From positions 928,001-992,000 of the forward strand of contig OZ241326.1 of NCBI GenBank assembly GCA_965199855.1: 64,000 bases of DNA, given 5' to 3'. The notes under the pieces are model-generated. The model was not told the origin of the DNA, did not search any database, and was given only the letters and a program-made list of their open reading frames with translations. The DNA is from a bacterium (GTDB lineage: Bacteria; UBA8248). The translations under genes were made by a program, and so were the position numbers. Positions 1 through 64,000 of this stretch are shown here, one piece after another (within the stretch, counting starts at the first letter, position 1; each line of letters opens with the position of its first letter).

Positions 1-588
1 CGCGGCCTTGCAGTTGAGCGTGTCGAAAGCCGTCTCCACCAGCAGCGCGTCCGCCCCGCCCGCGAGAAGCCCGCGGGCGGATTCGGCGTAGGCCGCCGCC
101 AGCTCCTCGAAGGTGACGTTCCTGAAGCCCGGCTCGCTCACCCGGGGCGAGATGGAGGCGGTGCGATTCGTCGGGCCCAGAACGCCCGCGACGAAGCGGG
201 GCCGCCCCTCCTTCCGCTCGAAGGCGTCGGCCGCCTCCCTGGCGAGGCGCGCCGACGCCTCGCTCAGCTCCCGGGAGAGGCCCTCCATCCGGTAATCCGA
301 GAGCGATATGGAGGTCGAGTTGAACGAATTGGTTTCGATGACGTCCGCGCCCGCCTCGAGAAAATCCGCGTGGATGCGCCTGACGACGTCGGGCCGCGTG
401 ATGCTCAGGAGGTCGTTGTTGCCCTTGAGGTCGCAGGGATGGTCGGCGAAGCGCGCGCCGCGGAAGTCGGCCTCGCCCAGATTCTCCGCCTGGATCATCG
501 TCCCCATCGCGCCGTCGATGATCGCGATGCGCGAGGCCAGAAGATCAAAGAGCGCGTCGAGCCGCGCGCCGCGTGACGCCGTTTCCAT
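1..588 (-). CDS. metH: B12-dependent methionine synthase, N-terminal homocysteine-binding domain (partial, runs off window start)
   Basis: Manual translation from ATG at 588: [33 protein letters not shown]...LKGNNDLL...IETNSFNS, the MetH N-terminal motifs. Confidence 0.9.
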
Positions 589-706
589 AGGTCATCCCGA
601 ATCAAGCGCTTGAAGATTCAAGCCGTGCGGGCGTTTATAGGCGATTTTCAGGCGGGAGCAAAGCGCGGACGCCAGACGGCGGGGTTCGGGGGCGCGGCGA
701 AGCGGC

Positions 707-1516
707 CTAGCCTTCCCGGCGCACCGTCTCCTCAATGAAGGCGTAGGCGTTGTGGTCGTGGATGGACTCGAAATTCTCCACCTCCACCTGAAACCAGGTG
801 ACGCGCGCGTCGTTGCGGAGCAGGAGCGCCGCCTCGCGCACCACGTCCTCCACGAAGCGGGGGTTGTCGAACGCCGTCTCGGTGACGAACTTCTCGTCCT
901 CGCGCTTCAATATCGGATAAAGGGCGCAGCTGCCCGCGCTCTCGGCGATTTCGACGAGCTCCTCTATCCAGAACTCGCCGTTGAAGCGCACCCTGATCCG
1001 CACGTGCCCCCTCTGGTTGTGCGCGCCGCGCAGGCTGATCTCCTTCGAGCACGGGCACAGCGTGGCGATGCGCACCATGATGCTCAGGATGAAGTCGTCC
1101 GCCGCGCCGGCGGAGGCGTCGAAGCCGCACTCGAGCGCCATCAGCCCCTCGGCGCCCGTCACCGGCGCCGCTTTCTGCATGAAGTAGGGGAAGGAGACCG
1201 AAAAGTGCGCCGTCTCCGCGTCGAGGCGCTCCCGAATCGTCTGAAGTATCGAGGGCACGCCGTCCACGCTGATGGCGTCCGTATGCTCGTTCAGCACCTC
1301 CAGGAAGCGGCTCATGTGGGTGCCCTTGAAGTGATGCGGCAGGTCCACGTACATGTTGATGGTGCCGATGGTGTGCTGGGCCTGCTTCGCCCTGTCCTTC
1401 ACCACGATGGGGTAGCGGATGTTCTTGACGCCCACCTTGTCTATCTTGACGTTGCGCGCATCGGCGCCGGCCTGCACGTCGGCGAGGCCGGCGGACTCTC
1501 CCGGGAGACCTGACAT
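707..1516 (-). CDS. folE2: GTP cyclohydrolase IB (FolE2)
   Basis: Motifs KGTHMSRF, TLCPCSKEIS, GAHNQRG, FVEDVVR, ESIHDHNAYA. Confidence 0.95.
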   Translation of the reverse strand: MSGLPGESAGLADVQAGADARNVKIDKVGVKNIRYPIVVKDRAKQAQHTIGTINMYVDLPHHFKGTHMSRFLEVLNEHTDAISVDGVPSILQTIRERLDAETAHFSVSFPYFMQKAAPVTGAEGLMALECGFDASAGAADDFILSIMVRIATLCPCSKEISLRGAHNQRGHVRIRVRFNGEFWIEELVEIAESAGSCALYPILKREDEKFVTETAFDNPRFVEDVVREAALLLRNDARVTWFQVEVENFESIHDHNAYAFIEETVRREG

Positions 1517-1522
1517 CGAGCC

Positions 1523-1900
1523 TCATCCCCTTTCGTCGGCTGCGGAGGCCGCGCGGTCGGCGGCCTGCCCCTCCGGCGCGCGCCTTCTTCTGCGCTCGAT
1601 TTCGGACATCTTCTCCGAAACGGCCGCGCCCAGGTCAATCCCCCGCGCGTTGGCGTAGTTCAGCGCGGCGATCACGACGTCCGCCGCCTCGTCCGCGTAG
1701 GCCGCCGGGGCGATTGCGCCGCCTCTCCATTCCTTCTTTTCGAGATTCGCGAGCTCGCCCGTCTCGCCCGCCAGCTCCAGGGCGAAAAAGCGCGGCCCGC
1801 GCGCGGGAAACGCCCTCTTCTGATACCGCTCGAACTCCGCCTGCAGGGCGCGCAGCCCCTCGTAGGAGCGCGGAAGCGGCGGAGCGTCCTCATGGCTCAC
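1523..1900 (-). CDS. MazG-like NTP pyrophosphohydrolase (probable GTG start at 1900)
   Basis: LAGETGELANLEKK...DEAADV matches the MazG-type ExxE/ExxD pattern; ends 6 nt before the folE2 start. Confidence 0.7.
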   Translation of the reverse strand: MSHEDAPPLPRSYEGLRALQAEFERYQKRAFPARGPRFFALELAGETGELANLEKKEWRGGAIAPAAYADEAADVVIAALNYANARGIDLGAAVSEKMSEIERRRRRAPEGQAADRAASAADERG

Positions 1901-2135
1901 CGGAAACCCATCCTCCACCTCATCCCGCGAGCCGGGGAATTTCCGGCTCCCCGGCGAAGACGCCCCCCCGAAGGCGGCGCGGCCGAGTGTCTCACCCCGA
2001 AACGGGGGCGTCAAACGCCGCCGCGCGATCCCGCGTTGACGCCGCGAGCCGCAGCTTCTACTCTCCCCCCGAAGCCATGCCGAAAGCGGTGCGCGCGCGA
2101 AGGCGCCCCCGGAACCCGAACGGAGGAAAACCCCG

Positions 2136-3131
2136 TTGCCCAACATCGACCTGCACCATCACATCTACATCCCGGAGGCGGAGGAGATCGCCTCCAGGGA
2201 GCGCGAACGCCGTCCCCAGCACGCCGACAGCTTCGAGGGCTTCTTCCCGCCGGTCTCCTCGCGCTACAACGCCGAGATGACGAAGGCGAACTGGGGGGTT
2301 CAGCTCGCCGACGCGGAGCGGAAGCTGAGCGACATGAAGGCGGATCGCCTCGACATGGCGCTGGTCTCCCCGCCGCCGCCCACCTTCTACTACTGGATGG
2401 GCGGGAGCGCGGGCGATGAGGTCGTCAGGGTTCAGAACGACGGCGTGGTCGATTTCTGCCGCAGGAACGCCGGGCATTTCCGGGGACTTTGCAACCTGCC
2501 CATGCAGAACGGGGGCGAGGCGGCGGCGGCCGAGCTCGGGCGCGCCATGGACAAAGGGCTGCTCGGCTGCATCATCTCCGATCGCATCGGCGCCCACGCG
2601 CTCGACGAGCCGCAGTATGAGGAATTCTGGGCGGCGGCCGAGAAGCGCGGCGCCCTGGTGTTCATCCATCCCGACTTCGCGGACTTCAAGCCCCTCTATC
2701 CCTTCTACATGGCGAACTGCGTGGGCAACCCGCTGGCCACCACGGTCGCGGCGACGCGGCTCATCCTCTCGGGACACTTCGAGCGCTACCCGAAGCTGGA
2801 AGTCATGCTCGCCCACGGGGGCGGAAACCTCCCCTGGGCCATCGGCCGCATCCAGCACTGCTGGGAGGCGCGGCCCGAGACGCGGGTTCACACGCCGCAT
2901 CCGCCGCGCCACTACTTCAAAAACCTCTATTTCGACGTCATCACCTTCAACCCCTCCGCGCTCCGGTGGATGGTCGGGGAGGTGGGCGCGGAGCGCGTCG
3001 TCTGCGGCACGGACTACCCCTACGACATGATGCAGACGCGCGTCGTGGACTTCGTGGAGGGGGCGGGCCTCGCCGAAGACGCCCAGGAGCTCATCCTGCG
3101 CGCCACGCCGGCGCGGCTCATGCGGCTGTAA
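2136..3131 (+). CDS. Amidohydrolase_2 family protein (ACMSD/decarboxylase-like)
   Basis: N-terminal DxHxH, FIHP, LAHGGG, GTDYPY motifs. Confidence 0.88.
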   Translation: MPNIDLHHHIYIPEAEEIASRERERRPQHADSFEGFFPPVSSRYNAEMTKANWGVQLADAERKLSDMKADRLDMALVSPPPPTFYYWMGGSAGDEVVRVQNDGVVDFCRRNAGHFRGLCNLPMQNGGEAAAAELGRAMDKGLLGCIISDRIGAHALDEPQYEEFWAAAEKRGALVFIHPDFADFKPLYPFYMANCVGNPLATTVAATRLILSGHFERYPKLEVMLAHGGGNLPWAIGRIQHCWEARPETRVHTPHPPRHYFKNLYFDVITFNPSALRWMVGEVGAERVVCGTDYPYDMMQTRVVDFVEGAGLAEDAQELILRATPARLMRL

Positions 3132-3185
3132 GGGGGCGGCGCGCCCCGAAAAGCCGCTCCTCTCCCGAAAATCCCGCCGCCGAAT

Positions 3186-3201
3186 TGTTCCACGTGGAAC
3201 A
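3186..3201. promoter_or_regulatory. parS (ParB-binding centromere-like site)
   Basis: Perfect 16-bp palindrome TGTTCCACGTGGAACA matching the parS consensus TGTTNCACGTGNAACA, in an intergenic region. Confidence 0.85.
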
Positions 3202-3492
3202 ATCGCGCGCGCCTGCGCGCATTTGCCCGCATTTGCGAGGCGGAGGCGGGGGCAGGCCGGGTTATATTCCTGATGCGGCGGAAGTGCGCCCGAAGAGGAG
3301 AGGAAGGCGGGCGAATCGGGGAGCGGGCGGGATCGTCAAAGGGGCCTCTAAGGGGTCGAAAAAGGACGGGAAACAGCTGCGTATTTGTCTATATCGGCCT
3401 TGAATTTGTCTGATTTTGTCGAAATTCATTCGCGCCTTTCGCAACGGATGAAAACCCCTCTGAACTTCCGAAGAAATCCCGCCGCGGCTCCC

Positions 3493-3647
3493 GTAGGGGC
3501 GGTTCGGGAACCGCCCGCCCGTGGCCGCCGGAGCGAGGCGGAACGCATGAATGGAAGCGCTCTCGCGCTTCACCTACGGGGCCGGGAGCCGGTTTTCCGG
3601 GGTGGACGGAGAAACGCCATTTCGTAGGGGGCGCATATATGCGCCCC
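3493..3647. repeat. GTAG-family REP cluster
   Basis: GTAGGGGCGGTTCGGGAACCGCCC (3493) and GTAGGGGGCGCATATATGCGCCCC (3624); both motifs recur across the window. Confidence 0.8.
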
Positions 3648-3690
3648 GCGTCGTTTCCCGTTGACGGCGGGGTGGGCGCCAGGGCGCGGC

Positions 3691-4227
3691 TTATTTCAGC
3701 AATCGAGGGTTTTCAGTCAGAATGGATAGTCCCTGATATTTGAAATCGCCGTCATGCGTCACCAGCGTTAGCCCCTCCCTTTTGCACAATTCCGCTATAA
3801 CCTGATCGTTGAAATCGAACCTCCCCATGCCATAGTCATGGAGCAAATCATTTATGGGCAATCCTTCAAATCCGCTTTCCACCCGCGCGCAACAGTTCAA
3901 TACACGCCCGGACTGAACAGCGATTTCCCGAGCGACTGACTTGAAAAGCGGACTGTTCCGAAACGCCTTGAACTTCATCTCGGGCGCTTCATGTTTCAAT
4001 CGCAACCTGGCATATGTGTTGATGAATTCTGAAATGACGAGGACATCGATATAGAGGCGGCTCTTCACATTGCAAATATCATTGAAAGCTCGGGAATACG
4101 CTTCTATTTGGGGAGAAGGTTTTTGCGCGTCAGGGCAAAAGATGCAAAGCCAGATGTTGGCATCCAAGAACAACCGATCTTCGGAGGTGAATTCGTAGTC
4201 TCTTACCCTCCTAATCCTATGAGTCAT
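3691..4227 (-). CDS. PIN-domain ribonuclease
   Basis: LFLDANIW, VISEFIN, DFNDQVI, LVTHDGDF: PIN acidic residues; start overlaps the upstream gene's stop. Confidence 0.88.
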   Translation of the reverse strand: MTHRIRRVRDYEFTSEDRLFLDANIWLCIFCPDAQKPSPQIEAYSRAFNDICNVKSRLYIDVLVISEFINTYARLRLKHEAPEMKFKAFRNSPLFKSVAREIAVQSGRVLNCCARVESGFEGLPINDLLHDYGMGRFDFNDQVIAELCKREGLTLVTHDGDFKYQGLSILTENPRLLK

Positions 4228-4585
4228 CGTCTCCGTCTTCCAGAACGTCCCGTATCCTCTGATCATGCCCCTCCGGGTCCTTGAAATACCGCTTGGCGGT
4301 CTCCACGACGCGCTTCAGCAGCTCCGCGTCATCGGGCTCCATATCCGCGACGTTGAGAGAGGCGCGAATCTGCTCCTCATCGAACTTCCCGTACAACTGG
4401 CCGATCGCGGTGTTCAAAAAAGCCGAGGTCAGCAAAGCCACGTTGCGGAATGAAAGCACCGCGCCGCGCCCCTGCTCAATAACCGGAGCGAGACGCTCAT
4501 AGACCTTCTGGCCATCGCCGGAGGAGACGCAGAGAGGACTGCCCACCACTTCGTAAATCGATATGTTCATGGATTTTTCCGCCAT
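4217..4585 (-). CDS. STAS-like (DUF4325-type) protein
   Basis: DGQKVYERL...VLSFRNVALLTSAFLNTAIGQLY; 122 aa. Confidence 0.82.
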   Translation of the reverse strand: MAEKSMNISIYEVVGSPLCVSSGDGQKVYERLAPVIEQGRGAVLSFRNVALLTSAFLNTAIGQLYGKFDEEQIRASLNVADMEPDDAELLKRVVETAKRYFKDPEGHDQRIRDVLEDGDDDS

Positions 4586-4596
4586 CGCCTCCTCAC

Positions 4597-5514
4597 TTAG
4601 AAAATGTCATCGACGCTCACTTCGGAAGCGAGACCGTAAGAGCGAGTATCCGCCGTGTTGATTTCCAGGCTGACTACGGTGCCGGGAAACGGGCGGCTCA
4701 ATTTCGCGGTAAAGATATCGCTTTTCTTCTTTTGCCAATACCCATCGTCCGACACGATGCGAATGCAGCCCTCATTCAACGCGATAAACTCGCCTAGCAG
4801 CTTCAGCCCCAAACCGCCCGGCACCCCTTCCCGTCTGGGCTTTGTCGTATTGTTTTCCTGCGTGGCCCAGTCAATCGCCTCCTCCGATGAGAGATGAAGA
4901 CCGGTGCAATTCTCCACGTTTCGCCGTATCCCGACTCCCAGGTCGGCCAACGTCAAACAGAGTTTTTCCTGCTTCGGGTAAAACTGCCCGCAACTGAATA
5001 TCCCCAACGCAGTTGCTGAATGAAGCACGGCGTTGCTGAATATCTCGAAAATACCCTCTTGAAATTTTTTCGCCAACCCCGGCGACATCGCGGGCATCTC
5101 GGGACGATGGATAAACTCATCTTCGACATAGGCGGAGAAATGACGTCCATCCTCCACGTCGAATCGCCGATAGGAAATCGTCGTTCCGCGAGAGTCCGGA
5201 ATTCGCGCCCGTCCATAGTGACTCAGAAAACCGTTTCTTGAAAGAACGTCTTCCACCTTCTCGGCTATATTGAGCAAACGGATTGTATTCGGACTGTTTC
5301 CAAGGCTATACAGGACGGCGCCGAACGCCGCGCACATTTCGGCTTGAACCCACTGCGTTCTGGACATATCAATTTCTATATCTTCAAAACAACAGGCGCT
5401 GGCGCTCGCATGAAGGCTCGCCAAAGCGTCAAAACCCTCCCAGCCCTCCAGATCTGCCCAGTCGATGTCAATATCTGGCAAGAAATATCTCACGCCGGAG
5501 CCTCGTCGAAGCAA
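4597..5514 (-). CDS. HATPase_c (GHKL/anti-sigma kinase-like) ATP-binding protein
   Basis: N box EIFSNAVLH, G1 DLGVGI, G2 GGLGL, PGTVV; start codon uncertain. Confidence 0.8.
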   Translation of the reverse strand: MLRRGSGVRYFLPDIDIDWADLEGWEGFDALASLHASASACCFEDIEIDMSRTQWVQAEMCAAFGAVLYSLGNSPNTIRLLNIAEKVEDVLSRNGFLSHYGRARIPDSRGTTISYRRFDVEDGRHFSAYVEDEFIHRPEMPAMSPGLAKKFQEGIFEIFSNAVLHSATALGIFSCGQFYPKQEKLCLTLADLGVGIRRNVENCTGLHLSSEEAIDWATQENNTTKPRREGVPGGLGLKLLGEFIALNEGCIRIVSDDGYWQKKKSDIFTAKLSRPFPGTVVSLEINTADTRSYGLASEVSVDDIF

Positions 5515-5694
5515 TGAAATAACGGGAGCGAATGCTGGCGATCACCCAACCGCAATGGGCGCGCGCAGCCTCGCCTTGAATGAAAATAAAGCGCGATTCG
5601 CCCGTTGTCCAATCCCCCTCCCCCTTGCGCTTCGGGGCGCGTTCGTCTCTAATGGGGCGCGAGCTTCTCCCGTTCTCCCGCCATCGGAGCGACC

Positions 5695-6345
5695 ATGAGA
5701 CAATCGGACGAATTCGACAGGCCGCCGGGCCCGCTCTTCGGACTCTGGAGCGCGTTCTACATCGACAAGTGGAAGTTCCTGAAGCGCAACCTCATGGGGT
5801 ATCGCAAGGAGCGCAAGACGGCGTTCCGAGACGCCCTGAAGCCGGGCGACCCGATGCCCGACGTGCGGCTGAAGACCACGAGCGATGAGGCGTTCGACCT
5901 CTCGGACTTCTTCGGGAAGAAGAACATCGTCATCGAATTCGGCGCCATCACCTGACCCCCCTACCGCCGGCAGGTGGCCGGCGCGGAGGCGCTGCGCGAG
6001 AAGTATCGGGACAGGGACGTGGTCTTCTTCGTCGTCTATTCCAAGGAGCCGCACGCCGGAGAAACCCGCCACTTCCGCAAATACGAGCAGCACAAGACCT
6101 ACGGGCACAAGAAGCGATACGCGCAGGAGCTCGTGGCGGAATTCGGCATGAGGACGCCCGTGCTCATCGACGACCTGGACGAGAGCGTCGTGCGCGCCTT
6201 CGGGCGGATGCCGAACATGACCTTCATCGTCGACAAGGAAGGGCGCATCGCCTACAAGTCCGACTGGATGGAGGCTTCGCGCGTGGAGGAGATGCTGGAC
6301 GCCCTCCTCGCCGAGCAGGAGGCCGGGGCGGCCGCGCCCGCCTGA
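5695..6345 (+). CDS. Deiodinase-like thioredoxin-fold selenoprotein (Sec at TGA 5953-5955), 216 aa
   Basis: ORFs 5695-5955 and 5974-6345 are in frame; readthrough gives VIEFGAIT-U-PPY...VYSKEPH, like deiodinase FGSxTUPPF...YIxEAH; SECIS follows; selA and selB are in the window. Confidence 0.88.
5965..5983 (+). promoter_or_regulatory. Bacterial SECIS hairpin
   Basis: CGCCGGC-AGGTG-GCCGGCG stem-loop; first loop G is 18 nt after the UGA. Confidence 0.75.
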
Positions 6346-6420
6346 CCGGAGAAGTCCCGCGGGCGGAGGAGGAGCGTAGGCCGGGCGGAGGCGGCGCAAG
6401 GCTTCGTCCCCTATGCGCGA

Positions 6421-6449
6421 GGGCGGCCCCGGCGGCGGGCCGCCCTTTT
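6421..6449 (+). terminator. Putative intrinsic terminator
   Basis: GGGCGGCCC...GGGCCGCCC followed by TTTT. Confidence 0.5.
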
Positions 6450-6560
6450 CGCTTTCCGCGTGAACGCCGACCTCCCGGAATGGCGAGGCGAGAGCGAGTC
6501 GATTCGGGGAAAAGAGCGCCATCGCCGCCCGCACGGGAGCGTCCCCGGGCGCCGCAAGGG

Positions 6561-7670
6561 ATGAAAGCCATGCCCACGGACTCCATCGAATACGCATGGT
6601 TTCTGCCGACGGGAAGATACGGCGACGGCAGGACGATCAACGCCGAGACGCCCGAACGCCCCCCGACGGTGGAATACGTCACCGAGGTGGCGCGCGCGGC
6701 CGAGGAGGCGGGCTTCACGAATCTCCTCGTCCCCACCGGCACGCACTGCCTGGACGCCTGGATGATCACCCTCGCCGTCGCCCAGCGCGTGGAGCGCATC
6801 AGGTTCTGCGTGGCCTTCCGCCCCGGGCTGGCGAGTCCGGTGCTCACCGCCCAGCAGGCGAACACCTACGACGCGATCACGGGCGGGCGGCTGACGGTGA
6901 ACGTCGTGACCGGCTCGACCCCCGTGGATCAGAAGCGATACGGCGACCACCTGGCGCACGAGGAGCGCTACGCGCGGACGGAGGAGTTTCTCGACGTCGT
7001 CAGGGCGATCTGGCGGAGCGAGGCGCCCGTGAGCTACGAGGGGGTTTACTACAGAATCGAGAACGCCGCCCTCTACGCCCGCCCCGTCTCGAAGCCGCAC
7101 CCGACCATCTACCTGGGCGGCAGCTCGGAGGCGGGCCGGCGCGTGGGCGCCAAGCACGCCGACGTGCACATGACGTGGGCGGCCGCGCCCGAGCAGGCGG
7201 CCGCCGACGCCGCCGACATGCGCCGCCGGGCGCGCGAACTGGGCCGCGATGACTTGCGCTTCGGCCTTCGCCTGCACGTGCTCTGCCGCGAGACGAGGAA
7301 AGAGGCCAGACGCGCCGCCGAGGCGCTGATAGAGGAGAGCGCGCTTGCGAACACGCGGGTGTGGGCGGACCAGCGCAACCGCTCCGAGAGCGAGGGCCAG
7401 CGGCGCATGAACGCGCTCGGCGAGGGCAGCTCCCCCTGGCTGACGGACACCATCTGGATGGGCGTGAACAGGGTGCGCTCGGGGGCGGCCGCCACGCTGG
7501 TGGGAACCCCCGACATGGTGGCCGCGGCCCTCGGGGAATACGCGGAGGCGGGGGCGCGGAGCTTCATCCTCTCGGGCTGGCCGCACCTGGAGGAGGCGGA
7601 GATTTTCGGCCGCGAGGTCATGCCGCTGCTGGCGGACGCGCGGCCCGCCACGCCGGGGGAGGCGCGATGA
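6561..7670 (+). CDS. LLM-class flavin-dependent monooxygenase (SsuD/MsuD-like)
   Basis: WFLPT-GD, ARAAEEAGF, VAFRPG, GGRLTVNVVTG, YLGGSS, FILSGWPHLEEA. Confidence 0.9.
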   Translation: MKAMPTDSIEYAWFLPTGRYGDGRTINAETPERPPTVEYVTEVARAAEEAGFTNLLVPTGTHCLDAWMITLAVAQRVERIRFCVAFRPGLASPVLTAQQANTYDAITGGRLTVNVVTGSTPVDQKRYGDHLAHEERYARTEEFLDVVRAIWRSEAPVSYEGVYYRIENAALYARPVSKPHPTIYLGGSSEAGRRVGAKHADVHMTWAAAPEQAAADAADMRRRARELGRDDLRFGLRLHVLCRETRKEARRAAEALIEESALANTRVWADQRNRSESEGQRRMNALGEGSSPWLTDTIWMGVNRVRSGAAATLVGTPDMVAAALGEYAEAGARSFILSGWPHLEEAEIFGREVMPLLADARPATPGEAR

Positions 7671-8347
7671 GCAGCCGCGCGTTCGACGCGGGCGAGCTGG
7701 ACCACCAGCAGACCTATCGCCTGCTCATCGGCTCCGTCGTCCCCCGGCCCATCGCCTGGGTGAGCTCGATCAGCGCGGCGGGCGCGCCCAATCTGGCGCC
7801 CTTCAGCTTCTTCACCATGGTCTCGCACCATCCGTCCATGGCGTCCCTCTCCGTCGGCGAGCGCGGAAAGCGGCCCAAGGACACGACGCGCAACATTCTG
7901 GAGACGAAGGGCTACGTCATCCACGCGGTGACGGAGGGCTGGGAGGAGGCGATGAACGAGAGCGCGGCGAACCTGGCGCCCGGGGAGAGCGAGTTCGAGG
8001 CGGCGGGCCTCGCGGCCGTCCCCTCCGATCTGGTCGCCGCCCCGCGCCTCAAGGGCGCGCCGATCGCCATGGAGTGCCGCTTCGAGCGCATGATTCCCTT
8101 CGGCAGCGAGTGGGTGACGCACCTCGTCATCGGAGAGGTGCTGAGGTGGCACGTGCGCGAGGATTTGATCATCGAGGAGGACGGCAAGCAATACATCGAC
8201 CCCGCCAGGCTCCGGCCCGTGGGCAGGCTGGGCGGCCCGAAATACTGCCGGACGCGGGAGATTTTCGAGATGCGCGCCCCCTACGTCACCCCCGACAGGG
8301 CGCACCCCAACGCGCCCGCCCCGGGCGAGGCGCCCCGCTCGGGGTGA
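7667..8347 (+). CDS. Flavin reductase-like FMN-binding protein
   Basis: VVPRPIAWVSS, NLAPFSFF, KDTTRNI, GRLGG; ATGA overlap with the LLM gene. Confidence 0.88.
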   Translation: MSSRAFDAGELDHQQTYRLLIGSVVPRPIAWVSSISAAGAPNLAPFSFFTMVSHHPSMASLSVGERGKRPKDTTRNILETKGYVIHAVTEGWEEAMNESAANLAPGESEFEAAGLAAVPSDLVAAPRLKGAPIAMECRFERMIPFGSEWVTHLVIGEVLRWHVREDLIIEEDGKQYIDPARLRPVGRLGGPKYCRTREIFEMRAPYVTPDRAHPNAPAPGEAPRSG

Positions 8348-8440
8348 CGCGGCGGCTCCCTTGAGGGCGCCTCTCCCCGGCTGGTATCATCGCGCGCGGA
8401 CGCCTCCCCCGCTTTCGGACAAATCCTCAAGGAGAACGCT

Positions 8441-8914
8441 ATGAAAAAAGCCCTCGCGGCGGCCGCCGTCCTCGTCATCCTTCTCGCCGCGGGCGTCCCC
8501 CGCGCGGAGAAGGCCGCGCCGACGGACGACGCCCTCTCCGGGCACATGGTCGCCGAGGCGATGCTGACCGCCCACTTCATCGACGCCGCGCTCAGGGCGG
8601 GCATGAGCCGCGAGGCCATCAACGCCGTTCTCGCCAAAATAGCCGCGCGGTCGGCGATCTCCGAGTTCTGGATCAGCGACGAGGCGGGCCGCGTGGAATT
8701 CACGAACGTCAGGGGCGCGAACTTCCGGTTTCCGACCGACCCGAAGGCCGGGACCCAGGCGGCGCCCTTCGCCGCGCTGCTGGGCGGCGGGGCGCGCGTG
8801 GTCGTCCAGGGGTTTCAGCCGCGCGAACTCGACGCCGCCCTCTTCAAATACGTGGGCGCGGCGGGGGTGGACAAGCCCCGGATCGTTCAAGTTGGCGTAT
8901 CCGCCGGCAAATAG
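8441..8914 (+). CDS. Secreted hypothetical protein resembling a stand-alone extracellular sensor (Cache-like) domain
   Basis: Signal peptide and RBS AAGGAG; ISEFWISDEAG...FKYVG...PRIVQVG. Confidence 0.65.
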   Translation: MKKALAAAAVLVILLAAGVPRAEKAAPTDDALSGHMVAEAMLTAHFIDAALRAGMSREAINAVLAKIAARSAISEFWISDEAGRVEFTNVRGANFRFPTDPKAGTQAAPFAALLGGGARVVVQGFQPRELDAALFKYVGAAGVDKPRIVQVGVSAGK

Positions 8915-8947
8915 CCGCGCCCGGGCGCGGCGCGGAGCCTCCGGCGC

Positions 8948-9607
8948 GTGAGCGGGATGGACGAGTCCCTCATCCGCCGGATGGCCGAGGAGCCGCTCGA
9001 CCCGGCGAGCGCGGCGGCCCATCCCCTCGCGCAGTTTCGCCGCTGGTACGCCGACGTCCGAAGAGCCGGCGTCCCCCGGGAAGACGCGATGACGCTCGCC
9101 ACCGTCGGGCCCGACGGCGCCCCCGCCGCCCGCGTCGTCCTCTACAAGACGCCCGACAGCCTGGGCGTTGCGGACGAGGGCTTTCCCTTCTTCACCAACT
9201 GCGAGAGCGACAAGGCGCGGCAGCTGGCGGGCGAGCCCCGGTGCGCCGTCGTCTTCCACTGGAAGGAGCCGGGGCGCCAGGTGCGCGCCGAGGGCGCGGC
9301 GGAGAGGCTGCCCGACCGCGTTTCGGACGCCTACTTCGCCTCCCGCCCGCGCGGAAGCCAGGCGGGGGCGTGGGCGTCGCCCCAGAGCCGGGCGATTCCC
9401 TCGCGCGCCTTCCTGGAGGAGAGAATCCGCGCCCTGGAGGAGGAATTCGCGGGCCGCGGCGTCCCGCGCCCCCCCCACTGGGGCGGCTACATTCTCAAGC
9501 CCCGCCTCGTGGAGTTCTGGCAGCACCGGGAGAGCCGCCTGCACGACCGCGTGCGCTACGCCCTGGAAGCGAGCGGGGAATGGCGCGCCGAGCGCCTTGG
9601 GCCGTGA
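8948..9607 (+). CDS. pdxH: Pyridoxine/pyridoxamine 5'-phosphate oxidase
   Basis: AMTLATV, RQVR.EG, YFASRPRGSQ.GAWAS.QS, WGGY, EFWQ..RLHDR. Confidence 0.93.
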   Translation: MSGMDESLIRRMAEEPLDPASAAAHPLAQFRRWYADVRRAGVPREDAMTLATVGPDGAPAARVVLYKTPDSLGVADEGFPFFTNCESDKARQLAGEPRCAVVFHWKEPGRQVRAEGAAERLPDRVSDAYFASRPRGSQAGAWASPQSRAIPSRAFLEERIRALEEEFAGRGVPRPPHWGGYILKPRLVEFWQHRESRLHDRVRYALEASGEWRAERLGP

Positions 9608-9682
9608 GGGGGAATTCCGAGGCTTTTTAGCCGACATCCCGCTCTGTCGAGCGGCGTGACCCCGGTTTTTCCAATCCCCCCC

Positions 9683-10726
9683 TCATCCGCACCTGTAGGG
9701 CGGGCCGGCCCTGTCCATCGCCGCGTTGTAGGCGCGCAGAATCTTCACCACGCGCGCGCGGCGGGGGCTCGCGGCGGCGATCTCGTCCCAGAAGCGGCGC
9801 GCCTCGGCCTCGACGCGCGACCACTCCGCGTCGGGAATCGAGGTGAGGGCGAGCTTCTTCCCCTCCACGCGCAGCCGCGCCTCGCCGCCCCAATACCAGC
9901 GCTGGCGGTAGTAGTGCGAGCTGTCCATGCAGAGGCGGAAGAGCTCCTGCAGGTGGGCGGGCAGGGCGCGCCACCGCTCAGCGGAGGCGAAGTAGGAGCC
10001 GCACCACGCCCCCGAGATGCTGTTGGTGAGAAAGTAGCTGGCGGCGTCCGCCCAGCCCACCGCGTAGGCCTCGGTGATGCCCGACCAGGCGATGCCGTCT
10101 ATCCTCCCGCTCCGCGCGGCGTCCGCCGCCTCCCCGGCGGGCAGGCTCACCGGAACGACGCCGAAGCGCGCGAGGAAGCGGCCCGCCGTCGGGAAGGTGA
10201 ACACCCGCAGGCCCTTGAGGTCGTCCAGGCGGCGGATGGGCCGGACGGTGACGAAGTGGCAGGGATCCCACGCCCCCGCGCCCAGCCAGACGACGCCCTC
10301 GACCTCGCCGTAGGCTTCCCGCCAGACGTCGGCGAGGCCCCACTCGTGAAACAGCGCGGGCACGTCCAGGCTGTGGCGGCAGGCGAACGGGAAGTAGCCG
10401 CCGAACACGGCGACGTCCGCCGGCGAGCCGATGGACTCGTCGTCCGACTGCGCCGCGTCCACGGCGCCGCTCCGCATGGCGCGGAACAGCTCGCCCGTCG
10501 GCGCGAGCTGGTCGGCGAGGTAGAGGGCGATCTCCATCTCGCCGTTCGCCGCCCTGTTGAACGCCTCGACGGAGGGCTTGATGACGTGCTCGGCGAGAGC
10601 CTCGCCCGCGTAGGTCTGGAGCCGCCATTTGATCCTCGTCCTGGACTGGACGCGAACCGCGGGGGCGGCCATCGCCGCGGCCCCCGCGGCCGCCGCCGTC
10701 TTCAGAAACCCCCGTCTGCTCGGCAT
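9683..10726 (-). CDS. TRAP substrate-binding protein (DctP family), Tat-exported
   Basis: SRRGFLK Tat motif, KWRLQT, DDLKGLRV. Confidence 0.88.
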   Translation of the reverse strand: MPSRRGFLKTAAAAGAAAMAAPAVRVQSRTRIKWRLQTYAGEALAEHVIKPSVEAFNRAANGEMEIALYLADQLAPTGELFRAMRSGAVDAAQSDDESIGSPADVAVFGGYFPFACRHSLDVPALFHEWGLADVWREAYGEVEGVVWLGAGAWDPCHFVTVRPIRRLDDLKGLRVFTFPTAGRFLARFGVVPVSLPAGEAADAARSGRIDGIAWSGITEAYAVGWADAASYFLTNSISGAWCGSYFASAERWRALPAHLQELFRLCMDSSHYYRQRWYWGGEARLRVEGKKLALTSIPDAEWSRVEAEARRFWDEIAAASPRRARVVKILRAYNAAMDRAGPPYRCG

Positions 10727-10768
10727 CTTCTCCCCTCCTCTCCCGCGGCGCCGTGACGCGCCGCCCCC

Positions 10769-11509
10769 TTACGCCTTGATTCCCTGAATGCCCCAGGCGG
10801 TGTCCTTCGCCGTCACGAAGACGTAGTCCTCATCGCCCAGGATTTCGCCGGAATGGATCGCGTTCGCGGGGACGTGGGCGATGTCGCCCGGCGCTATCGT
10901 CTCCGTCTCGCCCGCGATCGTCATGCGCGCGGCGCCCGAGAGGACGATGACGAACTGCTCGTTGGGATGCGAGTGCGGCTCGGCGCGCCCGCCCGCCGGG
11001 ATGCGCATTTTCCCGAAGATGACGCGCTCGCCCGTCACCCAGACGCCCTCGGTCGGGCTGTAGCCCTCGCCCGCCAGCCCCTTCTCCATCGCCTCCGCGT
11101 CGTGGAAATAGGCGGGGCGGCCGGCGCGCGCGCCTTCTCCCCGGTCGGGAGCGGCGCGCATCTCCGCAGGCGTTCCCTCTATCCCCGCCGCCGCGTCCTT
11201 CGCCACGATGAACTCGTAGTCCGCCTCGCCCAGCACCTCAGCCTCGTGGACGGCGTTCGCCGGCCGGTAGGCGATGTGTCCGGGCGTCAGGACGCGCTCC
11301 TCGCCCTCGACGTTCAGGCGGACGCTTCCGGCGAGGCAGTAGCCGAACTGCTCGTTCGCGTGGGCGTGGGCGCGCGAGCGCGTGCCGGCGGGCATCCGCA
11401 TCTTCCCGAAGATGAGCCGCTCGCCCGTCACCCACGCCCCCGCCGCCGAGCTGTAGGCCGCCCCCGCCAGGCTCTTCTCCATCTCGTCCGTCTTGTAGAA
11501 GCAAGGCAT
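10769..11509 (-). CDS. Bicupin (two cupin_2 domains)
   Basis: Duplicated HxHxNEQ...PANxxH motifs. Confidence 0.88.
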   Translation of the reverse strand: MPCFYKTDEMEKSLAGAAYSSAAGAWVTGERLIFGKMRMPAGTRSRAHAHANEQFGYCLAGSVRLNVEGEERVLTPGHIAYRPANAVHEAEVLGEADYEFIVAKDAAAGIEGTPAEMRAAPDRGEGARAGRPAYFHDAEAMEKGLAGEGYSPTEGVWVTGERVIFGKMRIPAGGRAEPHSHPNEQFVIVLSGAARMTIAGETETIAPGDIAHVPANAIHSGEILGDEDYVFVTAKDTAWGIQGIKA

Positions 11510-11740
11510 CGCGCCTCTCCTTCATTCGTTCGCAGAAGCGGACGCCCCCGCGCGCCCGCGCCGGAAAAGACGGGCAATATCGCCCATCCGCAGGCGGCGG
11601 ACAAGGGGGGCTGCGTTCCGAAAGAACTGTGGCGATAACATACTCGACGCCCGTTAGATATATCAGCGCCAGAACCCTATTAGTATCGGTTTTTCTGGAA
11701 TCGCCCTGTGATGAAGCATACGAATGAGGAGAACGGCGCC

Positions 11741-12031
11741 ATGCCCATGAAGAACCCGCCTCATCCGGGCCTCTCCGTCCGCCATGACTGCCTGGCGCCG
11801 CTGGGTCTGAGCGTGACGGAAGCCGCGCGGAGGCTCGGCGTGAGCCGCAAGCAGCTCTCCAGCCTCGTCAACGGGCGCGCGGGCGTCTCCCCGGAGATGG
11901 CGATTCGCCTCGACAAAGCCTTCGGCGGGGGCGCGGAGACGCGGCATCGCCTGCAAGCGGCCCGGGACATGGCGCGGGCGAGGAAGCGCGCGGACGAGAT
12001 CAAGGTCGAGCGAATTGCGGCGGCGGGGTGA
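11741..12031 (+). CDS. HigA-family antitoxin (no adjacent toxin)
   Basis: MKNPPHPG...[18 protein letters not shown]...SPEMAIRL. Confidence 0.88.
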
Positions 12032-12092
12032 TCGGGGGGGAGACGCTTTGGTCCTCTTGATTCTATCCAATACATGACAAGGGGAACATGAC

Positions 12093-12779
12093 ATGACGCT
12101 TCACAATATACAAGACGATGACAACACCCTCCGGCTACAAAGGGCGAATAGTTGGGTTGCGCGAAGCGAAAAAATCAAGAACAGAGAGGAGAAATTCATC
12201 TGTCTGTGGATCGCGTTCAACGCGGCCTACGGCGACGAACCGACCGACCGAAACGAAGACGGCCCCGTCGAAACCGAGAAAGAGAAATTCGCGGATTTTT
12301 TGGAAGACATCATAGAGCGCGATGAGCGCAAAGAGGGGAAAATAAGAGAGCTTCTCTGGGAGACATTCCCCGGGCCCATCCGCATCCTTTTGGACAACCA
12401 GTGCGTGTTCAAGCCTTTCTGGCAGTGGGTGCGAGGCGCGATGGAACTCGACAAATGGCAAATGAAATTCAGAGAGCGCAACGACAAGGCGAAAAAAGCT
12501 TTGGGAAACGGGGACGTTCACGGCGTATTCGGGGAAGTATTCATGCGGCTCTATCAACTGCGCAATCAGGTTTTTCACGGGGGCGTGACCTTCGGCAAGG
12601 GGTGGGGCCGCTCTCAACTCGAGGACGGCGTCCGCATCATGGAAAAAATCGTTCCGGTGATTCTGGACATCATGCAGGCCGAAATCAGGAAGAACCCGGA
12701 TACCGAAATCTGGGGGAAGGTCGCCTACCCGAGAGTGGGCGCAGGAGGAGATTTATACCGCGGAAACAAGGAGGAGTAA
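12093..12779 (+). CDS. HEPN-domain protein
   Basis: RANSW, FICLWIAFNAAYG and the RxxxxH motif RNQVFH; lower GC than flanks. Confidence 0.8.
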   Translation: MTLHNIQDDDNTLRLQRANSWVARSEKIKNREEKFICLWIAFNAAYGDEPTDRNEDGPVETEKEKFADFLEDIIERDERKEGKIRELLWETFPGPIRILLDNQCVFKPFWQWVRGAMELDKWQMKFRERNDKAKKALGNGDVHGVFGEVFMRLYQLRNQVFHGGVTFGKGWGRSQLEDGVRIMEKIVPVILDIMQAEIRKNPDTEIWGKVAYPRVGAGGDLYRGNKEE

Positions 12780-12802
12780 TCGGCGGCGCGAAAAGCCGCC
12801 CC

Positions 12803-13156
12803 CTACGGAATGAGGTCGTCCACGGCGACGCCCAGCGCGCGGGCGAGCGCGGCGAGCGTTCGGGTCGAGCCCGCCCGCTTTCCCGTCTCGATTTGGGAAA
12901 GATACACGGGGTGGACGCCGGCCGCCGAGGCCAATTCGCCCTGGGTCATGCCGCGATGGGCGCGGACGGGGTTCTCGCCCGCCAGGAGGCGATCCGCCAG
13001 CTCGACGGGAAAGGACTCGCCCCCCTCCGCCCGCGCGCGATCGTAAAGCGCCTCCGCGTCTCCCTCCTCCCCCGCCAGCCGCTCGTATTCCCGCCAGGGG
13101 ATGACGGCGAAGGCGGGCCGGCCCGCGTCGTCGAGAATAACCTGCGGCTCGCTCAT
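12803..13156 (-). CDS. XRE-family HTH regulator, antitoxin-like
   Basis: FAVIPWREYERL; MTQGELASAAGVHPVYLSQIETGKR. Confidence 0.85.
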   Translation of the reverse strand: MSEPQVILDDAGRPAFAVIPWREYERLAGEEGDAEALYDRARAEGGESFPVELADRLLAGENPVRAHRGMTQGELASAAGVHPVYLSQIETGKRAGSTRTLAALARALGVAVDDLIP

Positions 13157-13198
13157 GGCGTCTCCCGTCCCCTGTAAGCCTGCCCGCCCGCGGGGCGG

Positions 13199-14440
13199 CT
13201 ACTCGATGACGACGTGCTCCCGGCGGGGCTCCCCCAGGTGCGTCATGCCCGTTTCGGTGACGAGGACGGTGTATTCCGCGTGAACCCCGCCCTCGCCGAA
13301 CCTGCCGGAGGGCAGCTCCACCGAGAGCGCGGCGCCCGCCGGAAGGGGGATGTCCGAGTCGGGCGGCAGAAACGGATCGTCGAGTTTGACGGGTTCGCTC
13401 AGCGTGTAGGGCAGCTCGCGCGCCTCGACCCCGATGGTGTGTCCGCAGAAGGCGCCGCCGTAGCGCGGAAGCCCGGACTTCCGCGCCGCGGCGACCGCCG
13501 CGCGGAAAATCGCCGAAGGCTTCACCCCCGCGCGGATCACCCCGAAGGCGGCCTCCAGCCCCGCCTGAATCGCGCGCCACTGCGCCTTGCGCGCCGCGTC
13601 CGGCTCGCCGAAGGAGCCGCAGCAGCCCACGTCCGCGCAGTAGTGGTTCAGCCTCATGCCCGCGTCGAAGAAGAAGCCGTCGCCCGGCCCGAACTTCCGA
13701 TCCGAGGGCGGGAAGATGGAAGCCGAGCGCCTGCCGCCCCCCAGGTGGAACCAGCTCCATTTCCCCTCGCCGGCGGCCACGGCCGCGTAGTAGCGGCGCG
13801 CCACCTCGCGCTCCGTCCGCCCGACGGCCATCTCCTCGTGGAAGGCGGCGACCGCCCGCTCGTTCAGGAGCGCGGCGGCGCGCATCCGCTCGACTTCCTC
13901 CTCCGTCTTCTGAAGGCGAATCAGCCGGAAGAGGCTCGAGCCGTCCAGCAGGGACGCGCCCGGAAGCGCCGCCTCCACGCCCGCGCGCGTGGCCGGGCGG
14001 ATTCCCTCCTGGTCGAGCGCCGCCCGCCCGCGCGAGAGGCCGCGCTCGCGCAGCAGCCCGGCGAGCGCGCCCGCCGCGTTCGCCTCGCGCGGGGCGTCCT
14101 CGGCCACCAGCGCCAGATAGCGGCGCTCCTCCCCGGTCGCGCCCTCCTCGCCGGGGGACACGTCGAGCGCGGAGCGGGGGCCGTAGCCCCGCGCGTCCGC
14201 GATCCACGAGCCCGCCGCCGCGTAGTAGGTCTCGTCCTGCCGGGAGACTATCAGGGCGGGCGGGGAGGAGGGATCGCGGAAGAACGCCGCGAAGGTCTCC
14301 GTCACGGCGTCGCCGTAGGCGTATTGCGCCCAGCCCTGGCAGCCGGAGAGATAGAGGACGTTGTGGCGCGTCGCCGCGATGAGCGCGTCGAGGTCAAACC
14401 TCTCCATGAACTCCAGGGCGCGCTGTCTGTGAAAGAGCAT
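13199..14440 (-). CDS. M24 (Xaa-Pro peptidase/creatinase-like) protein
   Basis: HNVLYLSG, IRLQKTEEE, YCADVG, GHTIG, VE/AE metal-site positions. Confidence 0.85.
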   Translation of the reverse strand: MLFHRQRALEFMERFDLDALIAATRHNVLYLSGCQGWAQYAYGDAVTETFAAFFRDPSSPPALIVSRQDETYYAAAGSWIADARGYGPRSALDVSPGEEGATGEERRYLALVAEDAPREANAAGALAGLLRERGLSRGRAALDQEGIRPATRAGVEAALPGASLLDGSSLFRLIRLQKTEEEVERMRAAALLNERAVAAFHEEMAVGRTEREVARRYYAAVAAGEGKWSWFHLGGGRRSASIFPPSDRKFGPGDGFFFDAGMRLNHYCADVGCCGSFGEPDAARKAQWRAIQAGLEAAFGVIRAGVKPSAIFRAAVAAARKSGLPRYGGAFCGHTIGVEARELPYTLSEPVKLDDPFLPPDSDIPLPAGAALSVELPSGRFGEGGVHAEYTVLVTETGMTHLGEPRREHVVIE

Positions 14441-14448
14441 GGGCGTCC

Positions 14449-17400
14449 TCAGTGGGAAGCTGCCGGGCGGCGGGCGCTCCTGACGCTTCTGATCTGCCGG
14501 ACGAGCGGAACGCCCCCGCAGATCAGGCCCGCCGCCAGCATGACGGCGCTGAAGAAGATGACGAACAGGATGAGCGCGATGAAGCAGACGAACAGGAGAA
14601 TCCGCTCATACCCGTAGAGCCTGTCCAGGAGCCAGCCCTGCGTCCCCGCCGAGAAGGCGATGAAGCCCAGGAGCGTCATGGAGGCGGAAAGGGCGACGCG
14701 AAGGGGGTGCGCGAAGGTGAGCAGCGCCGGGTCGAACATGAACAGGAAGGGCACGATGAAGCCCACGATGGCGAAGCGAAGCGACATCATCGACGTCTTG
14801 AAGTAGGGCGCGCCCGCCAGCTTCGCCCCCACGAGCGAGGCTATCGCCACGGGCGGCGTGATGGCCGAGAGTATCGCGAAGTAGAAGATGAACATGTGGG
14901 CGGCGACGCGATCCCCCTTCGCGGCGACGAACGCCTGGGTCCATTCCGCGCCGTAGACGTGCGTGAGCTCGGGGGCGACGAGCTTGATGAGCACGGGGCC
15001 GCCCAGAATGGCGAGCAGCACGTACGCCGCCGTCGTCGGCATCCCCATGCCCAGGACCGCGCAGCAGACCGCCGTGAGAAGCAGCGCGACGAAGAAGCCG
15101 TCCAGCCCGATGTAATACGCGCACCCGCCGCCCGCCGCCGCGCCGAAGAGGCAGACGTCCTGGGCGAGCGCCTCTATCATGAAGGCGAACTTGTTGCCCA
15201 CGCCCGTGATGGTGAGCACCTGGACGACGACCTCGATGGTCGCCAGCGTCACCGCGAACTCGGCCCCCTGCCTGCCCCCCACCCGCAGGGCGTCGCGGAT
15301 GCTGAGAATCCACTTCGAGGCGCTCTCGGCGGCGCGCGCGCCCGCGCCCGTCTCCCCCGTCCTCCTCGCCCGCTCCAGGTAGGTGAACGGGTTGCAGGCC
15401 ACGGCCAGCGCCTGGCTCGCGCTCGCCCGCGCGTCGCCGCCGCCGGAGGGCTTCGGGGCGAAGGAGAAGATGACCCTCTGGACGAGGAAGGCCAGCCCGA
15501 AGAAGATGAGGCCGTCGTAGATGAACCCGAAGGGGATGAACCATTCGCCGAAGTCGGCGACGGGGGGGGCGAGCGCGTAGATGCCCTTTTGCGCGTAATA
15601 CGCCCCGACCCAGAGCATGGCGAAATACCAGGGAATGGTGGTGGCGGGCTGGGGGCGGCTTCCTCCGAGGAGCGCCCGCGCCCCGAGCAGCACCAGAATG
15701 AGGGCGGCGCCCGCCACGCCGGAGGACCAGCCGAGCGTCCCCCACAGCGCCAGCAGGGTGAGCGGGAAGACGGCGAGCCAGTTGCGCTCCGTCTCCCGCC
15801 AGAATTCGCCCGCCCAGGAGAAGACGCGGATGAAGACGCTCAGCAGGACGAAGCCGGCGGCGCCCAGCGCCAGGGCGGCGCGCGCCGCCCCGCCCCAGGT
15901 CGGCTCTTCATAGACGCCCAGGGGCAGGCCGAGACCCAGCTCGAGAACCGCGAGAAGGGCGAACAGGAAGAACGCGAAGACCCAGAACGTGACCGGCACG
16001 AAAACGAATATCTCGTCGGAGACGGCTTTCTCCCCCCGCCTCAGCGTTCCCAGGAACTCCGCCGCGTTGCGGTAGAACCAGACGCCCACCATGATGAAGA
16101 CCGACATGACGCCGGCGAACACGGGCGTCCGCCCCTCGAAGAGGAAATAGACCAGAAACGCCAGGGGCACGAGATAGAACCACCCGTCCTTCAGCTCCGC
16201 CCTCCAGCTCGGAATCTCGGCGGGGGGCAGGGGCTTGATGTTCAGCGCGCCCGCCGCGAAGTGGATGTTGATGCCCACGATGGTGAAATAGAGGATGGCC
16301 GGGATGGTGGCGTAGCCGATGATCTGGAAGTAGGGCACCTCGATGAGCTCGCTCATGATGAAGGCGCCCGCGCCCATGACGGGCGGCATGATCTGCCCGC
16401 CGCTGCTCGCCGCCGCCTCCGCCGCCCCGGCGATGTGGGGGCTCAGCCCGATGCGCTTCATCAGGGGAATCGTGAAGGTGCCGGTGGTCACGACGTTGCC
16501 GGAGGCGCTGCCCGACACCGTGCCCATGAGCGCGCTCGAGCCCACGGCGGCCAGGCCCGCGCCCGCGCGCATCTTCCCGAAGAGGCCCAGGGCGAAGTTC
16601 ACGAAGAAGCGCCCCGCGCCCGACTCGTGCAGGAACGCCCCCAGAATCAGGAACATGATGATGAAGGTGGCCGAGATGACGACCAGAAAGCCCAGGACGC
16701 CCCCGATGAAGTCCGTCGAGAGCTTCGCCTGAAGCTCGATCCACGTGTGGCCGCCGTGCCCGAAGGGGGGGGCGAACAGGTTGCCCCAGACCCCGTAGGC
16801 GAAGGCGATGACGGCCAGCGTCGGAAGCGGGGGGCCGAAGCAGCGCCGCGTCAGCTCCAGGGCGACGACGAGCATGACGAAGCCCACGCGCGCGTCGCCT
16901 ATCGTGGGCGCCCCGGGGCGATCCACCATGTCCTCGTGGTAGTAGAACAGGTAGAGGCAGGCGGTCGCCACGAAAAAGAGCATCCCGGCGTTCAGCCCGA
17001 TCGTGAACCCCGCGGGAAAGGGGTGGGCCGGATGCGCCTCGAACACCCGCTTGATGCGCTTTTTGGCCCAGAACAGGGGAAACGCGCAGACGAGCGCCGG
17101 CCAGAGGTAGAAGACGCTCCGCGCCTCGTCGCTCTGGGCGGCCCACAGGCCCACCCGCCAGCCGCCCAGAATGAGCGCCGCGAAGAACACCGCGAGGAAG
17201 CCGCCCGCCTTCCTCACGCCCTCGGCGGGCCGGAAGAATATGGCGAAGAGGGTCCACATCGTCGGTATGGCGGAGCACGCGATCAAAAGCCACCAGAAGG
17301 TGGGCTCCTGCGCGCTCTCGGGCAGGGAATCCCAGTAGAGGAAGAGCAGCGGCGCGGGAGCGAAGCCCAGCAGCCAGAGGGCGAGCGCGAGCCAGGACTT

Positions 17401-17784
17401 CTCGACGGCCATCATCGCCAGCCAGATGGCGAAGGGAAGCGCATAGATCCACCAGACGCTCGCGTCGGACCAGCCCTCGCCCATCTCATAGACGAAATAG
17501 TAGAAGATCACGGCGGGAACCAGCGAGACGACGTACAGGACGGGCAGAAGCTTCAGCTTTCGGATCTTGTCCCCGTAAATCTCGGGCATCGCCCCGGCGC
17601 CGCCGATGAGGAGAATGGCGTAGGCCAGGAGCATGTGCATATTGGGGTGCATCTCGCCCGGCAGGGGCCGCAGATAGACCGCCGAGATGTGATACAGGCC
17701 CGAGAGCACGCAGAGCCAGGCGGCGGTGAAAACCAGCGCCCGGACGAGAGGCGCCGACCGGGTGGGGTCCGATTCGGTAGTCAT
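14449..17784 (-). CDS. TRAP 4TM/12TM fused permease, unusually long (1111 aa)
   Basis: GTVSGSASGNVVTTGTFTIPLMK, ASSGGQIMPPVMGAGAF, LGMGMPTTAAY, ITPPVA. Confidence 0.92.
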   Translation of the reverse strand: MTTESDPTRSAPLVRALVFTAAWLCVLSGLYHISAVYLRPLPGEMHPNMHMLLAYAILLIGGAGAMPEIYGDKIRKLKLLPVLYVVSLVPAVIFYYFVYEMGEGWSDASVWWIYALPFAIWLAMMAVEKSWLALALWLLGFAPAPLLFLYWDSLPESAQEPTFWWLLIACSAIPTMWTLFAIFFRPAEGVRKAGGFLAVFFAALILGGWRVGLWAAQSDEARSVFYLWPALVCAFPLFWAKKRIKRVFEAHPAHPFPAGFTIGLNAGMLFFVATACLYLFYYHEDMVDRPGAPTIGDARVGFVMLVVALELTRRCFGPPLPTLAVIAFAYGVWGNLFAPPFGHGGHTWIELQAKLSTDFIGGVLGFLVVISATFIIMFLILGAFLHESGAGRFFVNFALGLFGKMRAGAGLAAVGSSALMGTVSGSASGNVVTTGTFTIPLMKRIGLSPHIAGAAEAAASSGGQIMPPVMGAGAFIMSELIEVPYFQIIGYATIPAILYFTIVGINIHFAAGALNIKPLPPAEIPSWRAELKDGWFYLVPLAFLVYFLFEGRTPVFAGVMSVFIMVGVWFYRNAAEFLGTLRRGEKAVSDEIFVFVPVTFWVFAFFLFALLAVLELGLGLPLGVYEEPTWGGAARAALALGAAGFVLLSVFIRVFSWAGEFWRETERNWLAVFPLTLLALWGTLGWSSGVAGAALILVLLGARALLGGSRPQPATTIPWYFAMLWVGAYYAQKGIYALAPPVADFGEWFIPFGFIYDGLIFFGLAFLVQRVIFSFAPKPSGGGDARASASQALAVACNPFTYLERARRTGETGAGARAAESASKWILSIRDALRVGGRQGAEFAVTLATIEVVVQVLTITGVGNKFAFMIEALAQDVCLFGAAAGGGCAYYIGLDGFFVALLLTAVCCAVLGMGMPTTAAYVLLAILGGPVLIKLVAPELTHVYGAEWTQAFVAAKGDRVAAHMFIFYFAILSAITPPVAIASLVGAKLAGAPYFKTSMMSLRFAIVGFIVPFLFMFDPALLTFAHPLRVALSASMTLLGFIAFSAGTQGWLLDRLYGYERILLFVCFIALILFVIFFSAVMLAAGLICGGVPLVRQIRSVRSARRPAASH

Positions 17785-18059
17785 GCGTTTCCTTTCCTGT
17801 CTTCGCCGGGGCGGCGTCACCGCGGCGAAACGGAAGCCGTTTGGCGTGAACCGCTCCATTCTAGCGGATAGTCCCGCCGCTTCGCCAGCCTCCCGGGGAA
17901 TTTCTCCGCCGGCTTCCGCGCTTGACCGAATTCCCGAGGGTTGCTTTACTCGGGCGGAATCGCTACACTTGAGAATCCTCGAACTTCATTGACGAGATCG
18001 GACATCCCGAACCCGCAGCAGGCGCGAGGTTCACCACTTTGCTCGAAAAGGAGAAGCGA

Positions 18060-19031
18060 ATGAGGAAACGCACACTTCGGCTGATCGCGCTGGCGGCGGG
18101 CCTGGCTCTCGCCCTCGGCGCGGCGCAGACGGCGGAGGCGGCCAAGATCCTTCTGGGAACGTCCCAGCCCGGCGGCGCCACCTTCGAGATCGGAACCGCC
18201 ATCGGCAAGGTCATCACGGACAACTCGGGCGGCAAGATTCAGGTGTCCGCGGCCGTCACGGGCGGCTCCACCGCGAACGTCCGCACCCTCCAGAAGAAGA
18301 ACAAGATGCAGCCCTTCCGCATGGGCATGGCCACGGCGCCCGCCGTCGCTTGGGGGCAGACGGGCAGAAAGCCCTTCAAGAAGCCCCAGGACGTTCTGGC
18401 GCTCGGGGCGCTCTACCCGCTGACGACCGTCTACACCACCTTCAAGACCACGGGCATCAAGAAGTGGTCCGACCTCGGCGGCAAGAGGTTCGTCGTGGGC
18501 GGGCGCGGCGGCTCCATCTACATCGTCACGCAGCTCGCGCTCAAGCACAGCGGCGTCAAGGCGAAGCGCGAGTTCTTCAACAACAACCAGAACTCGGCCG
18601 CCATCAAGGATCAGCGCGTGGACGCGGGCTTCTTCTTCCTGAACGGGGGCGTGCCCGCGCCCGTGTACATGGACCTCGCGCGCACGCTCTCCGGCAAGCT
18701 CCACTTCTTCGGGCCGGACGAGGCGACCATCAAGAAGCTCGCCGAGAACGAGGCGGGCATCGTGCGCGACGTGGTGCGCGCGGGCTCCATTCCCGGCTAC
18801 GGCAAGGACGTCGTCAGCTGGGGGCAGATGTGGTCGATGATGACGAGCAGCAAGATGAGCAGCGGCAACGCCTACGCGATCGTCAAGACGCTGTATGACA
18901 ACCACGAGAAAATCTCGAAATACCACCCCGCCGGAAAGTTCATCACGAAAAAGACCGGCCTTCGCGGCATGAAGAAGCTCAAGATTCATCCGGGCGCGGC
19001 GCGCTACTGGAAGGAATCGGGCATGATGTAG
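18060..19031 (+). CDS. TAXI-family TRAP solute-binding protein
   Basis: GTSQPGG, TGGSTANV, IHPGAARYWKE; signal peptide. Confidence 0.92.
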   Translation: MRKRTLRLIALAAGLALALGAAQTAEAAKILLGTSQPGGATFEIGTAIGKVITDNSGGKIQVSAAVTGGSTANVRTLQKKNKMQPFRMGMATAPAVAWGQTGRKPFKKPQDVLALGALYPLTTVYTTFKTTGIKKWSDLGGKRFVVGGRGGSIYIVTQLALKHSGVKAKREFFNNNQNSAAIKDQRVDAGFFFLNGGVPAPVYMDLARTLSGKLHFFGPDEATIKKLAENEAGIVRDVVRAGSIPGYGKDVVSWGQMWSMMTSSKMSSGNAYAIVKTLYDNHEKISKYHPAGKFITKKTGLRGMKKLKIHPGAARYWKESGMM

Positions 19032-19034
19032 GCT

Positions 19035-19289
19035 TCACCGAAGCGCGAAAGCCCCCCGCCGAGGCGGGGGGCTTTTTGTTTTTTGCTGTCCCGTCGCGCT
19101 CCTCACGCGGGACGGGAGCGATTCGGGCGGCGCCTCCGCCGCGGCATCGCGCCGGGGCGTTTCAGCGGGGTAGTTGTAGAGCGCGACCAGACAGCCGTCG
19201 GTCTCGCTCCGCGTTTGGGCGAGCGCCGTCCCCGCCGCCGCGCAGCCGAGAACGAAAACGGCGAGCCCGAGCGTCCCGAAGCGGCGCAT
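19035..19289 (-). CDS. Possible small secreted protein or gene remnant
   Basis: GGAGG RBS and signal peptide MRRFGTLGLAVFVLGCAAAGTALA; the 3' end runs through the terminator. Confidence 0.35.
   Translation of the reverse strand: MRRFGTLGLAVFVLGCAAAGTALAQTRSETDGCLVALYNYPAETPRRDAAAEAPPESLPSRVRSATGQQKTKSPPPRRGAFALR
19048..19084 (+). terminator. Intrinsic terminator
   Basis: AAAGCCCCCCGCC/GGCGGGGGGCTTT stem followed by a T-run. Confidence 0.85.
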
Positions 19290-19350
19290 CGAAAGCCCTC
19301 CAGTGAAAATTCCGTCAAAACGCGCGCCCGGGAGCATACCACAAGGCGGC

Positions 19351-19465
19351 GGGTCGTTCCCGAACGATCCCAACGGCGAGGGCGGCAATGATTTCATGTT
19401 TTCGTAGGGGCGGTTCGAGAACCGCCCGTTTCGGAGAAGGGTTCGCATCGGCGGCGGGGCGTTCG
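19351..19465. repeat. GTAG-family REP cluster
   Basis: GTAGGGGCGGTTCGAGAACCGCCC at 19404; flank resembles the reverse complement of 33050-33090. Confidence 0.75.
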
Positions 19466-19605
19466 CTACGGGATTTTCCGGTTGAAAAACGCTTTCAATC
19501 CCTATAAACTGTTTCGCATGCCAATAGAACGGCGCGGCTGCCGGCGTATTCATTCGCGCCCTTGCGGTTCATGGCCACGCGGTCTTTTCCGGGAAACGGC
19601 GCTTC

Positions 19606-21564
19606 GTGAGTGAATCCGCGAATTTGCTTGAAATGCTGAAAATCGACAAATCCTTTCCGGGCGTCCACGCGCTCAAGGAGGTCGATTTTCATCTCGCCGA
19701 AGGCGAGGTGCACATTCTTCTGGGCGAGAACGGCGCCGGAAAATCCACCCTCATCAAGATTCTGGCGGGCATCTACCACGCCGATTCGGGCGAAATCAGG
19801 ATCGGCGGAGCGCCTACGGTCATTCCCGACGCGAGAACCGGGCGCGACCTGGGCATCAGCGTCATCTACCAGGAGCTGAACCTGGTGCCCGACCTGAGCG
19901 TCGCCAAGAACGTCTTCCTGGGCCGGGAGCCCGTCATCCCCGGCGTGATGCGGCGCGTGGACTGGGCCAGGGTCGAGCGGGAATCGCGGGCGATCATGGA
20001 GCGCCTGGACGCGCGGATTGACGTCGGCGCGCCGGTCCGCTCCCTGAGCGTGGCGGATCAGCAGATGGTGGAGATCGCCCGCGCCCTCGCCTTCGACTGC
20101 AAGATCCTGGTGATGGACGAGCCCACCTCCTCCCTGAGCGGGCACGAGATCGAGGAGCTCTTCAAGGCGGTGAAGCTCCTGCGCGAGCAGGGGGTCGGCG
20201 TCATCTACATCTCGCACCGGCTCGAGGAGGTCCACGAAATCGGGGATCGGGTTACCGTCCTGCGGGACGGGGAATACATCGGCACGTGGGAGGTGCGGGA
20301 CGCCGAGCTCGACTTCCTGATCACCCGGATGGTGGGGCGCGCCCTCGACGAGAAATTCCCCTGGACGCCCCGGGAGCGCGGAGAGGTGGCGCTGCGCGTG
20401 CGCGGCCTCACCCGCGGCGGCGCGTTCGAGGACATCGACTTCGACCTCCACTACGGGGAAATCGTCGGCCTCTCGGGCCTCGTCGGCGCGGGAAGAACCG
20501 AGGTGGCGCGCGCCGTCATGGGGGCGGACCCGGTGGACGGCGGCACCGTGGAGATGACCGGCGCGACGAAGGAAAAGGAGGCGATCCAGCGTCTGCCCCA
20601 CTATCCGCTCTGGATGGCCGCCGCGGACGTGCTCGTCTTCATGCTGGCGCTTCCGCTCTTCACCGTCATTTTCCAGGGAATCTACGACCCCGTCACGCTC
20701 AACATGAACGCGCCGCCGCCCCTGTTCAGCGCGGCGTGGTTCTATGAGTGGATCATCGGCGGGCCGCTCTACAACATAGCGAACGGCCCCGTCCCCTACC
20801 TCGCCGCCGCCGGGCTGGCGCTCGCGCGGCAGGCGGGGCTCTGGTTCATGGAGCGGCGATATCGCTGGAGCGTCATGGCCGCCGACCTCGCGAGCTGGTA
20901 CGCCCTGGCGATCTGCGCGATGGTGGCGGCGAGCCTCTTCACCCAGAATTTCGTTCTCGAGTGGGTGATGATCTGGGGCGGCGCCGCCATGGTCCTCCTC
21001 CGGTTCCTGAACACCCTCACCCACGAGCGCAAGTGGACGCCGAGCCTCGCCATACGGCGCGGGCTGGGGCTTCTGCCCGAGGACAGAAAAACCCAGGGGC
21101 TCACCCAGACGCTCTCGGTCGCCTTCAACGTCACGAGCGCGAACCTCATCCGCCTCATCAAGCGGTGGCTGCTCAACCTGAGCCTGGAGAAAGACCTCGT
21201 GGACGAGCACGTCCGCCAGCTGAAGATCATGACGCCGGATCAGGACACGCGAATACGCTTCCTCTCGGGCGGCAACCAGCAGAAGGTCGTCCTCGCCAAG
21301 TGGCTCTTCCGGCGCGCCAACGTGCTCATCTTCGACGAGCCGACGCGCGGAATCGACGTGGGAGCGAAATTCGAGGTTCACTCGCAGATGCTGCGCCTCG
21401 CCGAGGGCGGCGCGGCGATCATGATGATATCGAGCGAGCTGCCCGAGATTCTCGGAATGAGCGACCGCATTCTGGTGATGCGCGAGGGGCGCCTCACCGC
21501 GGACATCAAGAGGGAAGACGCGACGCAGGAGGGAATTCTGCGCTGCGCCATGACGGCGGAGTGA
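19606..21564 (+). CDS. CUT2 sugar ABC ATPase (RbsA/MglA-like) with an internal hydrophobic insertion
   Basis: GENGAGKST, MDEPT, GLVGAGRTE, LSGGNQQKV, DEPTRGIDVG; about 155 extra aa in the second NBD. Confidence 0.93.
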   Translation: MSESANLLEMLKIDKSFPGVHALKEVDFHLAEGEVHILLGENGAGKSTLIKILAGIYHADSGEIRIGGAPTVIPDARTGRDLGISVIYQELNLVPDLSVAKNVFLGREPVIPGVMRRVDWARVERESRAIMERLDARIDVGAPVRSLSVADQQMVEIARALAFDCKILVMDEPTSSLSGHEIEELFKAVKLLREQGVGVIYISHRLEEVHEIGDRVTVLRDGEYIGTWEVRDAELDFLITRMVGRALDEKFPWTPRERGEVALRVRGLTRGGAFEDIDFDLHYGEIVGLSGLVGAGRTEVARAVMGADPVDGGTVEMTGATKEKEAIQRLPHYPLWMAAADVLVFMLALPLFTVIFQGIYDPVTLNMNAPPPLFSAAWFYEWIIGGPLYNIANGPVPYLAAAGLALARQAGLWFMERRYRWSVMAADLASWYALAICAMVAASLFTQNFVLEWVMIWGGAAMVLLRFLNTLTHERKWTPSLAIRRGLGLLPEDRKTQGLTQTLSVAFNVTSANLIRLIKRWLLNLSLEKDLVDEHVRQLKIMTPDQDTRIRFLSGGNQQKVVLAKWLFRRANVLIFDEPTRGIDVGAKFEVHSQMLRLAEGGAAIMMISSELPEILGMSDRILVMREGRLTADIKREDATQEGILRCAMTAE

Positions 21565-21619
21565 GCCGCGTTCGGCCCGAACCCCTCATCCGGGCCAAGA
21601 GCAATCGGAGGCGGATTCA

Positions 21620-22633
21620 GTGAGCACCGCGGCCCCGGCGGGGAGTGAGAAGCTCATTCTGGGATATCCGGCCAAGGACGTCCCCTGGGAGCGCGTCCTC
21701 CTCATTTCCGCGTTCCTCGTCCTGATGGGCTTCTACGCCTTCGCGACCGAGAATTTTCTCACCCTCGAGAACTTCGTGAACGTCGTGCGCCGCGACGCCT
21801 GGCTCTTCTTCCTCGCCTACGCGCAGACGCTGGTCATCGTCTCGGGCGGCTTCGACCTCTCCCAGGGCTCCATCATGAGCGTGGTGAGCGTGATGGCCTG
21901 GAGCGCGATGCTGCACTTCGGGTTCTTCATCGGCCTCATCGCGGGCCTGGGCATCGGCCTGCTGTGCGGCGCCGTCAACGGCTTCTTCGTCGGCGTCGTC
22001 CGGGTGTATCCGTTCATCGCCACGCTGGGGATGCTCTTCGTCGGCAGCGGCGCGGCGCAGCTCTGGACGGGCGGCCTGCAGATGGGCGGCGCGCGTGAGG
22101 GGGCGACGCTGCCGAAGCACGTGGAGGAGGCCTACGTCTTTCTGGCGAAGGGCAGCCTGGGGCCCATCCCCTTCACGTTCATCTGGATACTCATCGCCCT
22201 GGGCGCCATGTGGTATCTGCTCAAATACACCCGCTTCGGCACCTACGTCTACGCTCTGGGCGGAAGCGAGCAGACGGCCATCTCCGCGGGCGTCAGCTTC
22301 CCCGCCATGAAGCTCGCCATCTTCGGCGTCGGCGGCCTGCTGTGCGGCTTCGCGGGCCTTCTTCTCTCGGCGAACGTCAGCGCGGCGGGCGAGCCGAGGC
22401 TGGGCGGCGGCGACCAGCTCCTCCAGTCCATCGGGGCGACCATCATCGGCGGCACGCACATCTTCGGCGGGCGGGGCGGCGTGCTGGGCACCACCCTGGG
22501 CGTATTCCTCATCATATTCCTGGTGAACGGACTGAACATCATGGGAATCGACACATACCGGCAGCAGATCGTCGTCGGTCTGGTCATCCTCTCATCCATC
22601 TGGGTCAGCACCCTGCGCGAGCAGAAGAACTAG
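21620..22633 (+). CDS. Sugar ABC permease (RbsC-like)
   Basis: GGFDLSQG, PFIATLG, YALGGSE, IIGGT. Confidence 0.92.
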   Translation: MSTAAPAGSEKLILGYPAKDVPWERVLLISAFLVLMGFYAFATENFLTLENFVNVVRRDAWLFFLAYAQTLVIVSGGFDLSQGSIMSVVSVMAWSAMLHFGFFIGLIAGLGIGLLCGAVNGFFVGVVRVYPFIATLGMLFVGSGAAQLWTGGLQMGGAREGATLPKHVEEAYVFLAKGSLGPIPFTFIWILIALGAMWYLLKYTRFGTYVYALGGSEQTAISAGVSFPAMKLAIFGVGGLLCGFAGLLLSANVSAAGEPRLGGGDQLLQSIGATIIGGTHIFGGRGGVLGTTLGVFLIIFLVNGLNIMGIDTYRQQIVVGLVILSSIWVSTLREQKN

Positions 22634-22648
22634 GGGAGATTCCGCGTC

Positions 22649-23644
22649 ATGGCGAATACAGCGGAGGCGCCGGCCAGACCCGCCGCCTCCTTCCTGTCCG
22701 CGTTCAACTACGAGAAATACGGCCTGCTGGCGGTGTTCATCCTGATGATGCTCGTCTTCTCCCTCCTCCAGCTGATGGGCTACGTGAACAACTTCATCGA
22801 GGCCCACAACCTGACGAACCAGCTCCGCAACGCCTCGCTGCTCTTCTTCATCGTCGCCGGCCAGAGCATGGTGCTCCTCGTGTCGGGCATCGACCTGAGC
22901 CAGGGCTCCCTGCTCAGCCTCTCCAGCGTGGTGATGGCCCAGGGCATCCTGGACTTCGGCCTCGCCGTGGGCGTGCTGATGGGCGTCGGCATGGCGGCGA
23001 TGTTCGGCTTCATCAACGGCTACCTCGTGGGCCGCGTGAGGATACAGCCCTTCATCGTCACCCTGAGCATGCTCTTCATCTGCGCGGGCATCGCCCTGGT
23101 GTTCACGGGGGGGCGCACTATCCACCAGTTCACGAGCGAGCAGAAGGACATCCTCCAGGCCATCGGGCTCACGGACTTCTTCCACGTCCCCGGCACGCTG
23201 TTCATCGCCGTCGTCTTCTTCGTCGGCCTCCACCTGCTGACGAAGCGCACGGCGCTGGGCCGCGCCATCTACCTCACCGGCGGCAACGAGGAGGCCGCGC
23301 GGCTCTCGGGCATCGACACCGGCAAGGTGAAGCTCATCTGCTACCTGATCAGCGGCGTCTGCGTGGGCATCACCTCGTTCCTCTATCTGGCGCGGCTGCC
23401 CGCCACGAACGGCCTGGCGGGCTTCCAGCTCGAGTTCCAGTCGCTGGCGGCCACCGTCGTGGGCGGCACGACCTTCCACGGCGGCGAGGGCGGGGTGGCG
23501 CAGGCGGCGATCGGGACGCTGTTCCTCACGTTCCTGCTCAACGGCCTGATTCTCCTGGGGGTGGGCACCTTCGCCCGGGAGGTGGTGGTGGGCGTTCTGC
23601 TCATCGCGGCCGTCGTGCTGGGCTCCCGCAGGCGGCGGGAGTAG
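22649..23644 (+). CDS. Sugar ABC permease (RbsC-like)
   Basis: GIDLSQG, PFIVTL, GGNEEAARLSGI, VVGGT. Confidence 0.92.
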   Translation: MANTAEAPARPAASFLSAFNYEKYGLLAVFILMMLVFSLLQLMGYVNNFIEAHNLTNQLRNASLLFFIVAGQSMVLLVSGIDLSQGSLLSLSSVVMAQGILDFGLAVGVLMGVGMAAMFGFINGYLVGRVRIQPFIVTLSMLFICAGIALVFTGGRTIHQFTSEQKDILQAIGLTDFFHVPGTLFIAVVFFVGLHLLTKRTALGRAIYLTGGNEEAARLSGIDTGKVKLICYLISGVCVGITSFLYLARLPATNGLAGFQLEFQSLAATVVGGTTFHGGEGGVAQAAIGTLFLTFLLNGLILLGVGTFAREVVVGVLLIAAVVLGSRRRRE

Positions 23645-23734
23645 GCGGCGCGGCATAGCGAGGCGGTCATTTCCCCTTTCGCGGAGGAGAGCTGCTCCGT
23701 CCGTGAAAACCATTCTGCGAGAAGGAGACCCAAG

Positions 23735-24793
23735 ATGAGGAAACTGCTCCGCTCTTTCGTGATTCTCGCCTCCGCCGCGGCGTTCGCGCTCGCGTCGGCG
23801 GCGGCCGTCCCCGACGCCGGGGCGCGGCTCAAGGCGAAGAAGAAATACAAGATCGCCGTCGTCGTGCCGAACGGCGTCGATCCCTACTTCTTCTCGAAGT
23901 GGTACGGCAGCGTCCTGGCGGCCAAGGAGGCCGGCGTGACCGTGACCATGTTCGACGCGGGCGGCTACGAGTTCCTGCCCAAGCAGGTGGCGCACGTGGA
24001 GGACATCATCGCCGCGAAGTATGACGGGATGATCATCTGCCCCATCAGCACCAAGGGCATGGTGGACGCCGTGCACAAGGCGATGGACAACGGCATCAAG
24101 GTCGTCGTGGACAACATCGACCTGGACAGCCCGCGCGTCAGGAACCGCGTCATGAAGAACAGCTACGAGCTGGGCCTTCTCATCGGCGCCACGCTGGCGC
24201 ACGGCATCAACTACGAGGGCAAGGTGATGATGCTGCCCGGCCCCAGCGGCATCGAGATGGTGACCTCCATGGCGAAGGGCTTCGAGGAATACATGAGCCA
24301 CTACCCGAAAATCAGGATCGTGGCCAAGGAGTTCACCAAGTCGAACGTGCAGGCCGCCTACCAGACGGCGGAGGACCTGCTCAAGAAGCACCCGGACGTG
24401 AAGGGCATCTACCCCTGGGCCACGCTCATCGCGCGCGGCACGGTGGACGCCGTGAAGGCGGCGGGCTACAAGCCCGGCCAGATCAAGATCGTGACGCACA
24501 ACCTCGTCGTCGGCATCGAGAAGGACATCCGCGACGGCTGGGTGCACGCGGCCGTGCTGGCCGAGCAGATCGCCATGGCGAAGGAGGCCGTCTACAACGT
24601 GATCGACCTGATCGAGGGGCGCCAGCCGCCCGGCGCCCCCCACCGCGGCGGGACGCTCAGCTACATCCAGAACTTCATGGCCTATCAGCACAACCTCGAC
24701 ATCCTGGATCGCAGCGGCATCGAGGCGCCCAAGGAGTGGATGATCAAGCGCCAGAAGCGCGCGGCGAACATCGTGGGCGGCAAGCGCCGCTAG
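23735..24793 (+). CDS. Sugar ABC substrate-binding protein
   Basis: Signal peptide and periplasmic binding protein type I pattern. Confidence 0.88.
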   Translation: MRKLLRSFVILASAAAFALASAAAVPDAGARLKAKKKYKIAVVVPNGVDPYFFSKWYGSVLAAKEAGVTVTMFDAGGYEFLPKQVAHVEDIIAAKYDGMIICPISTKGMVDAVHKAMDNGIKVVVDNIDLDSPRVRNRVMKNSYELGLLIGATLAHGINYEGKVMMLPGPSGIEMVTSMAKGFEEYMSHYPKIRIVAKEFTKSNVQAAYQTAEDLLKKHPDVKGIYPWATLIARGTVDAVKAAGYKPGQIKIVTHNLVVGIEKDIRDGWVHAAVLAEQIAMAKEAVYNVIDLIEGRQPPGAPHRGGTLSYIQNFMAYQHNLDILDRSGIEAPKEWMIKRQKRAANIVGGKRR

Positions 24794-24817
24794 GCTCCGC
24801 CCTTTCCGCAAGACCGG

Positions 24818-24855
24818 AAAACCCCGCCGGGGGGCCGCCCCCGGCGGGGTTTTTT
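24818..24855. terminator. Bidirectional intrinsic terminator
   Basis: AAAACCCCGCCGGGG...CCCCGGCGGGGTTTTTT between convergent genes. Confidence 0.85.
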
Positions 24856-24877
24856 CCTGAAATCGCGCGGGCTTCGC

Positions 24878-25957
24878 CTACGGGCCCCACGCGTGGACGC
24901 TGAGTCCCATGTATCCGGTCGCTCCGCCGGGCTTGGGATCGGATATGCGCTTCGTCTGAACCGCCCCGCTCCCGTCCACCGCCCGCGCCGCCGCCGGATA
25001 GAAGCCGCTTTCCCCGAAGCGCATGGGAAACGCCCAGACGCTCCAGGCGAGGGGCCCGAGCGGCTCCTTGAGCAGGGCGGACGACCAGGGGCGCAGAAGC
25101 CTCCCCTGGCCGTAGGTCACCTCCACCCTGCGGATTCCGCGCTCCCCGGCGAAGGCCGAGCCCACGAGCCAGACTTCGGGGGCGCGAACCTCTACGCGCC
25201 TTCTGGGCGCCTCGAAGCGGCTCAGCGTCTCGACGATCGCCTCGTTCGACCAGCCGCGCTTCTGCCAGTAGCCGCCGTGTCCTTCGGCGGCGACTTCGAT
25301 GGATTCGATCCACTTCACGTTTTTGAGGCCATAGACCCCCGGAACCAGGAGCCGGAGCGGCGCGCCGTGCTCCCGCGGCAGATATTCTCCGTTCATTTTC
25401 GCGCAAAGGAGCGTTCTCGAATCGAGCGCCTGCTCGAAGGATATCGAATCGTGGTAGCCGTCCGCCGCGCGAAAGACGACCCGGGCGGAGACCGAGCGGC
25501 GAAGGCTCTCCGCCGCCCCCGCGCGCTCGATGAGCCCGCGAAGCGGCGTCCCCCGCCAGAGGACGTTTCCTATCTGCCCGCCGCCCACGGGGTTTCCGAT
25601 GCAGGTCATCGCCGCCCAGGCCTCCGCCCGCGGCAGCGCGTCCAGGTCGGAGAAGGAGAGCGAAAGGGGGGCGCGAACCTCGCCCCCCACCCTCAGCCGC
25701 CATTTCCGGGGGGACGCCGCCGGCGGCGCGCCGCCGATGCTCTGCTCGTAGAAGTCCTCGTTCGCCGTAACCTCGGGCAGGACGCGCGCGGCGAACTCCA
25801 GGATTCCCTCGCCGGGCCGCGGCGTCGCCACGGGGCGGCTGTTCAGCCAGTCGAACAGGCGGCCCGCCATCGAGGCCCGCGCGCCGCGCGCCGCGCCGAT
25901 GAGCGCCAGAGGCGCGAGCCCCGCCGCCCGCAATGCCCGGCGTCTCGAAACGCTCAC
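24878..25957 (-). CDS. Sulfite-oxidase-family molybdopterin oxidoreductase
   Basis: Mo-ligand Cys in TCIGN, HGAPLRLLVPGVYGLKNVKW, GYWQKRGW; Tat-like SRRRALR; start inferred at GTG. Confidence 0.87.
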   Translation of the reverse strand: MSVSRRRALRAAGLAPLALIGAARGARASMAGRLFDWLNSRPVATPRPGEGILEFAARVLPEVTANEDFYEQSIGGAPPAASPRKWRLRVGGEVRAPLSLSFSDLDALPRAEAWAAMTCIGNPVGGGQIGNVLWRGTPLRGLIERAGAAESLRRSVSARVVFRAADGYHDSISFEQALDSRTLLCAKMNGEYLPREHGAPLRLLVPGVYGLKNVKWIESIEVAAEGHGGYWQKRGWSNEAIVETLSRFEAPRRRVEVRAPEVWLVGSAFAGERGIRRVEVTYGQGRLLRPWSSALLKEPLGPLAWSVWAFPMRFGESGFYPAAARAVDGSGAVQTKRISDPKPGGATGYMGLSVHAWGP

Positions 25958-26093
25958 GGCTCTCCCTCCGCATGATGGGCGAACGCCCCGCATTCTACGC
26001 GACGGCGGCGACATGTCGAACCCCCGCCATTCCCGGCGTCAACCCCGACAGGGCGGAGGGATTGCGGAATCCGGGGCGCGCCGTTCCAAAACG

Positions 26094-26186
26094 GACGGTT
26101 CCCGAATTGCGGGGCGGGCCCGAGGAGGGGCCGCCCCTACGAAACCGTACCCTCGCCGCCCCCGCCACAGGTGGCCGCCCCTGCGA
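26094..26186. repeat. REP cluster
   Basis: CGGTTCCCGAATTGCGGGGCGGGCCCGAGGAGGGGCCGCCCCTAC, repeated near 26872 and 33079. Confidence 0.75.
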
Positions 26187-26284
26187 AGGCGAAACCGCAT
26201 GGGTCATCCTCTTTTTCGCTTTCGCGTCCGGCGCGGGGCGTGGTATGCTTCTCGCGCGTGAAAGCTTCGGAGAGGAGGCGGGCG

Positions 26285-26860
26285 ATGATCGGCTTCGACA
26301 CGCTCCGGGCGATGGAGTCGCTCCGGGATTCGGGCTTCGAGGAGTCCCAGGCGCGGGCGGTCGTGGATACCTTCAAGGACGCCGTCGCCGGCAGCGTCGC
26401 CACGAAAGCCGACCTCCAGGAGGTCAAAACCGAGCTCCAGGCCGAAATTCAGGAGGTGAGGACGGGCCTCCAGGCCGAGATGCAGGAGGTGAGGACGGGG
26501 CTCCAAGCCGAGATACAGGAAGTGAGGACGGGCCTCCAGGCCGAGATACAGGAGGTGAAGACGGGCCTCCAGGCCGAGATTCAGGAGGTGAGGGCCGAGA
26601 TACAGGAGGTGAAGACGGGTCTCCAGGCCGAGATACAGGAAGTGAGGGCCGAGATTCAGGAGGTGAAGACGGGTCTGGAAGCGTCCATCTCGAGTCTTCG
26701 GAGCGATGTGGAGGCGTCCATCGCGGGGCTTCGGGGCGAGGTGGAGACCTCCATCGCGCGGCTCGAGGCGCGGACGCAAAGGTTCATGTTCGGCATGGCG
26801 CTGGGGATCGTGGGGCTGAACGTCACCCTCACCTTCGGCCTCCTCAAGTTCTTCTTCTAG
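26285..26860 (+). CDS. DUF1640/CCDC90-like membrane-anchored coiled-coil protein, copy 1 (191 aa)
   Basis: FDTL..L..SGF.E.QA head, ATKADL neck, AEIQEVRTGLQ repeats, C-terminal TM helix. Confidence 0.85.
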   Translation: MIGFDTLRAMESLRDSGFEESQARAVVDTFKDAVAGSVATKADLQEVKTELQAEIQEVRTGLQAEMQEVRTGLQAEIQEVRTGLQAEIQEVKTGLQAEIQEVRAEIQEVKTGLQAEIQEVRAEIQEVKTGLEASISSLRSDVEASIAGLRGEVETSIARLEARTQRFMFGMALGIVGLNVTLTFGLLKFFF

Positions 26861-26871
26861 CCGCCCCCGTC

Positions 26872-27064
26872 GGGCGGTTCCCAAATTGCGGGGCGGGCCC
26901 GAGGAGGGGCCGCCCCTACGAAACCGTCGCCGCCCTCGCCGTAGGGGTCGTTCGGGAACGACCCGCAATCAACGCCGCCAAAAGGCGCGGGACGCATATA
27001 TGCGTCCCCTACGGGTGAATCACGCCCTCCGCCCCCGTAGGGACAACCCCCGTGGTTGTCCTTC
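26872..27064. repeat. REP cluster (four palindromes)
   Basis: GTAG-led palindromes near 26890, 26941, 26989 and 27037. Confidence 0.8.
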
Positions 27065-27169
27065 ACCGGGTTATCATTCCGCCGGGGGCATCCTCTTTTT
27101 CGCTTTCGCGTCCGGCGCGGGGCGTGGTATGCTTTCCTCGCGTGAAAGCTTTCGGAGAGGAGGCGGGCG

Positions 27170-27733
27170 ATGATCGGCTTCGACACGCTCCGGGCGATGG
27201 AGTCGCTCCGGGATTCGGGCTTCGAGGAGTCCCAGGCGCGCGCGGTCGTGGATACCTTCAAGGACGCCGTCGCCGGCAGCGTCGCCACGAAAGCCGACCT
27301 CCAGGAGGTCAAGGGCGAGCTCCAGGCCGAGATACAGGAAGTGAGGACGGGCCTCCAGGCCGAGATACAGGAGGTGAGGACGGGGCTCCAGGCCGAGATG
27401 CGGGAGGTGAGGGCCGAGATACAGGGAGTCAAAACCGAGCTCCGGGCCGAGATTCAGGAGGTGAGGGCCGAGATACAGGGAGTCAAAACCGAGCTCCGGG
27501 CCGAGATTCAGGAGGTGAGGGCCGAGATGCAGGAGGTGAGGACGGGTCTGGAGGCGTCCATCTCGAGTCTTCGGAGCGAGGTGGAAGCGTCCATAGCGAA
27601 TCTTCGGGGCGAGGTGGAGACCTCCATCGCGCGGCTCGAGGCGCGGACGCAAAGGTTCATGTTCGGCATGGCGCTGGGGATCGTGGGGCTGAACGTCACC
27701 CTCACCTTCGGCCTCCTCAAGTTCTTCTTCTAG
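27170..27733 (+). CDS. DUF1640/CCDC90-like coiled-coil protein, copy 2 (187 aa)
   Basis: Head and TM tail near-identical to copy 1; different repeat arrangement in the stalk. Confidence 0.85.
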   Translation: MIGFDTLRAMESLRDSGFEESQARAVVDTFKDAVAGSVATKADLQEVKGELQAEIQEVRTGLQAEIQEVRTGLQAEMREVRAEIQGVKTELRAEIQEVRAEIQGVKTELRAEIQEVRAEMQEVRTGLEASISSLRSEVEASIANLRGEVETSIARLEARTQRFMFGMALGIVGLNVTLTFGLLKFFF

Positions 27734-28053
27734 CTTCCCCAATATGGGCGGTTCACGAACCGCCCCTACGAAGATGAAACCCCAATACGGGCGGGACGCA
27801 TGAATGGAAACGCTCTCGCGTTTCACCTACGAAGGCGAAACCCCGTCGGGCGGCTGCGGGGCCGGCCCCCGCGCGGAAACATGAATCCCTCTCCCGCGGC
27901 GGTTGACCGCGGCGGCGGGTTTTGGTATGCAAGGGGCGCGCGTTTCGGGCTTTCGGTTCCCCCTCCCCATCGGGGGGGGGGGGACTTCTCGCGTTACGCG
28001 GATATTTGAAGCGGAAACGACCGCTCCGACTTTCCTGACAAGGAGAAAAACTG

Positions 28054-31000
28054 ATGCGACAGGGCAAGACACAGACGTTCGGCGCCGCCGCGCGCGCCGC
28101 GCTTTTCGCCGCGACTCTGGCGGCGGCGCTCCTCCTCGCGCCGGGGACGGCGCAGGCGCGGGATGAATGCGGGGCGCTCGATTCGAATGGCGCGGCCACC
28201 TGCTCGAACGCGGCGTATACCAGCGGCATCCGCTACGACGTAAACAACGGCTGGGGCAACGGCATCGCCGGCGACATCACCCTCAGGGTCACGGGCGGGG
28301 CGGCGACGGCGATCACCTCCGCGACCGCCACCGGCTGGGGCAGCGGCATCGTCCTCCGGACCAACCGACACGCCAGCGAGACGCGCACCATCGACCTCAC
28401 GGTCGGCTCCGGCTCGAACAACGTGGATATCACGCAGAGCGCCGCCACCATCACCGGCGGATTCGACGACACCGGCGTCGTCCTCCATCACCAGGCCATC
28501 GGCGCTTCGCCGACGACGGCGACCCTGGGCGGCGGGGTCGATATCGGCACGTCGAGCGCCCCGATGCAGCGGAGCGGCATCCACGTGCTGGTGGAGAACG
28601 GCGGAAACACGGGCGACCACACCATCACGAGCGGGGCGACGATCCATTCCACGGCGTTCGGCATCATCATGGACAACCGGGGCGCGGGCGACACCGAGAT
28701 CACCAACTCGGGCTCCATCACGACCACCGAAACCGGCGGCAGCGCCAGCGACAAGTCCGGCATCCGCATCCTGGACTGGAGCCACAACCCCGCCGGCGGC
28801 AGCTACGGCGGCGACAGCAGGACCGCCGACACCACGGCCACGGTCACGAACTCGGGCTCCATCGCCGTGAGCGCGCAGTTCGCGCACGGCGTCCAGGTGG
28901 ACGCCATGGGCTTGGGGCTCTACAAGATCGTCAACAGCGGAAGCGGGACGAAGGGAATCACCGCGTCGGGCGCGGACGGACACGGCGTCATGGTGGCCGC
29001 CACCTGGCACACGGGCGCCGCCGGCTCCACGGCGGTCGAAATCGAGAACTCGGGCCGCATCACGGCGTCGGGCGCCAACGGGTTCGGCATCTACGTCGAG
29101 ACGGTTGGCGCGACGGGTCTCACGGCGACGCAGCACAAGGGCGACATCGAGATCACGAACAGCGGCTCCATCTCGTCGTCGGGGAACCACGCCGTCATCG
29201 TCAACGCGAACATGGGCGCCGTCTCCGTCACGCACTCCGGCGGCTCCATCGCCTCGTCGGCCTTCGACGGCATCCGCATCCACCAGGGCGGGACGGGCGC
29301 GGCGACGGTCGCCAGCGGCGCCGACGTCAAGGCGAAGCGCTGGGGCGTATTCGTCGACCAGCTGACGAGCGCGGGCGCCGCCTCCGTCACGCATTCGGCG
29401 GGCGCCATCGCCGCCGAGACCGAGAGCGGCGTCCACGCGCAGAACGCGGCCGGCAACGCGGCCAAGGTGGAGGTCATGGTGACGGGCGGCTCGGTGAAGT
29501 CGGACGGGCAGAGCAAGGCGGCCGTCTCGATTCTCCAGCGCGGGACGGGCGACGCCGTCGCCGGCGTCTCGGAGGGCGCGACGCTCACCTCGAAGCACAA
29601 CGCCGGCATCTACGCGGACCTCTCGAACGGGAGCAACGCGGCCGGCCAGATCAAGATCACCCAGGGCGGGACGATTTCGGGCCGCAAGGGCGTCTACGCC
29701 CGCGTGGGGCGCGTCAGCGCGCAGGGCGAGACGCGCGCGGCGGCGGATCAGCCCGCCATCGACATCGCCTGGACGGGCGCCTTCGCGCGCGGGACGGGAA
29801 CGGCGGAGAACGACGACGACCGCTTCCTCGCCCGGGACGTGGCGCACGCGGTCGCCGTCGCCCAGGAGGTGGAGGCCGAGAAGGCCATGCGCTACGGGCA
29901 GGCCGCGGGGGTCGAGGCGCAGGTCATGTCCTGGCGCGCCGTCATGACGGCCGTGGCGAAGGGGGACGACCCGGGCGAGATCACGGACGCGGCGGCGACC
30001 CTGGCGGGCGAGGGCGGGCCGGCCATCCGCGCCGCGTTCCGGGCGGTTCTGGCGAACGCGGACCTCGATGAGATTCCGGGGGCGGCCGCCATCAACACGG
30101 ACGGGACGGCGGGGCTGAGCAACGCGGAGATCGACGCGTATCTCACGGCGAACCCGGCCGTCCTCCGCAACGCCCTGGCGCAGGGCCTCTCCGACGCGGA
30201 GAAGGCGGTTCTGCGGGCGGCGACGACGAACACCGGGCTGGAGGCCGCCCTCGAGGGCGTGGCCGGCGCCGCGGACGCCTGGAAGGACGAGGTGCGGGCG
30301 CTCCTGGCGAGGTTCAACGCGGGCGACATCAGGATCGCCGTGAACGGGGGCTCCATCGACTCGCGCGGGGACGGCGTCCGCGCCTACTACGCGACGCCCC
30401 ACGCCGCCAACGGCGGGATTGACGTCACCGTCGCCGAGGGCGCGGAAGTCACGGGCGCGATGGCGGGCGTCTACGTCTCGGGCGCCGGACGCGGCGCGGG
30501 AGGCGTTCTCGACCAGAGCGTGACCGTGAACGGAACCGTGACGGGCGGGACGGACGCGGCCGTGCACCTGGTCGGCGGCGGCAGCCTGACCGTGGGCGAG
30601 AAGGGCCGGGTGCTCGCCGGCTCCTCGGGCCGGGCGGTTCTGGTGAACGAGCCGGGCCCGGCGGCGATCGTCATTCACGGAACGGTCCGCGGAGGCGCGG
30701 GCGCGGACGCGGCGGTGCATCTGACCGGCGGCGGTTCGGTGACGGTGGGCCGCTCCGGCTCGGTGGACGCGAACGGCGCGGACGCGGCGATTCGGGGCGA
30801 GGGCGCGGCGACGACCGTCACCATCCACATGGAGGGCCGGACGCGCGAGGACGTGGAAGCGGCCAGCGGGCGCGTGACCGGCGCCATCACGGGCTCGGGC
30901 GTCCGCGGCGTGACCTTCTCCGAGGTGGACGAGGACGGCGAGACGGGCTTCTCGCAGGGCGCGCCGGTGAAGGACGGCGCCATCGACCTCTCCGGGGTTC

Positions 31001-31959
31001 TGACCGGAGGCGGCGGCGCGCTGGCGATCCTGACGCTCGAGGGGTGCGCGGCGGGCTCCGACAAACGCTGCCGCATCTACGAGGCGCTGCCCTCCGCGCT
31101 CCTCATGATGAACCGGATGCCCTCCTTCGCCGAGCGCGCCTCCGCGCCCCGGGCCTCGAACGGCGCCTGGGGAAGCCTCGAGTTCGCGAGCGGCGAGTGG
31201 ACGGCCGACAAGGCGGCGACCGGCAAGGCGGCGACGGGCGATGAGCTCGCCTACGACTACAGCCGCTTCGGCGGGCGCGCCGGCTTCGACTTCATCGGCC
31301 GGAGCTCGCGGGTCGGCCTCTCCGTCCACGTGATGAAGGGAACGGCGGAGCTGGACGGCGAGGGCGAGATCGCCCTGAACGGCATGGGCTTCGGGGCGTC
31401 GCTCACCTGGACGGGCGGGGACTTCTACGTGGACGCCCAGCTCCAGGCGACCTGGCTCGACGCCGAGATCGACGCGGACATGAGCGGCAAGCTGGAGAAG
31501 GAAGCCACCGGCCACGGCTTCGGCCTGGGCGTCGAGGTCGGGACCCGCGCGGCGATCGCCGACGGCCTGTTCCTCACCCCGCGCGCGGCGCTGACCCTGA
31601 CGACGGCCGACCTGGGCGACTTCACGGACGACCGCGGCGCGGACCCCGCGCGCGTCTCCGTCGAGGACGCGCAGAGCTCGAAGGGGCGGCTGGGCGTCAT
31701 GGTGGACGCGCCGATGGCGGACGGCGGCGGCCTGTTCGCGACGCTCGACCTCGAGCAGGAGTTCTCGAACGAGACGAGCGTGGAGGTCTCGAACCTCAAG
31801 CTCAAGACCGAGACCCCGGCGACCGCCTTCCGCCTGGGCGTGGGCGGCGCCTTCTCGCTCGGCGAGGGCGTGGCCGTGAGGCTCTCGGGCCACTACGAGA
31901 CGAGCGGGAGCGGCGCGAGCGAGTTCGGCGGCGGCGCGAGCCTGAGCGTGAGCTTCTAG
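28054..31959 (+). CDS. Autotransporter (type Va) adhesin-like protein
   Basis: Signal peptide, Gly/Thr/Ser/Ala-rich beta-helix-type repeats (ITNSGSI), C-terminal beta-barrel ending in SVSF. Confidence 0.88.
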   Translation: MRQGKTQTFGAAARAALFAATLAAALLLAPGTAQARDECGALDSNGAATCSNAAYTSGIRYDVNNGWGNGIAGDITLRVTGGAATAITSATATGWGSGIVLRTNRHASETRTIDLTVGSGSNNVDITQSAATITGGFDDTGVVLHHQAIGASPTTATLGGGVDIGTSSAPMQRSGIHVLVENGGNTGDHTITSGATIHSTAFGIIMDNRGAGDTEITNSGSITTTETGGSASDKSGIRILDWSHNPAGGSYGGDSRTADTTATVTNSGSIAVSAQFAHGVQVDAMGLGLYKIVNSGSGTKGITASGADGHGVMVAATWHTGAAGSTAVEIENSGRITASGANGFGIYVETVGATGLTATQHKGDIEITNSGSISSSGNHAVIVNANMGAVSVTHSGGSIASSAFDGIRIHQGGTGAATVASGADVKAKRWGVFVDQLTSAGAASVTHSAGAIAAETESGVHAQNAAGNAAKVEVMVTGGSVKSDGQSKAAVSILQRGTGDAVAGVSEGATLTSKHNAGIYADLSNGSNAAGQIKITQGGTISGRKGVYARVGRVSAQGETRAAADQPAIDIAWTGAFARGTGTAENDDDRFLARDVAHAVAVAQEVEAEKAMRYGQAAGVEAQVMSWRAVMTAVAKGDDPGEITDAAATLAGEGGPAIRAAFRAVLANADLDEIPGAAAINTDGTAGLSNAEIDAYLTANPAVLRNALAQGLSDAEKAVLRAATTNTGLEAALEGVAGAADAWKDEVRALLARFNAGDIRIAVNGGSIDSRGDGVRAYYATPHAANGGIDVTVAEGAEVTGAMAGVYVSGAGRGAGGVLDQSVTVNGTVTGGTDAAVHLVGGGSLTVGEKGRVLAGSSGRAVLVNEPGPAAIVIHGTVRGGAGADAAVHLTGGGSVTVGRSGSVDANGADAAIRGEGAATTVTIHMEGRTREDVEAASGRVTGAITGSGVRGVTFSEVDEDGETGFSQGAPVKDGAIDLSGVLTGGGGALAILTLEGCAAGSDKRCRIYEALPSALLMMNRMPSFAERASAPRASNGAWGSLEFASGEWTADKAATGKAATGDELAYDYSRFGGRAGFDFIGRSSRVGLSVHVMKGTAELDGEGEIALNGMGFGASLTWTGGDFYVDAQLQATWLDAEIDADMSGKLEKEATGHGFGLGVEVGTRAAIADGLFLTPRAALTLTTADLGDFTDDRGADPARVSVEDAQSSKGRLGVMVDAPMADGGGLFATLDLEQEFSNETSVEVSNLKLKTETPATAFRLGVGGAFSLGEGVAVRLSGHYETSGSGASEFGGGASLSVSF

Positions 31960-31984
31960 GCGCGCTGAGCCTGACGGATTCACG

Positions 31985-32028
31985 ACCGGGCGCGGGGACG
32001 CGCAAACGCCCCCGCGCCCGGTTTTTTT
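31985..32028 (+). terminator. Intrinsic terminator
   Basis: ACCGGGCGCGGGG...CCCCGCGCCCGGT followed by a T-run. Confidence 0.85.
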
Positions 32029-32058
32029 ATGGAAACCCCCGCCGGTTCGATCTCCACC

Positions 32059-32445
32059 GTAGGGGCGGTTCGGGAACCGCCCGCGACACAAACGGAAAAC
32101 AACGCGGGACGCATATATGCGTCCCCTACGGGTGAATCACGCCCTCCGCCCCCGTAGGGACAACCCCCCGTGGTTGTCCTTCGCCGGGTTTCGCCGCCTC
32201 CGATGCGAATCCCTCCCCGAAACGGGCGGTTCACGAACCGCCCCTACGAAGGCGAATCGCGTTTGCCCTCCCCAACGGGCGGCCACAGGGGGCCGCCCCT
32301 ACGACCCCCGTCACCCATAGACAACCATCCCGTAGGGGTCGTTCGGGAACGACCCGCAATCACCGCCGAACGACGCGGGACGCATGAATGCGTCCCCTGC
32401 GGGCCGGGATTCGGATTCTGCGTAGGGGGCGCAAATTTGCGCCCC
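32059..32445. repeat. Large GTAG-REP cluster (8 palindromes)
   Basis: REPs near 32059, 32106, 32154, 32224, 32277, 32332, 32378 and 32422, in mixed orientations. Confidence 0.85.
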
Positions 32446-32540
32446 GTTTGCGGCGTTGCGGCGCCGCGCCCGATCTCGTATGATGCGCGGAATCACCCGG
32501 CGCGGACGCGCGAGCCGGGAATGAGACGGGGAGAGGCGCG

Positions 32541-32996
32541 ATGACGGAGTTTGAACTGGCGACGACGGCTTTCCAGAACGCGACGATTGAGTTTCAGAAC
32601 GCGACCCTCGAGTTTCAGAACGCGGCCCTTGAATTTCAGAAATGGGGGGTCGAGTTTCAGAAGTGGGGGGTGGCGGCGCAGTGGGTCGTCGGTCTTCTTC
32701 AGGTCGCCCTGATCGCCTACGGCCTTCGCCTCATGGAGCGCGGCGGCGCGCGGCGCGCGGCGCTCTCCGAGCGCCAGCACGAGGAGACGATGGCGGCCCT
32801 GAAGCGTCAGCACGAGGAGACGATGGCCGCCCTCGCCGAGGAGCGGGCCGCCTCGGAGCGCAGGCACGAGGAGGCGATGGCGGCTCTGAAGATCCAGCAC
32901 GAGGGGACGATGGAAGCCCTGAAGCGTCAGCACGACGAGACGATGACCGCGCTCACGGAGCTCATCAGGCGCACGGGGAGCGGAGAGAACCCCTGA
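32541..32996 (+). CDS. Repeat-containing single-TM coiled-coil hypothetical protein
   Basis: EFQNATL heptads, a TM segment, then RQHEETMAALK 11-mers; GGAGAGG RBS. Confidence 0.75.
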   Translation: MTEFELATTAFQNATIEFQNATLEFQNAALEFQKWGVEFQKWGVAAQWVVGLLQVALIAYGLRLMERGGARRAALSERQHEETMAALKRQHEETMAALAEERAASERRHEEAMAALKIQHEGTMEALKRQHDETMTALTELIRRTGSGENP

Positions 32997-33008
32997 GCGG
33001 GGCGGATC

Positions 33009-33356
33009 GCAGGGACACCACAAAAAAACCCCCTGTGGATGTCCTTCGCCGCCGCCGATGCGAATCCCTCCCCGAAACGGGCGGTTCCCGAATTGCGGGG
33101 CGGGCCCGAGGAGGGGCCGCCCCTGCGAAAACATGAAACCCTCGCCGCCCCCGCCGCAGGGGGCGTTCGGGAACGCCCCGCCGCCGATGCGAATGTCTCT
33201 TGAACATGGGCGGTGCCATCCCCTGCGGAACCGGCCCCGCGCCCCGGTTCCGGATTCCGGCCTTCGCCGGAATGGCGGGCTTTGCGGCGGCGTTCGCCGG
33301 AGGAGAAATCTCCGCCGAATGAACCGGCGCGGGACGCATATATGCGTCCCCTGCGG
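33009..33356. repeat. REP cluster (GCAG variants)
   Basis: Same palindromic cores as the other clusters, with GCAG in place of GTAG. Confidence 0.7.
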
Positions 33357-33429
33357 GGGGCGGGGCGGCGTGATTCGATTGCAGGGCGCGCGCCCGCGCG
33401 CTTCCGGCGGGGCTTCGCGGGGCGCGGGG

Positions 33430-34563
33430 TCAGGCCGGGCCCCCGGCGTCGGCGGGAAGCCTGCGGGGATCGGCGAGCTGCCCGCACGCCGCCGAGATGT
33501 CGCCGCCCTTGGCGGCGCGCGCGGTGACGAGGACGCCGGCGGCCGACAGCTTCCGGCGAAACGCCTCGACGCGCCCGTCTTCGGGCCGCTCGAAGGGGGC
33601 GCCCGGAAACGGGTTCCAGGGAATCAGGTTCACCTTGCACCGAAGCCCGCGCAGCAGCCGGGCGAGGCGCGCGGCGTCGCGCTCCGAATCGTTGACGCTC
33701 CGGAGCAGGACGTATTCAAAGGTGACGCGCCGCCGCGCGCCCAGGGGCAGCTCCCGGCACGCGCCGATGAGCGCCTCCAGATTCCACTTGCGGCCGAGCG
33801 GCACGAGCCGCCCGCGCGTCTCGTCGTCCGCCGCGTGAAGCGACACCGCCAGGCCCGCCCCGGGAACGGCGGCGGCGAAGTCGCCCAGCCTGGACGCGAC
33901 GCCCACCGTGGAGACGGTGAGCCTTCGGGGGCTGACGCCCCCGGCCGCCGGATGGGTGAGAACGCGCGCGGCGGCGACGGAGGCGTCGAAATTGTCGAGC
34001 GGCTCCCCCATGCCCATGAACACGACGTTGTGAAAGCGCGCGCCCTCGGGCAGGAGCCTCCTCGCGGCGAGAAGCTGGCCGACGATCTCGCCCGCCGTCA
34101 GGTGCCTCACGAAGCCCATCCTCGCCGTGAGGCAGAACGCGCAGCCCATCGCGCAGCCCGCCTGGGTGGAGACGCAGAGCGACCACCGCCTCGCGCCGGC
34201 GGCGCTCCGCATCGGGACGCGCACGCTCTCCACCCGCGCGCCGTCCCGGAGGCGCCAGGCGTATTTCTCCGTCCCGTCGGCGCTCCTGCTCCGCCGGTCG
34301 AGCTCGAGCGCGCCTACGCGCGCCGCGGCCGAGAGCTTCTCCCGCAGGCTCCCGGGGAGGTTCGTCATCCGCGAGAAGTCCCTCGCGCCGCGCGCGTAGA
34401 GCCATGAGAACAGCTGCCGCCCCCTGTATGCGGCCTCGCCCATCTCCTCGCACAGGGAGACGAGCGCCTCCTCCTCCATGCCGAGGAGGTCGAGGGGTTC
34501 GGCGAGCCCCGTCCGCTCCCCCGCGGCGACTGCCCCCGCGTCCCGCTTCATCGCTTCGCCCAT
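33430..34563 (-). CDS. rlmN: Dual-specificity RNA methyltransferase RlmN
   Basis: CAMGCAFC, MGMGEP, VNLIPWN, DISAACGQL. Confidence 0.95.
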   Translation of the reverse strand: MGEAMKRDAGAVAAGERTGLAEPLDLLGMEEEALVSLCEEMGEAAYRGRQLFSWLYARGARDFSRMTNLPGSLREKLSAAARVGALELDRRSRSADGTEKYAWRLRDGARVESVRVPMRSAAGARRWSLCVSTQAGCAMGCAFCLTARMGFVRHLTAGEIVGQLLAARRLLPEGARFHNVVFMGMGEPLDNFDASVAAARVLTHPAAGGVSPRRLTVSTVGVASRLGDFAAAVPGAGLAVSLHAADDETRGRLVPLGRKWNLEALIGACRELPLGARRRVTFEYVLLRSVNDSERDAARLARLLRGLRCKVNLIPWNPFPGAPFERPEDGRVEAFRRKLSAAGVLVTARAAKGGDISAACGQLADPRRLPADAGGPA

Positions 34564-34807
34564 GGCGTCATGGTTCGTCCTCTCTCCTCGCTTCCCGCCC
34601 GCATCATATCACGGCGCGGCGCCCGTCTTCGCGCTTGCGCGCCCCCTCATGGTCGCCTATTCTGGGAAAAAGGCGGGGAGCCGCGTCCCGAGGCGGAGGT
34701 TCCGGCTGAACGGCCGGATTTCCCTTGTCCCTCATCCCCGGCTTCGCCCGAGCCGCAGGGAAGGCGTCCGGGCGCCGCCCTTGAACACGCTCCCGGGAAC
34801 GCGCTCC

Positions 34808-35539
34808 ATGAGCCTTGTCGTCATCGCGCCGCTCGCGATCTATCTCCTGCTTCTCGCGCCCGAAGTGGCCGACCTGCTCCGGGGGCGCGGCGGGCGCGGA
34901 CGGGCCGGATGGCGGCTCCCCTTCGCCGGAATCGCCCTGGCCGGCGCGCTCGCGCTCTGCGCCTACCCCCGGGCGCTTCTCCCGGAGTGGGAGAAGCGAA
35001 AAGCGATTCCGATTCCCGGCAGGAAAGCGGGCATCGACGATTCCATGCCCCCCGGGACGGGGCGCGCCGGCGTATTCTGGCACATCCACTATTTCTCGAA
35101 GCATTACGGGGTGGACCCCCTGCTGGTGCGCGCCCTCATCGAGGTGGAGAGCGAGTTCAACCCGAGGGCGGTCTCGCGCATGGGCGCGAAGGGGCTGATG
35201 CAGATCAACCCGCTCACGGCGAAGCACCTGGGAATCAGCGACGTCTTCGACGTCCGCGAGAACATCGAGGGCGGCGTGCGCTACCTGCGGCACCTGCTGG
35301 AGCTATACGGATGGAATCTGCGCATGGCGCTGGCTTCCTACAACGCCGGCCCCGCCAACGTTCAGCGCTACAAGGGAATTCCCCCCTTCCCGGAGACGCG
35401 CCGGCACGTCGCGCGGGTCATGGCGGCGTATGAGCGCCTCAAGAGAACGGAGCGGGCGTTCGGCGGCAAGGCCCGGCGCGCCCCTGCGCTTCCGCAGTCG
35501 CCCGAAGCCCGGACGAAGGCGGACGAGCGGGCCCGCTAG
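34808..35539 (+). CDS. Lytic transglycosylase (SLT domain)
   Basis: IEVES, GAKGLMQ, ALASYNAG, PETRR. Confidence 0.9.
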   Translation: MSLVVIAPLAIYLLLLAPEVADLLRGRGGRGRAGWRLPFAGIALAGALALCAYPRALLPEWEKRKAIPIPGRKAGIDDSMPPGTGRAGVFWHIHYFSKHYGVDPLLVRALIEVESEFNPRAVSRMGAKGLMQINPLTAKHLGISDVFDVRENIEGGVRYLRHLLELYGWNLRMALASYNAGPANVQRYKGIPPFPETRRHVARVMAAYERLKRTERAFGGKARRAPALPQSPEARTKADERAR

Positions 35540-35894
35540 GGCGGCCCCGCGCCCCCTACGGGCGAGGCGGCAACGGTTTCGTAGGGGACGCATTCATGCG
35601 TCCCGCCCGCCGATCGGCGGGGATGCTGGTTTCGCGTTTCCGTAGGGGCGGTTCGCGAGCCGCCCGTTTTAGACAGTGGGGGACGACAACTTGGCGATTG
35701 TCCGTTTGGTTGGTGGGGCGGGGCGTTCCCGAACGCCCCCTACGGGATTTTCGCGCGGCGGCGGGAGGTGAACCCGGCGAAGGACAACCACAGGGGGTTG
35801 TCCCTACGATCCGCATTACAACCCGGAACGGGCCGCGAGGATGCGCCCCCTACCGTGAAGGTGTGACGGTTTCGTAGGGGCGCATATATGCGCC
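35539..35894. repeat. GTAG-REP cluster (about 7 palindromes)
   Basis: REPs near 35581, 35642, 35720, 35781, 35830 and 35874 between convergent genes. Confidence 0.82.
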
Positions 35895-35912
35895 GCCGCG
35901 CTTCCCTGCTTC

Positions 35913-37010
35913 TCAGGGAGGCGGGAGGGGCGCGCCGTAGAGCAGGGTCGCGTCGCCGCCCAGGAGCCGGCTCCTCATGGGGCGGAACCTGCGTATCCAG
36001 GGCGCGAGGGCGGGCTCCCGGCGGCGGGCGTAGCGCGCCTCCATCCAGGCGAGCTTCGAGCCGTCGAGGCGCCCCACCCAGTTCTGCCGCTTTCCGGTTT
36101 TGAGGACGAAGAACGCCGGATCCGAAAGCCCCGCCGCCGCGCGGGCGACGAGCCGCGCGAGGGGGGCGTCGTCGAGGGCGTATCCGTTGCGCGCGCCGAG
36201 TTCGGCGATCATCGCCAGCGCCGCCGCCGCGTAGAGGTGATAGTGAAGCGCCTTCGAGCCGCGCGCGAGTTCGAGCGGCAGCGCGCCCTCGGCGGTTATC
36301 TGGCGCATGGCGGCGCGGAAGCGCGACATCGCCCAGTCGAGGAGGCGGCGGTCGCCGACGACGACGGCGGCGAGTCCGACCGACCAGGCGGCCCAGTAGG
36401 CGTGGTTGTTCCTGCGGCTCGTCAGGCGGGCCTTGGCGGGATCCGCGTAGTCCGCGTGGACGAGGCGCGCCCATTCGCCGATCCACCGCTCGACCGCTCC
36501 TTTCCGCGCGGCGTCCAGCCCCCGGGCGCCGCGAATCTTGAGATAGGCCATCGAGATCGCGCCGAGCGCCCATTTGCGCTCGTAGCCCCCCTGCCGGCTG
36601 ACCCGGCCCAGAAAGGCGCCCGCCCGCGCCCAGCGGTCGAGCCACGCCAGCGCGCAGGCGGCGATTCGCGGGCGTCGCGTCTCGAGGTAGCGGTCGGTTC
36701 GCGCGAGGAGGGCGCGCTGAAAGGAGCGGACGGGAGCGCGCGCCGCGCGGTAGCGGCGCATGGCGGCGGGGTCGATGACGGAGGAGCCGCTCCCCTTCGC
36801 GTAGAAGCCCCGGAAGGTCAGGTCGCGCACGGGCGGGGGAGGCGCGCCGCAGGGGGCTTCGCGCCCCTGCTCCCCCTGCGCGCCGCGCGGCTTCGGGAGA
36901 TCGAAGGGCGGCTTCAGGCGGGCGCGGGACGCCGCCGGCGGGACGCCGCGCTCCGCCGCCGCGCACGCGCCCAGGGCGAGGCAGACGATGAGCGGGAGGA
37001 GGCGCTTCAT
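35913..37010 (-). CDS. Alginate lyase family (AlgL/PL5-like) lipoprotein
   Basis: NNHAYW motif, ELARGSKALHYH, lipobox LGAC. Confidence 0.85.
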   Translation of the reverse strand: MKRLLPLIVCLALGACAAAERGVPPAASRARLKPPFDLPKPRGAQGEQGREAPCGAPPPPVRDLTFRGFYAKGSGSSVIDPAAMRRYRAARAPVRSFQRALLARTDRYLETRRPRIAACALAWLDRWARAGAFLGRVSRQGGYERKWALGAISMAYLKIRGARGLDAARKGAVERWIGEWARLVHADYADPAKARLTSRRNNHAYWAAWSVGLAAVVVGDRRLLDWAMSRFRAAMRQITAEGALPLELARGSKALHYHLYAAAALAMIAELGARNGYALDDAPLARLVARAAAGLSDPAFFVLKTGKRQNWVGRLDGSKLAWMEARYARRREPALAPWIRRFRPMRSRLLGGDATLLYGAPLPPP

Positions 37011-38227
37011 CCCCGACGGCGTCCCGCCCGCCCGGCGTGGATGAGCCAGGCGAGGCCGGTGGCGACGAGGCAGAGCGCGGCGTAGAAGAGGAACGATTCG
37101 CGCAGACCCGCCGCCTGGGCGATGAGCCCCCCCAGAAAGGGCGACGCGACCGAGGCCGCCTCGTTCGCCGCGTACATGAGGCCGACCGCGCTCGCGCGGT
37201 TTTTCTCCCGCGTCTCGCCCGTGGTCAGCGCGAGCATGAGGCTCTGGGAGGGATTCAGCCCCGCGCCCAGAAGCGCCAGCAGGCCGAAGGAGACGAATAT
37301 CGACTCGGCGCGAGAGAGGAGGGCGAGCGCCAGGGCGCTCGCCGCCATCATGCCGAGGAGAACGCGCGTCTCGCTTCCGCCGTCCGCGCGCTTTCCCCAG
37401 AAGAGGGCGAAGGCGGCGCCGACGAGAAAATAGCCCGTGATCGCCCAGCCGATTTCGATGGTGCCCAGCCCCATCTCCTCCGCCAGCAGCAGGGGCAGGA
37501 AGGTCATGACGCCCCTGAGGCCCATCACCCGGCAGGAGGAGAGCAGCGTCATCAGAATCATGAAGCGATCGCCCAGCAGTTCGCGCGTCGTGGACTTCGC
37601 CGCCTTCGCCATCGAGGCGCCCGCGCCGGGGGCGTCGCGGAACCTGAGCCAGACGACGAGGGCGCAGACGGCCCCCGGCAGGACGAAATACCGCGACGCG
37701 GCGCGCCAGCTCCCCAGATGCGCCGTGAGCCAGCTCATGATCGCGGGCGTCAGGACGCTGCCGAAGTCCCCGCCCGCCTTGAACGCGCCCATGACAAGGC
37801 CCCTGTTTCCGTGATTTTCCCGGGCGAGGAGCGAGACCGCCGCCGGGTGGTAGGCGGAGCAGCCCAGGCCGCTCAGGAATACGAGGGCGAGCAGCCCGGC
37901 GTAGGTGGCCGAATCGCCGTAGAACCAGACGGGCAGGGCGTTCGCGAGCAGGGAGAGCGCCAGAATGAGGCGGGTTTTTCCCGTAAAATCGCCCAGAAAG
38001 GAAATCGGCCACTGGAACAGGCCGCTTGAGAGGGCGTAGATGGAGGCGATGAGCCCCGTCTGCGCGTAGTTCAGGCCGAAGTCGGCCATGATGAGCGGCA
38101 GGACGGGGGTGAGCATCCGGCCATAGACGGAGTTCGCCGCGTGGCTCGCCGAGATGGCGAGGACGCCGCCGCCTGCGTTCATGCGCGCTCCCGGGGCGGG
38201 CGATTCAGCGAGGACGGGAGTCTTCAT
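37007..38227 (-). CDS. MFS transporter (Fsr-like)
   Basis: Multi-TM pattern, AYHPAA, RGLVMG; stop overlaps the lyase start. Confidence 0.88.
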   Translation of the reverse strand: MKTPVLAESPAPGARMNAGGGVLAISASHAANSVYGRMLTPVLPLIMADFGLNYAQTGLIASIYALSSGLFQWPISFLGDFTGKTRLILALSLLANALPVWFYGDSATYAGLLALVFLSGLGCSAYHPAAVSLLARENHGNRGLVMGAFKAGGDFGSVLTPAIMSWLTAHLGSWRAASRYFVLPGAVCALVVWLRFRDAPGAGASMAKAAKSTTRELLGDRFMILMTLLSSCRVMGLRGVMTFLPLLLAEEMGLGTIEIGWAITGYFLVGAAFALFWGKRADGGSETRVLLGMMAASALALALLSRAESIFVSFGLLALLGAGLNPSQSLMLALTTGETREKNRASAVGLMYAANEAASVASPFLGGLIAQAAGLRESFLFYAALCLVATGLAWLIHAGRAGRRRG

Positions 38228-38452
38228 ACCACCGATTGCGGCGTCCGGGGAAGGAAGCCGGACGAAAGGTCGGGAGACGGGCGTCCCCGGCGGGGTTTTC
38301 GGGCGGCGCTCCTGTTGACATTTTCGGGCGGCGCGACTACAAGTTGGGTCGGCATCATCGCCGAAAACTGAACCGACGCTCCGAAGCTTCCCGCCGCGGG
38401 GAGCGCGCGTCCGTTCGCGTCGCTTCAACGTCGAAGGAGAGGGAGAAGAAAG

Positions 38453-39469
38453 ATGAAAAGACTGGCTGTTTCGCTCGCGGCTGCGTTCGCGCTCTGCTCG
38501 GCAGGCGCCGCGCTCGCCGCAACGCTGGACGAGGTGAAGAAGAGCGGGGCGCTCAAGTGCGGCGTCTCGACCGGCCTGCCCGGCTTCGCCGCCCCCGACG
38601 ACAAGGGCGTGTGGCGGGGCTTCGACGTGGACGTCTGCCGCGCCGTCGCCGCCGCCGTGCTCGGCGACCCGAAGGCCGTGAAGTTCACGCCCCTCACCAC
38701 GAAGAACCGCTTCCCGGCGCTGGCCGCCGGCGAGATCGACCTGCTCTCGCGCAACACGACCTGGACGTTCTCGCGCGACGTGAACCTCAAGTTCGAGTTC
38801 GTCGGCGTGAACTACTACGACGGACAGGGCTTCATGGTGCGCAAGGCGCTGGGCGTGAAGTCGGCGAAGGAGCTGAACGGCGCCTCGGTCTGCATCCAGA
38901 CGGGGACGACGACCGAGCTGAACCTGGCGGACTTCTTCCGCTCGAACGGCATGAAGTATGAGCCGATCACCATCGAGACGAACGCCGAGGCGCGCGCCGG
39001 CTACGAGGCGGGGCGCTGCGACGTCTATACGACGGACGCCTCCGGGCTGGCCTCGACCCGCGCCGTCCTCAAGGACCCGAAGGCGCACGCCATCCTGCCG
39101 GAAATCATCTCGAAGGAGCCCCTGGGGCCCGTCGTCCGCCACGGCGACAACCAGTGGGGCGACGTCGCGCGCTGGGTGCTGAACGCGCTCATCATCGCGG
39201 AGGAGAAGGGCGTCACCGCGGCGAACGCCGACTCGATGGCGACCGGCTCGAAGGATCCGGAAGTGCGCCGCCTGCTGGGCACCGAGGGCGAATACGGCAA
39301 GATGCTGGGCCTGCCCAAGAACTGGGCGGCGCGCGCCATCAAGGCCGTCGGCAACTACGGCGAGATATTCGAGCGCCACATCGGCCCGAAGACCAAGATC
39401 GGGCTCGAGCGCGGCCTGAACCAGCTGTGGAGCAAGGGCGGCATCCTCTACGCGCCCCCGTTCCGGTAA
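38453..39469 (+). CDS. aapJ: General L-amino-acid ABC substrate-binding protein
   Basis: GFDVDVCRAVAAA, RNTTWT, ISKEPLGP, GNYGEIF, YAPPFR. Confidence 0.93.
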   Translation: MKRLAVSLAAAFALCSAGAALAATLDEVKKSGALKCGVSTGLPGFAAPDDKGVWRGFDVDVCRAVAAAVLGDPKAVKFTPLTTKNRFPALAAGEIDLLSRNTTWTFSRDVNLKFEFVGVNYYDGQGFMVRKALGVKSAKELNGASVCIQTGTTTELNLADFFRSNGMKYEPITIETNAEARAGYEAGRCDVYTTDASGLASTRAVLKDPKAHAILPEIISKEPLGPVVRHGDNQWGDVARWVLNALIIAEEKGVTAANADSMATGSKDPEVRRLLGTEGEYGKMLGLPKNWAARAIKAVGNYGEIFERHIGPKTKIGLERGLNQLWSKGGILYAPPFR

Positions 39470-39609
39470 GCGCTTCGGAAAAGCCGTGAGCCTCCTTCGC
39501 GGAGCGGGCTTCGAGAGGCGGGGCATGACGACGCGAGCCGGAATGCCCCGCCTCTTTTCGCTTTCGCGGCGCGCGCGGGAGGGGGCTTCCCCGACGGAAG
39601 GCGGGCGCG

Positions 39610-40791
39610 ATGGCGAATGAGGCGGCGGCGCCGGGCGGGCGCGAGTCGATATGGACCGACCTGCGGTTCCGCTCGATCCTGACGCAGACGCTCGCCCTGG
39701 GCGTCGCGGTGCTCGTCCTGTACGGGCTGACCTACAACGCCGCGCGGAACATGGGCAGCCTGGGCAAGGAGATCAGCTTCTGGTTCCTCACCCAGCCGGC
39801 GGGCTTCGACATCCCGCTGACGCTGATTCCCTACTCGCCGACCTCTCCGGTCATCGACGTCTATTTCGTGGGGCTTCTGAACACCCTCCTGCTGTCGAGC
39901 CTGGGCTGCGTCCTAGCGACGGCGCTCGGCTTCGTTCTCGCCCTGATGCGGCTCTCGAAGAACTGGCTGCTCAGCCGAATCGTCTATTGCTACGTCGAGT
40001 TCATGCGGAACATCCCGCTGCTTCTCCAGATCATCTTCTGGTACGCGGTGCTTCTGGGGCTTCCGCGCTGGAGCCGCGCGGACAGGCCCCGGTTCGGCTT
40101 CTATCTGAACAACCGGGGCCTCTTCGGCCCGGCCCCCGATTTTCAGCCGGACTTCTGGTGGGTGGCGCTGGCGTTTCTCGCGGCCGCCGCCGCGTCGATC
40201 GTCCTCCGCAGGCGGGCGCGCGCGCGGCAGGAGGCGACCGGCAGGACGTTTCCCGTCTTCTGGACGTCGGTCGCCCTTCTGGCGGGCCTGCCGCTGGCGG
40301 CCTGGCTTCTGACCGGCGGGCCGGTCGAGCTGCTCCACCCCCGGGCGACGCGCTTCAACCTGCGGGGCGGCATGGTGGTGCGCCCCGAGTTCATCGCCAT
40401 CCTCCTCGCGCTCACGCTCTACACCGGCGCCTTCATCTCCGAGATCGTCCGCGCCGGCGTCCTGGCGGTCCACAGGGGACAGACGGAGGCGGCCCTCGCC
40501 CTGGGACTCAGGCGGAGCCTGAACATGCGGCTCGTCGTCATTCCGCAGGCGATGCGGGTGATCATCCCCCCGCTCACGAGCCAGTATCTCAACCTCACGA
40601 AGAACTCCTCGCTGGCCTACGCGGTCGGCTTCGCCGAGCTGTTCGCCGTCTATGCCGGCATCGCGCTGAACCAGACGGGCAAGGAGATCGAGATCATGGC
40701 GATGACGATGGCGACCTATCTCGTCATCAGCCTGCTCATCTCGGCCTTTATGAACTGGTACAACAGGCGCGTGAAGCTGATGGAGCGATGA
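39610..40791 (+). CDS. aapQ: Amino-acid ABC permease
   Basis: GLLNTL, RNIPLLLQ, QYLNLTKNSSLA. Confidence 0.9.
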   Translation: MANEAAAPGGRESIWTDLRFRSILTQTLALGVAVLVLYGLTYNAARNMGSLGKEISFWFLTQPAGFDIPLTLIPYSPTSPVIDVYFVGLLNTLLLSSLGCVLATALGFVLALMRLSKNWLLSRIVYCYVEFMRNIPLLLQIIFWYAVLLGLPRWSRADRPRFGFYLNNRGLFGPAPDFQPDFWWVALAFLAAAAASIVLRRRARARQEATGRTFPVFWTSVALLAGLPLAAWLLTGGPVELLHPRATRFNLRGGMVVRPEFIAILLALTLYTGAFISEIVRAGVLAVHRGQTEAALALGLRRSLNMRLVVIPQAMRVIIPPLTSQYLNLTKNSSLAYAVGFAELFAVYAGIALNQTGKEIEIMAMTMATYLVISLLISAFMNWYNRRVKLMER

Positions 40792-40795
40792 CGCC

Positions 40796-41923
40796 GTGAG
40801 CGGGACGAACCCGAAGGCCACGGAGAGCGGCGCCGTCTGGCGTCCCCGGCCTGGCCGCCCGCCCCCGCCGACGATGGTGGGCGCGCTGGGCTGGATGCGG
40901 GAGAACCTCTTTTCGAGCTTCTTCAACGGCTGCCTCACCTTCGCCTCGCTCGCGTTCCTCCTCCTCACGGTTCCGCCGCTGCTCGACTGGATGATCTTCG
41001 AGGCCGCCTTCGGCGCGGCGAGGGAGTCGTGCGCGGGCGCCTCCGGCGCCTGCTGGTCGGTCGTCATCGCCCGCTGGGATCAGCTCATGTACGGCTTCTA
41101 CCCCGAAGCCGAGCACTGGCGCCCCAACCTGGCCTTCTGCCTTCTGCTGGCCGCCCTCTACTACGGGCTCTACGACGGGGCGCCGGGCCGCAAATACGGG
41201 CTCATGTTCTGCGCCGCCTTTCCCTTCATCGCCTACTGGCTCCTCTACGGCGGCTTCGGCGGGCTCGCCTTCGTCGAGTCGGCGAAGTGGGGGGGGCTTC
41301 TGCTCACCATCACGATGGGGGTCACGGGCATCTCGGTCTCGATTCCCCTGGGCGTTCTGCTCGCGCTCGGGCGCCGCTCGGAGATGCGCGTCATCAGCGG
41401 GATGTGCGTCGTCTTCATCGAATACATCCGGGGCGTGCCGCTCATCACCATCCTGTTCTTCTCCAACATCGCGCTGCCCCTGTTCCTGCCCGAGGGGGTG
41501 ACCATCGACGGCTATCTGCGGGCGGTGGTGGGCATGTGCCTGTTCGCCTCGGGCTACATGGCGGAGGTCATCCGCGGCGGCCTCCAGGCGATACCGCGGG
41601 GGCAATACGAGGCGGCCGACGCGCTGGGCATGGGATACTGGCGGACGACGGCGCTCATCGTCCTGCCGCAGGCGCTGCGGATATCCATCCCCGGCATCGT
41701 GAACACCTCCATCGCCCTCTACAAGGAGACCACCCTGGTCGCCCTCGTCGGGCTGTTCGACCTGCTGGGCATCTCGCGGGCGATCGTGGCGGATCAGGAA
41801 TGGCTGGGGCTCGACGTCGATCTCTACGTCTTCATCGCCGTCGGGTTCTTCATCTTCTGCTTCTCGATGTCGCGCTACAGCCTGTGGCTGGAGAAGAGGC
41901 TCGCGCGCGGGGAGGATCGATGA
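40796..41923 (+). CDS. aapM: Amino-acid ABC permease
   Basis: [29 protein letters not shown]. Confidence 0.9.
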
Positions 41924-42696
41924 GGCGCGAGGGGGAAGGAGGCGGCGGGATGGGCGCGGAGGATTCGGCGGTCGAGATGCGCGGCGTCAACAAGTGGTTC
42001 GGCGCCTTCCACGTCCTGAAGGACATCAACCTGCGGGTCGCGCGCGGCGAGCGCATCGTCATCTGCGGGCCTTCGGGCTCCGGCAAGTCCACCCTGGTGC
42101 GGTGCCTCAACCGGCTGGAGGAGCACCAGGAGGGCGACATCGTCGTCAACGGGGTGCGGCTCACCAACGACCTCAGAAACATCGACGAGGTGCGCTCCGA
42201 GGTCGGCATGGTGTTCCAGAGCTTCAACCTGTTTCCCCACCTGACGGTTCTCGAGAACTGCGCCCTGGCGCCCGTCTGGGTGCGGAAGATTCCCAGGAAG
42301 GACGCCGAGGAGACCGCCATGCGCTACCTGGAGCGCGTCAAGATTCCCGAGCAGGCGGACAAATACCCGGGGCAGCTCTCGGGCGGCCAGCAGCAGCGCG
42401 TCGCCATCGCGCGCGCCCTGTGCATGGACCCGCGCGTCATGCTCTTCGACGAGCCGACCTCCGCGCTCGATCCCGAGATGATCAAGGAGGTGCTCGAGGT
42501 GATGGTGGGCCTCGCTGAATCGGGCATGACGATGCTTTGCGTCACCCACGAGATGGGCTTCGCGCGCGAGGTCGCCAACCGGGTGATCTTCATGGACGAG
42601 GGCGAGATCGTGGAGCAGAACGAGCCCCAGCAGTTCTTCATCAACCCCCGGCACGACCGCACCAAGGCGTTTCTGAACCAGATCCTCAGGCACTGA
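41920..42696 (+). CDS. aapP: Amino-acid ABC ATPase
   Basis: [25 protein letters not shown]. Confidence 0.93.
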
Positions 42697-42755
42697 TCCC
42701 CGCGTCCGCCCGCGCGAATGCGGCGGCGCGGCTCCGATTCCGGGAGGAAATTCCG

Positions 42756-44261
42756 ATGAGCAGACTCACGGCGGCGCTCGCCATGTGCGCCCTCGCGCCG
42801 CGCCCCGCCTTCGCGGGAATCGACGACGCGATCAACGCGGCCACCGCGCCCATAGCCTCCGCCGTCGGCGCGGTCGTGTTCTTCAAGGTTCCCCTCTTCG
42901 GCGCCCAGCTGCCCCTGGTCGTCCTCTGGCTGGTCGCGGGCGCGTTCTTCTTCACCTTCAAAATGGGCTTCGTGAACGTGCGCGGCTTCCGGCACGCCGT
43001 GCGGCTCACGCGCGGCGACTACGCGGACCCGGGCCACGCCGGCGAGGTCTCGCACTTCCAGGCGCTGGCCACGGCGGTTTCGGGCACCGTGGGCATCGGG
43101 AACATCGGCGGGGTGGCGGTGGCGGTTACGGTCGGCGGGCCGGGCGCGACCTTCTGGTTCATCCTGGCCGGCTTTCTGGGCATGTCCACCAAGTTCGTGG
43201 AGTGCGTCCTGGGCGTGAAATACCGCGGCGAGAACCCGGACGGCTCGGTCTCGGGCGGCCCCATGCACTACCTGCGCCGCGGCTTCTCCGAGCGCGGCAT
43301 GGCGGGCTTCGGCAGGTTCCTCGGCGCGTTCTACGCGGTCGGCATCCTCATCGGCGCGATGGGCATCGGCAACATGTTCCAGTCCAACCAGGCCTACGCG
43401 CAGATCAACAACGTGGCGGGCGGTGCGCTCGACGGGCTGGGCTGGCTCGTGGGCCTCGTCATGGCCGGCGTGGTGTTCCTAGTGATCGTGGGCGGCATCA
43501 GGTCCATCGCGGCGACGGCGGAGAAGCTCGTCCCGTTCATGGCGGCGCTCTACTGCTTCTTCGCGCTCGTCGTCATCGCCATGAACGGCGCGGCGGCCTT
43601 CGGGCAGGCGATCGGCAGCATCGTGAGCGGCGCGTTCACGGGCGAGGGCGTGGCGGGCGGCGCGCTCGGGGCGCTCATCATCGGCTTTCAGCGCGCCGTA
43701 TTCTCGAACGAGGCGGGCATCGGCTCGGCCTCCATCGCCCACGCCGCCGTGCGCACCAACGAGCCCGTCACCGAGGGGCTGGTCTCGCTGCTGGAGCCCT
43801 TCATCGACACCATCGTCATCTGCACGATCACCGCCCTCGTCCTCGCCACGACGGCCGCGGCGCATCCGGGCTACGCGGGCGGCGCCACGGGCATTGCCAT
43901 GGCCTCGGCCGCCTTCAAGCTCCAGCTTTCCTGGTTCCCGATTCCGCTCGCCTTCGCAGGGACGCTCTTCGCCTTCTCTACGATGATCGCCTGGTCCTAC
44001 TACGGCCTGAAGGGCTGGACGTATCTGTTCGGCGAGGGGCCGACGGGGCAGACCGTCTACAAGGTCGCGTTCTGCGTCTTCGTCGTCCTGGGCTGCACGG
44101 TGAGCCTGGGGCCCATTCTCGACATCTCGGACGCGCTGGTGTTCCTCATCTGCGTGCCGAACGTTCTGGGGCTCTACTTCCTCGCTCCCGCCGTGAAGCG
44201 GGAGCTGGACGGCTACATGGCGCGCCTCGCGAGCGGCGAAATCAAGAAGACGAGGAGCTAG
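42756..44261 (+). CDS. Alanine/glycine:cation symporter (AGCS)
   Basis: TVGIGNIGGV, GGPGA, FSNEAGIGS, FIDT. Confidence 0.93.
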   Translation: MSRLTAALAMCALAPRPAFAGIDDAINAATAPIASAVGAVVFFKVPLFGAQLPLVVLWLVAGAFFFTFKMGFVNVRGFRHAVRLTRGDYADPGHAGEVSHFQALATAVSGTVGIGNIGGVAVAVTVGGPGATFWFILAGFLGMSTKFVECVLGVKYRGENPDGSVSGGPMHYLRRGFSERGMAGFGRFLGAFYAVGILIGAMGIGNMFQSNQAYAQINNVAGGALDGLGWLVGLVMAGVVFLVIVGGIRSIAATAEKLVPFMAALYCFFALVVIAMNGAAAFGQAIGSIVSGAFTGEGVAGGALGALIIGFQRAVFSNEAGIGSASIAHAAVRTNEPVTEGLVSLLEPFIDTIVICTITALVLATTAAAHPGYAGGATGIAMASAAFKLQLSWFPIPLAFAGTLFAFSTMIAWSYYGLKGWTYLFGEGPTGQTVYKVAFCVFVVLGCTVSLGPILDISDALVFLICVPNVLGLYFLAPAVKRELDGYMARLASGEIKKTRS

Positions 44262-44351
44262 AAGCGGAGAGGGGCGCCATCGGAGTTTTCACGCGAGCGG
44301 CGGGGCTCCGCGGAGGACGAGACGCCGCGGGGAGTCCGCGCGCCTTCCCGC

Positions 44352-46160
44352 TCAGCGAATCGCCCGCCGGACGGAGGTCATGGCCCCGAAGGGGTCCGGC
44401 CTCCGGAGCCGCTCTCGGGCGTCCGCGTCTCCCTTGAGGTGCCAGTCGAACCACGCCCGCGCGTACCAGTCGCGGATCACGTGGGGCAGATACGCCTCGC
44501 CCGCGCTGGGGACTTCCGCCCAGCCGAGCTGTACGTAGCGCTCCCCGCCGCCTCCCGGCGGAGCGAAGGCGCGCGCGCCCGTGGGCTTGCGCGTCCGCTC
44601 CGGGGTCTGGCCGAAGGGCAGCGCCCCGCGCCGGAACGCCGGCCAGGGGAAGAGGCGCGCGAAGTCCTCCACGAGCGTGCCATGGTCGGTGTCGCGCGCG
44701 ATCACCAGCAGGCGGTCGGAGACCGCTCGCCGCCACCCGCTGAGCGCGACCGGCTGCGGGTTCCTCGCGCGATCGGGCGCGGCGCGCTCGGAGGCGAGCG
44801 GAAAGGCCGCGGCGGGGTCGCCCCCGGCCGCCGCCACCGCCGATTGGAACAGGCCGATGAAGATGCTCTGCACGAAGGCGTCCTCGTCGCCGATCATGAT
44901 CAACAGGGGCTTGCGGTTGCCGACGGGCAGCGTCTCGCCGCCCTCTTTCGTCTCGCCCGCGCCGAACATCTCCTCCGGCGTCCAGCTGAAGGGCGGGGCG
45001 TTGTTGAAGCCGAGCGCCGCGGCCGCGCCCGGCAGGTGGTTCGCCGCGAGCTGCGCCGTCATGGAGCCCAGCGAATGGCCGGCCAGTCCCACGCGCGCGC
45101 CGTCAATGCGCCCCGCCAGCAGGCCGCACAGACCGCGCGCCGCGCTGGTCGCGCCCATGGCGGCGAGCGCGGGGCGGCAGGTCTCCTTCTTCTCGCCGAG
45201 CAGCCGCGCGGTTCGCAGCGTCAGCCTCACGTCGTCCACGCGCCGGCGAAAAAGGTTGCGCATCATCGCCATGGCGCGCTCCACCCCGCCGGGGACGAGC
45301 TTCTCCTTCGGCGGGTCGAAGCCGGCGGGCGGCGCGAACCCCCGTCCCTCGCGCCCGAACGCGAGGCGGTAGAAATAGGGGACGACCTTGGCCTCGCCGA
45401 GCATCAGCGCGTAGGCGCGCTTCACCTCCTCGGGCGAGGCGCGCCTGGCGAAGGGCGAATCCGGGTCGTGGAACGCGAGCGCCAGGCCGCCGTCCGAGAC
45501 GAAGGTGGGCGCCGCCACCACGTAGCCGCGCGAGGCGAGAAACTCGGCGAAGGAGCTCCACATGCCGTGGCTTCCGCCGAGGCCGTGGGCGAGAACCACG
45601 AGGGGAAACCTCCCCTCGGCGGGCCGGGCGCCGATCCACGCTCCGAGCGGGGCGTCGAGGGTGCGCCGGCGAATCTCGCGGAGGGCGTCCCCGCGCGCCG
45701 CCCCCTTCGCTTCGGCGAGGGTTCCGCCGCCGCGAAGGCGGACGTGCCGCGGCGGCGGCCGGGGCGCCGCGGCGATTCGCTCCGCCAGGGAGCGATCCCG
45801 AAAGTAGAGGTCGAAGAACGTAGCTCGCCGCCCGCTCGCTGCGGGGCGGGGGGAGCGCGGCCCGGCGAGGCGCCCGCGCGCGGGGTCCGGCGCCGCCGGA
45901 TACCACAGCTGGAACGGCGCCGTCCGGGTCTGGCCCGCCGCCTCCACCCGGCGCAGGAGGGCGCGGTATTCGGGGCGGCCGTAGGCGGCGTTCCAGGGGT
46001 CGAAGCGCTGATGCCTGTCCACGGCGAAGCCGGTGAGCGTCCCCACGGCGTAGTCGCCGTAAGCCGCCCCCGAGGGCAGGGCGCGCAGCTGCGCCGCCGC
46101 GCCGCCGGGGTTCGCGATAGCGAGGACGAAGGCGAGCGGCAGCGCCGCCAGGAATTTCAT
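44352..46160 (-). CDS. Secreted alpha/beta-hydrolase (PAF-AH/dienelactone hydrolase-like)
   Basis: QLWYPA, FPLVVLAHGLGG, LASRGYVVAAP, GHSLG nucleophile elbow. Confidence 0.8.
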   Translation of the reverse strand: MKFLAALPLAFVLAIANPGGAAAQLRALPSGAAYGDYAVGTLTGFAVDRHQRFDPWNAAYGRPEYRALLRRVEAAGQTRTAPFQLWYPAAPDPARGRLAGPRSPRPAASGRRATFFDLYFRDRSLAERIAAAPRPPPRHVRLRGGGTLAEAKGAARGDALREIRRRTLDAPLGAWIGARPAEGRFPLVVLAHGLGGSHGMWSSFAEFLASRGYVVAAPTFVSDGGLALAFHDPDSPFARRASPEEVKRAYALMLGEAKVVPYFYRLAFGREGRGFAPPAGFDPPKEKLVPGGVERAMAMMRNLFRRRVDDVRLTLRTARLLGEKKETCRPALAAMGATSAARGLCGLLAGRIDGARVGLAGHSLGSMTAQLAANHLPGAAAALGFNNAPPFSWTPEEMFGAGETKEGGETLPVGNRKPLLIMIGDEDAFVQSIFIGLFQSAVAAAGGDPAAAFPLASERAAPDRARNPQPVALSGWRRAVSDRLLVIARDTDHGTLVEDFARLFPWPAFRRGALPFGQTPERTRKPTGARAFAPPGGGGERYVQLGWAEVPSAGEAYLPHVIRDWYARAWFDWHLKGDADARERLRRPDPFGAMTSVRRAIR

Positions 46161-46239
46161 GCTTTTCTCCCGTTCCCTGAAAGCGCGGCGGCGAGAAGGG
46201 CGAAGTCCCGCGGAAGCCGAAGCCTCGCCCGCCTCGTCT

Positions 46240-46740
46240 TTACGGCTTTTTCCAGGAGCAGGTGGATTTGGAGACGAGCCATTTGTCCGGCAGGTAGTCC
46301 GTCCGGTAGGGGCACTCTCCGCTCATCCCGGCGTATTTTCCGGTGCCGCCCATGATGCGCTGGACGCCCCGCCCGCCGCCGCCGACCTGGATGTCGCCCG
46401 CGCTCCTCTCCGCCAGCAGATAGAGCTTGTCGCCCGCCGAGTCGGTGAACGCGCAGGGCGCCTGAAGCTGGACGCCCTTCTTCGTTTTCTTCACATAGAC
46501 GAGGCACGCCGCGCCGAAGTTCGCCCCCGCCGGGAAGGGGCCGCCGCTGCTCCTGACGATGGTGGCCGTTCCGCGCAGGGGACCTACGGTGACGTCGGCG
46601 TCCGCGTGCTTCATGGTCGAGTAGTCGTGGACGGCGCTCTCATAGAACTCGAAGCTGCCGCTCTCGGCGGCTAGGGCTGCGCCTGCCGAGAAGGCGAGGC
46701 CCGCCAGGGCGGCCGCCGCTGCGCCGAAGAATCTCCTCAT
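46240..46740 (-). CDS. Secreted hypothetical protein, beta-rich
   Basis: Signal peptide, GGTGKYAG motif, four Cys; RBS AGGAGG. Confidence 0.75.
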   Translation of the reverse strand: MRRFFGAAAAALAGLAFSAGAALAAESGSFEFYESAVHDYSTMKHADADVTVGPLRGTATIVRSSGGPFPAGANFGAACLVYVKKTKKGVQLQAPCAFTDSAGDKLYLLAERSAGDIQVGGGGRGVQRIMGGTGKYAGMSGECPYRTDYLPDKWLVSKSTCSWKKP

Positions 46741-46877
46741 GTTCGCTCCTCCTTTTTCGTCCCTTATGAGCTTCCCGAAAGCCGGGAGGCGGCGCGCCAA
46801 GTGTAGGACGCCGCGCCGTCCGCCTTCAACCGCGCGGGAGAGGCGGGCGCGACCGGCGGGGAGGCTTGGCGTTATCC

Positions 46878-47005
46878 AAAAAATACACCCCCGGAGAGGC
46901 CGGAGGCGTCGCGAGGGTGAGATCGTTTCCCCGTGCCGCGGGGAATTGCCTGCGAAGATTTTCTCCTTGTTGAGAAAAGCGGGGCAGGCATCGATCAGCT
47001 AAAAC
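46878..47005 (-). ncRNA. tracrRNA
   Basis: Anti-repeat 47005->46969 (GTTTTAGCTGATCGATGCCTGCCCCGCTTTTCTCAAC) complementary to the crRNA repeat, then AAGG, two hairpins and a T6 run; TTGACA on the minus strand at 47041-47036. Confidence 0.85.
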
Positions 47006-47055
47006 TGATATATTCGTAGGGCATCCCGCGGATTTTGTCAAGGGGGGATTTGGAC

Positions 47056-50013
47056 ATGCCGCCTCTCACGCTGGGACTCGACCTGGGCCCCAACTCCATC
47101 GGCTGGACGCTCATCGAAGAGAACGAAGCGGGCGACCCCGCGCGCCTGAAGGCCATGGGCGTCCGCGCGTTTCAGGAGATGGTGGACAGGAAGACCAAGA
47201 CGCCGAAGAACCACAAGAGGCGGGACGCGCGGCAGGCGCGCCGCCAGCGCGGAAGGCGAAAGATGCGGCGCGAGACCCTCCGGCGCCAGCTCGTTCGGGC
47301 CGGGCTTCTGCCCGAGGACGCCGGGGCGCTGCGCGGGCTGTTTCACGAGGCCGACCCCTACGAAGTCAGGAAGCGCGGCCTCGACGAGGAGCTGACGCCG
47401 CGCGAGCTGGGCCGCGCCATCTTCCACCTGAACCAGAGGCGGGGGTTTCTGAGCAACCGCAAGGTGCGCGACTCGGGCGAGAAGAAAAAGGAGGACGGCG
47501 TCGCCCTCAAGGAAATCGGGGAGCTGAAAAAGGAAATCAAGGAAGCCGGAAGCCGCACGCTGGGCGAGTTTCTGGCGGGCAAGCCCAAGAAGAGGAGCCG
47601 CCGCACGGAGCGGAGAATGTATGAGGAGGAGTTCGACGTCCTCTGGCGGAAGCAGGCGGAGTTTCACCCCGACTTGCTCACCGACGCCCTTCGCGCCCGC
47701 CTCCGCAAGACCCTGTTCTTCCAGCGGCCCCTGAAGGTTCAGAAGTTTCTCGTCGGGAGATGCACCTTCGAGCCGCACAGGAAGCGATGCCCCTGGCGCC
47801 GGCCGGAGGCGCAATGGTTCCGCGCGCTTCAGGACGTGAACCATCTCGAGATCAAGGACCCGAAAACGCGCCTGTACCGCCCTCTCCGGGAGGAGGAGAG
47901 AGAGGCGATCAAGGGACTGCTCCGGGAGCGGAAAACGCTTTGCTGGAAGAGCATCCGCAGGGCGCTGGGTCTCCACGAGGGCGAGACCTTCAACATCGAG
48001 GACGGCGGCAAGAAGAACCTCATCGGCGCGCGCACGCTCATCGCCGTCCGCAAAATCCTCACGAAGGAGACGTGGGAGGCCATGCCCGAAGCCGACCGCG
48101 CCGCCTTCTTCGAGGACCTGTTCAGCATCGACAAGGAAGAGCTCCTCCTGAAGCGGCTGGAGCGGCGCTGGAATCTCTCGCGCGAGCAGGCGAACGCGCT
48201 GCTGAACACGGAGTTTCAGCCGGGCTACGCCAGCCTCTCTCTGCGCGCGATTCGCAGAATCACGCCGCACCTGGAGCGGGGGCTGAACTATCACGACGCG
48301 TATCAGGAGGAGGGCTATCAGCGCGAGGATCAGAAGAAAGTCGAGGCGGGCGACGCGCTCGCTCCCGCCCCGGCTCTCAGGAATCCCATCGTCCAGAAGG
48401 CGATCAACGAGACGCGCAGGGTGGTGAACGCGATCATCCGGGAATACGGAAAGCCGGACATCATCCGCGTGGAGCTCGCCCGCGACATGAAGCTCAGCCA
48501 GAAGCGCAAGAAGGCGCTCGACCTCCAGAACAGAAAGAACAGGGACATGAACGACGAGGCGCGCAAGCTGATGGCGGAGCTCGGAGTGTTCGACAACGGG
48601 GGCAACCGGCTCAGATACCGCCTGTGGAAGGAGCAGAAGTGCAAGTGCCCCTACACGGGCAGGAGCATCGGGGGGCGCGATATTTTCAGCCCCGAGTTCG
48701 AGATCGATCACATCCTCCCCTACAGCCGGACGCTGGACGACTCCTACATGAACAGAACCCTCTCCCTGGCCTCCGCCAACCGGGCGAAGGGAAACAATAC
48801 CCCCCGGGAGTGGAAGGAGGGCGGCGAGGGGTTCGCCGACATGCTCCAGCGCGTCTCCGCCATGAAGGAGATGCCCTTCTCCAAGAGGCGGCGCTTCGAG
48901 CAGAAGGAGATCGACACGGACGGCTTCATCGACCGCCAGCTCAACGACGCCCGCTACATCAGCCGCGAGGTGAGCCGGTATCTCCAGGCGCTCGGCGCGG
49001 AGGTTCAGGTGACGACGGGGCAGGCCACCGCCGCCCTGCGCCGCTCCTGGCGCCTCGACGGAATTCTCGCCATCGACTCCGACTTGGAGAAAAACCGCGC
49101 CGACCATCGCCACCACGCCATCGACGCGCTGGTCATCGCCCTCACGAGCCGCAAGCTGTTTCTCGCCATCGCGCGCCTCTCCGCCGAGCGGCGCGAGGTT
49201 CTGGGAAAGAAGCGCTTTCCGCTTCCGCCGCCCTGGCCCGGTTTCATGGACGAGGCGCGGGAGAAGGTGGGCGGCATCGTCGTCTCCCACCAGCCGCTCG
49301 GGAAGATCACCGGCGCCTTCCACGAGGAGACCGCCTACGGGCGCATCGAGCATGAGGGGCGCGAGGCTTTCGTCCGCCGGGTTCCGCTGGAGTCGCTCAC
49401 GGCGAAGCAGGTGGAGAAAATCGTGGACGCCCGCGTCCGGGAGCTGGTGAGCGATCGCATGGCCGCCCACGACAACAAGGCCAGGGACGCCTTCGCCAAC
49501 AAGCCCCTGTGGCTGGAGCATTCCCGCAAGCGGACGGGAAGAACGCGAATCAGGACGGTTCGCGTCGCCGAGAATCTCAACCCGGACGGCCTGTTCGGGG
49601 TGAAGCGGCAGGGCGAGGAGACGCCCTTCAAGTATTACGCATACGGGAACAACCACCACGTCGAGATCATCGAGAACGAGAAGACGGGCAGGCGAAAGGG
49701 CGTCGTCGTCACGGCGATGGAGGCCGCCCGGCGCGCCCGCCGGGAAGGAGTCCCTATCGTCCGGCGCAACCATGGCCCGGAATGGCGCTTCGTCATGTCG
49801 CTTTCCATCAACGATATGGTGAGGCTCGACAAGCCCGTGAACGGCTGCGATCTGTATCGGGTTCAAAAACTGTCAGCAACAGGGCAGATGCAAATGATGT
49901 TGCGGGCGCATACGGCCGCTACCCTGGATGACAATGCAACATGTGTAAGGCTAAACCCCAACACGCTCAGGGGACGAAAGATCTCCGTCGATCCTTTGGG
50001 GAACATAATCTGA
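47056..50013 (+). CDS. cas9: Type II-C Cas9, compact (985 aa), catalytic motifs intact
   Basis: RuvC-I LGLDLG, Arg-rich bridge helix, RuvC-II VELARD, HNH EIDHILP...N, RuvC-III HHAIDA. Confidence 0.97.
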   Translation: MPPLTLGLDLGPNSIGWTLIEENEAGDPARLKAMGVRAFQEMVDRKTKTPKNHKRRDARQARRQRGRRKMRRETLRRQLVRAGLLPEDAGALRGLFHEADPYEVRKRGLDEELTPRELGRAIFHLNQRRGFLSNRKVRDSGEKKKEDGVALKEIGELKKEIKEAGSRTLGEFLAGKPKKRSRRTERRMYEEEFDVLWRKQAEFHPDLLTDALRARLRKTLFFQRPLKVQKFLVGRCTFEPHRKRCPWRRPEAQWFRALQDVNHLEIKDPKTRLYRPLREEEREAIKGLLRERKTLCWKSIRRALGLHEGETFNIEDGGKKNLIGARTLIAVRKILTKETWEAMPEADRAAFFEDLFSIDKEELLLKRLERRWNLSREQANALLNTEFQPGYASLSLRAIRRITPHLERGLNYHDAYQEEGYQREDQKKVEAGDALAPAPALRNPIVQKAINETRRVVNAIIREYGKPDIIRVELARDMKLSQKRKKALDLQNRKNRDMNDEARKLMAELGVFDNGGNRLRYRLWKEQKCKCPYTGRSIGGRDIFSPEFEIDHILPYSRTLDDSYMNRTLSLASANRAKGNNTPREWKEGGEGFADMLQRVSAMKEMPFSKRRRFEQKEIDTDGFIDRQLNDARYISREVSRYLQALGAEVQVTTGQATAALRRSWRLDGILAIDSDLEKNRADHRHHAIDALVIALTSRKLFLAIARLSAERREVLGKKRFPLPPPWPGFMDEAREKVGGIVVSHQPLGKITGAFHEETAYGRIEHEGREAFVRRVPLESLTAKQVEKIVDARVRELVSDRMAAHDNKARDAFANKPLWLEHSRKRTGRTRIRTVRVAENLNPDGLFGVKRQGEETPFKYYAYGNNHHVEIIENEKTGRRKGVVVTAMEAARRARREGVPIVRRNHGPEWRFVMSLSINDMVRLDKPVNGCDLYRVQKLSATGQMQMMLRAHTAATLDDNATCVRLNPNTLRGRKISVDPLGNII

Positions 50014-50030
50014 AGCCCAGGAGACCGCCC

Positions 50031-50924
50031 ATGATCAAAAGAATCGTAGAGATCGGTAGTCCCGCCCGTCTCTCGCTCAGCAAGAAGCAGCTGAAGGTCG
50101 AGCGGGAGGAGTTCGCCGCCGAGTCGCTCCCCGTGGAGGATCTGGGGGTTCTGATTCTCGACCACCCCGCCATCCGTCCCTCACAGGGGCTGCTATCCGA
50201 GTGCATGAAGAACAACGTGGCCGTCGTCATGTGCGACGAGAAGCACCTGCCCGCCTCCGTCCTGCTTCCCCTGGACGGCCACACCCTGCACAGCAAAATC
50301 GTCAGGGAGCAGGCCGCCGCCACCCCCGGCAGAATGGGCCGCATCTGGCGGGCGATTGTCCGCGCGAAGATTCTCGCCCAGGCGGACGCCCTGGACGCCT
50401 TTGACGAATACGGCGGCCCGCTTCGCGCCATCGCCGGGCGCGCCGGACGGGAGAACCCCGCCCACGCCGAGGCGCGCGCCGCGCGGATGTATTGGCCCAG
50501 AATGTTCGGCGAGGACTTCAGGCGCAACCGCGCCCTTCCCGGCGTGAACCGCCTGCTGAACTACGGCTACTCGCTCGTGCGCGCGGCGACGGCGCGGGCG
50601 GTCGTCGCCGCGGGGCTTCACCCCGCCTTCGGTCTCCACCACCACAACCAGTACGACGGCTTCTGCCTCGCCGACGACCTGATGGAGCCTCTGCGCCCGA
50701 TGGTGGACCGCAGGGTGCGCCTCATGCGCGACGCGCCGGACTTCTGGGGGGAGGAGCCGAAGCTCGGCAGGGAGGAGAAGCGCGAGCTGCTGGGCGCGCT
50801 GGCGGGCGAGGCGCGGCTCGGCGGCAGGACCTACCCCCTTCTCACCGCCCTGCAATACTACGCCGCCGGCGTTCGCCGCGTCCTCTGCGGAGAGGAGAAG
50901 GAGACGGACATCCCCCGGCCATGA
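50031..50924 (+). CDS. cas1: Type II Cas1
   Basis: EARAARMYW, LNYGY, GLHHHN, LADDLMEPLRP. Confidence 0.96.
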   Translation: MIKRIVEIGSPARLSLSKKQLKVEREEFAAESLPVEDLGVLILDHPAIRPSQGLLSECMKNNVAVVMCDEKHLPASVLLPLDGHTLHSKIVREQAAATPGRMGRIWRAIVRAKILAQADALDAFDEYGGPLRAIAGRAGRENPAHAEARAARMYWPRMFGEDFRRNRALPGVNRLLNYGYSLVRAATARAVVAAGLHPAFGLHHHNQYDGFCLADDLMEPLRPMVDRRVRLMRDAPDFWGEEPKLGREEKRELLGALAGEARLGGRTYPLLTALQYYAAGVRRVLCGEEKETDIPRP

Positions 50925-51250
50925 CCTTCGGGGGGCTGCGCTCCATGTGGCTCATGGTGATGTTCGACCTGCCGACCGACACGAAGGCGGCGCGCAAGGC
51001 GTATCAGGCGTTTCGGGGCGCGCTGCTGGAGGACGGCTTCACCATGCTCCAGTATTCGGTCTATGCCCGCCACTGCCCGAGCAGCGAGAACGCCGGGGCG
51101 CACGAGAGGCGGGTGAACGCCGCCCTGCCCCCCGACGGGGAGGTGCGGCTCCTTCTTTTCACCGACGCGCAGTTCTCGCGCATGAAAATTTTTCACGGAA
51201 AGGTTCGGGGGGCGACGGAGAAGGCTCCCGATCAGGTCTCGCTGTTCTGA
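50921..51250 (+). CDS. cas2: Cas2
   Basis: MWLMVMFDLPT, LLEDGFTMLQYSVY; ATGA overlap with cas1; no csn2 or cas4, hence II-C. Confidence 0.96.
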   Translation: MTFGGLRSMWLMVMFDLPTDTKAARKAYQAFRGALLEDGFTMLQYSVYARHCPSSENAGAHERRVNAALPPDGEVRLLLFTDAQFSRMKIFHGKVRGATEKAPDQVSLF

Positions 51251-51280
51251 CCCGCTTCGGGAGCCTGAACCCCAACCGGT

Positions 51281-51340
51281 GCTGATCGATGCCTGGCGCA
51301 ATTCACAACTACAAGAAGTGACTGGTTTATTGCGTTTCCC
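51281..51340 (-). ncRNA. Solitary-repeat crRNA-like RNA (scaRNA/CreA-like): guide ...AAACCAGTCACTTCTTGTA plus degenerate repeat
   Basis: Minus strand 51309->51281 is GTTGTGAATTGCGCCAGGCATCGATCAGC; the 13 nt just 5' of it match 51636-51648; 5' end uncertain. Confidence 0.72.
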
Positions 51341-51396
51341 AGCTTCTTGCCCTACTATCAAATGACCCGTGGCGCGGGGAGAAGCCTATGTGCTGA

Positions 51397-51507
51397 CTAG
51401 CGGGATTTTGGCTTCGACCGCTTATGCGGCTTTACTGGTACCGTTTTGGGACCAGGCTTGTTGCCAGGACGAACTTGCCGCACTTTCTTCTGGCAATTAT
51501 TAGCCAT
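51397..51507 (-). CDS. 36-aa cationic Pro-rich peptide MANNCQKKVRQVRPGNKPGPKTVPVKPHKRSKPKSR (candidate Cas9-repressed toxin/effector)
   Basis: Strong SD AAGGAGG 5 nt before the ATG; promoter-like sequence upstream; 8 K, 4 R, 6 P, no acidic residues. Confidence 0.65.
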   Translation of the reverse strand: MANNCQKKVRQVRPGNKPGPKTVPVKPHKRSKPKSR

Positions 51508-51628
51508 AGCTCCCTCCTTTCTCCTCTGGTCATCACCCAGAGGTGGAAAAGTCAGGGCGAACGAGCGGATTTCCCCGCGCCACGGGGAACTCAAGTAGAT
51601 TTCATCTCTAACGCCCACCGCGTATATG

Positions 51629-51657
51629 ATACTACGTCACTTCTTGTAAGAAATCAA
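51629..51657 (-). promoter_or_regulatory. Sigma70-like promoter containing the 13-nt guide target
   Basis: TTGATT (51657-51652), 17-nt spacer, TAGTAT (51634-51629); A/T-rich region upstream. Confidence 0.7.
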
Positions 51658-51806
51658 TAAAATAATCTGGAAAATAGCATATTTTATTCCCATCCGCCGC
51701 AATCGCTTGGCTTGATGATATTTTCCTTGCGCGCTCCCGGTAGATGAGCCCCGCCAAGATACTCGCCTTTGTCCGTCCTCGGTTGTGTTAATCAATGCGC
51801 CTAGCA

Positions 51807-51873
51807 GACAGAAAAGGCTCCCTAGCGGATCACGTTGTTGTGACCTGCTTCCGGGAGCCTAAACCTAACCGGT
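51807..51873 (+). repeat. Diverged direct copy of the cas2 3' end and leader (other copy 51214-51280)
   Basis: 54 of 68 aligned columns identical by hand; translates TEKAP*RITLL* versus cas2 TEKAPDQVSLF*. Confidence 0.8.
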
Positions 51874-51894
51874 TCAAACCGTTCGAGAGAACAT

Positions 51895-53377
51895 ATTATA
51901 GCTGATCGATGCCTGCCCGCAATTCACAACTGACATACCCAGTGCTCCGCCGCGCGCTTCATTATAGCTGATCGATGCCTGCCCGCAATTCACAACTGAC
52001 GTTTTCGGCGACGTCGTACTCAATCGATTATAGCTGATCGATGCCTGCCCGCAATTCACAACCCAGTCGCTGGCCTTCGCGCTCGGCCACGATTATAGCT
52101 GATCGATGCCTGCCCGCAATTCACAACTCGCGCACGTAACGCTCCGCGTCGTCCTCGATTATAGCTGATCGATGCCTGCCCGCAATTCACAACTCAAGCA
52201 CGCGGGAGAGCCGGACTTCTCCATTATAGCTGATCGATGCCTGCCCGCAATTCACAACGACCTCGCGCTCAGGCTGCGCGCTGAGTTATTATAGCTGATC
52301 GATGCCTGCCCGCAATTCACAACCGTGGGGGGCGAAGGTTCTCACGCGAGGCGATTATAGCTGATCGATGCCTGCCCGCAATTCACAACCCGGCAAACCC
52401 CTTTGAACCGCCTTTTTTCATTATAGCTGATCGATGCCTGCCCGCAATTCACAACTTCGGCAATTTGTCGTTCCGGCAACCGTTGATTATAGCTGATCGA
52501 TGCCTGCCCGCAATTCACAACCGGTGAACATTTCCCATCTGCCTCTCGAAGATTATAGCTGATCGATGCCTGCCCGCAATTCACAACCGCATGCGCTGGG
52601 CGGCGCTCGCGCATCTCATTATAGCTGATCGATGCCTGCCCGCAATTCACAACTGCGCGGGGACATTTGCCGTGGCGTCCCTATTATAGCTGATCGATGC
52701 CTGCCCGCAATTCACAACTCAGGGGCGCATGGATCCACCTGGACGGGGATTATAGCTGATCGATGCCTGCCCGCAATTCACAACCGATCCTGACGCAGCC
52801 GGAGGTCGTCGCGCATTATAGCTGATCGATGCCTGCCCGCAATTCACAACCGCGAGGGGCGGACAGGCCCAGCCCATGCGATTATAGCTGATCGATGCCT
52901 GCCCGCAATTCACAACCCTCCGCGATCATGTCCTCCGTCATCCCCTATTATAGCTGATCGATGCCTGCCCGCAATTCACAACATCCCCGCTCCCGTCCTC
53001 TTTCGAGTTGGCATTATAGCTGATCGATGCCTGCCCGCAATTCACAACGGATATCATTCAATGGATTCTCCCTCAACCATTATAGCTGATCGATGCCTGC
53101 CCGCAATTCACAACATCGGCCGCCGCCCGGGCGCGGACGCCCACATTATAGCTGATCGATGCCTGCCCGCAATTCACAACTGTGCCGCCCGAGGACGAGC
53201 GGCATCGGCATTATAGCTGATCGATGCCTGCCCGCAATTCACAACTGAAGGCGATGACGCCGTTCGCCGTCGGCGATTATAGCTGATCGATGCCTGCCCG
53301 CAATTCACAACTCTCGCCGCGGGTCGATGGCAACGCATTCAATTATAGCTGATCGATGCCTGCCCGCAATTCACAAC
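51895..53377 (-). CRISPR. Type II-C CRISPR array: 23 identical 36-bp repeats, 22 spacers of 29-30 bp
   Basis: crRNA-sense repeat GTTGTGAATTGCGGGCAGGCATCGATCAGCTATAAT; orientation inferred from tracrRNA complementarity and the terminal TATAAT. Confidence 0.98.
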
Positions 53378-53714
53378 CGCAGATCAGGAACATCGTCGCG
53401 CTCGGAATCGGCGCCATATTCGCCTTGCGAGCGTTGATCGAGCGGACGGCGAGGAATTGATGGCGGGCTGACAGCTCGCCGAAATTCATAATTTTTTGCG
53501 GTATTTTTATTATTCCAACGGGGTTTGTCCCCCCCCCCGGTCGCCACGAAAAACGAGGTCGAATTTCCCCGGGTTCCAGCCCCCGGGACGGCGCGCGTCA
53601 AAGGCGCGACATCGGGGCGGAACGGCTCGACTGAAAGGGGGCATGAAAAGCAGATTGTATCTAAATTTATGCAAAAGCGCGATCCGCGAGAACGCGCCGG
53701 TCGGGGTCGCCGGC

Positions 53715-55682
53715 TTACCGCGCCGCCTGCGCCAGCGCGGTTGCCGCGTCCGCCTGCGCCCAGGCGGCGCTCATCGCTTCCCAGGTCTCGCCCATGGCGG
53801 CCTTCCCCTTTTCCACCGCCGCCTGCGCCGTCGTAGTTCCCGCGGCCCGCGTCTGCTCCCACGCCGCTTTCGCCGCGCCCAGGGTCGCCGCCGCCTGCGC
53901 CAGCGCGGCGTCCATTTTCGCCCACGCCGCCCGCGCCTTTCCCTTCCCTCTCGCCGCCGCCTTCGCCGCGTCCGCCGCCTTCAGGGCCTTTTCCATGGCC
54001 GCCTTCGCCGCCGCATACCACGTCGTCTGCGCCCTGTTCGTCTCGTTGCGCGCCGCCTTTATCGCCCGCCAGACCGCCAGGGTCGCCGCGTCCGCCCGGT
54101 CGAGCGACGCCTGAGCCTTCTCCTTCCCCCTCGCCGCCGCCCTCAGCGCGGCGTCCGCCTGCGCCAGCGCCGCCCGCGCCTTTCCCTCAGCCGCCTTCGC
54201 CCGCGACGCTCTCGTCCGGGCCGCGGCTCTCTCTCGCGCGGCCTTCGTCAAAGCCGTCCGCGCCTGCGCGGCCTGGGCCTTCTCCCTCGCCGCGTCCGCC
54301 CGGGCGCGCGCCGCCGACTCATGTCTTGACGCCCGGAGGCTCTCCGCATACGCCCGAGCCGCCTGCGCCTTCGCCGCGTCAAAGGCCGCCGCGGCCTGCT
54401 CCCGCGCCGCCTGCGCCCGAGCCATCCTCACCGCCGCCGCCCGATCCCGCGCCGCCGACGCGTGGGCCCTCTCCAGCGCCGCGTGCGCTTTTTTCAGCGC
54501 CGCATCCGCCCGCGCCCACGCCGCCTTCGCTTTTCTCCGGGCCGTCTGAGCCGCCCGCGACGCCTTCACCCGCGCCGCCGCCGCTTTCCACGCCGTCTGC
54601 GCCGCGCGCTCCCGCGCCGTCGCTCTGTTCCTCACCGCCTTCGCATTGGCCGCTCTCGTCTGGGCCGCGGCTCTCTCCCGCGCCGCCTTCTCGTGCGCCA
54701 TCCTCGCCTTCGCCGCCCGCGCATGCGCCGCTCGCGCCTTCGCCGCGGCTCTTTCCCGCGCCGCCTGGGCCTGAGCCATCCGCGCCTTCGCCGCCCGCCC
54801 CGCCGCGTCCGCCTGGGCGCGCGCCGCCTGCGCCCTCGCCGCCTGCGTCCGCGCGGTCTCCCACGCGGCCCGGGCCCTCGCCGCCTGCGCCCGCGCGGCG
54901 CTCCACGCCGTCTGCGCCGCGCGCTCCCGCGCGTCCGCCGCCTGCCACGCCTCATCCGCCGTCCGCAGCCCCGCCTTCACCTGAGCGTTCTGCGCCGCCG
55001 CCATCTTTTCCAGCTTCGCCGCGGTGGCCGCCTGCGCGGCCTTCATCTTCTCCCACGCGGCCTGCGCCGCCGCCTCGTCCCCGTTCCACAGCGCCGCGGC
55101 CCTCTCTCTCGCCGCCGCCCGCACCCGGGCCATGCCCTCCGCGTATATCCCCAGCTCCGGGAGAGCGTCTTCCAGCCCGGCGGGCCCGGGCCTGGTCCCC
55201 CGAAGCAGCCGCGCTTCCCATTCCTCGCGCGCCGCGTGCGCCTTCTCCCACGCCGCGGACGCCCTTTCCCACGCCGCCTTCGCCTTCTCCCACGCGGCCT
55301 GGGCCGCCGCCTCGAGCGCCGCCGCCTCGCGCGCCGCGGCGTCCGCCTTCTCCTGGGCGGCCTGCGCCGCCTTTTCTCTCGCCGCGGCTTTTTTCCACGC
55401 CGCCTGCGCCCGCGCCGCCGGGGTCGCCGCCGCCCTTTCCCACGCCGCGGCGTCCGCCTTCTCCCGCGCCACCGCCGCCAGCGCCGCCTTTTCTCTCGCC
55501 GCCGCCCTTTCCCACGCGGCCTGCGCCGCGCGCGCCCGCGCCGCCGCCCTTTCCCGCGCCGCGAGGGTGGCCCGCGCCCGCGCCGCCAGGGATTTCTCTC
55601 GCGCCGCGCTCGCCCCGAATGACGGGACGGGCGCGGCAAGCGCGATTGCCGCCGCCAGCGCGCAGATCAAAAGCCTCCGCAT
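53715..55682 (-). CDS. Secreted Ala-rich alpha-helical repeat protein (AAWE[KR]A repeats)
   Basis: Signal peptide MRRLLICALAAAIALAA; 655 aa of low-complexity helical repeats. Confidence 0.7.
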   Translation of the reverse strand: MRRLLICALAAAIALAAPVPSFGASAAREKSLAARARATLAARERAAARARAAQAAWERAAAREKAALAAVAREKADAAAWERAAATPAARAQAAWKKAAAREKAAQAAQEKADAAAREAAALEAAAQAAWEKAKAAWERASAAWEKAHAAREEWEARLLRGTRPGPAGLEDALPELGIYAEGMARVRAAARERAAALWNGDEAAAQAAWEKMKAAQAATAAKLEKMAAAQNAQVKAGLRTADEAWQAADARERAAQTAWSAARAQAARARAAWETARTQAARAQAARAQADAAGRAAKARMAQAQAARERAAAKARAAHARAAKARMAHEKAARERAAAQTRAANAKAVRNRATARERAAQTAWKAAAARVKASRAAQTARRKAKAAWARADAALKKAHAALERAHASAARDRAAAVRMARAQAAREQAAAAFDAAKAQAARAYAESLRASRHESAARARADAAREKAQAAQARTALTKAARERAAARTRASRAKAAEGKARAALAQADAALRAAARGKEKAQASLDRADAATLAVWRAIKAARNETNRAQTTWYAAAKAAMEKALKAADAAKAAARGKGKARAAWAKMDAALAQAAATLGAAKAAWEQTRAAGTTTAQAAVEKGKAAMGETWEAMSAAWAQADAATALAQAAR

Positions 55683-55963
55683 CGTTTAGAGCCCCCCGTT
55701 GTCCGCCGCCTTCTCTCTCGCCGCCGTCCTGATCGTATGGCGGATCGCCCGCGCCGCATTCATTCCCGCGACCGATCGTCGCCGGACAAAGGCCTGAGCC
55801 TTGCGAACGCGGCGCGCATAGCGATCCTCCATCCGCACCGATGCCGTGATTTCCTTTATATTATATCTGATTGGCGTCTGACCGCAATTCGCGGCGAGCC
55901 GGTATGTAATATACTATATTTCGCAGGCGGAAAGGGCGGTTTTAACGGGATTCGGAGGGGAGC

Positions 55964-56659
55964 ATGGCGCGGCGGGTGATTCTGCTATCGACCCTGGGGC
56001 TGCTGATCGCGCTGGCTGGCGCGCCGGGCTACCGCTGGCTCCGCGCGCGTCTCGCCCGGGATCTCCCGATATACTCGCGGCTGCCCGATTTTGAACTCCG
56101 AGACGCGGCGGGCCGCGCCTTCGCGCGCGAGCGCCTGCGCGGGAAAGTCTGGGTGGCGGACTTCATCTACACGCGCTGCGAGGACGCCTGCCCCCTGCAG
56201 ACGGCCGAGATGCGAAGGCTCCAGCAGGCGTTCTCGGGCGAGGGGGATTTCCGGCAGATTTCCATCACCGTCGACCCCGCCCACGACACGGGGGCGCGTC
56301 TGGCGGCCTACGCGCGCAAATACGGCGCCGAGAGGTCGCGCTGGTTCTTTCTCACCGGCGAGGAGGGGGCGATTCGGGAGCTGGCGCTCAAGGGCTTCCG
56401 CCTGAGCTACGCGACGAAAAAAGCCGCGCTTCCCGATAAATCCCCCGGCGGATGGATTCTCCGGCTCGCGCTTCCCCGCGCCCGCGCCCACCACCCCGGA
56501 CACGGGGAGGGGAAGGACGCGCCCGGCGTCCTGATTTCCCACAGCTCGCGCTTCGTCCTCATCGACAGGCGCTTCAACGTCCGGGGCTATTACCACAGCG
56601 ACGACCCCGCTTCCCTGGAGAAACTGAGGAGGGAGCTGCGGATGGTTCTCGGGGAGTGA
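55964..56659 (+). CDS. SCO1/SenC family copper chaperone
   Basis: FIYTRCEDACP (CxxxC), ITVDP..D, HSSRFVLID. Confidence 0.92.
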   Translation: MARRVILLSTLGLLIALAGAPGYRWLRARLARDLPIYSRLPDFELRDAAGRAFARERLRGKVWVADFIYTRCEDACPLQTAEMRRLQQAFSGEGDFRQISITVDPAHDTGARLAAYARKYGAERSRWFFLTGEEGAIRELALKGFRLSYATKKAALPDKSPGGWILRLALPRARAHHPGHGEGKDAPGVLISHSSRFVLIDRRFNVRGYYHSDDPASLEKLRRELRMVLGE

Positions 56660-57533
56660 GCCTCCCGCCCTTCCGCGCGGCTTTCGCCGCCTCGATCATC
56701 TCCGCGTAGCCCTCCCGGTAGGATGGATAGAGAAATCGGTAGCCGGAGGCTTTGAGCCTGGCGTTCGAGCATCGCCTGTTCGCCGCCGCGCGCCCGGAGA
56801 CGGCCATATCGGCGCAGGTCTCGCGCGGAGGCGGCGCGCCCAGCCGCGCCGCCAGCCAGTTCAGCACCTCGCGGCGATCGGCGGGCTCGTCATCCACGCC
56901 GATATAGACCTCCTCCGGCGCTTCCATCATCATCAGATGCGCGAGGGCGCCCGCGCAGTCGTCGCGGTGGATTCGGTTGGCGAAGCGGGGCGGGCCTTCG
57001 GGGCAGGCCGCCCGGCCCGCGCGGACGGCTTCGAGCAGGCGCGCGCGGCCGGGGCCGTAAATGCCCGCAAGCCGCAGGATTGTGGCGGGATGTCCGCTCT
57101 CCAAAAAGGCGCGCTCCCCCTCCAGCAGAACGCGCCCCGCCCGGCGCGCGGGCTTCGCGGGCGAGCGCTCGTCCACCCGGCCGCCGTCCGTCTGCTCATA
57201 GACGGCCGTGCTCGACGTGAAGAAAACGCGCCGGGGTCTTTCTCCCTTCGCGTCGAGCGCTCTGAGGAGATTCCGGGGGCCTTCCGCGTACGCCGCCCGG
57301 TAGGCGGCCTCGCCGCCTCCGCCGGAGGAAGCCGTATAGAAGATGAAGTCGAGACCTTCGGGGAGGGCGTCGCCCAGCGCTTCCTCCCGGACGTCGGCCC
57401 GTATCGGCACGATCGGCCCGGGCGGAGGCGCGGGGCTTCTGCGCATCCCCCAGACGAAGTGTCCCGCGCGGCCGAGCCTGGCGCCGAGCGCCGTCCCGAC
57501 GTAGCCGCATCCCGTAATGAGGACTCTCGCCAT
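56574..57533 (-). CDS. Atypical SDR / NAD-dependent epimerase (YeeZ-like)
   Basis: GCGYVG, SSTAVY, LRLAGIYGPGR, NRIHRDD; tail overlaps the SCO gene. Confidence 0.88.
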   Translation of the reverse strand: MARVLITGCGYVGTALGARLGRAGHFVWGMRRSPAPPPGPIVPIRADVREEALGDALPEGLDFIFYTASSGGGGEAAYRAAYAEGPRNLLRALDAKGERPRRVFFTSSTAVYEQTDGGRVDERSPAKPARRAGRVLLEGERAFLESGHPATILRLAGIYGPGRARLLEAVRAGRAACPEGPPRFANRIHRDDCAGALAHLMMMEAPEEVYIGVDDEPADRREVLNWLAARLGAPPPRETCADMAVSGRAAANRRCSNARLKASGYRFLYPSYREGYAEMIEAAKAARKGGRLTPREPSAAPSSVSPGKRGRRCGNSPGR

Positions 57534-57556
57534 GAAGCGCCTGTTTTCGGGGCGCC

Positions 57557-58378
57557 CTAGGGCGCTCCCGGCGCGGGGACCTGGCCGTGAAAGAGGCTTT
57601 TCAGGTGATGCGGCCGCATTCGCAGGCCGGCGTAGAAGGGTCCGAACTCTCCATACCAGACGCTGGCCTCGTCGAAGCGCATCTCATAGACGAGGCGCTT
57701 GAACACGAGCGGGTATTCCGAGAACAGATACACCCCCCACTCCCAGTCGTCGAAGCCGATGCTGCCGGTGATGATCTGCTGGACGCGGCCGGCGTATTTC
57801 CTGCCGACGAAGCCGTGCTCGCGCATCATCTTCCGGCGCGTCTCTATCGGCAGGCCATACCAGTTCTTCTCCTCGCCCCTGCGCTTGTTCATCGGGTAGA
57901 AGCACAGATATCTCGCCTCGGGGACGCCCATGTAGAGGCGATCCTTCATGCGCTCGCGCTGACCGGCCATCTCCTCGGCCCATTTCGCCTTCCACTCCTC
58001 GCTTCCCGGCTCCATCCCCTCCTCCTTGAAGCGGGCGTGGAGCTTCACCGTCATTTCATACAGGCCAAGCTCCAGAAACGAAAGATAAGAGGTCGTCTCC
58101 TCCATGTATTCCGCCAGCGCGAGCCGCCGGACGCCCAGCTCGGCCTCGTGGAGGGCGTCCAGCGTGGGCCGGAAGTGGAGAAAGAGGAGATCGCCCTTGT
58201 GCCCCAGCAAACTGAAAAGGGCGCTCTCGCCGGATGCGGGCCGGGCGATGGCCGCGAGGTGTCCGGCCGCCTCGTCCAGGACGCGGCGGCGGCGCGCGCC
58301 GTCGAGCCGTCCCCAGGCGGGCCAGTTCACCCGGAAGACATGGTGCAGAATCGCCCAGCCGTCGAGCGTCTCGGGCAT
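57557..58378 (-). CDS. chdC: Coproheme decarboxylase (HemQ/ChdC)
   Basis: ETLDGW..LH, GHKGDL, CFYPMNKRR, MREHG..GR, GFDDWEWGV, YEMRFDE. Confidence 0.88.
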   Translation of the reverse strand: MPETLDGWAILHHVFRVNWPAWGRLDGARRRRVLDEAAGHLAAIARPASGESALFSLLGHKGDLLFLHFRPTLDALHEAELGVRRLALAEYMEETTSYLSFLELGLYEMTVKLHARFKEEGMEPGSEEWKAKWAEEMAGQRERMKDRLYMGVPEARYLCFYPMNKRRGEEKNWYGLPIETRRKMMREHGFVGRKYAGRVQQIITGSIGFDDWEWGVYLFSEYPLVFKRLVYEMRFDEASVWYGEFGPFYAGLRMRPHHLKSLFHGQVPAPGAP

Positions 58379-58799
58379 TTTGGCGTCTTCGAGGTTCGGA
58401 TTCACTGGCGGCTCCCGCGGAATCGGCGGCGCGGGCGGCGCAACTCGCGCCACCAAGGGCATTCATCGCCCCCCCTTGATAGCATCCCGCGCCCCGACGG
58501 CGCAACGAATCGCGAAGGGCGTCCGTCGGGCGGACGGACGGGCCGCCGCCGAAGGGCGGGACGGCTTGACTTCGATCGGAAGGTGCATTAGTTGAATGGA
58601 GCCGGGGCTTTGTCTCCGGCGGGCGGCGAGGTGCTGATCCGCAACCATGGATGCGCCTTCTGTCCCGCCTGCGCTGAACGCCGCGGAAGTCGCCCGGCCT
58701 GCGGGGGCGAACCCGCGCCCGGGACGCGGCGTCGGGCGCGGCGCGAGTGATGGAGAACAGAAGACCGCTGACCCGAAACATTCTTCGAGAGGAGCAGGC

Positions 58800-59540
58800 A
58801 TGATTTCCAAACGCTTTTCGCTGTGCTTGACGTTCGCGGCGGCGCTCGGCGTCGCCTTCGCCGGCGCCGCGCACGCCTACAAGGCCGGCAAGGTGAGCGG
58901 CGGCGGCTCCATCGCCGGCGCGATCAAATTCGAGGGCGAAGCGCCGAAGCCCAAAACGCTTTCCGTGAACAAGGACAAGAAGGTTTGCGGCAAGAAGCCG
59001 ATTACCGACGACAGCCTGCTCGTCAAGGACGGCGGCGTGGTCTGGGCCGTCGTGTCCCTCAAGGGCGTGAAGTCCGGCAAGAAGTGGCCGAAGAGCCAGG
59101 CGAAGGCGGTCCTCGATCAGAAGGGATGCGTGTATGTGCCCCGCGTCGTCGTGATGAAGGCAGGAACGAAGCTGCTGGTGAAGAACAGCGACAAGATACT
59201 CCACAACGTCCACACCCACCCGGGCAAGACCGGAAACTCGGTCGCCAACATCGCGCAGCCCAAGTTCAAGAAGAAGCTCAGAATGTCAACCCGCTACTTC
59301 AAGAAGCCCGGCATCGTCAAGGTGACCTGCGACGTGCACGACTGGATGCGGGGCTACGTCGTCGCGGCGGAGAACCCCTACGCCGTCGTCACGGGCGCCG
59401 GGGGCAAATTCGAGATCAAGGACGTTCCGGCGGGCGACTACGAGCTCGAGGTCTGGCACGAGGTTCTGGGCAAGAAGTCCATGAAGGTGTCGGTGAAGAG
59501 CGGCGCCGCCACGGCGGTGGACGTGACGCTGAAGAAATAG
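58800..59540 (+). CDS. Secreted carboxypeptidase-regulatory-like/cupredoxin-like protein
   Basis: LDQKGC.Y.P, NSD.ILHNVH, CDVHDWM, WHE.LG. Confidence 0.85.
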   Translation: MISKRFSLCLTFAAALGVAFAGAAHAYKAGKVSGGGSIAGAIKFEGEAPKPKTLSVNKDKKVCGKKPITDDSLLVKDGGVVWAVVSLKGVKSGKKWPKSQAKAVLDQKGCVYVPRVVVMKAGTKLLVKNSDKILHNVHTHPGKTGNSVANIAQPKFKKKLRMSTRYFKKPGIVKVTCDVHDWMRGYVVAAENPYAVVTGAGGKFEIKDVPAGDYELEVWHEVLGKKSMKVSVKSGAATAVDVTLKK

Positions 59541-59554
59541 ACCGGGCTCGAGCG

Positions 59555-59588
59555 AAAAAGGCGGCGGGCGCGTCTCGCCGCCTTTTTT
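59555..59588. terminator. Bidirectional intrinsic terminator
   Basis: AAAAAGGCGGCG...CGCCGCCTTTTTT between convergent genes. Confidence 0.85.
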
Positions 59589-59589
59589 G

Positions 59590-60789
59590 CTACGGGGTTT
59601 TCCCGCGCTTTCCCGCCCCGGCCGCGATGGCGGCCGCGGCGTCCGCGATGCGGTCGATCTCGCGCTCCGTGTTCAGGTAATGGATGGAGGCTCTGAGGGC
59701 GGGCGGCTCCGTCACCACCGCCCGGAGAATGACGCCGTGCTTCCCGTGGAGCGCGTCCACGGCGCTTTGGGCTTCGACCCCCCGAATCCGGAAGGAGACC
59801 AGGCCGGAGCGCGCCTCTCCCGGCGGGGTGATGACCTCGACGCCCTCCATCGCGCGCATTCGCGCCAGCAGGCGGTTCGCCAGCGCGAGAACCCTCTCCT
59901 CAACGGCCGCGGGGCCCGCTTTCAGAAAGCGCTCGATAGCGGCGCGAAGCCCCACAAAGGCGGGCGTGTGGAGGGTGCCGACCTCGTAGCGCATGGCGCT
60001 CGGCTCCGGCGTGAAGGAGAGGGTCTTCAGCCTCTTCTTTTTCGCCGAGCGGTAGCTGGCGGCGGAGAGGCGAATCTTCCGGCCCGCGCCGCGCCTGACG
60101 AATACGGCGCCCGTTCCGTCCGGCCCCATCAGCCATTTCTGTCCCGAGATGGTATAGACGTCCACGCCCGATCCCTTGACCTTGACCGGCATCTGCCCGA
60201 CGGACTGGGCGCCGTCCACGACGAGGAGCGCACCCGCGCGGCGGCAGATTCGCCCGATTCCCGCCAGGGGAAGCCTGCGGCCCGTCAGCCAGGCGACGTG
60301 GCTCACGCAGACCGCTCGGGTCTTCGGTGTGATGGCGCCTTCCAGATTCCGCAGAAGCTCCGCGTCGCTTCGGCCGGTTCCGAACAGCCCGACCTTGATG
60401 GGGCGCCTCGCGCGCCACGCGAGCCACGGCAGGTAGCCGCCCGGATGCTCCAGGTCGGAGACGAGCGCCTCGTCTCCCGGCGCCCAGTCCAGCCCGGCCG
60501 CCGCGATGCTGACGCCGACCGTCGTGTTGTTCGTCAGAGCGATTTCCGAGGCGTCCGCGCCGATGAGCTCCGCGCAGCTCTCGCGGACGCGCTGGAGGGC
60601 CGCGGTCGTCTCGCTCCTGATTGTCGGATGGAACGAGCCCAGCTCCATGTCCCGCTTCGCGAACTCCTCCATCTCCCGGAGGGTCGATTTCGCGGACGGC
60701 CCCCCGCCGCCCCAGTTGACGTAGATCTGGCCTTTCAGCGCGGGAACGTCCGCGCGCAGCCGCCGGATTCTGCGGGCGTCGAGAGCCAT
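59590..60789 (-). CDS. Class V PLP-dependent enzyme (cystine C-S lyase-like)
   Basis: YVNWGGGG, LEHPG, VDGAQS, SGQKW (PLP Lys); no C-terminal catalytic Cys loop. Confidence 0.85.
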   Translation of the reverse strand: MALDARRIRRLRADVPALKGQIYVNWGGGGPSAKSTLREMEEFAKRDMELGSFHPTIRSETTAALQRVRESCAELIGADASEIALTNNTTVGVSIAAAGLDWAPGDEALVSDLEHPGGYLPWLAWRARRPIKVGLFGTGRSDAELLRNLEGAITPKTRAVCVSHVAWLTGRRLPLAGIGRICRRAGALLVVDGAQSVGQMPVKVKGSGVDVYTISGQKWLMGPDGTGAVFVRRGAGRKIRLSAASYRSAKKKRLKTLSFTPEPSAMRYEVGTLHTPAFVGLRAAIERFLKAGPAAVEERVLALANRLLARMRAMEGVEVITPPGEARSGLVSFRIRGVEAQSAVDALHGKHGVILRAVVTEPPALRASIHYLNTEREIDRIADAAAAIAAGAGKRGKTP

Positions 60790-60810
60790 CCGGTTCCTCT
60801 TGAAAAGCCG

Positions 60811-62721
60811 CTATCCCGCCTCGGAGCGAAGCACCCTCTTGTCTCCGACGCGCAGGGTGATGCGGGCGGTGTCGAAGTATTCAAGCAGGGGAATCGCGTG
60901 CTTTCGCGTAATGCCCAGCAGGTCCCGAAACTCCGCCGCCGTGATTTCGCCGCCGCGAGAGAGGCGCTCCCGCAGGAGACCCTCCGCCTCGGCCAGGGCG
61001 CGTCGATGATAGACGATGCCGTCCTTGAGCCGCAACAGGGCACCCTCGTCGATGAGGATTTGCAGGGCGCTCCGGTTCGCGCCGCCCTCGCCGCCGGCTT
61101 TCCGGAATGCGTCCTCGATGGAGGGCGGCTGAAAGCGGGCGCCCTGAAACGCCGCCTCCAGCCTCGCCTTCACCGCTCCGAGCGCCTCGTCGATTTCCAC
61201 GGCGTGGGAGGCGAGCCGCAGCGCCGCGCCCTCCTCGATGACTTCGCCTGATTCGCGCAGGCGCTCCAGAGCGGCGGCGAAGATTTTCTCGTTGAGGTCG
61301 CCCGCCTTCCCGCGAACCTCCTCCCTCGGCGCGCCCCGACGCAGGGGGTTCTCGCGGTGGTATTTCCCCAGGAAGGAGAGGACGCTTCGCTGGGCGGCCT
61401 CGAAATGCGCCGTCGTCATGGCGAAAAGACCGGCCTGGTCGATGATTTTCACCTGGCCCCGCACAGAGAGCTCCTGAACGGCCCGCTCGATCTCGTCCGG
61501 CCTGAGCGTGAGGCGGCCCGTGAGGCCATCGAGGGCGATCCCCTTCAGCCGCGCGTCCCGAAGCAGGATGAGCAGTCTTTCCGTCTCGTCCGCCTCGTGA
61601 AGCGATTTCAGATGCTTGCGGGAGGAGCTTCGCAGCCGCCTGTGCTTGCGGGGCATGACGTCCAGAATTTCGCCGCCGCCTATCGTGATGATCGGCGAAT
61701 AGCTCCTGATGACGAACCTGTCCCGGGGAAGGACGACGACGGGCGCCTCGAGCCTTATCTGGGCGAAGGCGCTCTCGCCCGGCTCAAGCGCGTCCCGGCC
61801 GATGAGGGAGACCCTGCCCATGACTTCGGCCGTTCCGGCGTGGAAGCGGATGCGGCTGCGCGTTTTGAGGGCGCGGGGGGCGTCGGGCAGGTGCTCGAGG
61901 CGGACGTCGAGCATGTAGGTGGGCTTGAGCTCGCCCCGGCGGCCGATGATGTCTCCCCGTACCACCCCGGCGCGCTCGACGCCCTGAAGGTTGACGGCGG
62001 TTCTGAGGCCGGCGGTCGATTTTTCAACGGATTCCCCGTGCACCTGGAGGCCGCGAACGCGCGCCTGAACGCCCCGGGGCAGGATTTCCACCTGCTCCCC
62101 GGAAGCCACGCTGCCGCTGAACAGGGTTCCGGTTATCACGACGCCGAAGCCCCGCATCGTGAATACGCGATCGACCGGGATGCGAAAGACGCCCGCCTCG
62201 CTCTTCGCGGGCGCGGCGTTGGCGGCTTCCCGCAGGGCATCCTTGAGGCGCTCCAGCCCCTCTCCCGTGTGGGAGGAGACCGGCACGACGGGCGCGCCCT
62301 CCAAGAAGGTGCCTTTTACGAAGTCGCCGATGTCGTCGCGGACGAGCTCGACCCACTCCGGATCGGCCGCGTCCGTCTTGGTGAGCGCGACGAGGCCCGT
62401 CTTCACGCCCAGGAGCCGGCAGATGGACAGATGCTCCCTGGTCTGCGGCATGACGCCCTCGTCGGCGGCGACGATGAGCATCACCGCGTCGATGCCGCCG
62501 ACCCCGGCCAGCATGTTCCTGACGAATCGCTCATGGCCCGGAACGTCCACCACGCCCGCGCGAACGTCCTCGAGAAGGAGCTCGGCGAAGCCCAGCTCGA
62601 TGGTGATGCCGCGCTCCTTCTCTTCCTTGAGGCGGTCGGTGTCCGTGCCGGTCAGCGCCTTGACGAGAGAGGTTTTGCCGTGATCGATGTGGCCGGCGGT
62701 TCCGACGACGACGTGCTTCAT
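60811..62721 (-). CDS. selB: Selenocysteine-specific elongation factor
   Basis: [17 protein letters not shown]-terminal winged helix [13 protein letters not shown]...RVGDKR. Confidence 0.96.
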
Positions 62722-62760
62722 CGGGGAGCTTCGCCTTCGCGCGCGGCGTCGGGGCGCGGC

Positions 62761-63564
62761 CTAGTCATGGCGGCGGATGAATTCCAGGACGGCCTCGTTG
62801 AATTCGTCGGGCTTCTCGATATAGACGAAATGACCGCCCTCCTCGAAAATTTTCAATTCGGCGCCGGGAATGGCCTCGCGCAGCTGCTCCGAATAATAGA
62901 GCGGGGTGACGACGTCGTCCCTCGCGACGGCCACCAGCGTCGGCGCGGCGACGCTTCCCAGACGCGCCAGCTGATCGTGCGCGATGATGCAGTCGATTCT
63001 CTCGGCCATGATCTCCGCCGGCGGGACGCCCAGGAGCGTCTCGTCTTCCTGCGCCTCTATCCGCTCGAAATTGTCGGCGAAGAATTTCGGGCTGTGCAGG
63101 GTGAAGGTGGAGAATCGCGTGTAGGTCTCCCATCCCATCTCGAGCAGGACCTGCCTGCGCACGCTGAACTGGCGGGTGAAGTAGGCGTCGCTCCTGGGCC
63201 AGGAGCTGACGATGGAGGCGCTCTGCACGCGCCCGGGATGGTCGATGCACATCACCTGGATGATGGCGCCTCCGGTCGAGCTGCCGACGAGGTGCGCTTT
63301 TTCCGCGCCGATGTCGTCCATGATGGCCGCTACGTCCCGCGCCATGGCGGGGACGCTGTAGACCCCGCCCGGCTTGTCGCTTTTTCCCGTCCCCCTGTGG
63401 TCGTGCAGAACGAGGGGCCTCTCTTTGGAGAAGGCGCCGCGCTGCTTCGTCCAGGAAGCGCGGACGCCGCCCAGTCCGCTGATCAGGAACGCGGGCGTCC
63501 CGGGCAGATGGGAGTTGACGACTTCGTAGTCTATCGAAACGCCTTCGGAATTCACGGTCGGCAT
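62761..63564 (-). CDS. Alpha/beta-hydrolase (RutD-like)
   Basis: SGLGG, DHRGTGKS, GSSTGG, GGH. Confidence 0.85.
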   Translation of the reverse strand: MPTVNSEGVSIDYEVVNSHLPGTPAFLISGLGGVRASWTKQRGAFSKERPLVLHDHRGTGKSDKPGGVYSVPAMARDVAAIMDDIGAEKAHLVGSSTGGAIIQVMCIDHPGRVQSASIVSSWPRSDAYFTRQFSVRRQVLLEMGWETYTRFSTFTLHSPKFFADNFERIEAQEDETLLGVPPAEIMAERIDCIIAHDQLARLGSVAAPTLVAVARDDVVTPLYYSEQLREAIPGAELKIFEEGGHFVYIEKPDEFNEAVLEFIRRHD

Positions 63565-63628
63565 CGGGGATTCGCCTCCTGGTTTCGCGGCGGCGCGCTC
63601 CGCGCGCGGCGCGAAGAGGGTCGGGGGG

Positions 63629-64000
63629 CTACTTCGCGCATTCCCGCAGAACGGCGGCCAGTTGACGGATTTCGTCTTCTCCCACGCAGCGCAGGTCGAG
63701 CGCCGCCTTGCCCTCGCGCACCCGCGCGATGACGGGCGGGTCGCCGCCCCTGAGCCTGGCTTCCAGCGTCTGCGCGGAGCAATTCCGGGGAGAGAGCGTC
63801 ACGGCGAAGCCCGCAAGCTCCGCCAGAGGCATGGCGCCCCCTCCCACCATGCCGGAAGTCTCCTCCACGTCGGCGCCCAGCGCGGAGCGGGTCTCCTCTC
63901 CCATCGCGTCCATCAGGGTCCCGGCGCGCTCTTTAAGTTCGCCCCGGCCGGCGGACAGCATCCGGAGCGCGGGTATCTCCCTTCGGGCGGCGGCGGGGTC
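63629..64000 (-). CDS. selA: L-seryl-tRNA(Sec) selenium transferase, C-terminal part (partial)
   Basis: IPALRML, VGGGAMP, LR...PPVIARV, LDLRCV; upstream of selB. Confidence 0.88.
   Translation of the reverse strand, partial: DPAAARREIPALRMLSAGRGELKERAGTLMDAMGEETRSALGADVEETSGMVGGGAMPLAELAGFAVTLSPRNCSAQTLEARLRGGDPPVIARVREGKAALDLRCVGEDEIRQLAAVLRECAK

Follow-up and report, generated by a model that had tools for sequence, protein, structure and literature searches.

The window analysed here, a 64,000-nt stretch of a bacterial contig, contains a type II-C CRISPR-cas locus with cas9, cas1, cas2 and a CRISPR array (Table 1). The cas9 product is about 985 aa long when counted from the ATG, the size of type II-C proteins; the open reading frame (ORF) list places its start at a TTG at 47035. 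No model in Pfam or NCBIfam matched cas2 when a 101-aa piece was used as the query, and an Rfam search over 46000–54000 gave only two sub-threshold matches, read as chance. The tracrRNA gene upstream of cas9 is complete, with promoter and terminator, in the genome under study (G000), in three relatives and in a congener, G012. It comprises a 37-nt anti-repeat (46969–47005), a CAACAAGG nexus, a CCCCG...CGGGG hairpin and a GC hairpin with a T-run, and the computed duplex between this tracrRNA and the G000 array repeat is −54.5 kcal/mol. The orientation of the gene upstream of cas9 fixes the crRNA sense as the minus strand, giving independent grounds for what an earlier note on this DNA had assumed; in that sense, each array repeat terminates in TATAAT.

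Table 1. Positions of the features discussed in the text, numbered from the first nucleotide of the window
Feature	Position	Strand	Remarks
Canonical tracrRNA gene	46878–47010	−	Upstream of cas9; kept in three related loci (alignment); G012 has a copy
cas9	47056–50013	+	Pfam RuvC_III, HNH_4, Cas9_a; TIGR01865, 678 bits
cas1	49941–50924	+	Pfam Cas_Cas1
cas2, 109 aa	50921–51250	+	Named by position, size and conservation in relatives
Duplication copy 1, 67 nt, direct (cas2 3' end and downstream flank)	51214–51280	+	Alignment
Lone degenerate repeat	51281–51309	− (crRNA sense)	Candidate scaRNA/CreA-like element; repeat comparison, tracrRNA duplex
13-nt guide (seed)	51310–51322	−	Directly 5' of lone repeat; inside 24-nt word common to G012
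Hairpin CAAGAAG..CTGG / CCAG..CTTCTTG	51312–51349		Pairs with part of seed; centroid fold
15-nt perfect inverted repeat, 3' arm	51366–51380		GC hairpin past stop codon; kept in G012
36-aa ORF, basic, Pro/Lys-rich (MANNCQKKVRQVRPGNKPGPKTVPVKPHKRSKPKSR)	51397–51507	−	Candidate Cas9-repressed cargo or toxin
Shine-Dalgarno AGGAGG	51513–51518	−	12-nt word common to G012
5'-UTR hairpin, 7 bp	51523–51543	−	Just upstream of Shine-Dalgarno; two compensatory pairs versus G012
15-nt perfect inverted repeat, 5' arm	51572–51586		5'-UTR hairpin
Promoter-like box TTGATT-N17-TAGTAT	51629–51657	−	Read from sequence; 8/12 to consensus
13-nt target, same sequence as guide	51636–51648	+	Within promoter spacer
PAM-side flank AGAAATCAA	51649–51657	+	Overlaps −35 hexamer of other strand; same in G012
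AT-rich filler of inserted module	51658–51806		Not alignable with G012
Duplication copy 2, decayed cas2 3' end (73% identical) and conserved flank	51807–51894	+	Alignment
CRISPR array, 23 repeats of 36 nt, 22 spacers	51895–53377	−	

Between cas2 and the array lies a module with a GC content of 37–57%, as against 66–76% in cas1 and cas2. It is a 594-bp insertion bounded by a duplicated cas2 end, and the flank contained in the second copy of the duplication abuts the array in relatives. A near-identical strain from metagenome run X11 is without the module, and module DNA is present in one of 41 other genomes of the family. A contig from run X8 has a 45-nt deletion (51329–51373) that takes out a hairpin beside the guide and spares the lone repeat, the guide and the target.

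The 36-aa ORF of the module has an AGGAGG 5 nt ahead of its ATG. Among the 35 codons that could be aligned between G000 and G012, 13 are identical, 14 differ synonymously and eight nonsynonymously, which indicates a real gene under purifying selection; the compensatory pairs of the 5'-UTR hairpin and the family matches likewise mark it as real. The earlier note did not recognise the peptide, which in fact belongs to a conserved small-protein family found on phage contigs too: 11 representative matches were obtained at E values up to 0.001, and 11 loci of the family are located on phage contigs, often beside odd tRNAs. The ORF is foreign and phage-derived. Searches of Pfam, PHROGs and NCBIfam gave no match to the peptide, a tblastn search of 50,697 phage records gave none either, and the Atlas yielded unnamed clusters only, at 0.83 or less. 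The peptide is not hydrophobic, unlike classic small toxins. A profile search for the ORF in 51 genomes of the class retrieved G000, G012 and a weak 23-bit match with an in-frame TGA in G043.

The lone repeat (29 nt) corresponds to positions 7–36 of the 36-nt array repeat, with 15 identical positions, a G replacing CC and 13 more identical positions. It is without the first 6 nt of the array repeat (ATTATA on the plus strand), and its DNA orientation is that of the array. The sequence directly 5' of it, GTCACTTCTTGTA, has exactly two copies in the window, the guide and the target, and this pair recurred in none of 100 shuffles; with seeds of 10–13 nt, these two were the sole sites across all 3.04 Mb of the genome. 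On the guide side the identity breaks off at the edge of the repeat, and on the target side AGAAATCA comes next. Given the minus-strand crRNA sense, the 13-mer occupies the place of the PAM-proximal end of a spacer. The target is enclosed in the 17-nt spacer (51651–51635) of a promoter-like box with TTGATT at 51657–51652 and TAGTAT at 51634–51629 on the minus strand. The G000 box is missing from the promoter scan because its 8/12 score falls under the scan threshold of 9/12; the homologous box of G012, TTGATT-17-TATATT, was listed. The features on which the earlier note had built its proposal are thus present as described, namely the degenerate repeat in array orientation, the exact 13-nt match ending at the repeat edge, its location in the promoter spacer, although the box is weak, and the strong-Shine-Dalgarno ORF downstream of it.

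In G012, the module also lies between cas2 and the array, and its ORF unit is flipped with respect to the lone repeat. The longest word shared by the two modules is a 24-mer composed of the 11 nt at the repeat 5' end and the 13-nt guide, and the second-longest is a 21-mer composed of a 12-nt target and AGAAATCAA; in 200 shuffles, the longest shared word averaged 9.7 nt and reached 13 at most. The flanks of both conserved islands have diverged, with a −10 of TAGTAT versus TATATT and a region upstream of the guide that cannot be aligned. This module comparison comprises two independent lineages and near-identical strains. The guide and target are invariant in G000 and G012 and hence co-conserved; covariation of guide and promoter in related loci, the check suggested in the earlier note, was not seen. 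Searches with the 21-mer target gave no matches in IMG/VR and one in metagenome contigs, in an unrelated AT-rich coding region and read as chance. In G012, the ORF is read in the direction leading away from the guide. The guide there has a separate TACAAT box, situated 26 nt ahead of the lone repeat; this is the same −10 that ends array repeats, in a mini-array layout. The negative feedback that the earlier note expected from a guide downstream of its own target promoter therefore fits the layout of G000 and not that of G012. A third TCACTTCTTGTA was found in G012 in the coding region of a lipoprotein signal peptide with a different flank, and is read as chance because a control pattern also matched once. 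Two further solitary repeats located elsewhere in G012 served as a negative control; their adjacent 12-mers are without a second copy in that genome.

The lone repeats of both genomes remain able to pair strongly with their own tracrRNA. The computed duplex is −43.5 kcal/mol in G000 (300 shuffles, −16.9 ± 3.4) and −52.0 in G012, where the array repeat gives −53.1 and shuffles −17.5. Paired with the G000 tracrRNA, the G012 lone repeat reaches only −38.8 kcal/mol, from which it follows that its changed middle fits its own tracrRNA. Strong pairing with tracrRNA would also suit a decoy, in which the lone repeat, Racr-like or as a tracrRNA sponge, titrates tracrRNA or Cas9 and the promoter match is incidental. 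The cargo of the module is phage-like, and phage solitary repeats that inhibit Cas proteins have been described, in the excerpts of two sources (PMC10651486; 10.64898/2026.06.01.729453). Yet to the left of the lone repeat lies the cas2-array junction of the host itself, with the full flank in G012, and neither the 13-nt flank nor the matching site would have to be conserved for a decoy to work; a decoy is very unlikely.

When reverse-complemented, the guide is similar to the beginning of the tracrRNA nexus in relatives (AAGAAGTGA in the related locus L010), a likeness in sequence that hints at an origin by duplication. The plus strand presents in succession an anti-repeat, AAGAAGTGA as found in the L010 tracrRNA, a stem closing with CTTCTTG and a CCCG..CGGG hairpin, as though a second tracrRNA lay downstream of cas2, where it is usually located in some II-C loci, with the lone repeat as its anti-repeat and the 13-mer as its nexus. 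This assignment was rejected, as the full set of anti-repeat, nexus, terminator hairpins, own promoter and conservation in relatives is not present, and it is highly improbable: a complete tracrRNA already lies upstream of cas9 here, in three relatives and in G012, a scan revealed no plus-strand promoter or terminator, and the hairpins downstream are missing from G012 and have been deleted from the X8 strain, whereas the 13-mer and the repeat persist.

The history of the insertion allows for an inert scar, in which a rearrangement duplicated the cas2 end, cut off a terminal repeat and trapped phage DNA, the 13-nt match being a relic of duplication or recombination that regulates nothing. The 67-nt direct duplication flanking the module, a 27-nt deletion beside the lone repeat and the indel polymorphism among near-identical strains all accord with such an origin, as does the resemblance of the guide complement to the nexus; moreover, the 13-mer and the 15-mer hairpin are each present as an inverted pair, which fits an inverted duplication of some age. 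A scar is nevertheless unlikely. Neutral decay at the surrounding divergence of 24–27% would not leave intact the 24-mer and the 21-mer that are the two longest shared words, tracrRNA pairing would not survive the changed repeat middle in G012, the match would not persist after inversion of the ORF unit, and the ORF shows purifying selection. Two simple routes to the repeated 13-mer were discarded. A simple inversion between the 13-mers does not account for the G012 copies, which are direct repeats of each other, the promoter-ORF unit being flipped as a whole, and Campbell-type integration by spacer/protospacer recombination is out because the PAM-side copy has no preceding repeat in either genome.

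Conservation of both 12–13-mer copies might instead reflect a protein operator or a shared promoter module present twice, with a protein other than Cas9 controlling the ORF. Conserved promoter spacers frequently contain operators, and the target holds a short inverted repeat, TTCTT-AC-AAGAA. The arms of this repeat are merely 5 nt long, however, the module has no regulator gene, and an operator does not explain the position of one copy, which in both species directly adjoins, with unchanged spacing, the first base of a repeat able to pair with tracrRNA, so that this explanation appears quite unlikely.

The reading given an even chance is that Cas9, directed by a scaRNA-like guide, represses the promoter of the neighbouring 36-aa gene, as a type II counterpart of CrePA/CreTA. 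The lone repeat and its 13-nt 5' flank would constitute a scaRNA/CreA-like crRNA mimic, produced from the minus strand, where it could form the 3' portion of the ORF mRNA or arise from array transcription that reads through. The repeat portion of the mimic would pair with the canonical tracrRNA and the pair would load onto Cas9, which would bind between the −35 and −10 of the 36-aa gene promoter, with the PAM side over the −35 hexamer, and block transcription initiation. With a match of only 13 nt (12 in G012), Cas9 would bind without cutting; the 11-nt guide of tracr-L and scaRNA guides repress without cleavage, according to the excerpts of two reports (10.1101/2023.03.03.530964; 10.64898/2026.06.01.729453). 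The Cas9-repressed module of the earlier note thus stands as regards its crRNA-like geometry, its tracrRNA pairing and the conservation of guide and target in G012 despite the inverted ORF, while guide transcription, Cas9 loading, PAM compatibility and repression are steps that we infer. Among the sequencing runs listed as carrying the locus, none is an RNA run. The seed is predicted by centroid fold to lie inside a local hairpin in both G000 and G012, and this predicted hairpin could hinder pairing with the target.

As to the PAM, the last ~70 residues are the least conserved part among four Cas9s compared (51–66% identity to G000), and the C-terminal region has diverged between G000 and G012 too, yet the target flanks of both are identical. 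In a PDB comparison of the C-terminal 299 aa of Cas9, the alignment was confined to the stretch preceding the PAM-interacting part. Protospacers were sought at several levels. The whole array gave none in phage records and none in plasmids, where only 34-nt matches of 88% in an NRPS gene were obtained (E 0.4). No protospacer in the own genome was found for the 22 own spacers (best 23/26) or for 136 distinct spacers of relatives, and the array of G008 gave none in 23 genomes of the genus. Searched in 42 genomes of the family, the own array matched nothing outside arrays except remnants of repeats or tracrRNAs, and three of the 22 spacers, searched as 24-mers, had no matches each in IMG/VR.

By analogy with CrePA/CreTA, loss or inhibition of Cas9 would de-repress the peptide and harm the cell. 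This toxin step appears to be the weakest part of the Cas9-repression reading and, on condition that the regulation is real, may be regarded as about a toss-up. The fuller proposal, a Cas9-guarded abortive or addiction module in which Cas9 loss or an anti-CRISPR frees a phage-derived, cell-arresting basic protein, and which would be the first type II counterpart of CrePA/CreTA, is tentative and on balance doubtful. The putative target promoter of G012 also runs into a class II tRNA with a long variable arm, discriminator G and the proline anticodon UGG; if charged by a synthetase that ignores the anticodon, this tRNA would cause proline codons to be misread. The cargo under silencing may thus have started out as the peptide together with a toxic tRNA.

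Toxin-tying crRNA mimics are documented in type I (CreTA, CrePA), and toxin-free mimics (CreR) in types I and V-A; a literature search found no type II analogue of CreTA/CrePA. As excerpted, the sources on regulatory mimics of Cas9 describe autoregulation of cas9 or control of a virulence operon. If true, the Cas9-repression reading would extend to the effector in widest use the principle that CRISPR protects itself by keeping a hostage gene, provide a natural 12–13-nt CRISPRi guide with the PAM built into the −35 box, and point to a function for a widespread unannotated phage peptide family beside unusual tRNAs. The presence/absence and deletion variants in metagenome runs constitute ready-made natural comparisons. 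Li et al. in 2021 reportedly described CreTA as a crRNA-like CreA that represses a toxin promoter in type I loci.

The excerpts of the later work on CrePA and CreTA (Shu et al. 2024, 10.1101/2024.01.05.574328; PMC12737573) likewise describe a type I crRNA-like CreA repressing a toxin promoter. The G000 locus is similar in having a degenerate repeat whose crRNA-like element is partly complementary to the promoter of a small adjacent gene embedded in the CRISPR-cas locus, in a cargo of viral origin, as with CreP, and in a logic by which the cell would come to need an active effector. It differs in that the effector is not Cascade and would be the Cas9 of a type II-C locus with tracrRNA, and in that the cargo is a 36-aa basic peptide, a candidate toxin, rather than a KilA-N protein or an RNA toxin. 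With scaRNAs, known from Francisella novicida II-B and as Cas9-regulating scaRNAs of II-A loci (excerpts of Feussner et al. 2026, 10.64898/2026.06.01.729453), it shares a solitary guide-plus-repeat in or beside a type II locus and a truncated guide 5' of the repeat that matches a promoter site (13 nt in G000 and 12 nt in G012). By computed duplexes, the repeat part in both genomes can pair with the anti-repeat of the tracrRNA from its own locus, as in scaRNAs, and the promoter target (the −35 element in the Gemella example) is repressed without cleavage in scaRNA systems, as it would be here. The locus is, however, II-C, the target is an adjacent phage-derived 36-aa gene in the locus instead of the cas9 promoter or a lipoprotein operon, and the G000 guide is situated towards the 3' end of the same transcript whose synthesis it would repress. 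The natural single guide tracr-L of S. pyogenes (10.1101/2023.03.03.530964, as excerpted) resembles it in the short 11-nt match, Cas9 binding without cutting and promoter repression, but is one molecule fused to tracrRNA that represses cas9, whereas the guide here targets another gene and, together with its repeat, is separated from the tracrRNA by ~4.3 kb, beyond cas9-cas1-cas2. The mini-arrays or cr-like RNAs of Shmakov et al. 2023 (10.1101/2023.03.03.530964), those distinct from tracrRNA occurring in about 6% of type II loci, also contain a standalone intergenic repeat in a CRISPR-cas locus and partly match a target in that locus; the excerpted text gives no II-C case and no toxin link, while the element described here is placed in a II-C locus, next to a candidate toxin gene.

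The region between cas2 and the CRISPR array holds a lone degenerate repeat in the orientation of the array, a 13-mer beside it (the guide) and an exact second copy of this 13-mer (the target) within the 17-nt spacer of a putative minus-strand promoter, TTGATT-N17-TAGTAT, directed towards a 36-aa ORF with a strong Shine-Dalgarno (SD) sequence; AGAAATCA follows the target on the plus strand. All these elements, on which the earlier note had built a Cas9-repressed toxin/antitoxin module, are present. The lone repeat shares 15 identical bases with the array repeat, has G for CC and continues with 13 identical bases, the first six being missing. Guide and target are the only GTCACTTCTTGTA sites in the window with one mismatch allowed, and the recurrence was seen in none of 100 shuffles; with seeds of 10, 11, 12 and 13 nt they are the sole sites in the 3.04-Mb genome (G000). 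The promoter box agrees with 8 of 12 consensus positions and is absent from the scan listing because the threshold was 9. The best-supported reading is regulatory, namely that Cas9 would be guided to the ORF promoter, and on the sequence we give it an even chance.

Coordinates of the module, the array and the tracrRNA gene in the window
Feature	Position	Strand	Remarks
tracrRNA gene, canonical	about 47010->46878	minus	upstream of cas9, divergent from cas9
Lone degenerate repeat	51281-51309		29 nt; DNA orientation as in array
Guide 13-mer GTCACTTCTTGTA	51310-51322	minus	touches lone repeat
ORF	51507->51397	minus	AGGAGG 5 nt before ATG
Target copy of GTCACTTCTTGTA	51636-51648	plus	
CRISPR array	51895-53377		23 identical 36-nt repeats and 22 spacers

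The locus encodes a Cas9 with matches to Pfam RuvC_III, HNH_4 and Cas9_a and to TIGR01865 (678 bits), a Cas1 identified through Pfam and, upstream of the array, a 109-aa Cas2, named by position and conservation only because the piece searched matched no Pfam or NCBIfam model. The tracrRNA gene comprises a full-length anti-repeat, a CAACAAGG nexus, a CCCCG...CGGGG hairpin and a GC hairpin with a T-run, and is also kept upstream of cas9 in three related loci and in G012, a congener carrying a second copy of the module. This gene, and not the lone repeat, encodes the canonical tracrRNA. Its orientation fixes the minus strand as the crRNA sense, as the earlier note had assumed, and places the 13-mer at the PAM-proximal end of a spacer. 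The predicted duplex of the lone repeat with the tracrRNA reaches -43.5 kcal/mol (array repeat -54.5; shuffles -16.9 +/- 3.4). The G012 lone repeat, which differs in its middle, reaches -52.0 kcal/mol with its own tracrRNA (array -53.1) and a weaker -38.8 kcal/mol with that of G000.

Module DNA was sought among 61 genomes and then among 42 of the family, and was found only in G012, of the same genus; in five other array-bearing congeners the matches were limited to the cas2 end and the repeats. The order in G012, in crRNA sense, is array, decayed cas2-end copy, AT-rich DNA, tRNA, GC hairpin, ORF on the opposite strand, GC hairpin, promoter TTGATT-17-TATATT (listed by the scan), about 60 nt, a TACAAT box, 26 nt ending in GGTCACTTCTTGTA, lone repeat, full flank and cas2. 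The promoter-ORF unit is inverted there relative to the lone repeat, and guide and target form direct repeats separated by 85 nt, compared with inverted repeats separated by 313 nt in the window. The two longest words common to both intergenic modules are a 24-mer, in which the 13-nt guide adjoins 11 nt of the repeat 5' end, and a 21-mer (the 12-nt target plus AGAAATCAA), followed by the GC hairpins (18, 15 and 13 nt) and the SD region (12 nt); in 200 shuffles the longest common word averaged 9.7 nt, with a maximum of 13. The surroundings of both words have diverged, the -10 hexamer being changed and the DNA upstream of the guide giving no alignment. Guide and target are both conserved between the two species, so that the covariation for which the earlier note had suggested looking in relatives is not seen. 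Where it had envisaged homologues that keep the repeat and not the promoter match, G012 keeps both despite the inverted ORF unit.

G012 contains one additional site for the guide 12-mer (L058, C1:175535-175546), within the stretch that codes for the signal peptide of a putative lipoprotein and with a different 3' flank, taken as chance because a reversed control pattern also matched once. Two further solitary repeat-like sequences lie on the G012 chromosome far from the CRISPR locus (L051 about 415-450, L052 about 413-447); as a negative control, the 12-mers adjoining them have no second copy in that genome. For G012 RNA spanning the TACAAT box and the lone repeat (L013, the module locus, 1806-1854), folding predicts a nested hairpin (z = -3.05) that pairs the upstream box with the first 11 nt of the repeat, and TACAAG with the seed. 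Orphan remnants occur in G011 (L054 about 250-280, tracrRNA- or repeat-fragment-like, with a match in G010) and in G023 (L053 about 445-515, one and a half repeats near a contig end).

In two CRISPR-cas loci of relatives (L009 and L010, Cas9 about 72% identical), about 55 nt separate the cas2 stop from the array. The window has the true cas2 end and flank at 51214-51280 and, at 51807-51873, a copy of them with 73% identity; this copy and the array are collinear with the cas2-array junction of the relatives, and in the same alignment the true cas2 end leads directly into the lone repeat across a 27-nt deletion. The GC content is 66-76% in cas1/cas2 vs 37-57% in the module. The module is an insertion between cas2 and the array. 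The main rival explanation, an inert rearrangement scar to which the duplicated cas2 end and the deletion would belong, is considered unlikely beside the 24-mer and 21-mer kept in both species. Strains were compared through matching contigs of four public sequencing runs. The module is present in X3 (one difference, located in cas2), in X7 (no differences up to the contig limit at 51747) and in X8, which has a 45-nt deletion (51329-51373) and substitutions at 51530 and 51635. In X11, 51257 is joined to 51852; this strain lacks the module, which is therefore dispensable and can disappear in its entirety. Among the runs found to contain the locus there was no RNA run. The deletion in X8 eliminates the seed-pairing local hairpin and half of the 3' GC hairpin and leaves repeat, guide and target intact, which fits a guide and not a second tracrRNA. 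The tracrRNA hairpin TTCCCCGnnnnnCGGGGAA (46929-46946) resembles the GC hairpins that bracket the ORF (51366-51380 and 51572-51586), and the guide complement resembles the first bases of the relatives' tracrRNA nexus (AAGAAGTGA in L010). There is thus a hint in the sequences that module parts may derive from, or share ancestry with, tracrRNA-like DNA.

The ORF is a real gene: between G000 and G012, 13 of its 35 aligned codons are identical, 14 differ synonymously and eight nonsynonymously. Two compensatory pairs (CCTCTGG/CCAGAGG vs CCTTCGG/CCGAAGG) preserve a 7-bp hairpin that immediately precedes the SD, and a perfect 13-15-nt inverted repeat surrounds the ORF in both species. The peptide, unrecognised at first, has no name in the family, protein-atlas and phage-record libraries, and belongs to a small-protein family also found on viral contigs. 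The family has the core KPGPKTVPVKPHKRSKP (twice in some members); 11 representatives out of 1.84 billion match at E up to 0.001, and IMG/VR has 11 encoding loci, where genes for a phage capsid protein, a Toprim primase, RadC and MazG are among the neighbours. In a search of 51 genomes of the class, members were found in G000 and G012 only, plus a weak 23-bit match in G043, which fits horizontal acquisition. Five of the eight viral loci scanned (L021, L023 and L024, forming one sequence cluster; L026; and L029, within an 11-tRNA cluster) have a tRNA gene no more than about 320 nt downstream, and the other three have none. The viral tRNAs are unusual, being 84 nt long and class II-shaped with a long variable arm (L021 683-766; L026 1428-1511) and having odd anticodons: UGG (proline) in the L021 cluster and, in L026, UUA, which reads a stop codon (ochre suppressor). 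The G012 tRNA (90 nt, L013 1366-1455) has the anticodon UGG, a long variable arm and discriminator G; the window contains no tRNA. A tRNA with a UGG anticodon would misread proline codons if its charging synthetase ignores the anticodon.

About 22 nt (TTCAAnC...GAAnC; 51874-51894 in the window) are conserved in the homologous flanks of L009, L010 and L013 and adjoin the cas2-proximal repeat in all relatives; this could be a leader-anchoring site for spacer integration. Owing to the 27-nt deletion, the lone repeat of G000 is without it. Each array repeat ends in TATAAT in crRNA sense, recalling the promoters that Neisseria II-C arrays have inside their repeats. No protospacers were found for the spacers in phage records, plasmids or the own and related genomes, nor for three of the 22 spacers in IMG/VR. 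In the G008 array, two spacers (L010 10975-11004 and 11305-11334) overlap by 24-25 nt on opposite strands, implying acquisition from a single protospacer region. Another locus (L011 5830-6200, contig OZ251456.1), where the tracrRNA gene persists and cas9 is reduced to its first ~70 codons, is a decayed II-C locus, with a (CGCTCAA)x10 tandem repeat ~350 nt beyond the remnant. The C-terminal end is the most variable part among the four Cas9s compared (51-66% identity to G000) and gave no alignment to solved structures, so that the Cas9s of G000 and G012 may or may not accept the same flank.

Under the regulatory reading, the lone repeat and its 13-nt flank would act as a scaRNA/CreA-like RNA; paired with the tracrRNA, this RNA would direct Cas9 to the ORF promoter. 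Bound Cas9 blocks promoters, as is established for CRISPRi. The 12-13-nt match falls in the range giving binding without cutting, as described for an 11-bp tracr-L duplex (10.1101/2023.03.03.530964) and for scaRNA cases (10.64898/2026.06.01.729453). The PAM side and the -35 hexamer overlap; a mutation that lets the promoter escape would therefore probably weaken it too. In G000 the guide follows the ORF, on the same strand, and could come from the transcript of the ORF or from read-through of the array; this would give the negative feedback suggested earlier. This layout holds in G000; the G012 guide has its own TACAAT box instead, and feedback is therefore not a conserved feature.

The accessible portions of the CRISPR literature searched (10.1101/2023.03.03.530964, PMC12737573, 10.1101/2024.12.27.630466, 10.64898/2026.06.01.729453, 10.1101/2024.01.05.574328 and 10.64898/2026.06.02.729485) contain no Cas9-repressed toxin module. 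By analogy, a toxin is a plausible ORF product, with the chances about balanced provided that the regulation exists. With a harmful ORF, the module would work like CrePA/CreTA; however, the effector of those systems is Cascade and here it would be Cas9, and since toxicity is argued by analogy, the module is not CreTA/CrePA in the strict sense. At the sequence level it shares with scaRNA the pairing with the tracrRNA and the short guide that matches a promoter, and it would probably work alike.

Follow-up and report, generated by a model that had tools for sequence, protein, structure and literature searches.

A small basic protein of a widespread unannotated family, encoded in a putative panhandle-mRNA cassette, lies beside a degenerate repeat in a II-C-like CRISPR-Cas locus

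The closest described systems to the locus analysed here are the CreTA and CrePA modules, in which, according to the available parts of two sources, a CRISPR-repressed toxin is paired with a crRNA-like antitoxin, CreA, in type I systems, with CreR elements in types I and V-A (PMC12737573; bioRxiv 10.1101/2023.03.03.530964). The 2025 review, in its available parts, lists no type II module and asks whether any exists (PMC12737573), and no Cas9-repressed toxin is described there or in the available portion of the preprint, which leaves out its supplementary type II mini-array tables (PMC12737573; bioRxiv 10.1101/2023.03.03.530964). Repeat-derived RNAs with 11–15 nt of complementarity are nevertheless described, in that same portion of the preprint, as leading Cas9 to bind promoters or 5′ regions without cleavage (bioRxiv 10.1101/2023.03.03.530964). 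Type I toxins are characterized in the available text of the review as hydrophobic membrane peptides (PMC12737573). Our literature search for CreA in combination with type II-C returned nothing related. At a further remove stand the phage morons, independent promoter-gene-terminator units located between phage genes. Here, we compare these systems with a 36-codon open reading frame (ORF) found within a CRISPR-Cas locus of a 64,000-nt stretch of bacterial DNA (contig OZ241326.1, positions 928,001 to 992,000), which we refer to as the window.

The ORF occupies minus-strand positions 51507..51397 (36 codons plus TAG) and translates as MANNCQKKVRQVRPGNKPGPKTVPVKPHKRSKPKSR followed by the stop, a product with 8 Lys, 4 Arg and 6 Pro, no Asp or Glu and no hydrophobic stretch; among the 322 ATG-initiated ORFs of at least 30 aa in the window, it alone reaches at least 20% Lys. 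Upstream on the same strand lies a Shine-Dalgarno (SD) region (51512..51524, GGAGAAAGGAGGG, 4 nt 5′ of the ATG; GGAGAAAGGAGG spans 51513-51524, 5 nt before it), within which the stretch GGAGAAAGGAG is unchanged in the sister species (genome G012), and 69 of 79 family members have an SD-like tetramer at -4..-20. Directly 5′ of the SD sequence, and overlapping it, is a minus-strand 7-bp hairpin (CCTCTGG/CCAGAGG, 51523-51529 with 51537-51543) that is part of the minimum-free-energy (MFE) fold and has undergone compensatory changes in G012 to CCTTCGG/CCGAAGG. Re-reading of the sequence bore out the original prediction on the ORF, the SD sequence and the hairpin, as well as on the acid-free composition (12 Lys/Arg) and on a bias towards A/T-ending codons (GC3 of 0.53 versus 0.88, 0.86 and 0.88 for cas9, cas1 and cas2, respectively). 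That this unannotated peptide is a genuine coding gene gained support from homologues in the same frame in many genomes, and a chance ORF is ruled out by these homologues, by codon-level conservation and by the unique Lys content within the window. None of the sequencing runs containing the peptide stretch is on record as RNA.

As judged from sequence similarity, relatives of the peptide constitute a widespread unannotated small-protein family of hundreds of bacteria and some phages. Relatives were detected by tblastn in 2 of 60 related genomes; reference genomes of many phyla yielded 82 confirmed stretches (79 loci), metagenomes 303 confirmed stretches and viral contigs 13 loci, such that the family spans at least 10 phyla plus phages; 1.84 billion representatives, searched with a profile, yielded 96 matches at E ≤ 1e-3, nearly all of 33–127 aa. 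Members are 33–45 aa long and share a near-invariant 17-residue core, KPGPKTVxVxxHxRSxP, in which KPGPK owes part of its invariance to the search design, since protein patterns that included it were used to retrieve the reference-genome, viral and metagenome loci. Substitutions in the 16-codon core are mostly synonymous (pS 0.81 versus pN 0.15, pN/pS 0.19; 78 sequences), and core entropy is highest at the third codon position (0.43, 0.41 and 1.62 bits across the three positions). One Cys near each end is the usual family trait; the window copy carries Arg in place of the C-terminal Cys and, therefore, could be a decaying copy. Longer hits mostly look like upstream start miscalls, and the sole informative fusion (P0101) contains two motifs followed by a hydrophobic segment and a C-terminal region.

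The family bears no informative database name. Searches of Pfam with the window peptide and its 73-aa extended frame (E ≤ 0.01), and of NCBIfam and PHROGs with the window, G012 and G048 peptides (E up to 10), gave no match; the best PDB hit was mitoribosomal bL35 (bL35m) at an insignificant E of 0.69, and the best score in a protein atlas was 0.83, against unnamed clusters. Rfam likewise gave no match at the window cassette (E ≤ 1) or in 12 family loci (gathering score), so that no known protein or RNA family was matched in the library, structure and Rfam searches; a literature search on the family motif found no paper. The peptide has no signal sequence, and AlphaFold2 (61 sequences) predicts an extended peptide with no secondary-structure element (mean pLDDT 72). 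From the composition and predicted disorder, we infer that the protein most likely binds a polyanion (structured RNA, the ribosome or DNA) in extended form. The nucleic-acid or ribosome binding proposed originally is thus matched by the composition, with binding itself still a prediction, and the proposed likeness to Pro-rich antimicrobial peptides holds for composition but finds no signal sequence and no library or structural link to a known family. Like those peptides and the small basic ribosomal proteins, the protein is short, cationic, Pro-rich and predicted to be extended; unlike either, it shows no significant similarity to them and no signal peptide or precursor. Moreover, the family is encoded by bacteria and phages themselves and lies off ribosomal operons, bar a few loci near rpsO or thrS-infC.

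The original prediction did not mention that a perfect 15-nt inverted repeat brackets the ORF. Its minus-strand arms (5′ arm 51572..51586; 3′ arm 51366..51380, 16 nt past the stop codon) pair as a closing stem in the MFE fold of the 246-nt window RNA (-104.9 kcal/mol, z -6.6), and the SD sequence is partly paired in this cassette RNA. Equivalent closing stems of different sequence occur at other loci: the exact inverted repeat between upstream and downstream flanks beats 30 of 30 shuffles in 26 of 77 loci, with varying sequences, and in 18 of 78 loci (~2 expected) the 5′ and 3′ flanks pair better with each other than with any of 40 mismatched partners. For seven Rhodobacteraceae-type loci, RNAalifold recovered a 14-bp closing stem in which five pairs have both bases changed in one sequence or more, three of these in two or three. 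Between lineages, sequence in the untranslated regions (UTRs) is unconserved and pairing alone is kept, although the stem is undetectable in roughly half of the loci, notably in two-motif forms. We propose that this long-range stem, from the 5′ UTR to the first 10–30 nt past the stop codon, would close the mRNA as a panhandle, most likely controlling mRNA stability or translation. The arrangement resembles type I toxin mRNAs in its short ORF, its strong SD sequence at or in structure and its long-range 5′/3′ pairing, and departs from them in that the peptide contains no hydrophobic segment.

In its genomic neighbourhoods, the gene stands alone as a self-contained cassette: no neighbour is conserved, and the largest neighbour cluster, an IS1595-type transposase, is shared by only 7 of 78 loci. 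Contexts range over his genes, truB-rpsO-pnp, Fic-tRNA-thrS-infC, restriction-modification, toxin-antitoxin and phage portal/terminase genes (121 of 285 chosen neighbour ORFs scanned); on viral contigs, the neighbours include portal, terminase, major head, integrase, RecT and endolysin genes, as seen in the 59 ORFs scanned out of 125 listed. A conserved partner gene, whether an antitoxin or a modifying enzyme, was sought and rejected among the surveyed neighbours. Because the cassette occurs in phages, beside genes for transposases and defence, and in unremarkable intergenic stretches of chromosomes, it appears to behave like a phage moron: it too is a small transcription unit interspersed with terminase, portal and head genes, at times encoded on the strand opposite to theirs, and is found in chromosomes as well, while its closing 5′-3′ stem, extreme shortness and cross-phylum sequence conservation set it apart from morons in general. 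The original prediction called for a check of whether homologues co-locate with cas9 loci. This check came out negative: cas9 or cas1 lies within 6 kb of only 1 of 79 genome loci, and homologues of the window Cas9, Cas1 and Cas2 occur in the flanks (≤5 kb) of 0 of 93 viral and metagenome loci. A CRISPR-like array suspected at locus L161 was discarded, being a 60-nt tandem repeat. By these counts, location in a cas9 locus is no property of the family.

How the cassette came to lie in such a locus is suggested by its flanks. The array starts ~55 nt after cas2 in five relatives that have no peptide. In the window, the cas2 3′ end with its downstream hairpin (51214..51280, plus strand) forms the first copy of a 67-nt direct repeat bounding the inserted unit; the diverged second copy (51807..51873, plus strand; 73% identity, spacing 593) is followed by a normal array junction. 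Neither this imperfect copy on the far side of the ORF nor the location of the ORF, with a degenerate CRISPR repeat to one side and the array to the other, had been noticed in the original prediction. GC content dips to 0.45–0.55 across the peptide region, and the cassette is here, on the pattern of its surroundings, foreign DNA gained by horizontal transfer, as part of a 593-nt unit inserted downstream of cas2. A multicopy miniature transposable element was considered on account of the flanking inverted repeats and rejected, as both the peptide and a 496-nt region occur only once in the 3.04-Mb genome. In G012, the cassette lies the other way round with respect to the degenerate repeat. An invertible switch was therefore considered: contigs of four runs all have the window orientation (contigs cannot reveal rare inversions), and the contig of one run has a 45-nt deletion (51329-51373). 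Overall, we consider it reasonably probable that the ORF is a genuine gene for an extended, strongly basic 36-aa protein of a widespread family, borne on a self-contained panhandle-mRNA cassette that was horizontally acquired here and that would comprise its own putative promoter, a strong SD sequence just behind a small hairpin and no fixed partner gene.

The CRISPR-Cas locus itself comprises cas9 (47035-50013; Pfam RuvC_III, HNH_4, Cas9_a), cas1 (49941-50924; Cas_Cas1) and cas2 (50921-51250; CRISPR_Cas2), all on the plus strand, and an array of 23 repeats of 36 nt with 22 spacers (51895..53379); gene order and the small Cas9 suggest a II-C-like system. A candidate tracrRNA (46885..47004, minus strand), which the original prediction had likewise not noticed and which was located by local alignment to the repeat, contains an anti-repeat (47004..46969), tail hairpins and a terminator with a T-run (terminator-like site 46909..46885, then ATTTTTTGG), and its tail is conserved in G012. 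Array polarity is taken as minus, because the array is complementary to this tracrRNA, whose strand is fixed by the terminator. By eye, the closing-stem arms of the cassette match a tracrRNA hairpin at 14 of 15 nt, a likeness judged coincidental because the loop of the hairpin differs in G012 while the cassette arms are the same. Spacer searches recovered no credible protospacer defining a PAM (22 window and 178 relative spacers, in the collections as searched). The 22 window spacers had no match in phages, six weak matches in plasmids (E 0.4) and, in 42 genomes of the host family, only repeat-like and GC-rich 27–31-nt partial matches; 178 spacers from four relatives gave only 16–18-nt matches outside their own arrays in this genome and the family loci, and the 77-spacer array of G008 gave one match (31/34, E 0.04) in 51 class genomes, phages and plasmids.

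Between cas2 and the cassette, 585 nt from the first array repeat, lies a degenerate repeat (51309..51281, minus strand) that aligns over 29 nt with the 36-nt array repeat, differing by a single indel and a single mismatch. The 13-mer GTCACTTCTTGTA (51322..51310) precedes it, the two together making a candidate crRNA-like unit (51281..51322). All 13 nt abutting the repeat are identical to 51636-51648 (plus strand), where the 13-mer is followed by AGAAATCAAT, whereas the next 17 nt match at only 2 positions (by eye); the identity begins exactly at the repeat boundary, with spacer-then-repeat polarity. This second copy, a candidate protospacer-like Cas9 target, falls in the 17-nt spacer of a putative minus-strand promoter for the peptide identified by eye (51629..51657; -35 TTGATT 51657..51652, -10 TAGTAT 51634..51629), which has 8 of 12 consensus matches and is not among the promoter-scan calls. 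A 21-nt run of the promoter, TTGATTTCTTACAAGAAGTGA, is identical in G012, as is a 24-nt run comprising the repeat end and the 13-mer, in each case with unalignable flanks; 12 of the 13 target nucleotides and the flank AGAAATCAA are also kept there. The degenerate repeat is predicted to pair with the anti-repeat at -42.2 kcal/mol, versus -54.5 kcal/mol for the canonical repeat and a mean of -15.1 kcal/mol (best -25.4) for shuffles. The 13-nt match suggests that, in this genus, the CRISPR location of the cassette may not be merely incidental.

One reading, which would add to the explanation favoured above and which we regard as possible but on balance unlikely, is that the degenerate repeat, the 13-mer and the peptide make up a Cas9-repressed, CreTA/CrePA-like toxin module of type II. 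The minus-strand repeat and GTCACTTCTTGTA would form a crRNA-like RNA, which in this window could arise by read-through from the peptide mRNA and which, together with the tracrRNA, would guide Cas9 to the promoter (51636-51648) through a 13-nt seed match; Cas9 would bind the promoter without cutting and block RNA polymerase, with AGAAATCA having to serve as PAM, and loss of Cas9 or its inhibition by an anti-CRISPR would lead to overproduction of the basic peptide and harm to the cell. In favour are the placement of the 13-mer copy between the putative -35 and -10 elements with identity starting at the repeat boundary, the predicted pairing of the degenerate repeat with the anti-repeat, and the retention in G012 of the 24-nt and 21-nt runs despite inversion of the cassette and unalignable flanks. 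What is conserved amounts to the seed together with the repeat's first 11 nt, the latter of which we take to be the lower stem required by Cas9. Precedents, as given in the available parts of the sources, include the 11-bp match of tracr-L, scaRNA, and the partial matches of CreA to toxin promoters. Like CreTA and CrePA, the locus has an ectopic degenerate repeat in a CRISPR-cas locus with a seed-length match to the promoter of an adjacent small gene; unlike them, it has one repeat instead of two, its effector would be Cas9 with tracrRNA, and its putative toxin is a 36-aa basic protein whose family lies almost wholly outside CRISPR loci. Similarly, the 13-nt match is of the length used by Francisella novicida scaRNA and Streptococcus pyogenes tracr-L and lies in a promoter, but the targets of those RNAs are a lipoprotein operon or cas9 itself (II-B, II-A), whereas the target here would be a foreign mini-protein gene. 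Several observations weigh against the reading: the arrangement is present in two genomes only, of one shared origin; an exact 24-nt scan of metagenome contigs found no further instance of the repeat/13-mer junction; the searches run delivered no credible protospacer to define a PAM; and the family is otherwise unlinked to CRISPR (1/79 and 0/93 loci). The 13-mer could also be a recombination scar of insertion or inversion, and a protein repressor could explain the conservation of the promoter 20-mer, since that 20-mer is a partial dyad (by eye). Of the CreT-like idea in the original prediction, then, it is this altered form, a crRNA-like repeat with a 13-nt promoter match, that survives, while an RNA-only toxin is disfavoured.

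The RNA-only alternative would have the locus act as a CreT-like element that sequesters tRNA, as another RNA toxin or as a type I-like mRNA, with the frame untranslated or irrelevant. Its attractions are a highly structured RNA with a 5′-3′ closing stem and partly paired SD sequence, a frame rich in codons rare for the genome, and a 90-nt tRNA-Pro-like gene 77 nt downstream at one sister locus. However, amino acids are conserved across phyla with synonymous sites saturated, only pairing is kept in the UTRs, Rfam gives no match, and the peptide lacks the hydrophobic segment of type I toxins as the available text of the review presents them (PMC12737573); since it is the amino-acid sequence that is under selection (pN/pS and codon-position entropies above), we hold a purely RNA-level toxin to be highly improbable. 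Very unlikely, too, is the view that plus-strand 51281-51380 is a second or former tracrRNA, with the ORF a mere neighbour and the 13-mer in a tracr-like tail. The repeat-like copy, with a 1-nt indel relative to the array repeats, does resemble a bulged anti-repeat, and downstream of it on the plus strand come a hairpin (CAAGAAG...CTTCTTG) and, next, CCCGTGGCGCGGGG, an order reminiscent of the upstream tracrRNA candidate. Yet that upstream candidate is complete, with a terminator, and conserved in G012, whereas a scan of 51000-52100 gave no terminator-like site, five relatives have no such element after cas2, the tail past the 13-mer is unconserved between the window and G012, and CCCGTGGCGCGGGG belongs to the closing stem of the peptide mRNA in both species. 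Least credible to us is that the peptide is an anti-CRISPR or other direct Cas9 modulator carried on mobile elements. Although family members are known from phages and from mobile contexts, and the present one sits inside a cas9 locus, 171 of 172 other loci have no cas genes nearby, many hosts and contexts are housekeeping regions, a host that kept an inhibitor within its CRISPR locus would disable the locus, and the searches (PADLOC library left out) tied the family to no known anti-defence protein. With the co-location check negative, the family is therefore not a dedicated Cas9 modulator family, contrary to one suggestion of the original prediction.

On the explanation we prefer, a genuine gene on a mobile panhandle-mRNA cassette, the peptide would define a new pan-bacterial and phage small-protein family of a length that gene callers and family libraries miss, and would offer a tractable entry to the unstudied small proteins of marine and sediment bacteria and phages. 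We suggest only tentatively, and as a doubtful proposition, that the locus might be the first Cas9-dependent (type II) CRISPR-repressed toxin, with a guide derived partly from the toxin's own transcript and a lethal or growth-arresting, phage-derived, polyanion-binding peptide. If true, it would answer the question, posed in the available part of the review, of CRISPR-repressed toxins outside the studied types (PMC12737573), and a peptide toxin under a 13-nt Cas9 guide would be relevant to anti-anti-CRISPR defence and to engineered kill switches. Should the Cas9 link not be real, the locus would still illustrate the way in which foreign cassettes settle at the cas2/repeat junction, by means of a duplicated cas2 end.

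The 36-aa ORF (window 51507..51397, minus strand) translates as MANNCQKKVRQVRPGNKPGPKTVPVKPHKRSKPKSR, followed by a stop, and contains 8 Lys, 4 Arg, 6 Pro and no acidic residues. On the same strand it is preceded by the Shine-Dalgarno (SD) sequence GGAGAAAGGAGG (51513-51524) and by an SD-proximal hairpin, CCTCTGG/CCAGAGG (51523-51529 and 51537-51543), so that translation and sequence bear out these elements of the original prediction. The deviating codon usage that it described was likewise recovered, with third-position GC at 0.53 in the peptide frame vs 0.88, 0.86 and 0.88 in cas9, cas1 and cas2. Overall GC dips to 0.45-0.55 over 51300-51900, and the ORF is alone among 322 window ATG-ORFs of at least 30 aa in reaching at least 20% Lys. 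AlphaFold2, given a 61-sequence alignment, predicted no secondary structure for the peptide (mean pLDDT 72), which we infer to bind a polyanion.

A tblastn search of 60 related genomes returned two significant relatives of the peptide: G012 (E 2.5e-10), a sister species in the same genus, and G048 (E 1.2e-8), which shares only the domain level. A combined pattern and tblastn scan of reference genomes, one per species, yielded 82 confirmed stretches corresponding to 79 loci, distributed over Alpha-, Gamma- and Zetaproteobacteria, Nitrospinota, Chloroflexota, Zixibacteria, Planctomycetota, Acidobacteriota, Verrucomicrobiales, Patescibacteria and others. The same profile identified 13 loci in viral contigs and, in metagenome contigs, where the original prediction had proposed a search for homologues, 303 confirmed stretches (80 kept). 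Against 1.84 billion representative proteins, a HMMER profile gave 96 matches at E<=1e-3 (5 at E<=1e-10), nearly all 33-127 aa long. No significant match to the peptide was found in Pfam, NCBIfam, PHROGs, the protein atlas or PDB, a full-text literature search on the core motif found no paper, and the 24 database proteins recovered by word search had no Pfam domain (0/24) and were named at most "hypothetical protein". Over a 16-codon core in 78 sequences, pS was 0.81 and pN 0.15, with entropies of 0.43, 0.41 and 1.62 bits at first, second and third codon positions; the loci were retrieved with protein patterns containing KPGPKTV, so invariance there is partly built in, while synonymous turnover is unaffected. 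Homologues across phyla and this synonymous turnover establish the ORF as the genuine gene it had been proposed to be, conserved and protein-coding.

Family members share M-A-(x)-C close to the N-terminus, R-x-V-R, the core KPGPKTVxVxxHxRSxP and, in most cases, a Cys at the C-terminus, which is Arg in the window copy. The window copy and a Nitrospinales locus (L032), whose close relative L031 keeps Cys, underwent this replacement separately; therefore, either the C-terminal Cys is not strictly required or the Arg copies are decaying. The core is doubled in planctomycete and some other members (KTVxVxxHxRS occurs twice in L044, L063-L065, L071, L073, L074 and L077, and in proteins P0008, P0031, P0039 and P0101). 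In the 183-aa P0101, two cores precede a hydrophobic segment and a C-terminal region, which shows that the motif can also form the N-terminal portion of a larger protein.

When all ORFs of at least 80 aa within 3.5 kb of 78 loci were clustered, no common neighbour emerged. The largest cluster, an IS1595-type transposase, occurred at 7 loci, followed at 3-4 loci each by a second transposase (weak IS1-type matches), SocA/MqsA-like antitoxins, ImmA/IrrE-type peptidases, DNA methylases and thrS. Pfam annotation of 121 of 285 selected neighbour ORFs placed the gene in housekeeping contexts (his genes, truB-rpsO-pnp, Fic-tRNA-thrS-infC) and in defence or phage contexts (type I restriction, AbiEii/RloB, phage portal, capsid, terminase). 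In viral contigs (59 of 125 listed ORFs scanned), it adjoins head-tail adaptor and major head genes (L110), terminase and portal (L116, L119), replication genes (L113), an integrase (L115), or RecT, exonuclease and endolysin (L120). Both the peptide and its 496-nt region occur once in this genome. The peptide gene stands by itself as a cassette, frequently on mobile DNA. At 7 of 79 genome loci (L004, which is from G012 and has the tRNA-like gene at locus positions 1323-1412; L020, L031, L038, L045, L048 and L067) a tRNA or tRNA-like gene is found ~70-270 nt from the peptide gene, and at 8 within 1.5 kb. Among them are an unusual 90-nt tRNA-Pro(tgg) in G012 and, in L020, a tRNA of undetermined type; this proximity may stem from integration beside tRNA genes. 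A dyad, GACTC-N12-GAGTC, located ~90-120 nt upstream of the peptide start at 6 of 74 loci (L011, L036, L040, L041, L061 and L062) vs 0 of 74 control regions, looks like the operator of some regulator.

The gene is enclosed by a perfect 15-nt inverted repeat (51572-51586 and 51366-51380). The 246-nt window RNA is predicted to fold at -104.9 kcal/mol (z -6.6; none of 200 shuffles as good), with the 15-nt stem closing the molecule and the SD within a long hairpin. Family-wide, an exact inverted repeat pairs sequence 60-115 nt upstream of the start with sequence 10-30 nt past the stop; it exceeded all 30 shuffles in 26 of 77 loci and varies in sequence by lineage. By duplex energy, a locus's own flanks outperformed all 40 mismatched partners in 18 of 78 loci (~2 expected), with no excess pairing in about half of the 78. 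RNAalifold on seven Rhodobacteraceae-type loci recovered a 14-bp closing stem, in which 5 pairs had both bases altered in at least one sequence (3 of them in two or three), and a covarying hairpin immediately 5' of the invariant AAGGAGGTG; the SD-proximal hairpin of the window reads CCTTCGG/CCGAAGG in G012. No Rfam family matched the cassette RNA. The mRNA architecture with its panhandle is thus conserved, and the panhandle probably controls mRNA stability or SD access.

The cassette lies between Pfam-assigned cas9 (47035-50013), cas1 (49941-50924) and cas2 (50921-51250) and an array of 23 36-nt repeats (51895-53379). A candidate tracrRNA on the minus strand comprises a repeat-complementary stretch (46969-47004) and tail hairpins, kept in G012, ending in a terminator-like stem (46909..46885) followed by ATTTTTTGG. 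Because its strand fixes polarity, the crRNA strand of the array would be minus, and the repeat in crRNA sense reads GTTGTGAATTGCGG...TATAAT; in type II-C systems, a -10 box is often built into the repeat at this end. Just past the array leader end, a 655-aa minus-strand ORF (53715-55682; GC 77-84%) consists of many imperfect 15-21-nt-phased repeats and has no Pfam match. Farther on, 2.5 kb past the array and shortly ahead of an ORF starting at 55964, a stretch at 55860-55897 is 76% identical over 38 nt to the CRISPR repeat and may be a repeat remnant or chance. A second cas locus in G012 (L098, contig 1) has another order, with cas2, ~190 nt and then a gene with a Cas9-like N-terminus. In the array of a further relative, G008 (L104), spacers 11 and 16 overlap, on opposite strands, over 24-25 nt, which indicates two samplings of one target region; each also has 17-18 nt in common with this genome around position 799,480.

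Five genomes of the same genus have this cas2 but lack the peptide, and in them the array starts ~55 nt past the cas2 stop. In the window, 30 nt separate cas2 from a degenerate, 5'-truncated CRISPR repeat with one indel and one mismatch (51281-51309); beyond it lie, in order, the cassette, a diverged copy (73% identity) of the final 67 nt of the cas2 region (51807-51873), the usual junction and the array. The layout is the same in G012, but the cassette is inverted relative to cas2 and accompanied by a 90-nt tRNA-Pro-like gene; the window orientation recurs in contigs of four public runs. The cassette is foreign to this genome and has lodged where cas2 meets the array; the direct repeat probably records a homologous insertion, by single crossover, of foreign DNA carrying a cas2-end/repeat segment. 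A closely related strain (run X8; 95-99% identity) has a 45-nt deletion (51329-51373) that removes part of the closing stem's 3' arm and leaves intact the ORF and both copies of a 13-mer (51322..51310, beside the degenerate repeat, and 51636-51648). Co-location of homologues with cas9, raised in the original prediction, did not extend beyond the genus: tblastn with the window Cas9, Cas1 and Cas2 matched only L015 (G012) among 79 genome loci and none of 93 viral and metagenome loci, and the peptide family is not CRISPR-associated. An "array" flagged by k-mer screen at L161 was rejected as CRISPR, being a 60-nt tandem repeat.

The junction nevertheless contains a possible regulatory link. On the minus strand, the 13-mer GTCACTTCTTGTA (51322..51310) lies directly 5' of the degenerate repeat, in the spacer-then-repeat order of a crRNA, and its copy (plus strand, 51636-51648, then AGAAATCAAT) sits exactly between the by-eye -35 (TTGATT, 51657..51652) and -10 (TAGTAT, 51634..51629) of the putative peptide promoter, which scores only 8/12 and went unreported by a promoter scan. 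The 17 nt distal to the 13-mer do not match, agreeing at 2 of 17 positions by eye. The G012 flanks have diverged past alignment, yet a 24-nt run (repeat end and 13-mer) is identical, as is a 21-nt run of the putative promoter holding 12 of the 13 nt. Furthermore, the degenerate repeat would still pair with the tracrRNA anti-repeat at -42.2 kcal/mol vs -54.5 for the canonical repeat (shuffled controls: mean -15.1, best -25.4). In published descriptions (PMC12737573; bioRxiv 10.1101/2023.03.03.530964; bioRxiv 10.64898/2026.06.02.729485), CreA/CreT, CreA/CreP and the short-guide Cas9 repressors scaRNA and tracr-L share this design of repeat and promoter match. CRISPR-repressed modules are listed there for types I and V-A, with the question of whether other types have any (PMC12737573), and we found no Cas9-repressed toxin in literature searches of main text.

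Against Cas9 repression, the two genomes with the module share one origin, no attempt found protospacers that would define a PAM, and a 24-nt scan of metagenome contigs gave no further repeat/13-mer junction. The 13-mer might be a recombination scar, and the model has to presume that the peptide is toxic. A protein repressor could also explain conservation of the promoter copy, because the promoter 20-mer has partial dyad symmetry (TTCTT-AC-AAGAA) and 6 of 74 other family loci carry the GACTC-N12-GAGTC dyad. Overall, we regard it as possible, if rather unlikely, that Cas9 in this genus is wired to repress the peptide through a crRNA-like repeat, an arrangement that would be a type II counterpart of CreTA/CrePA.
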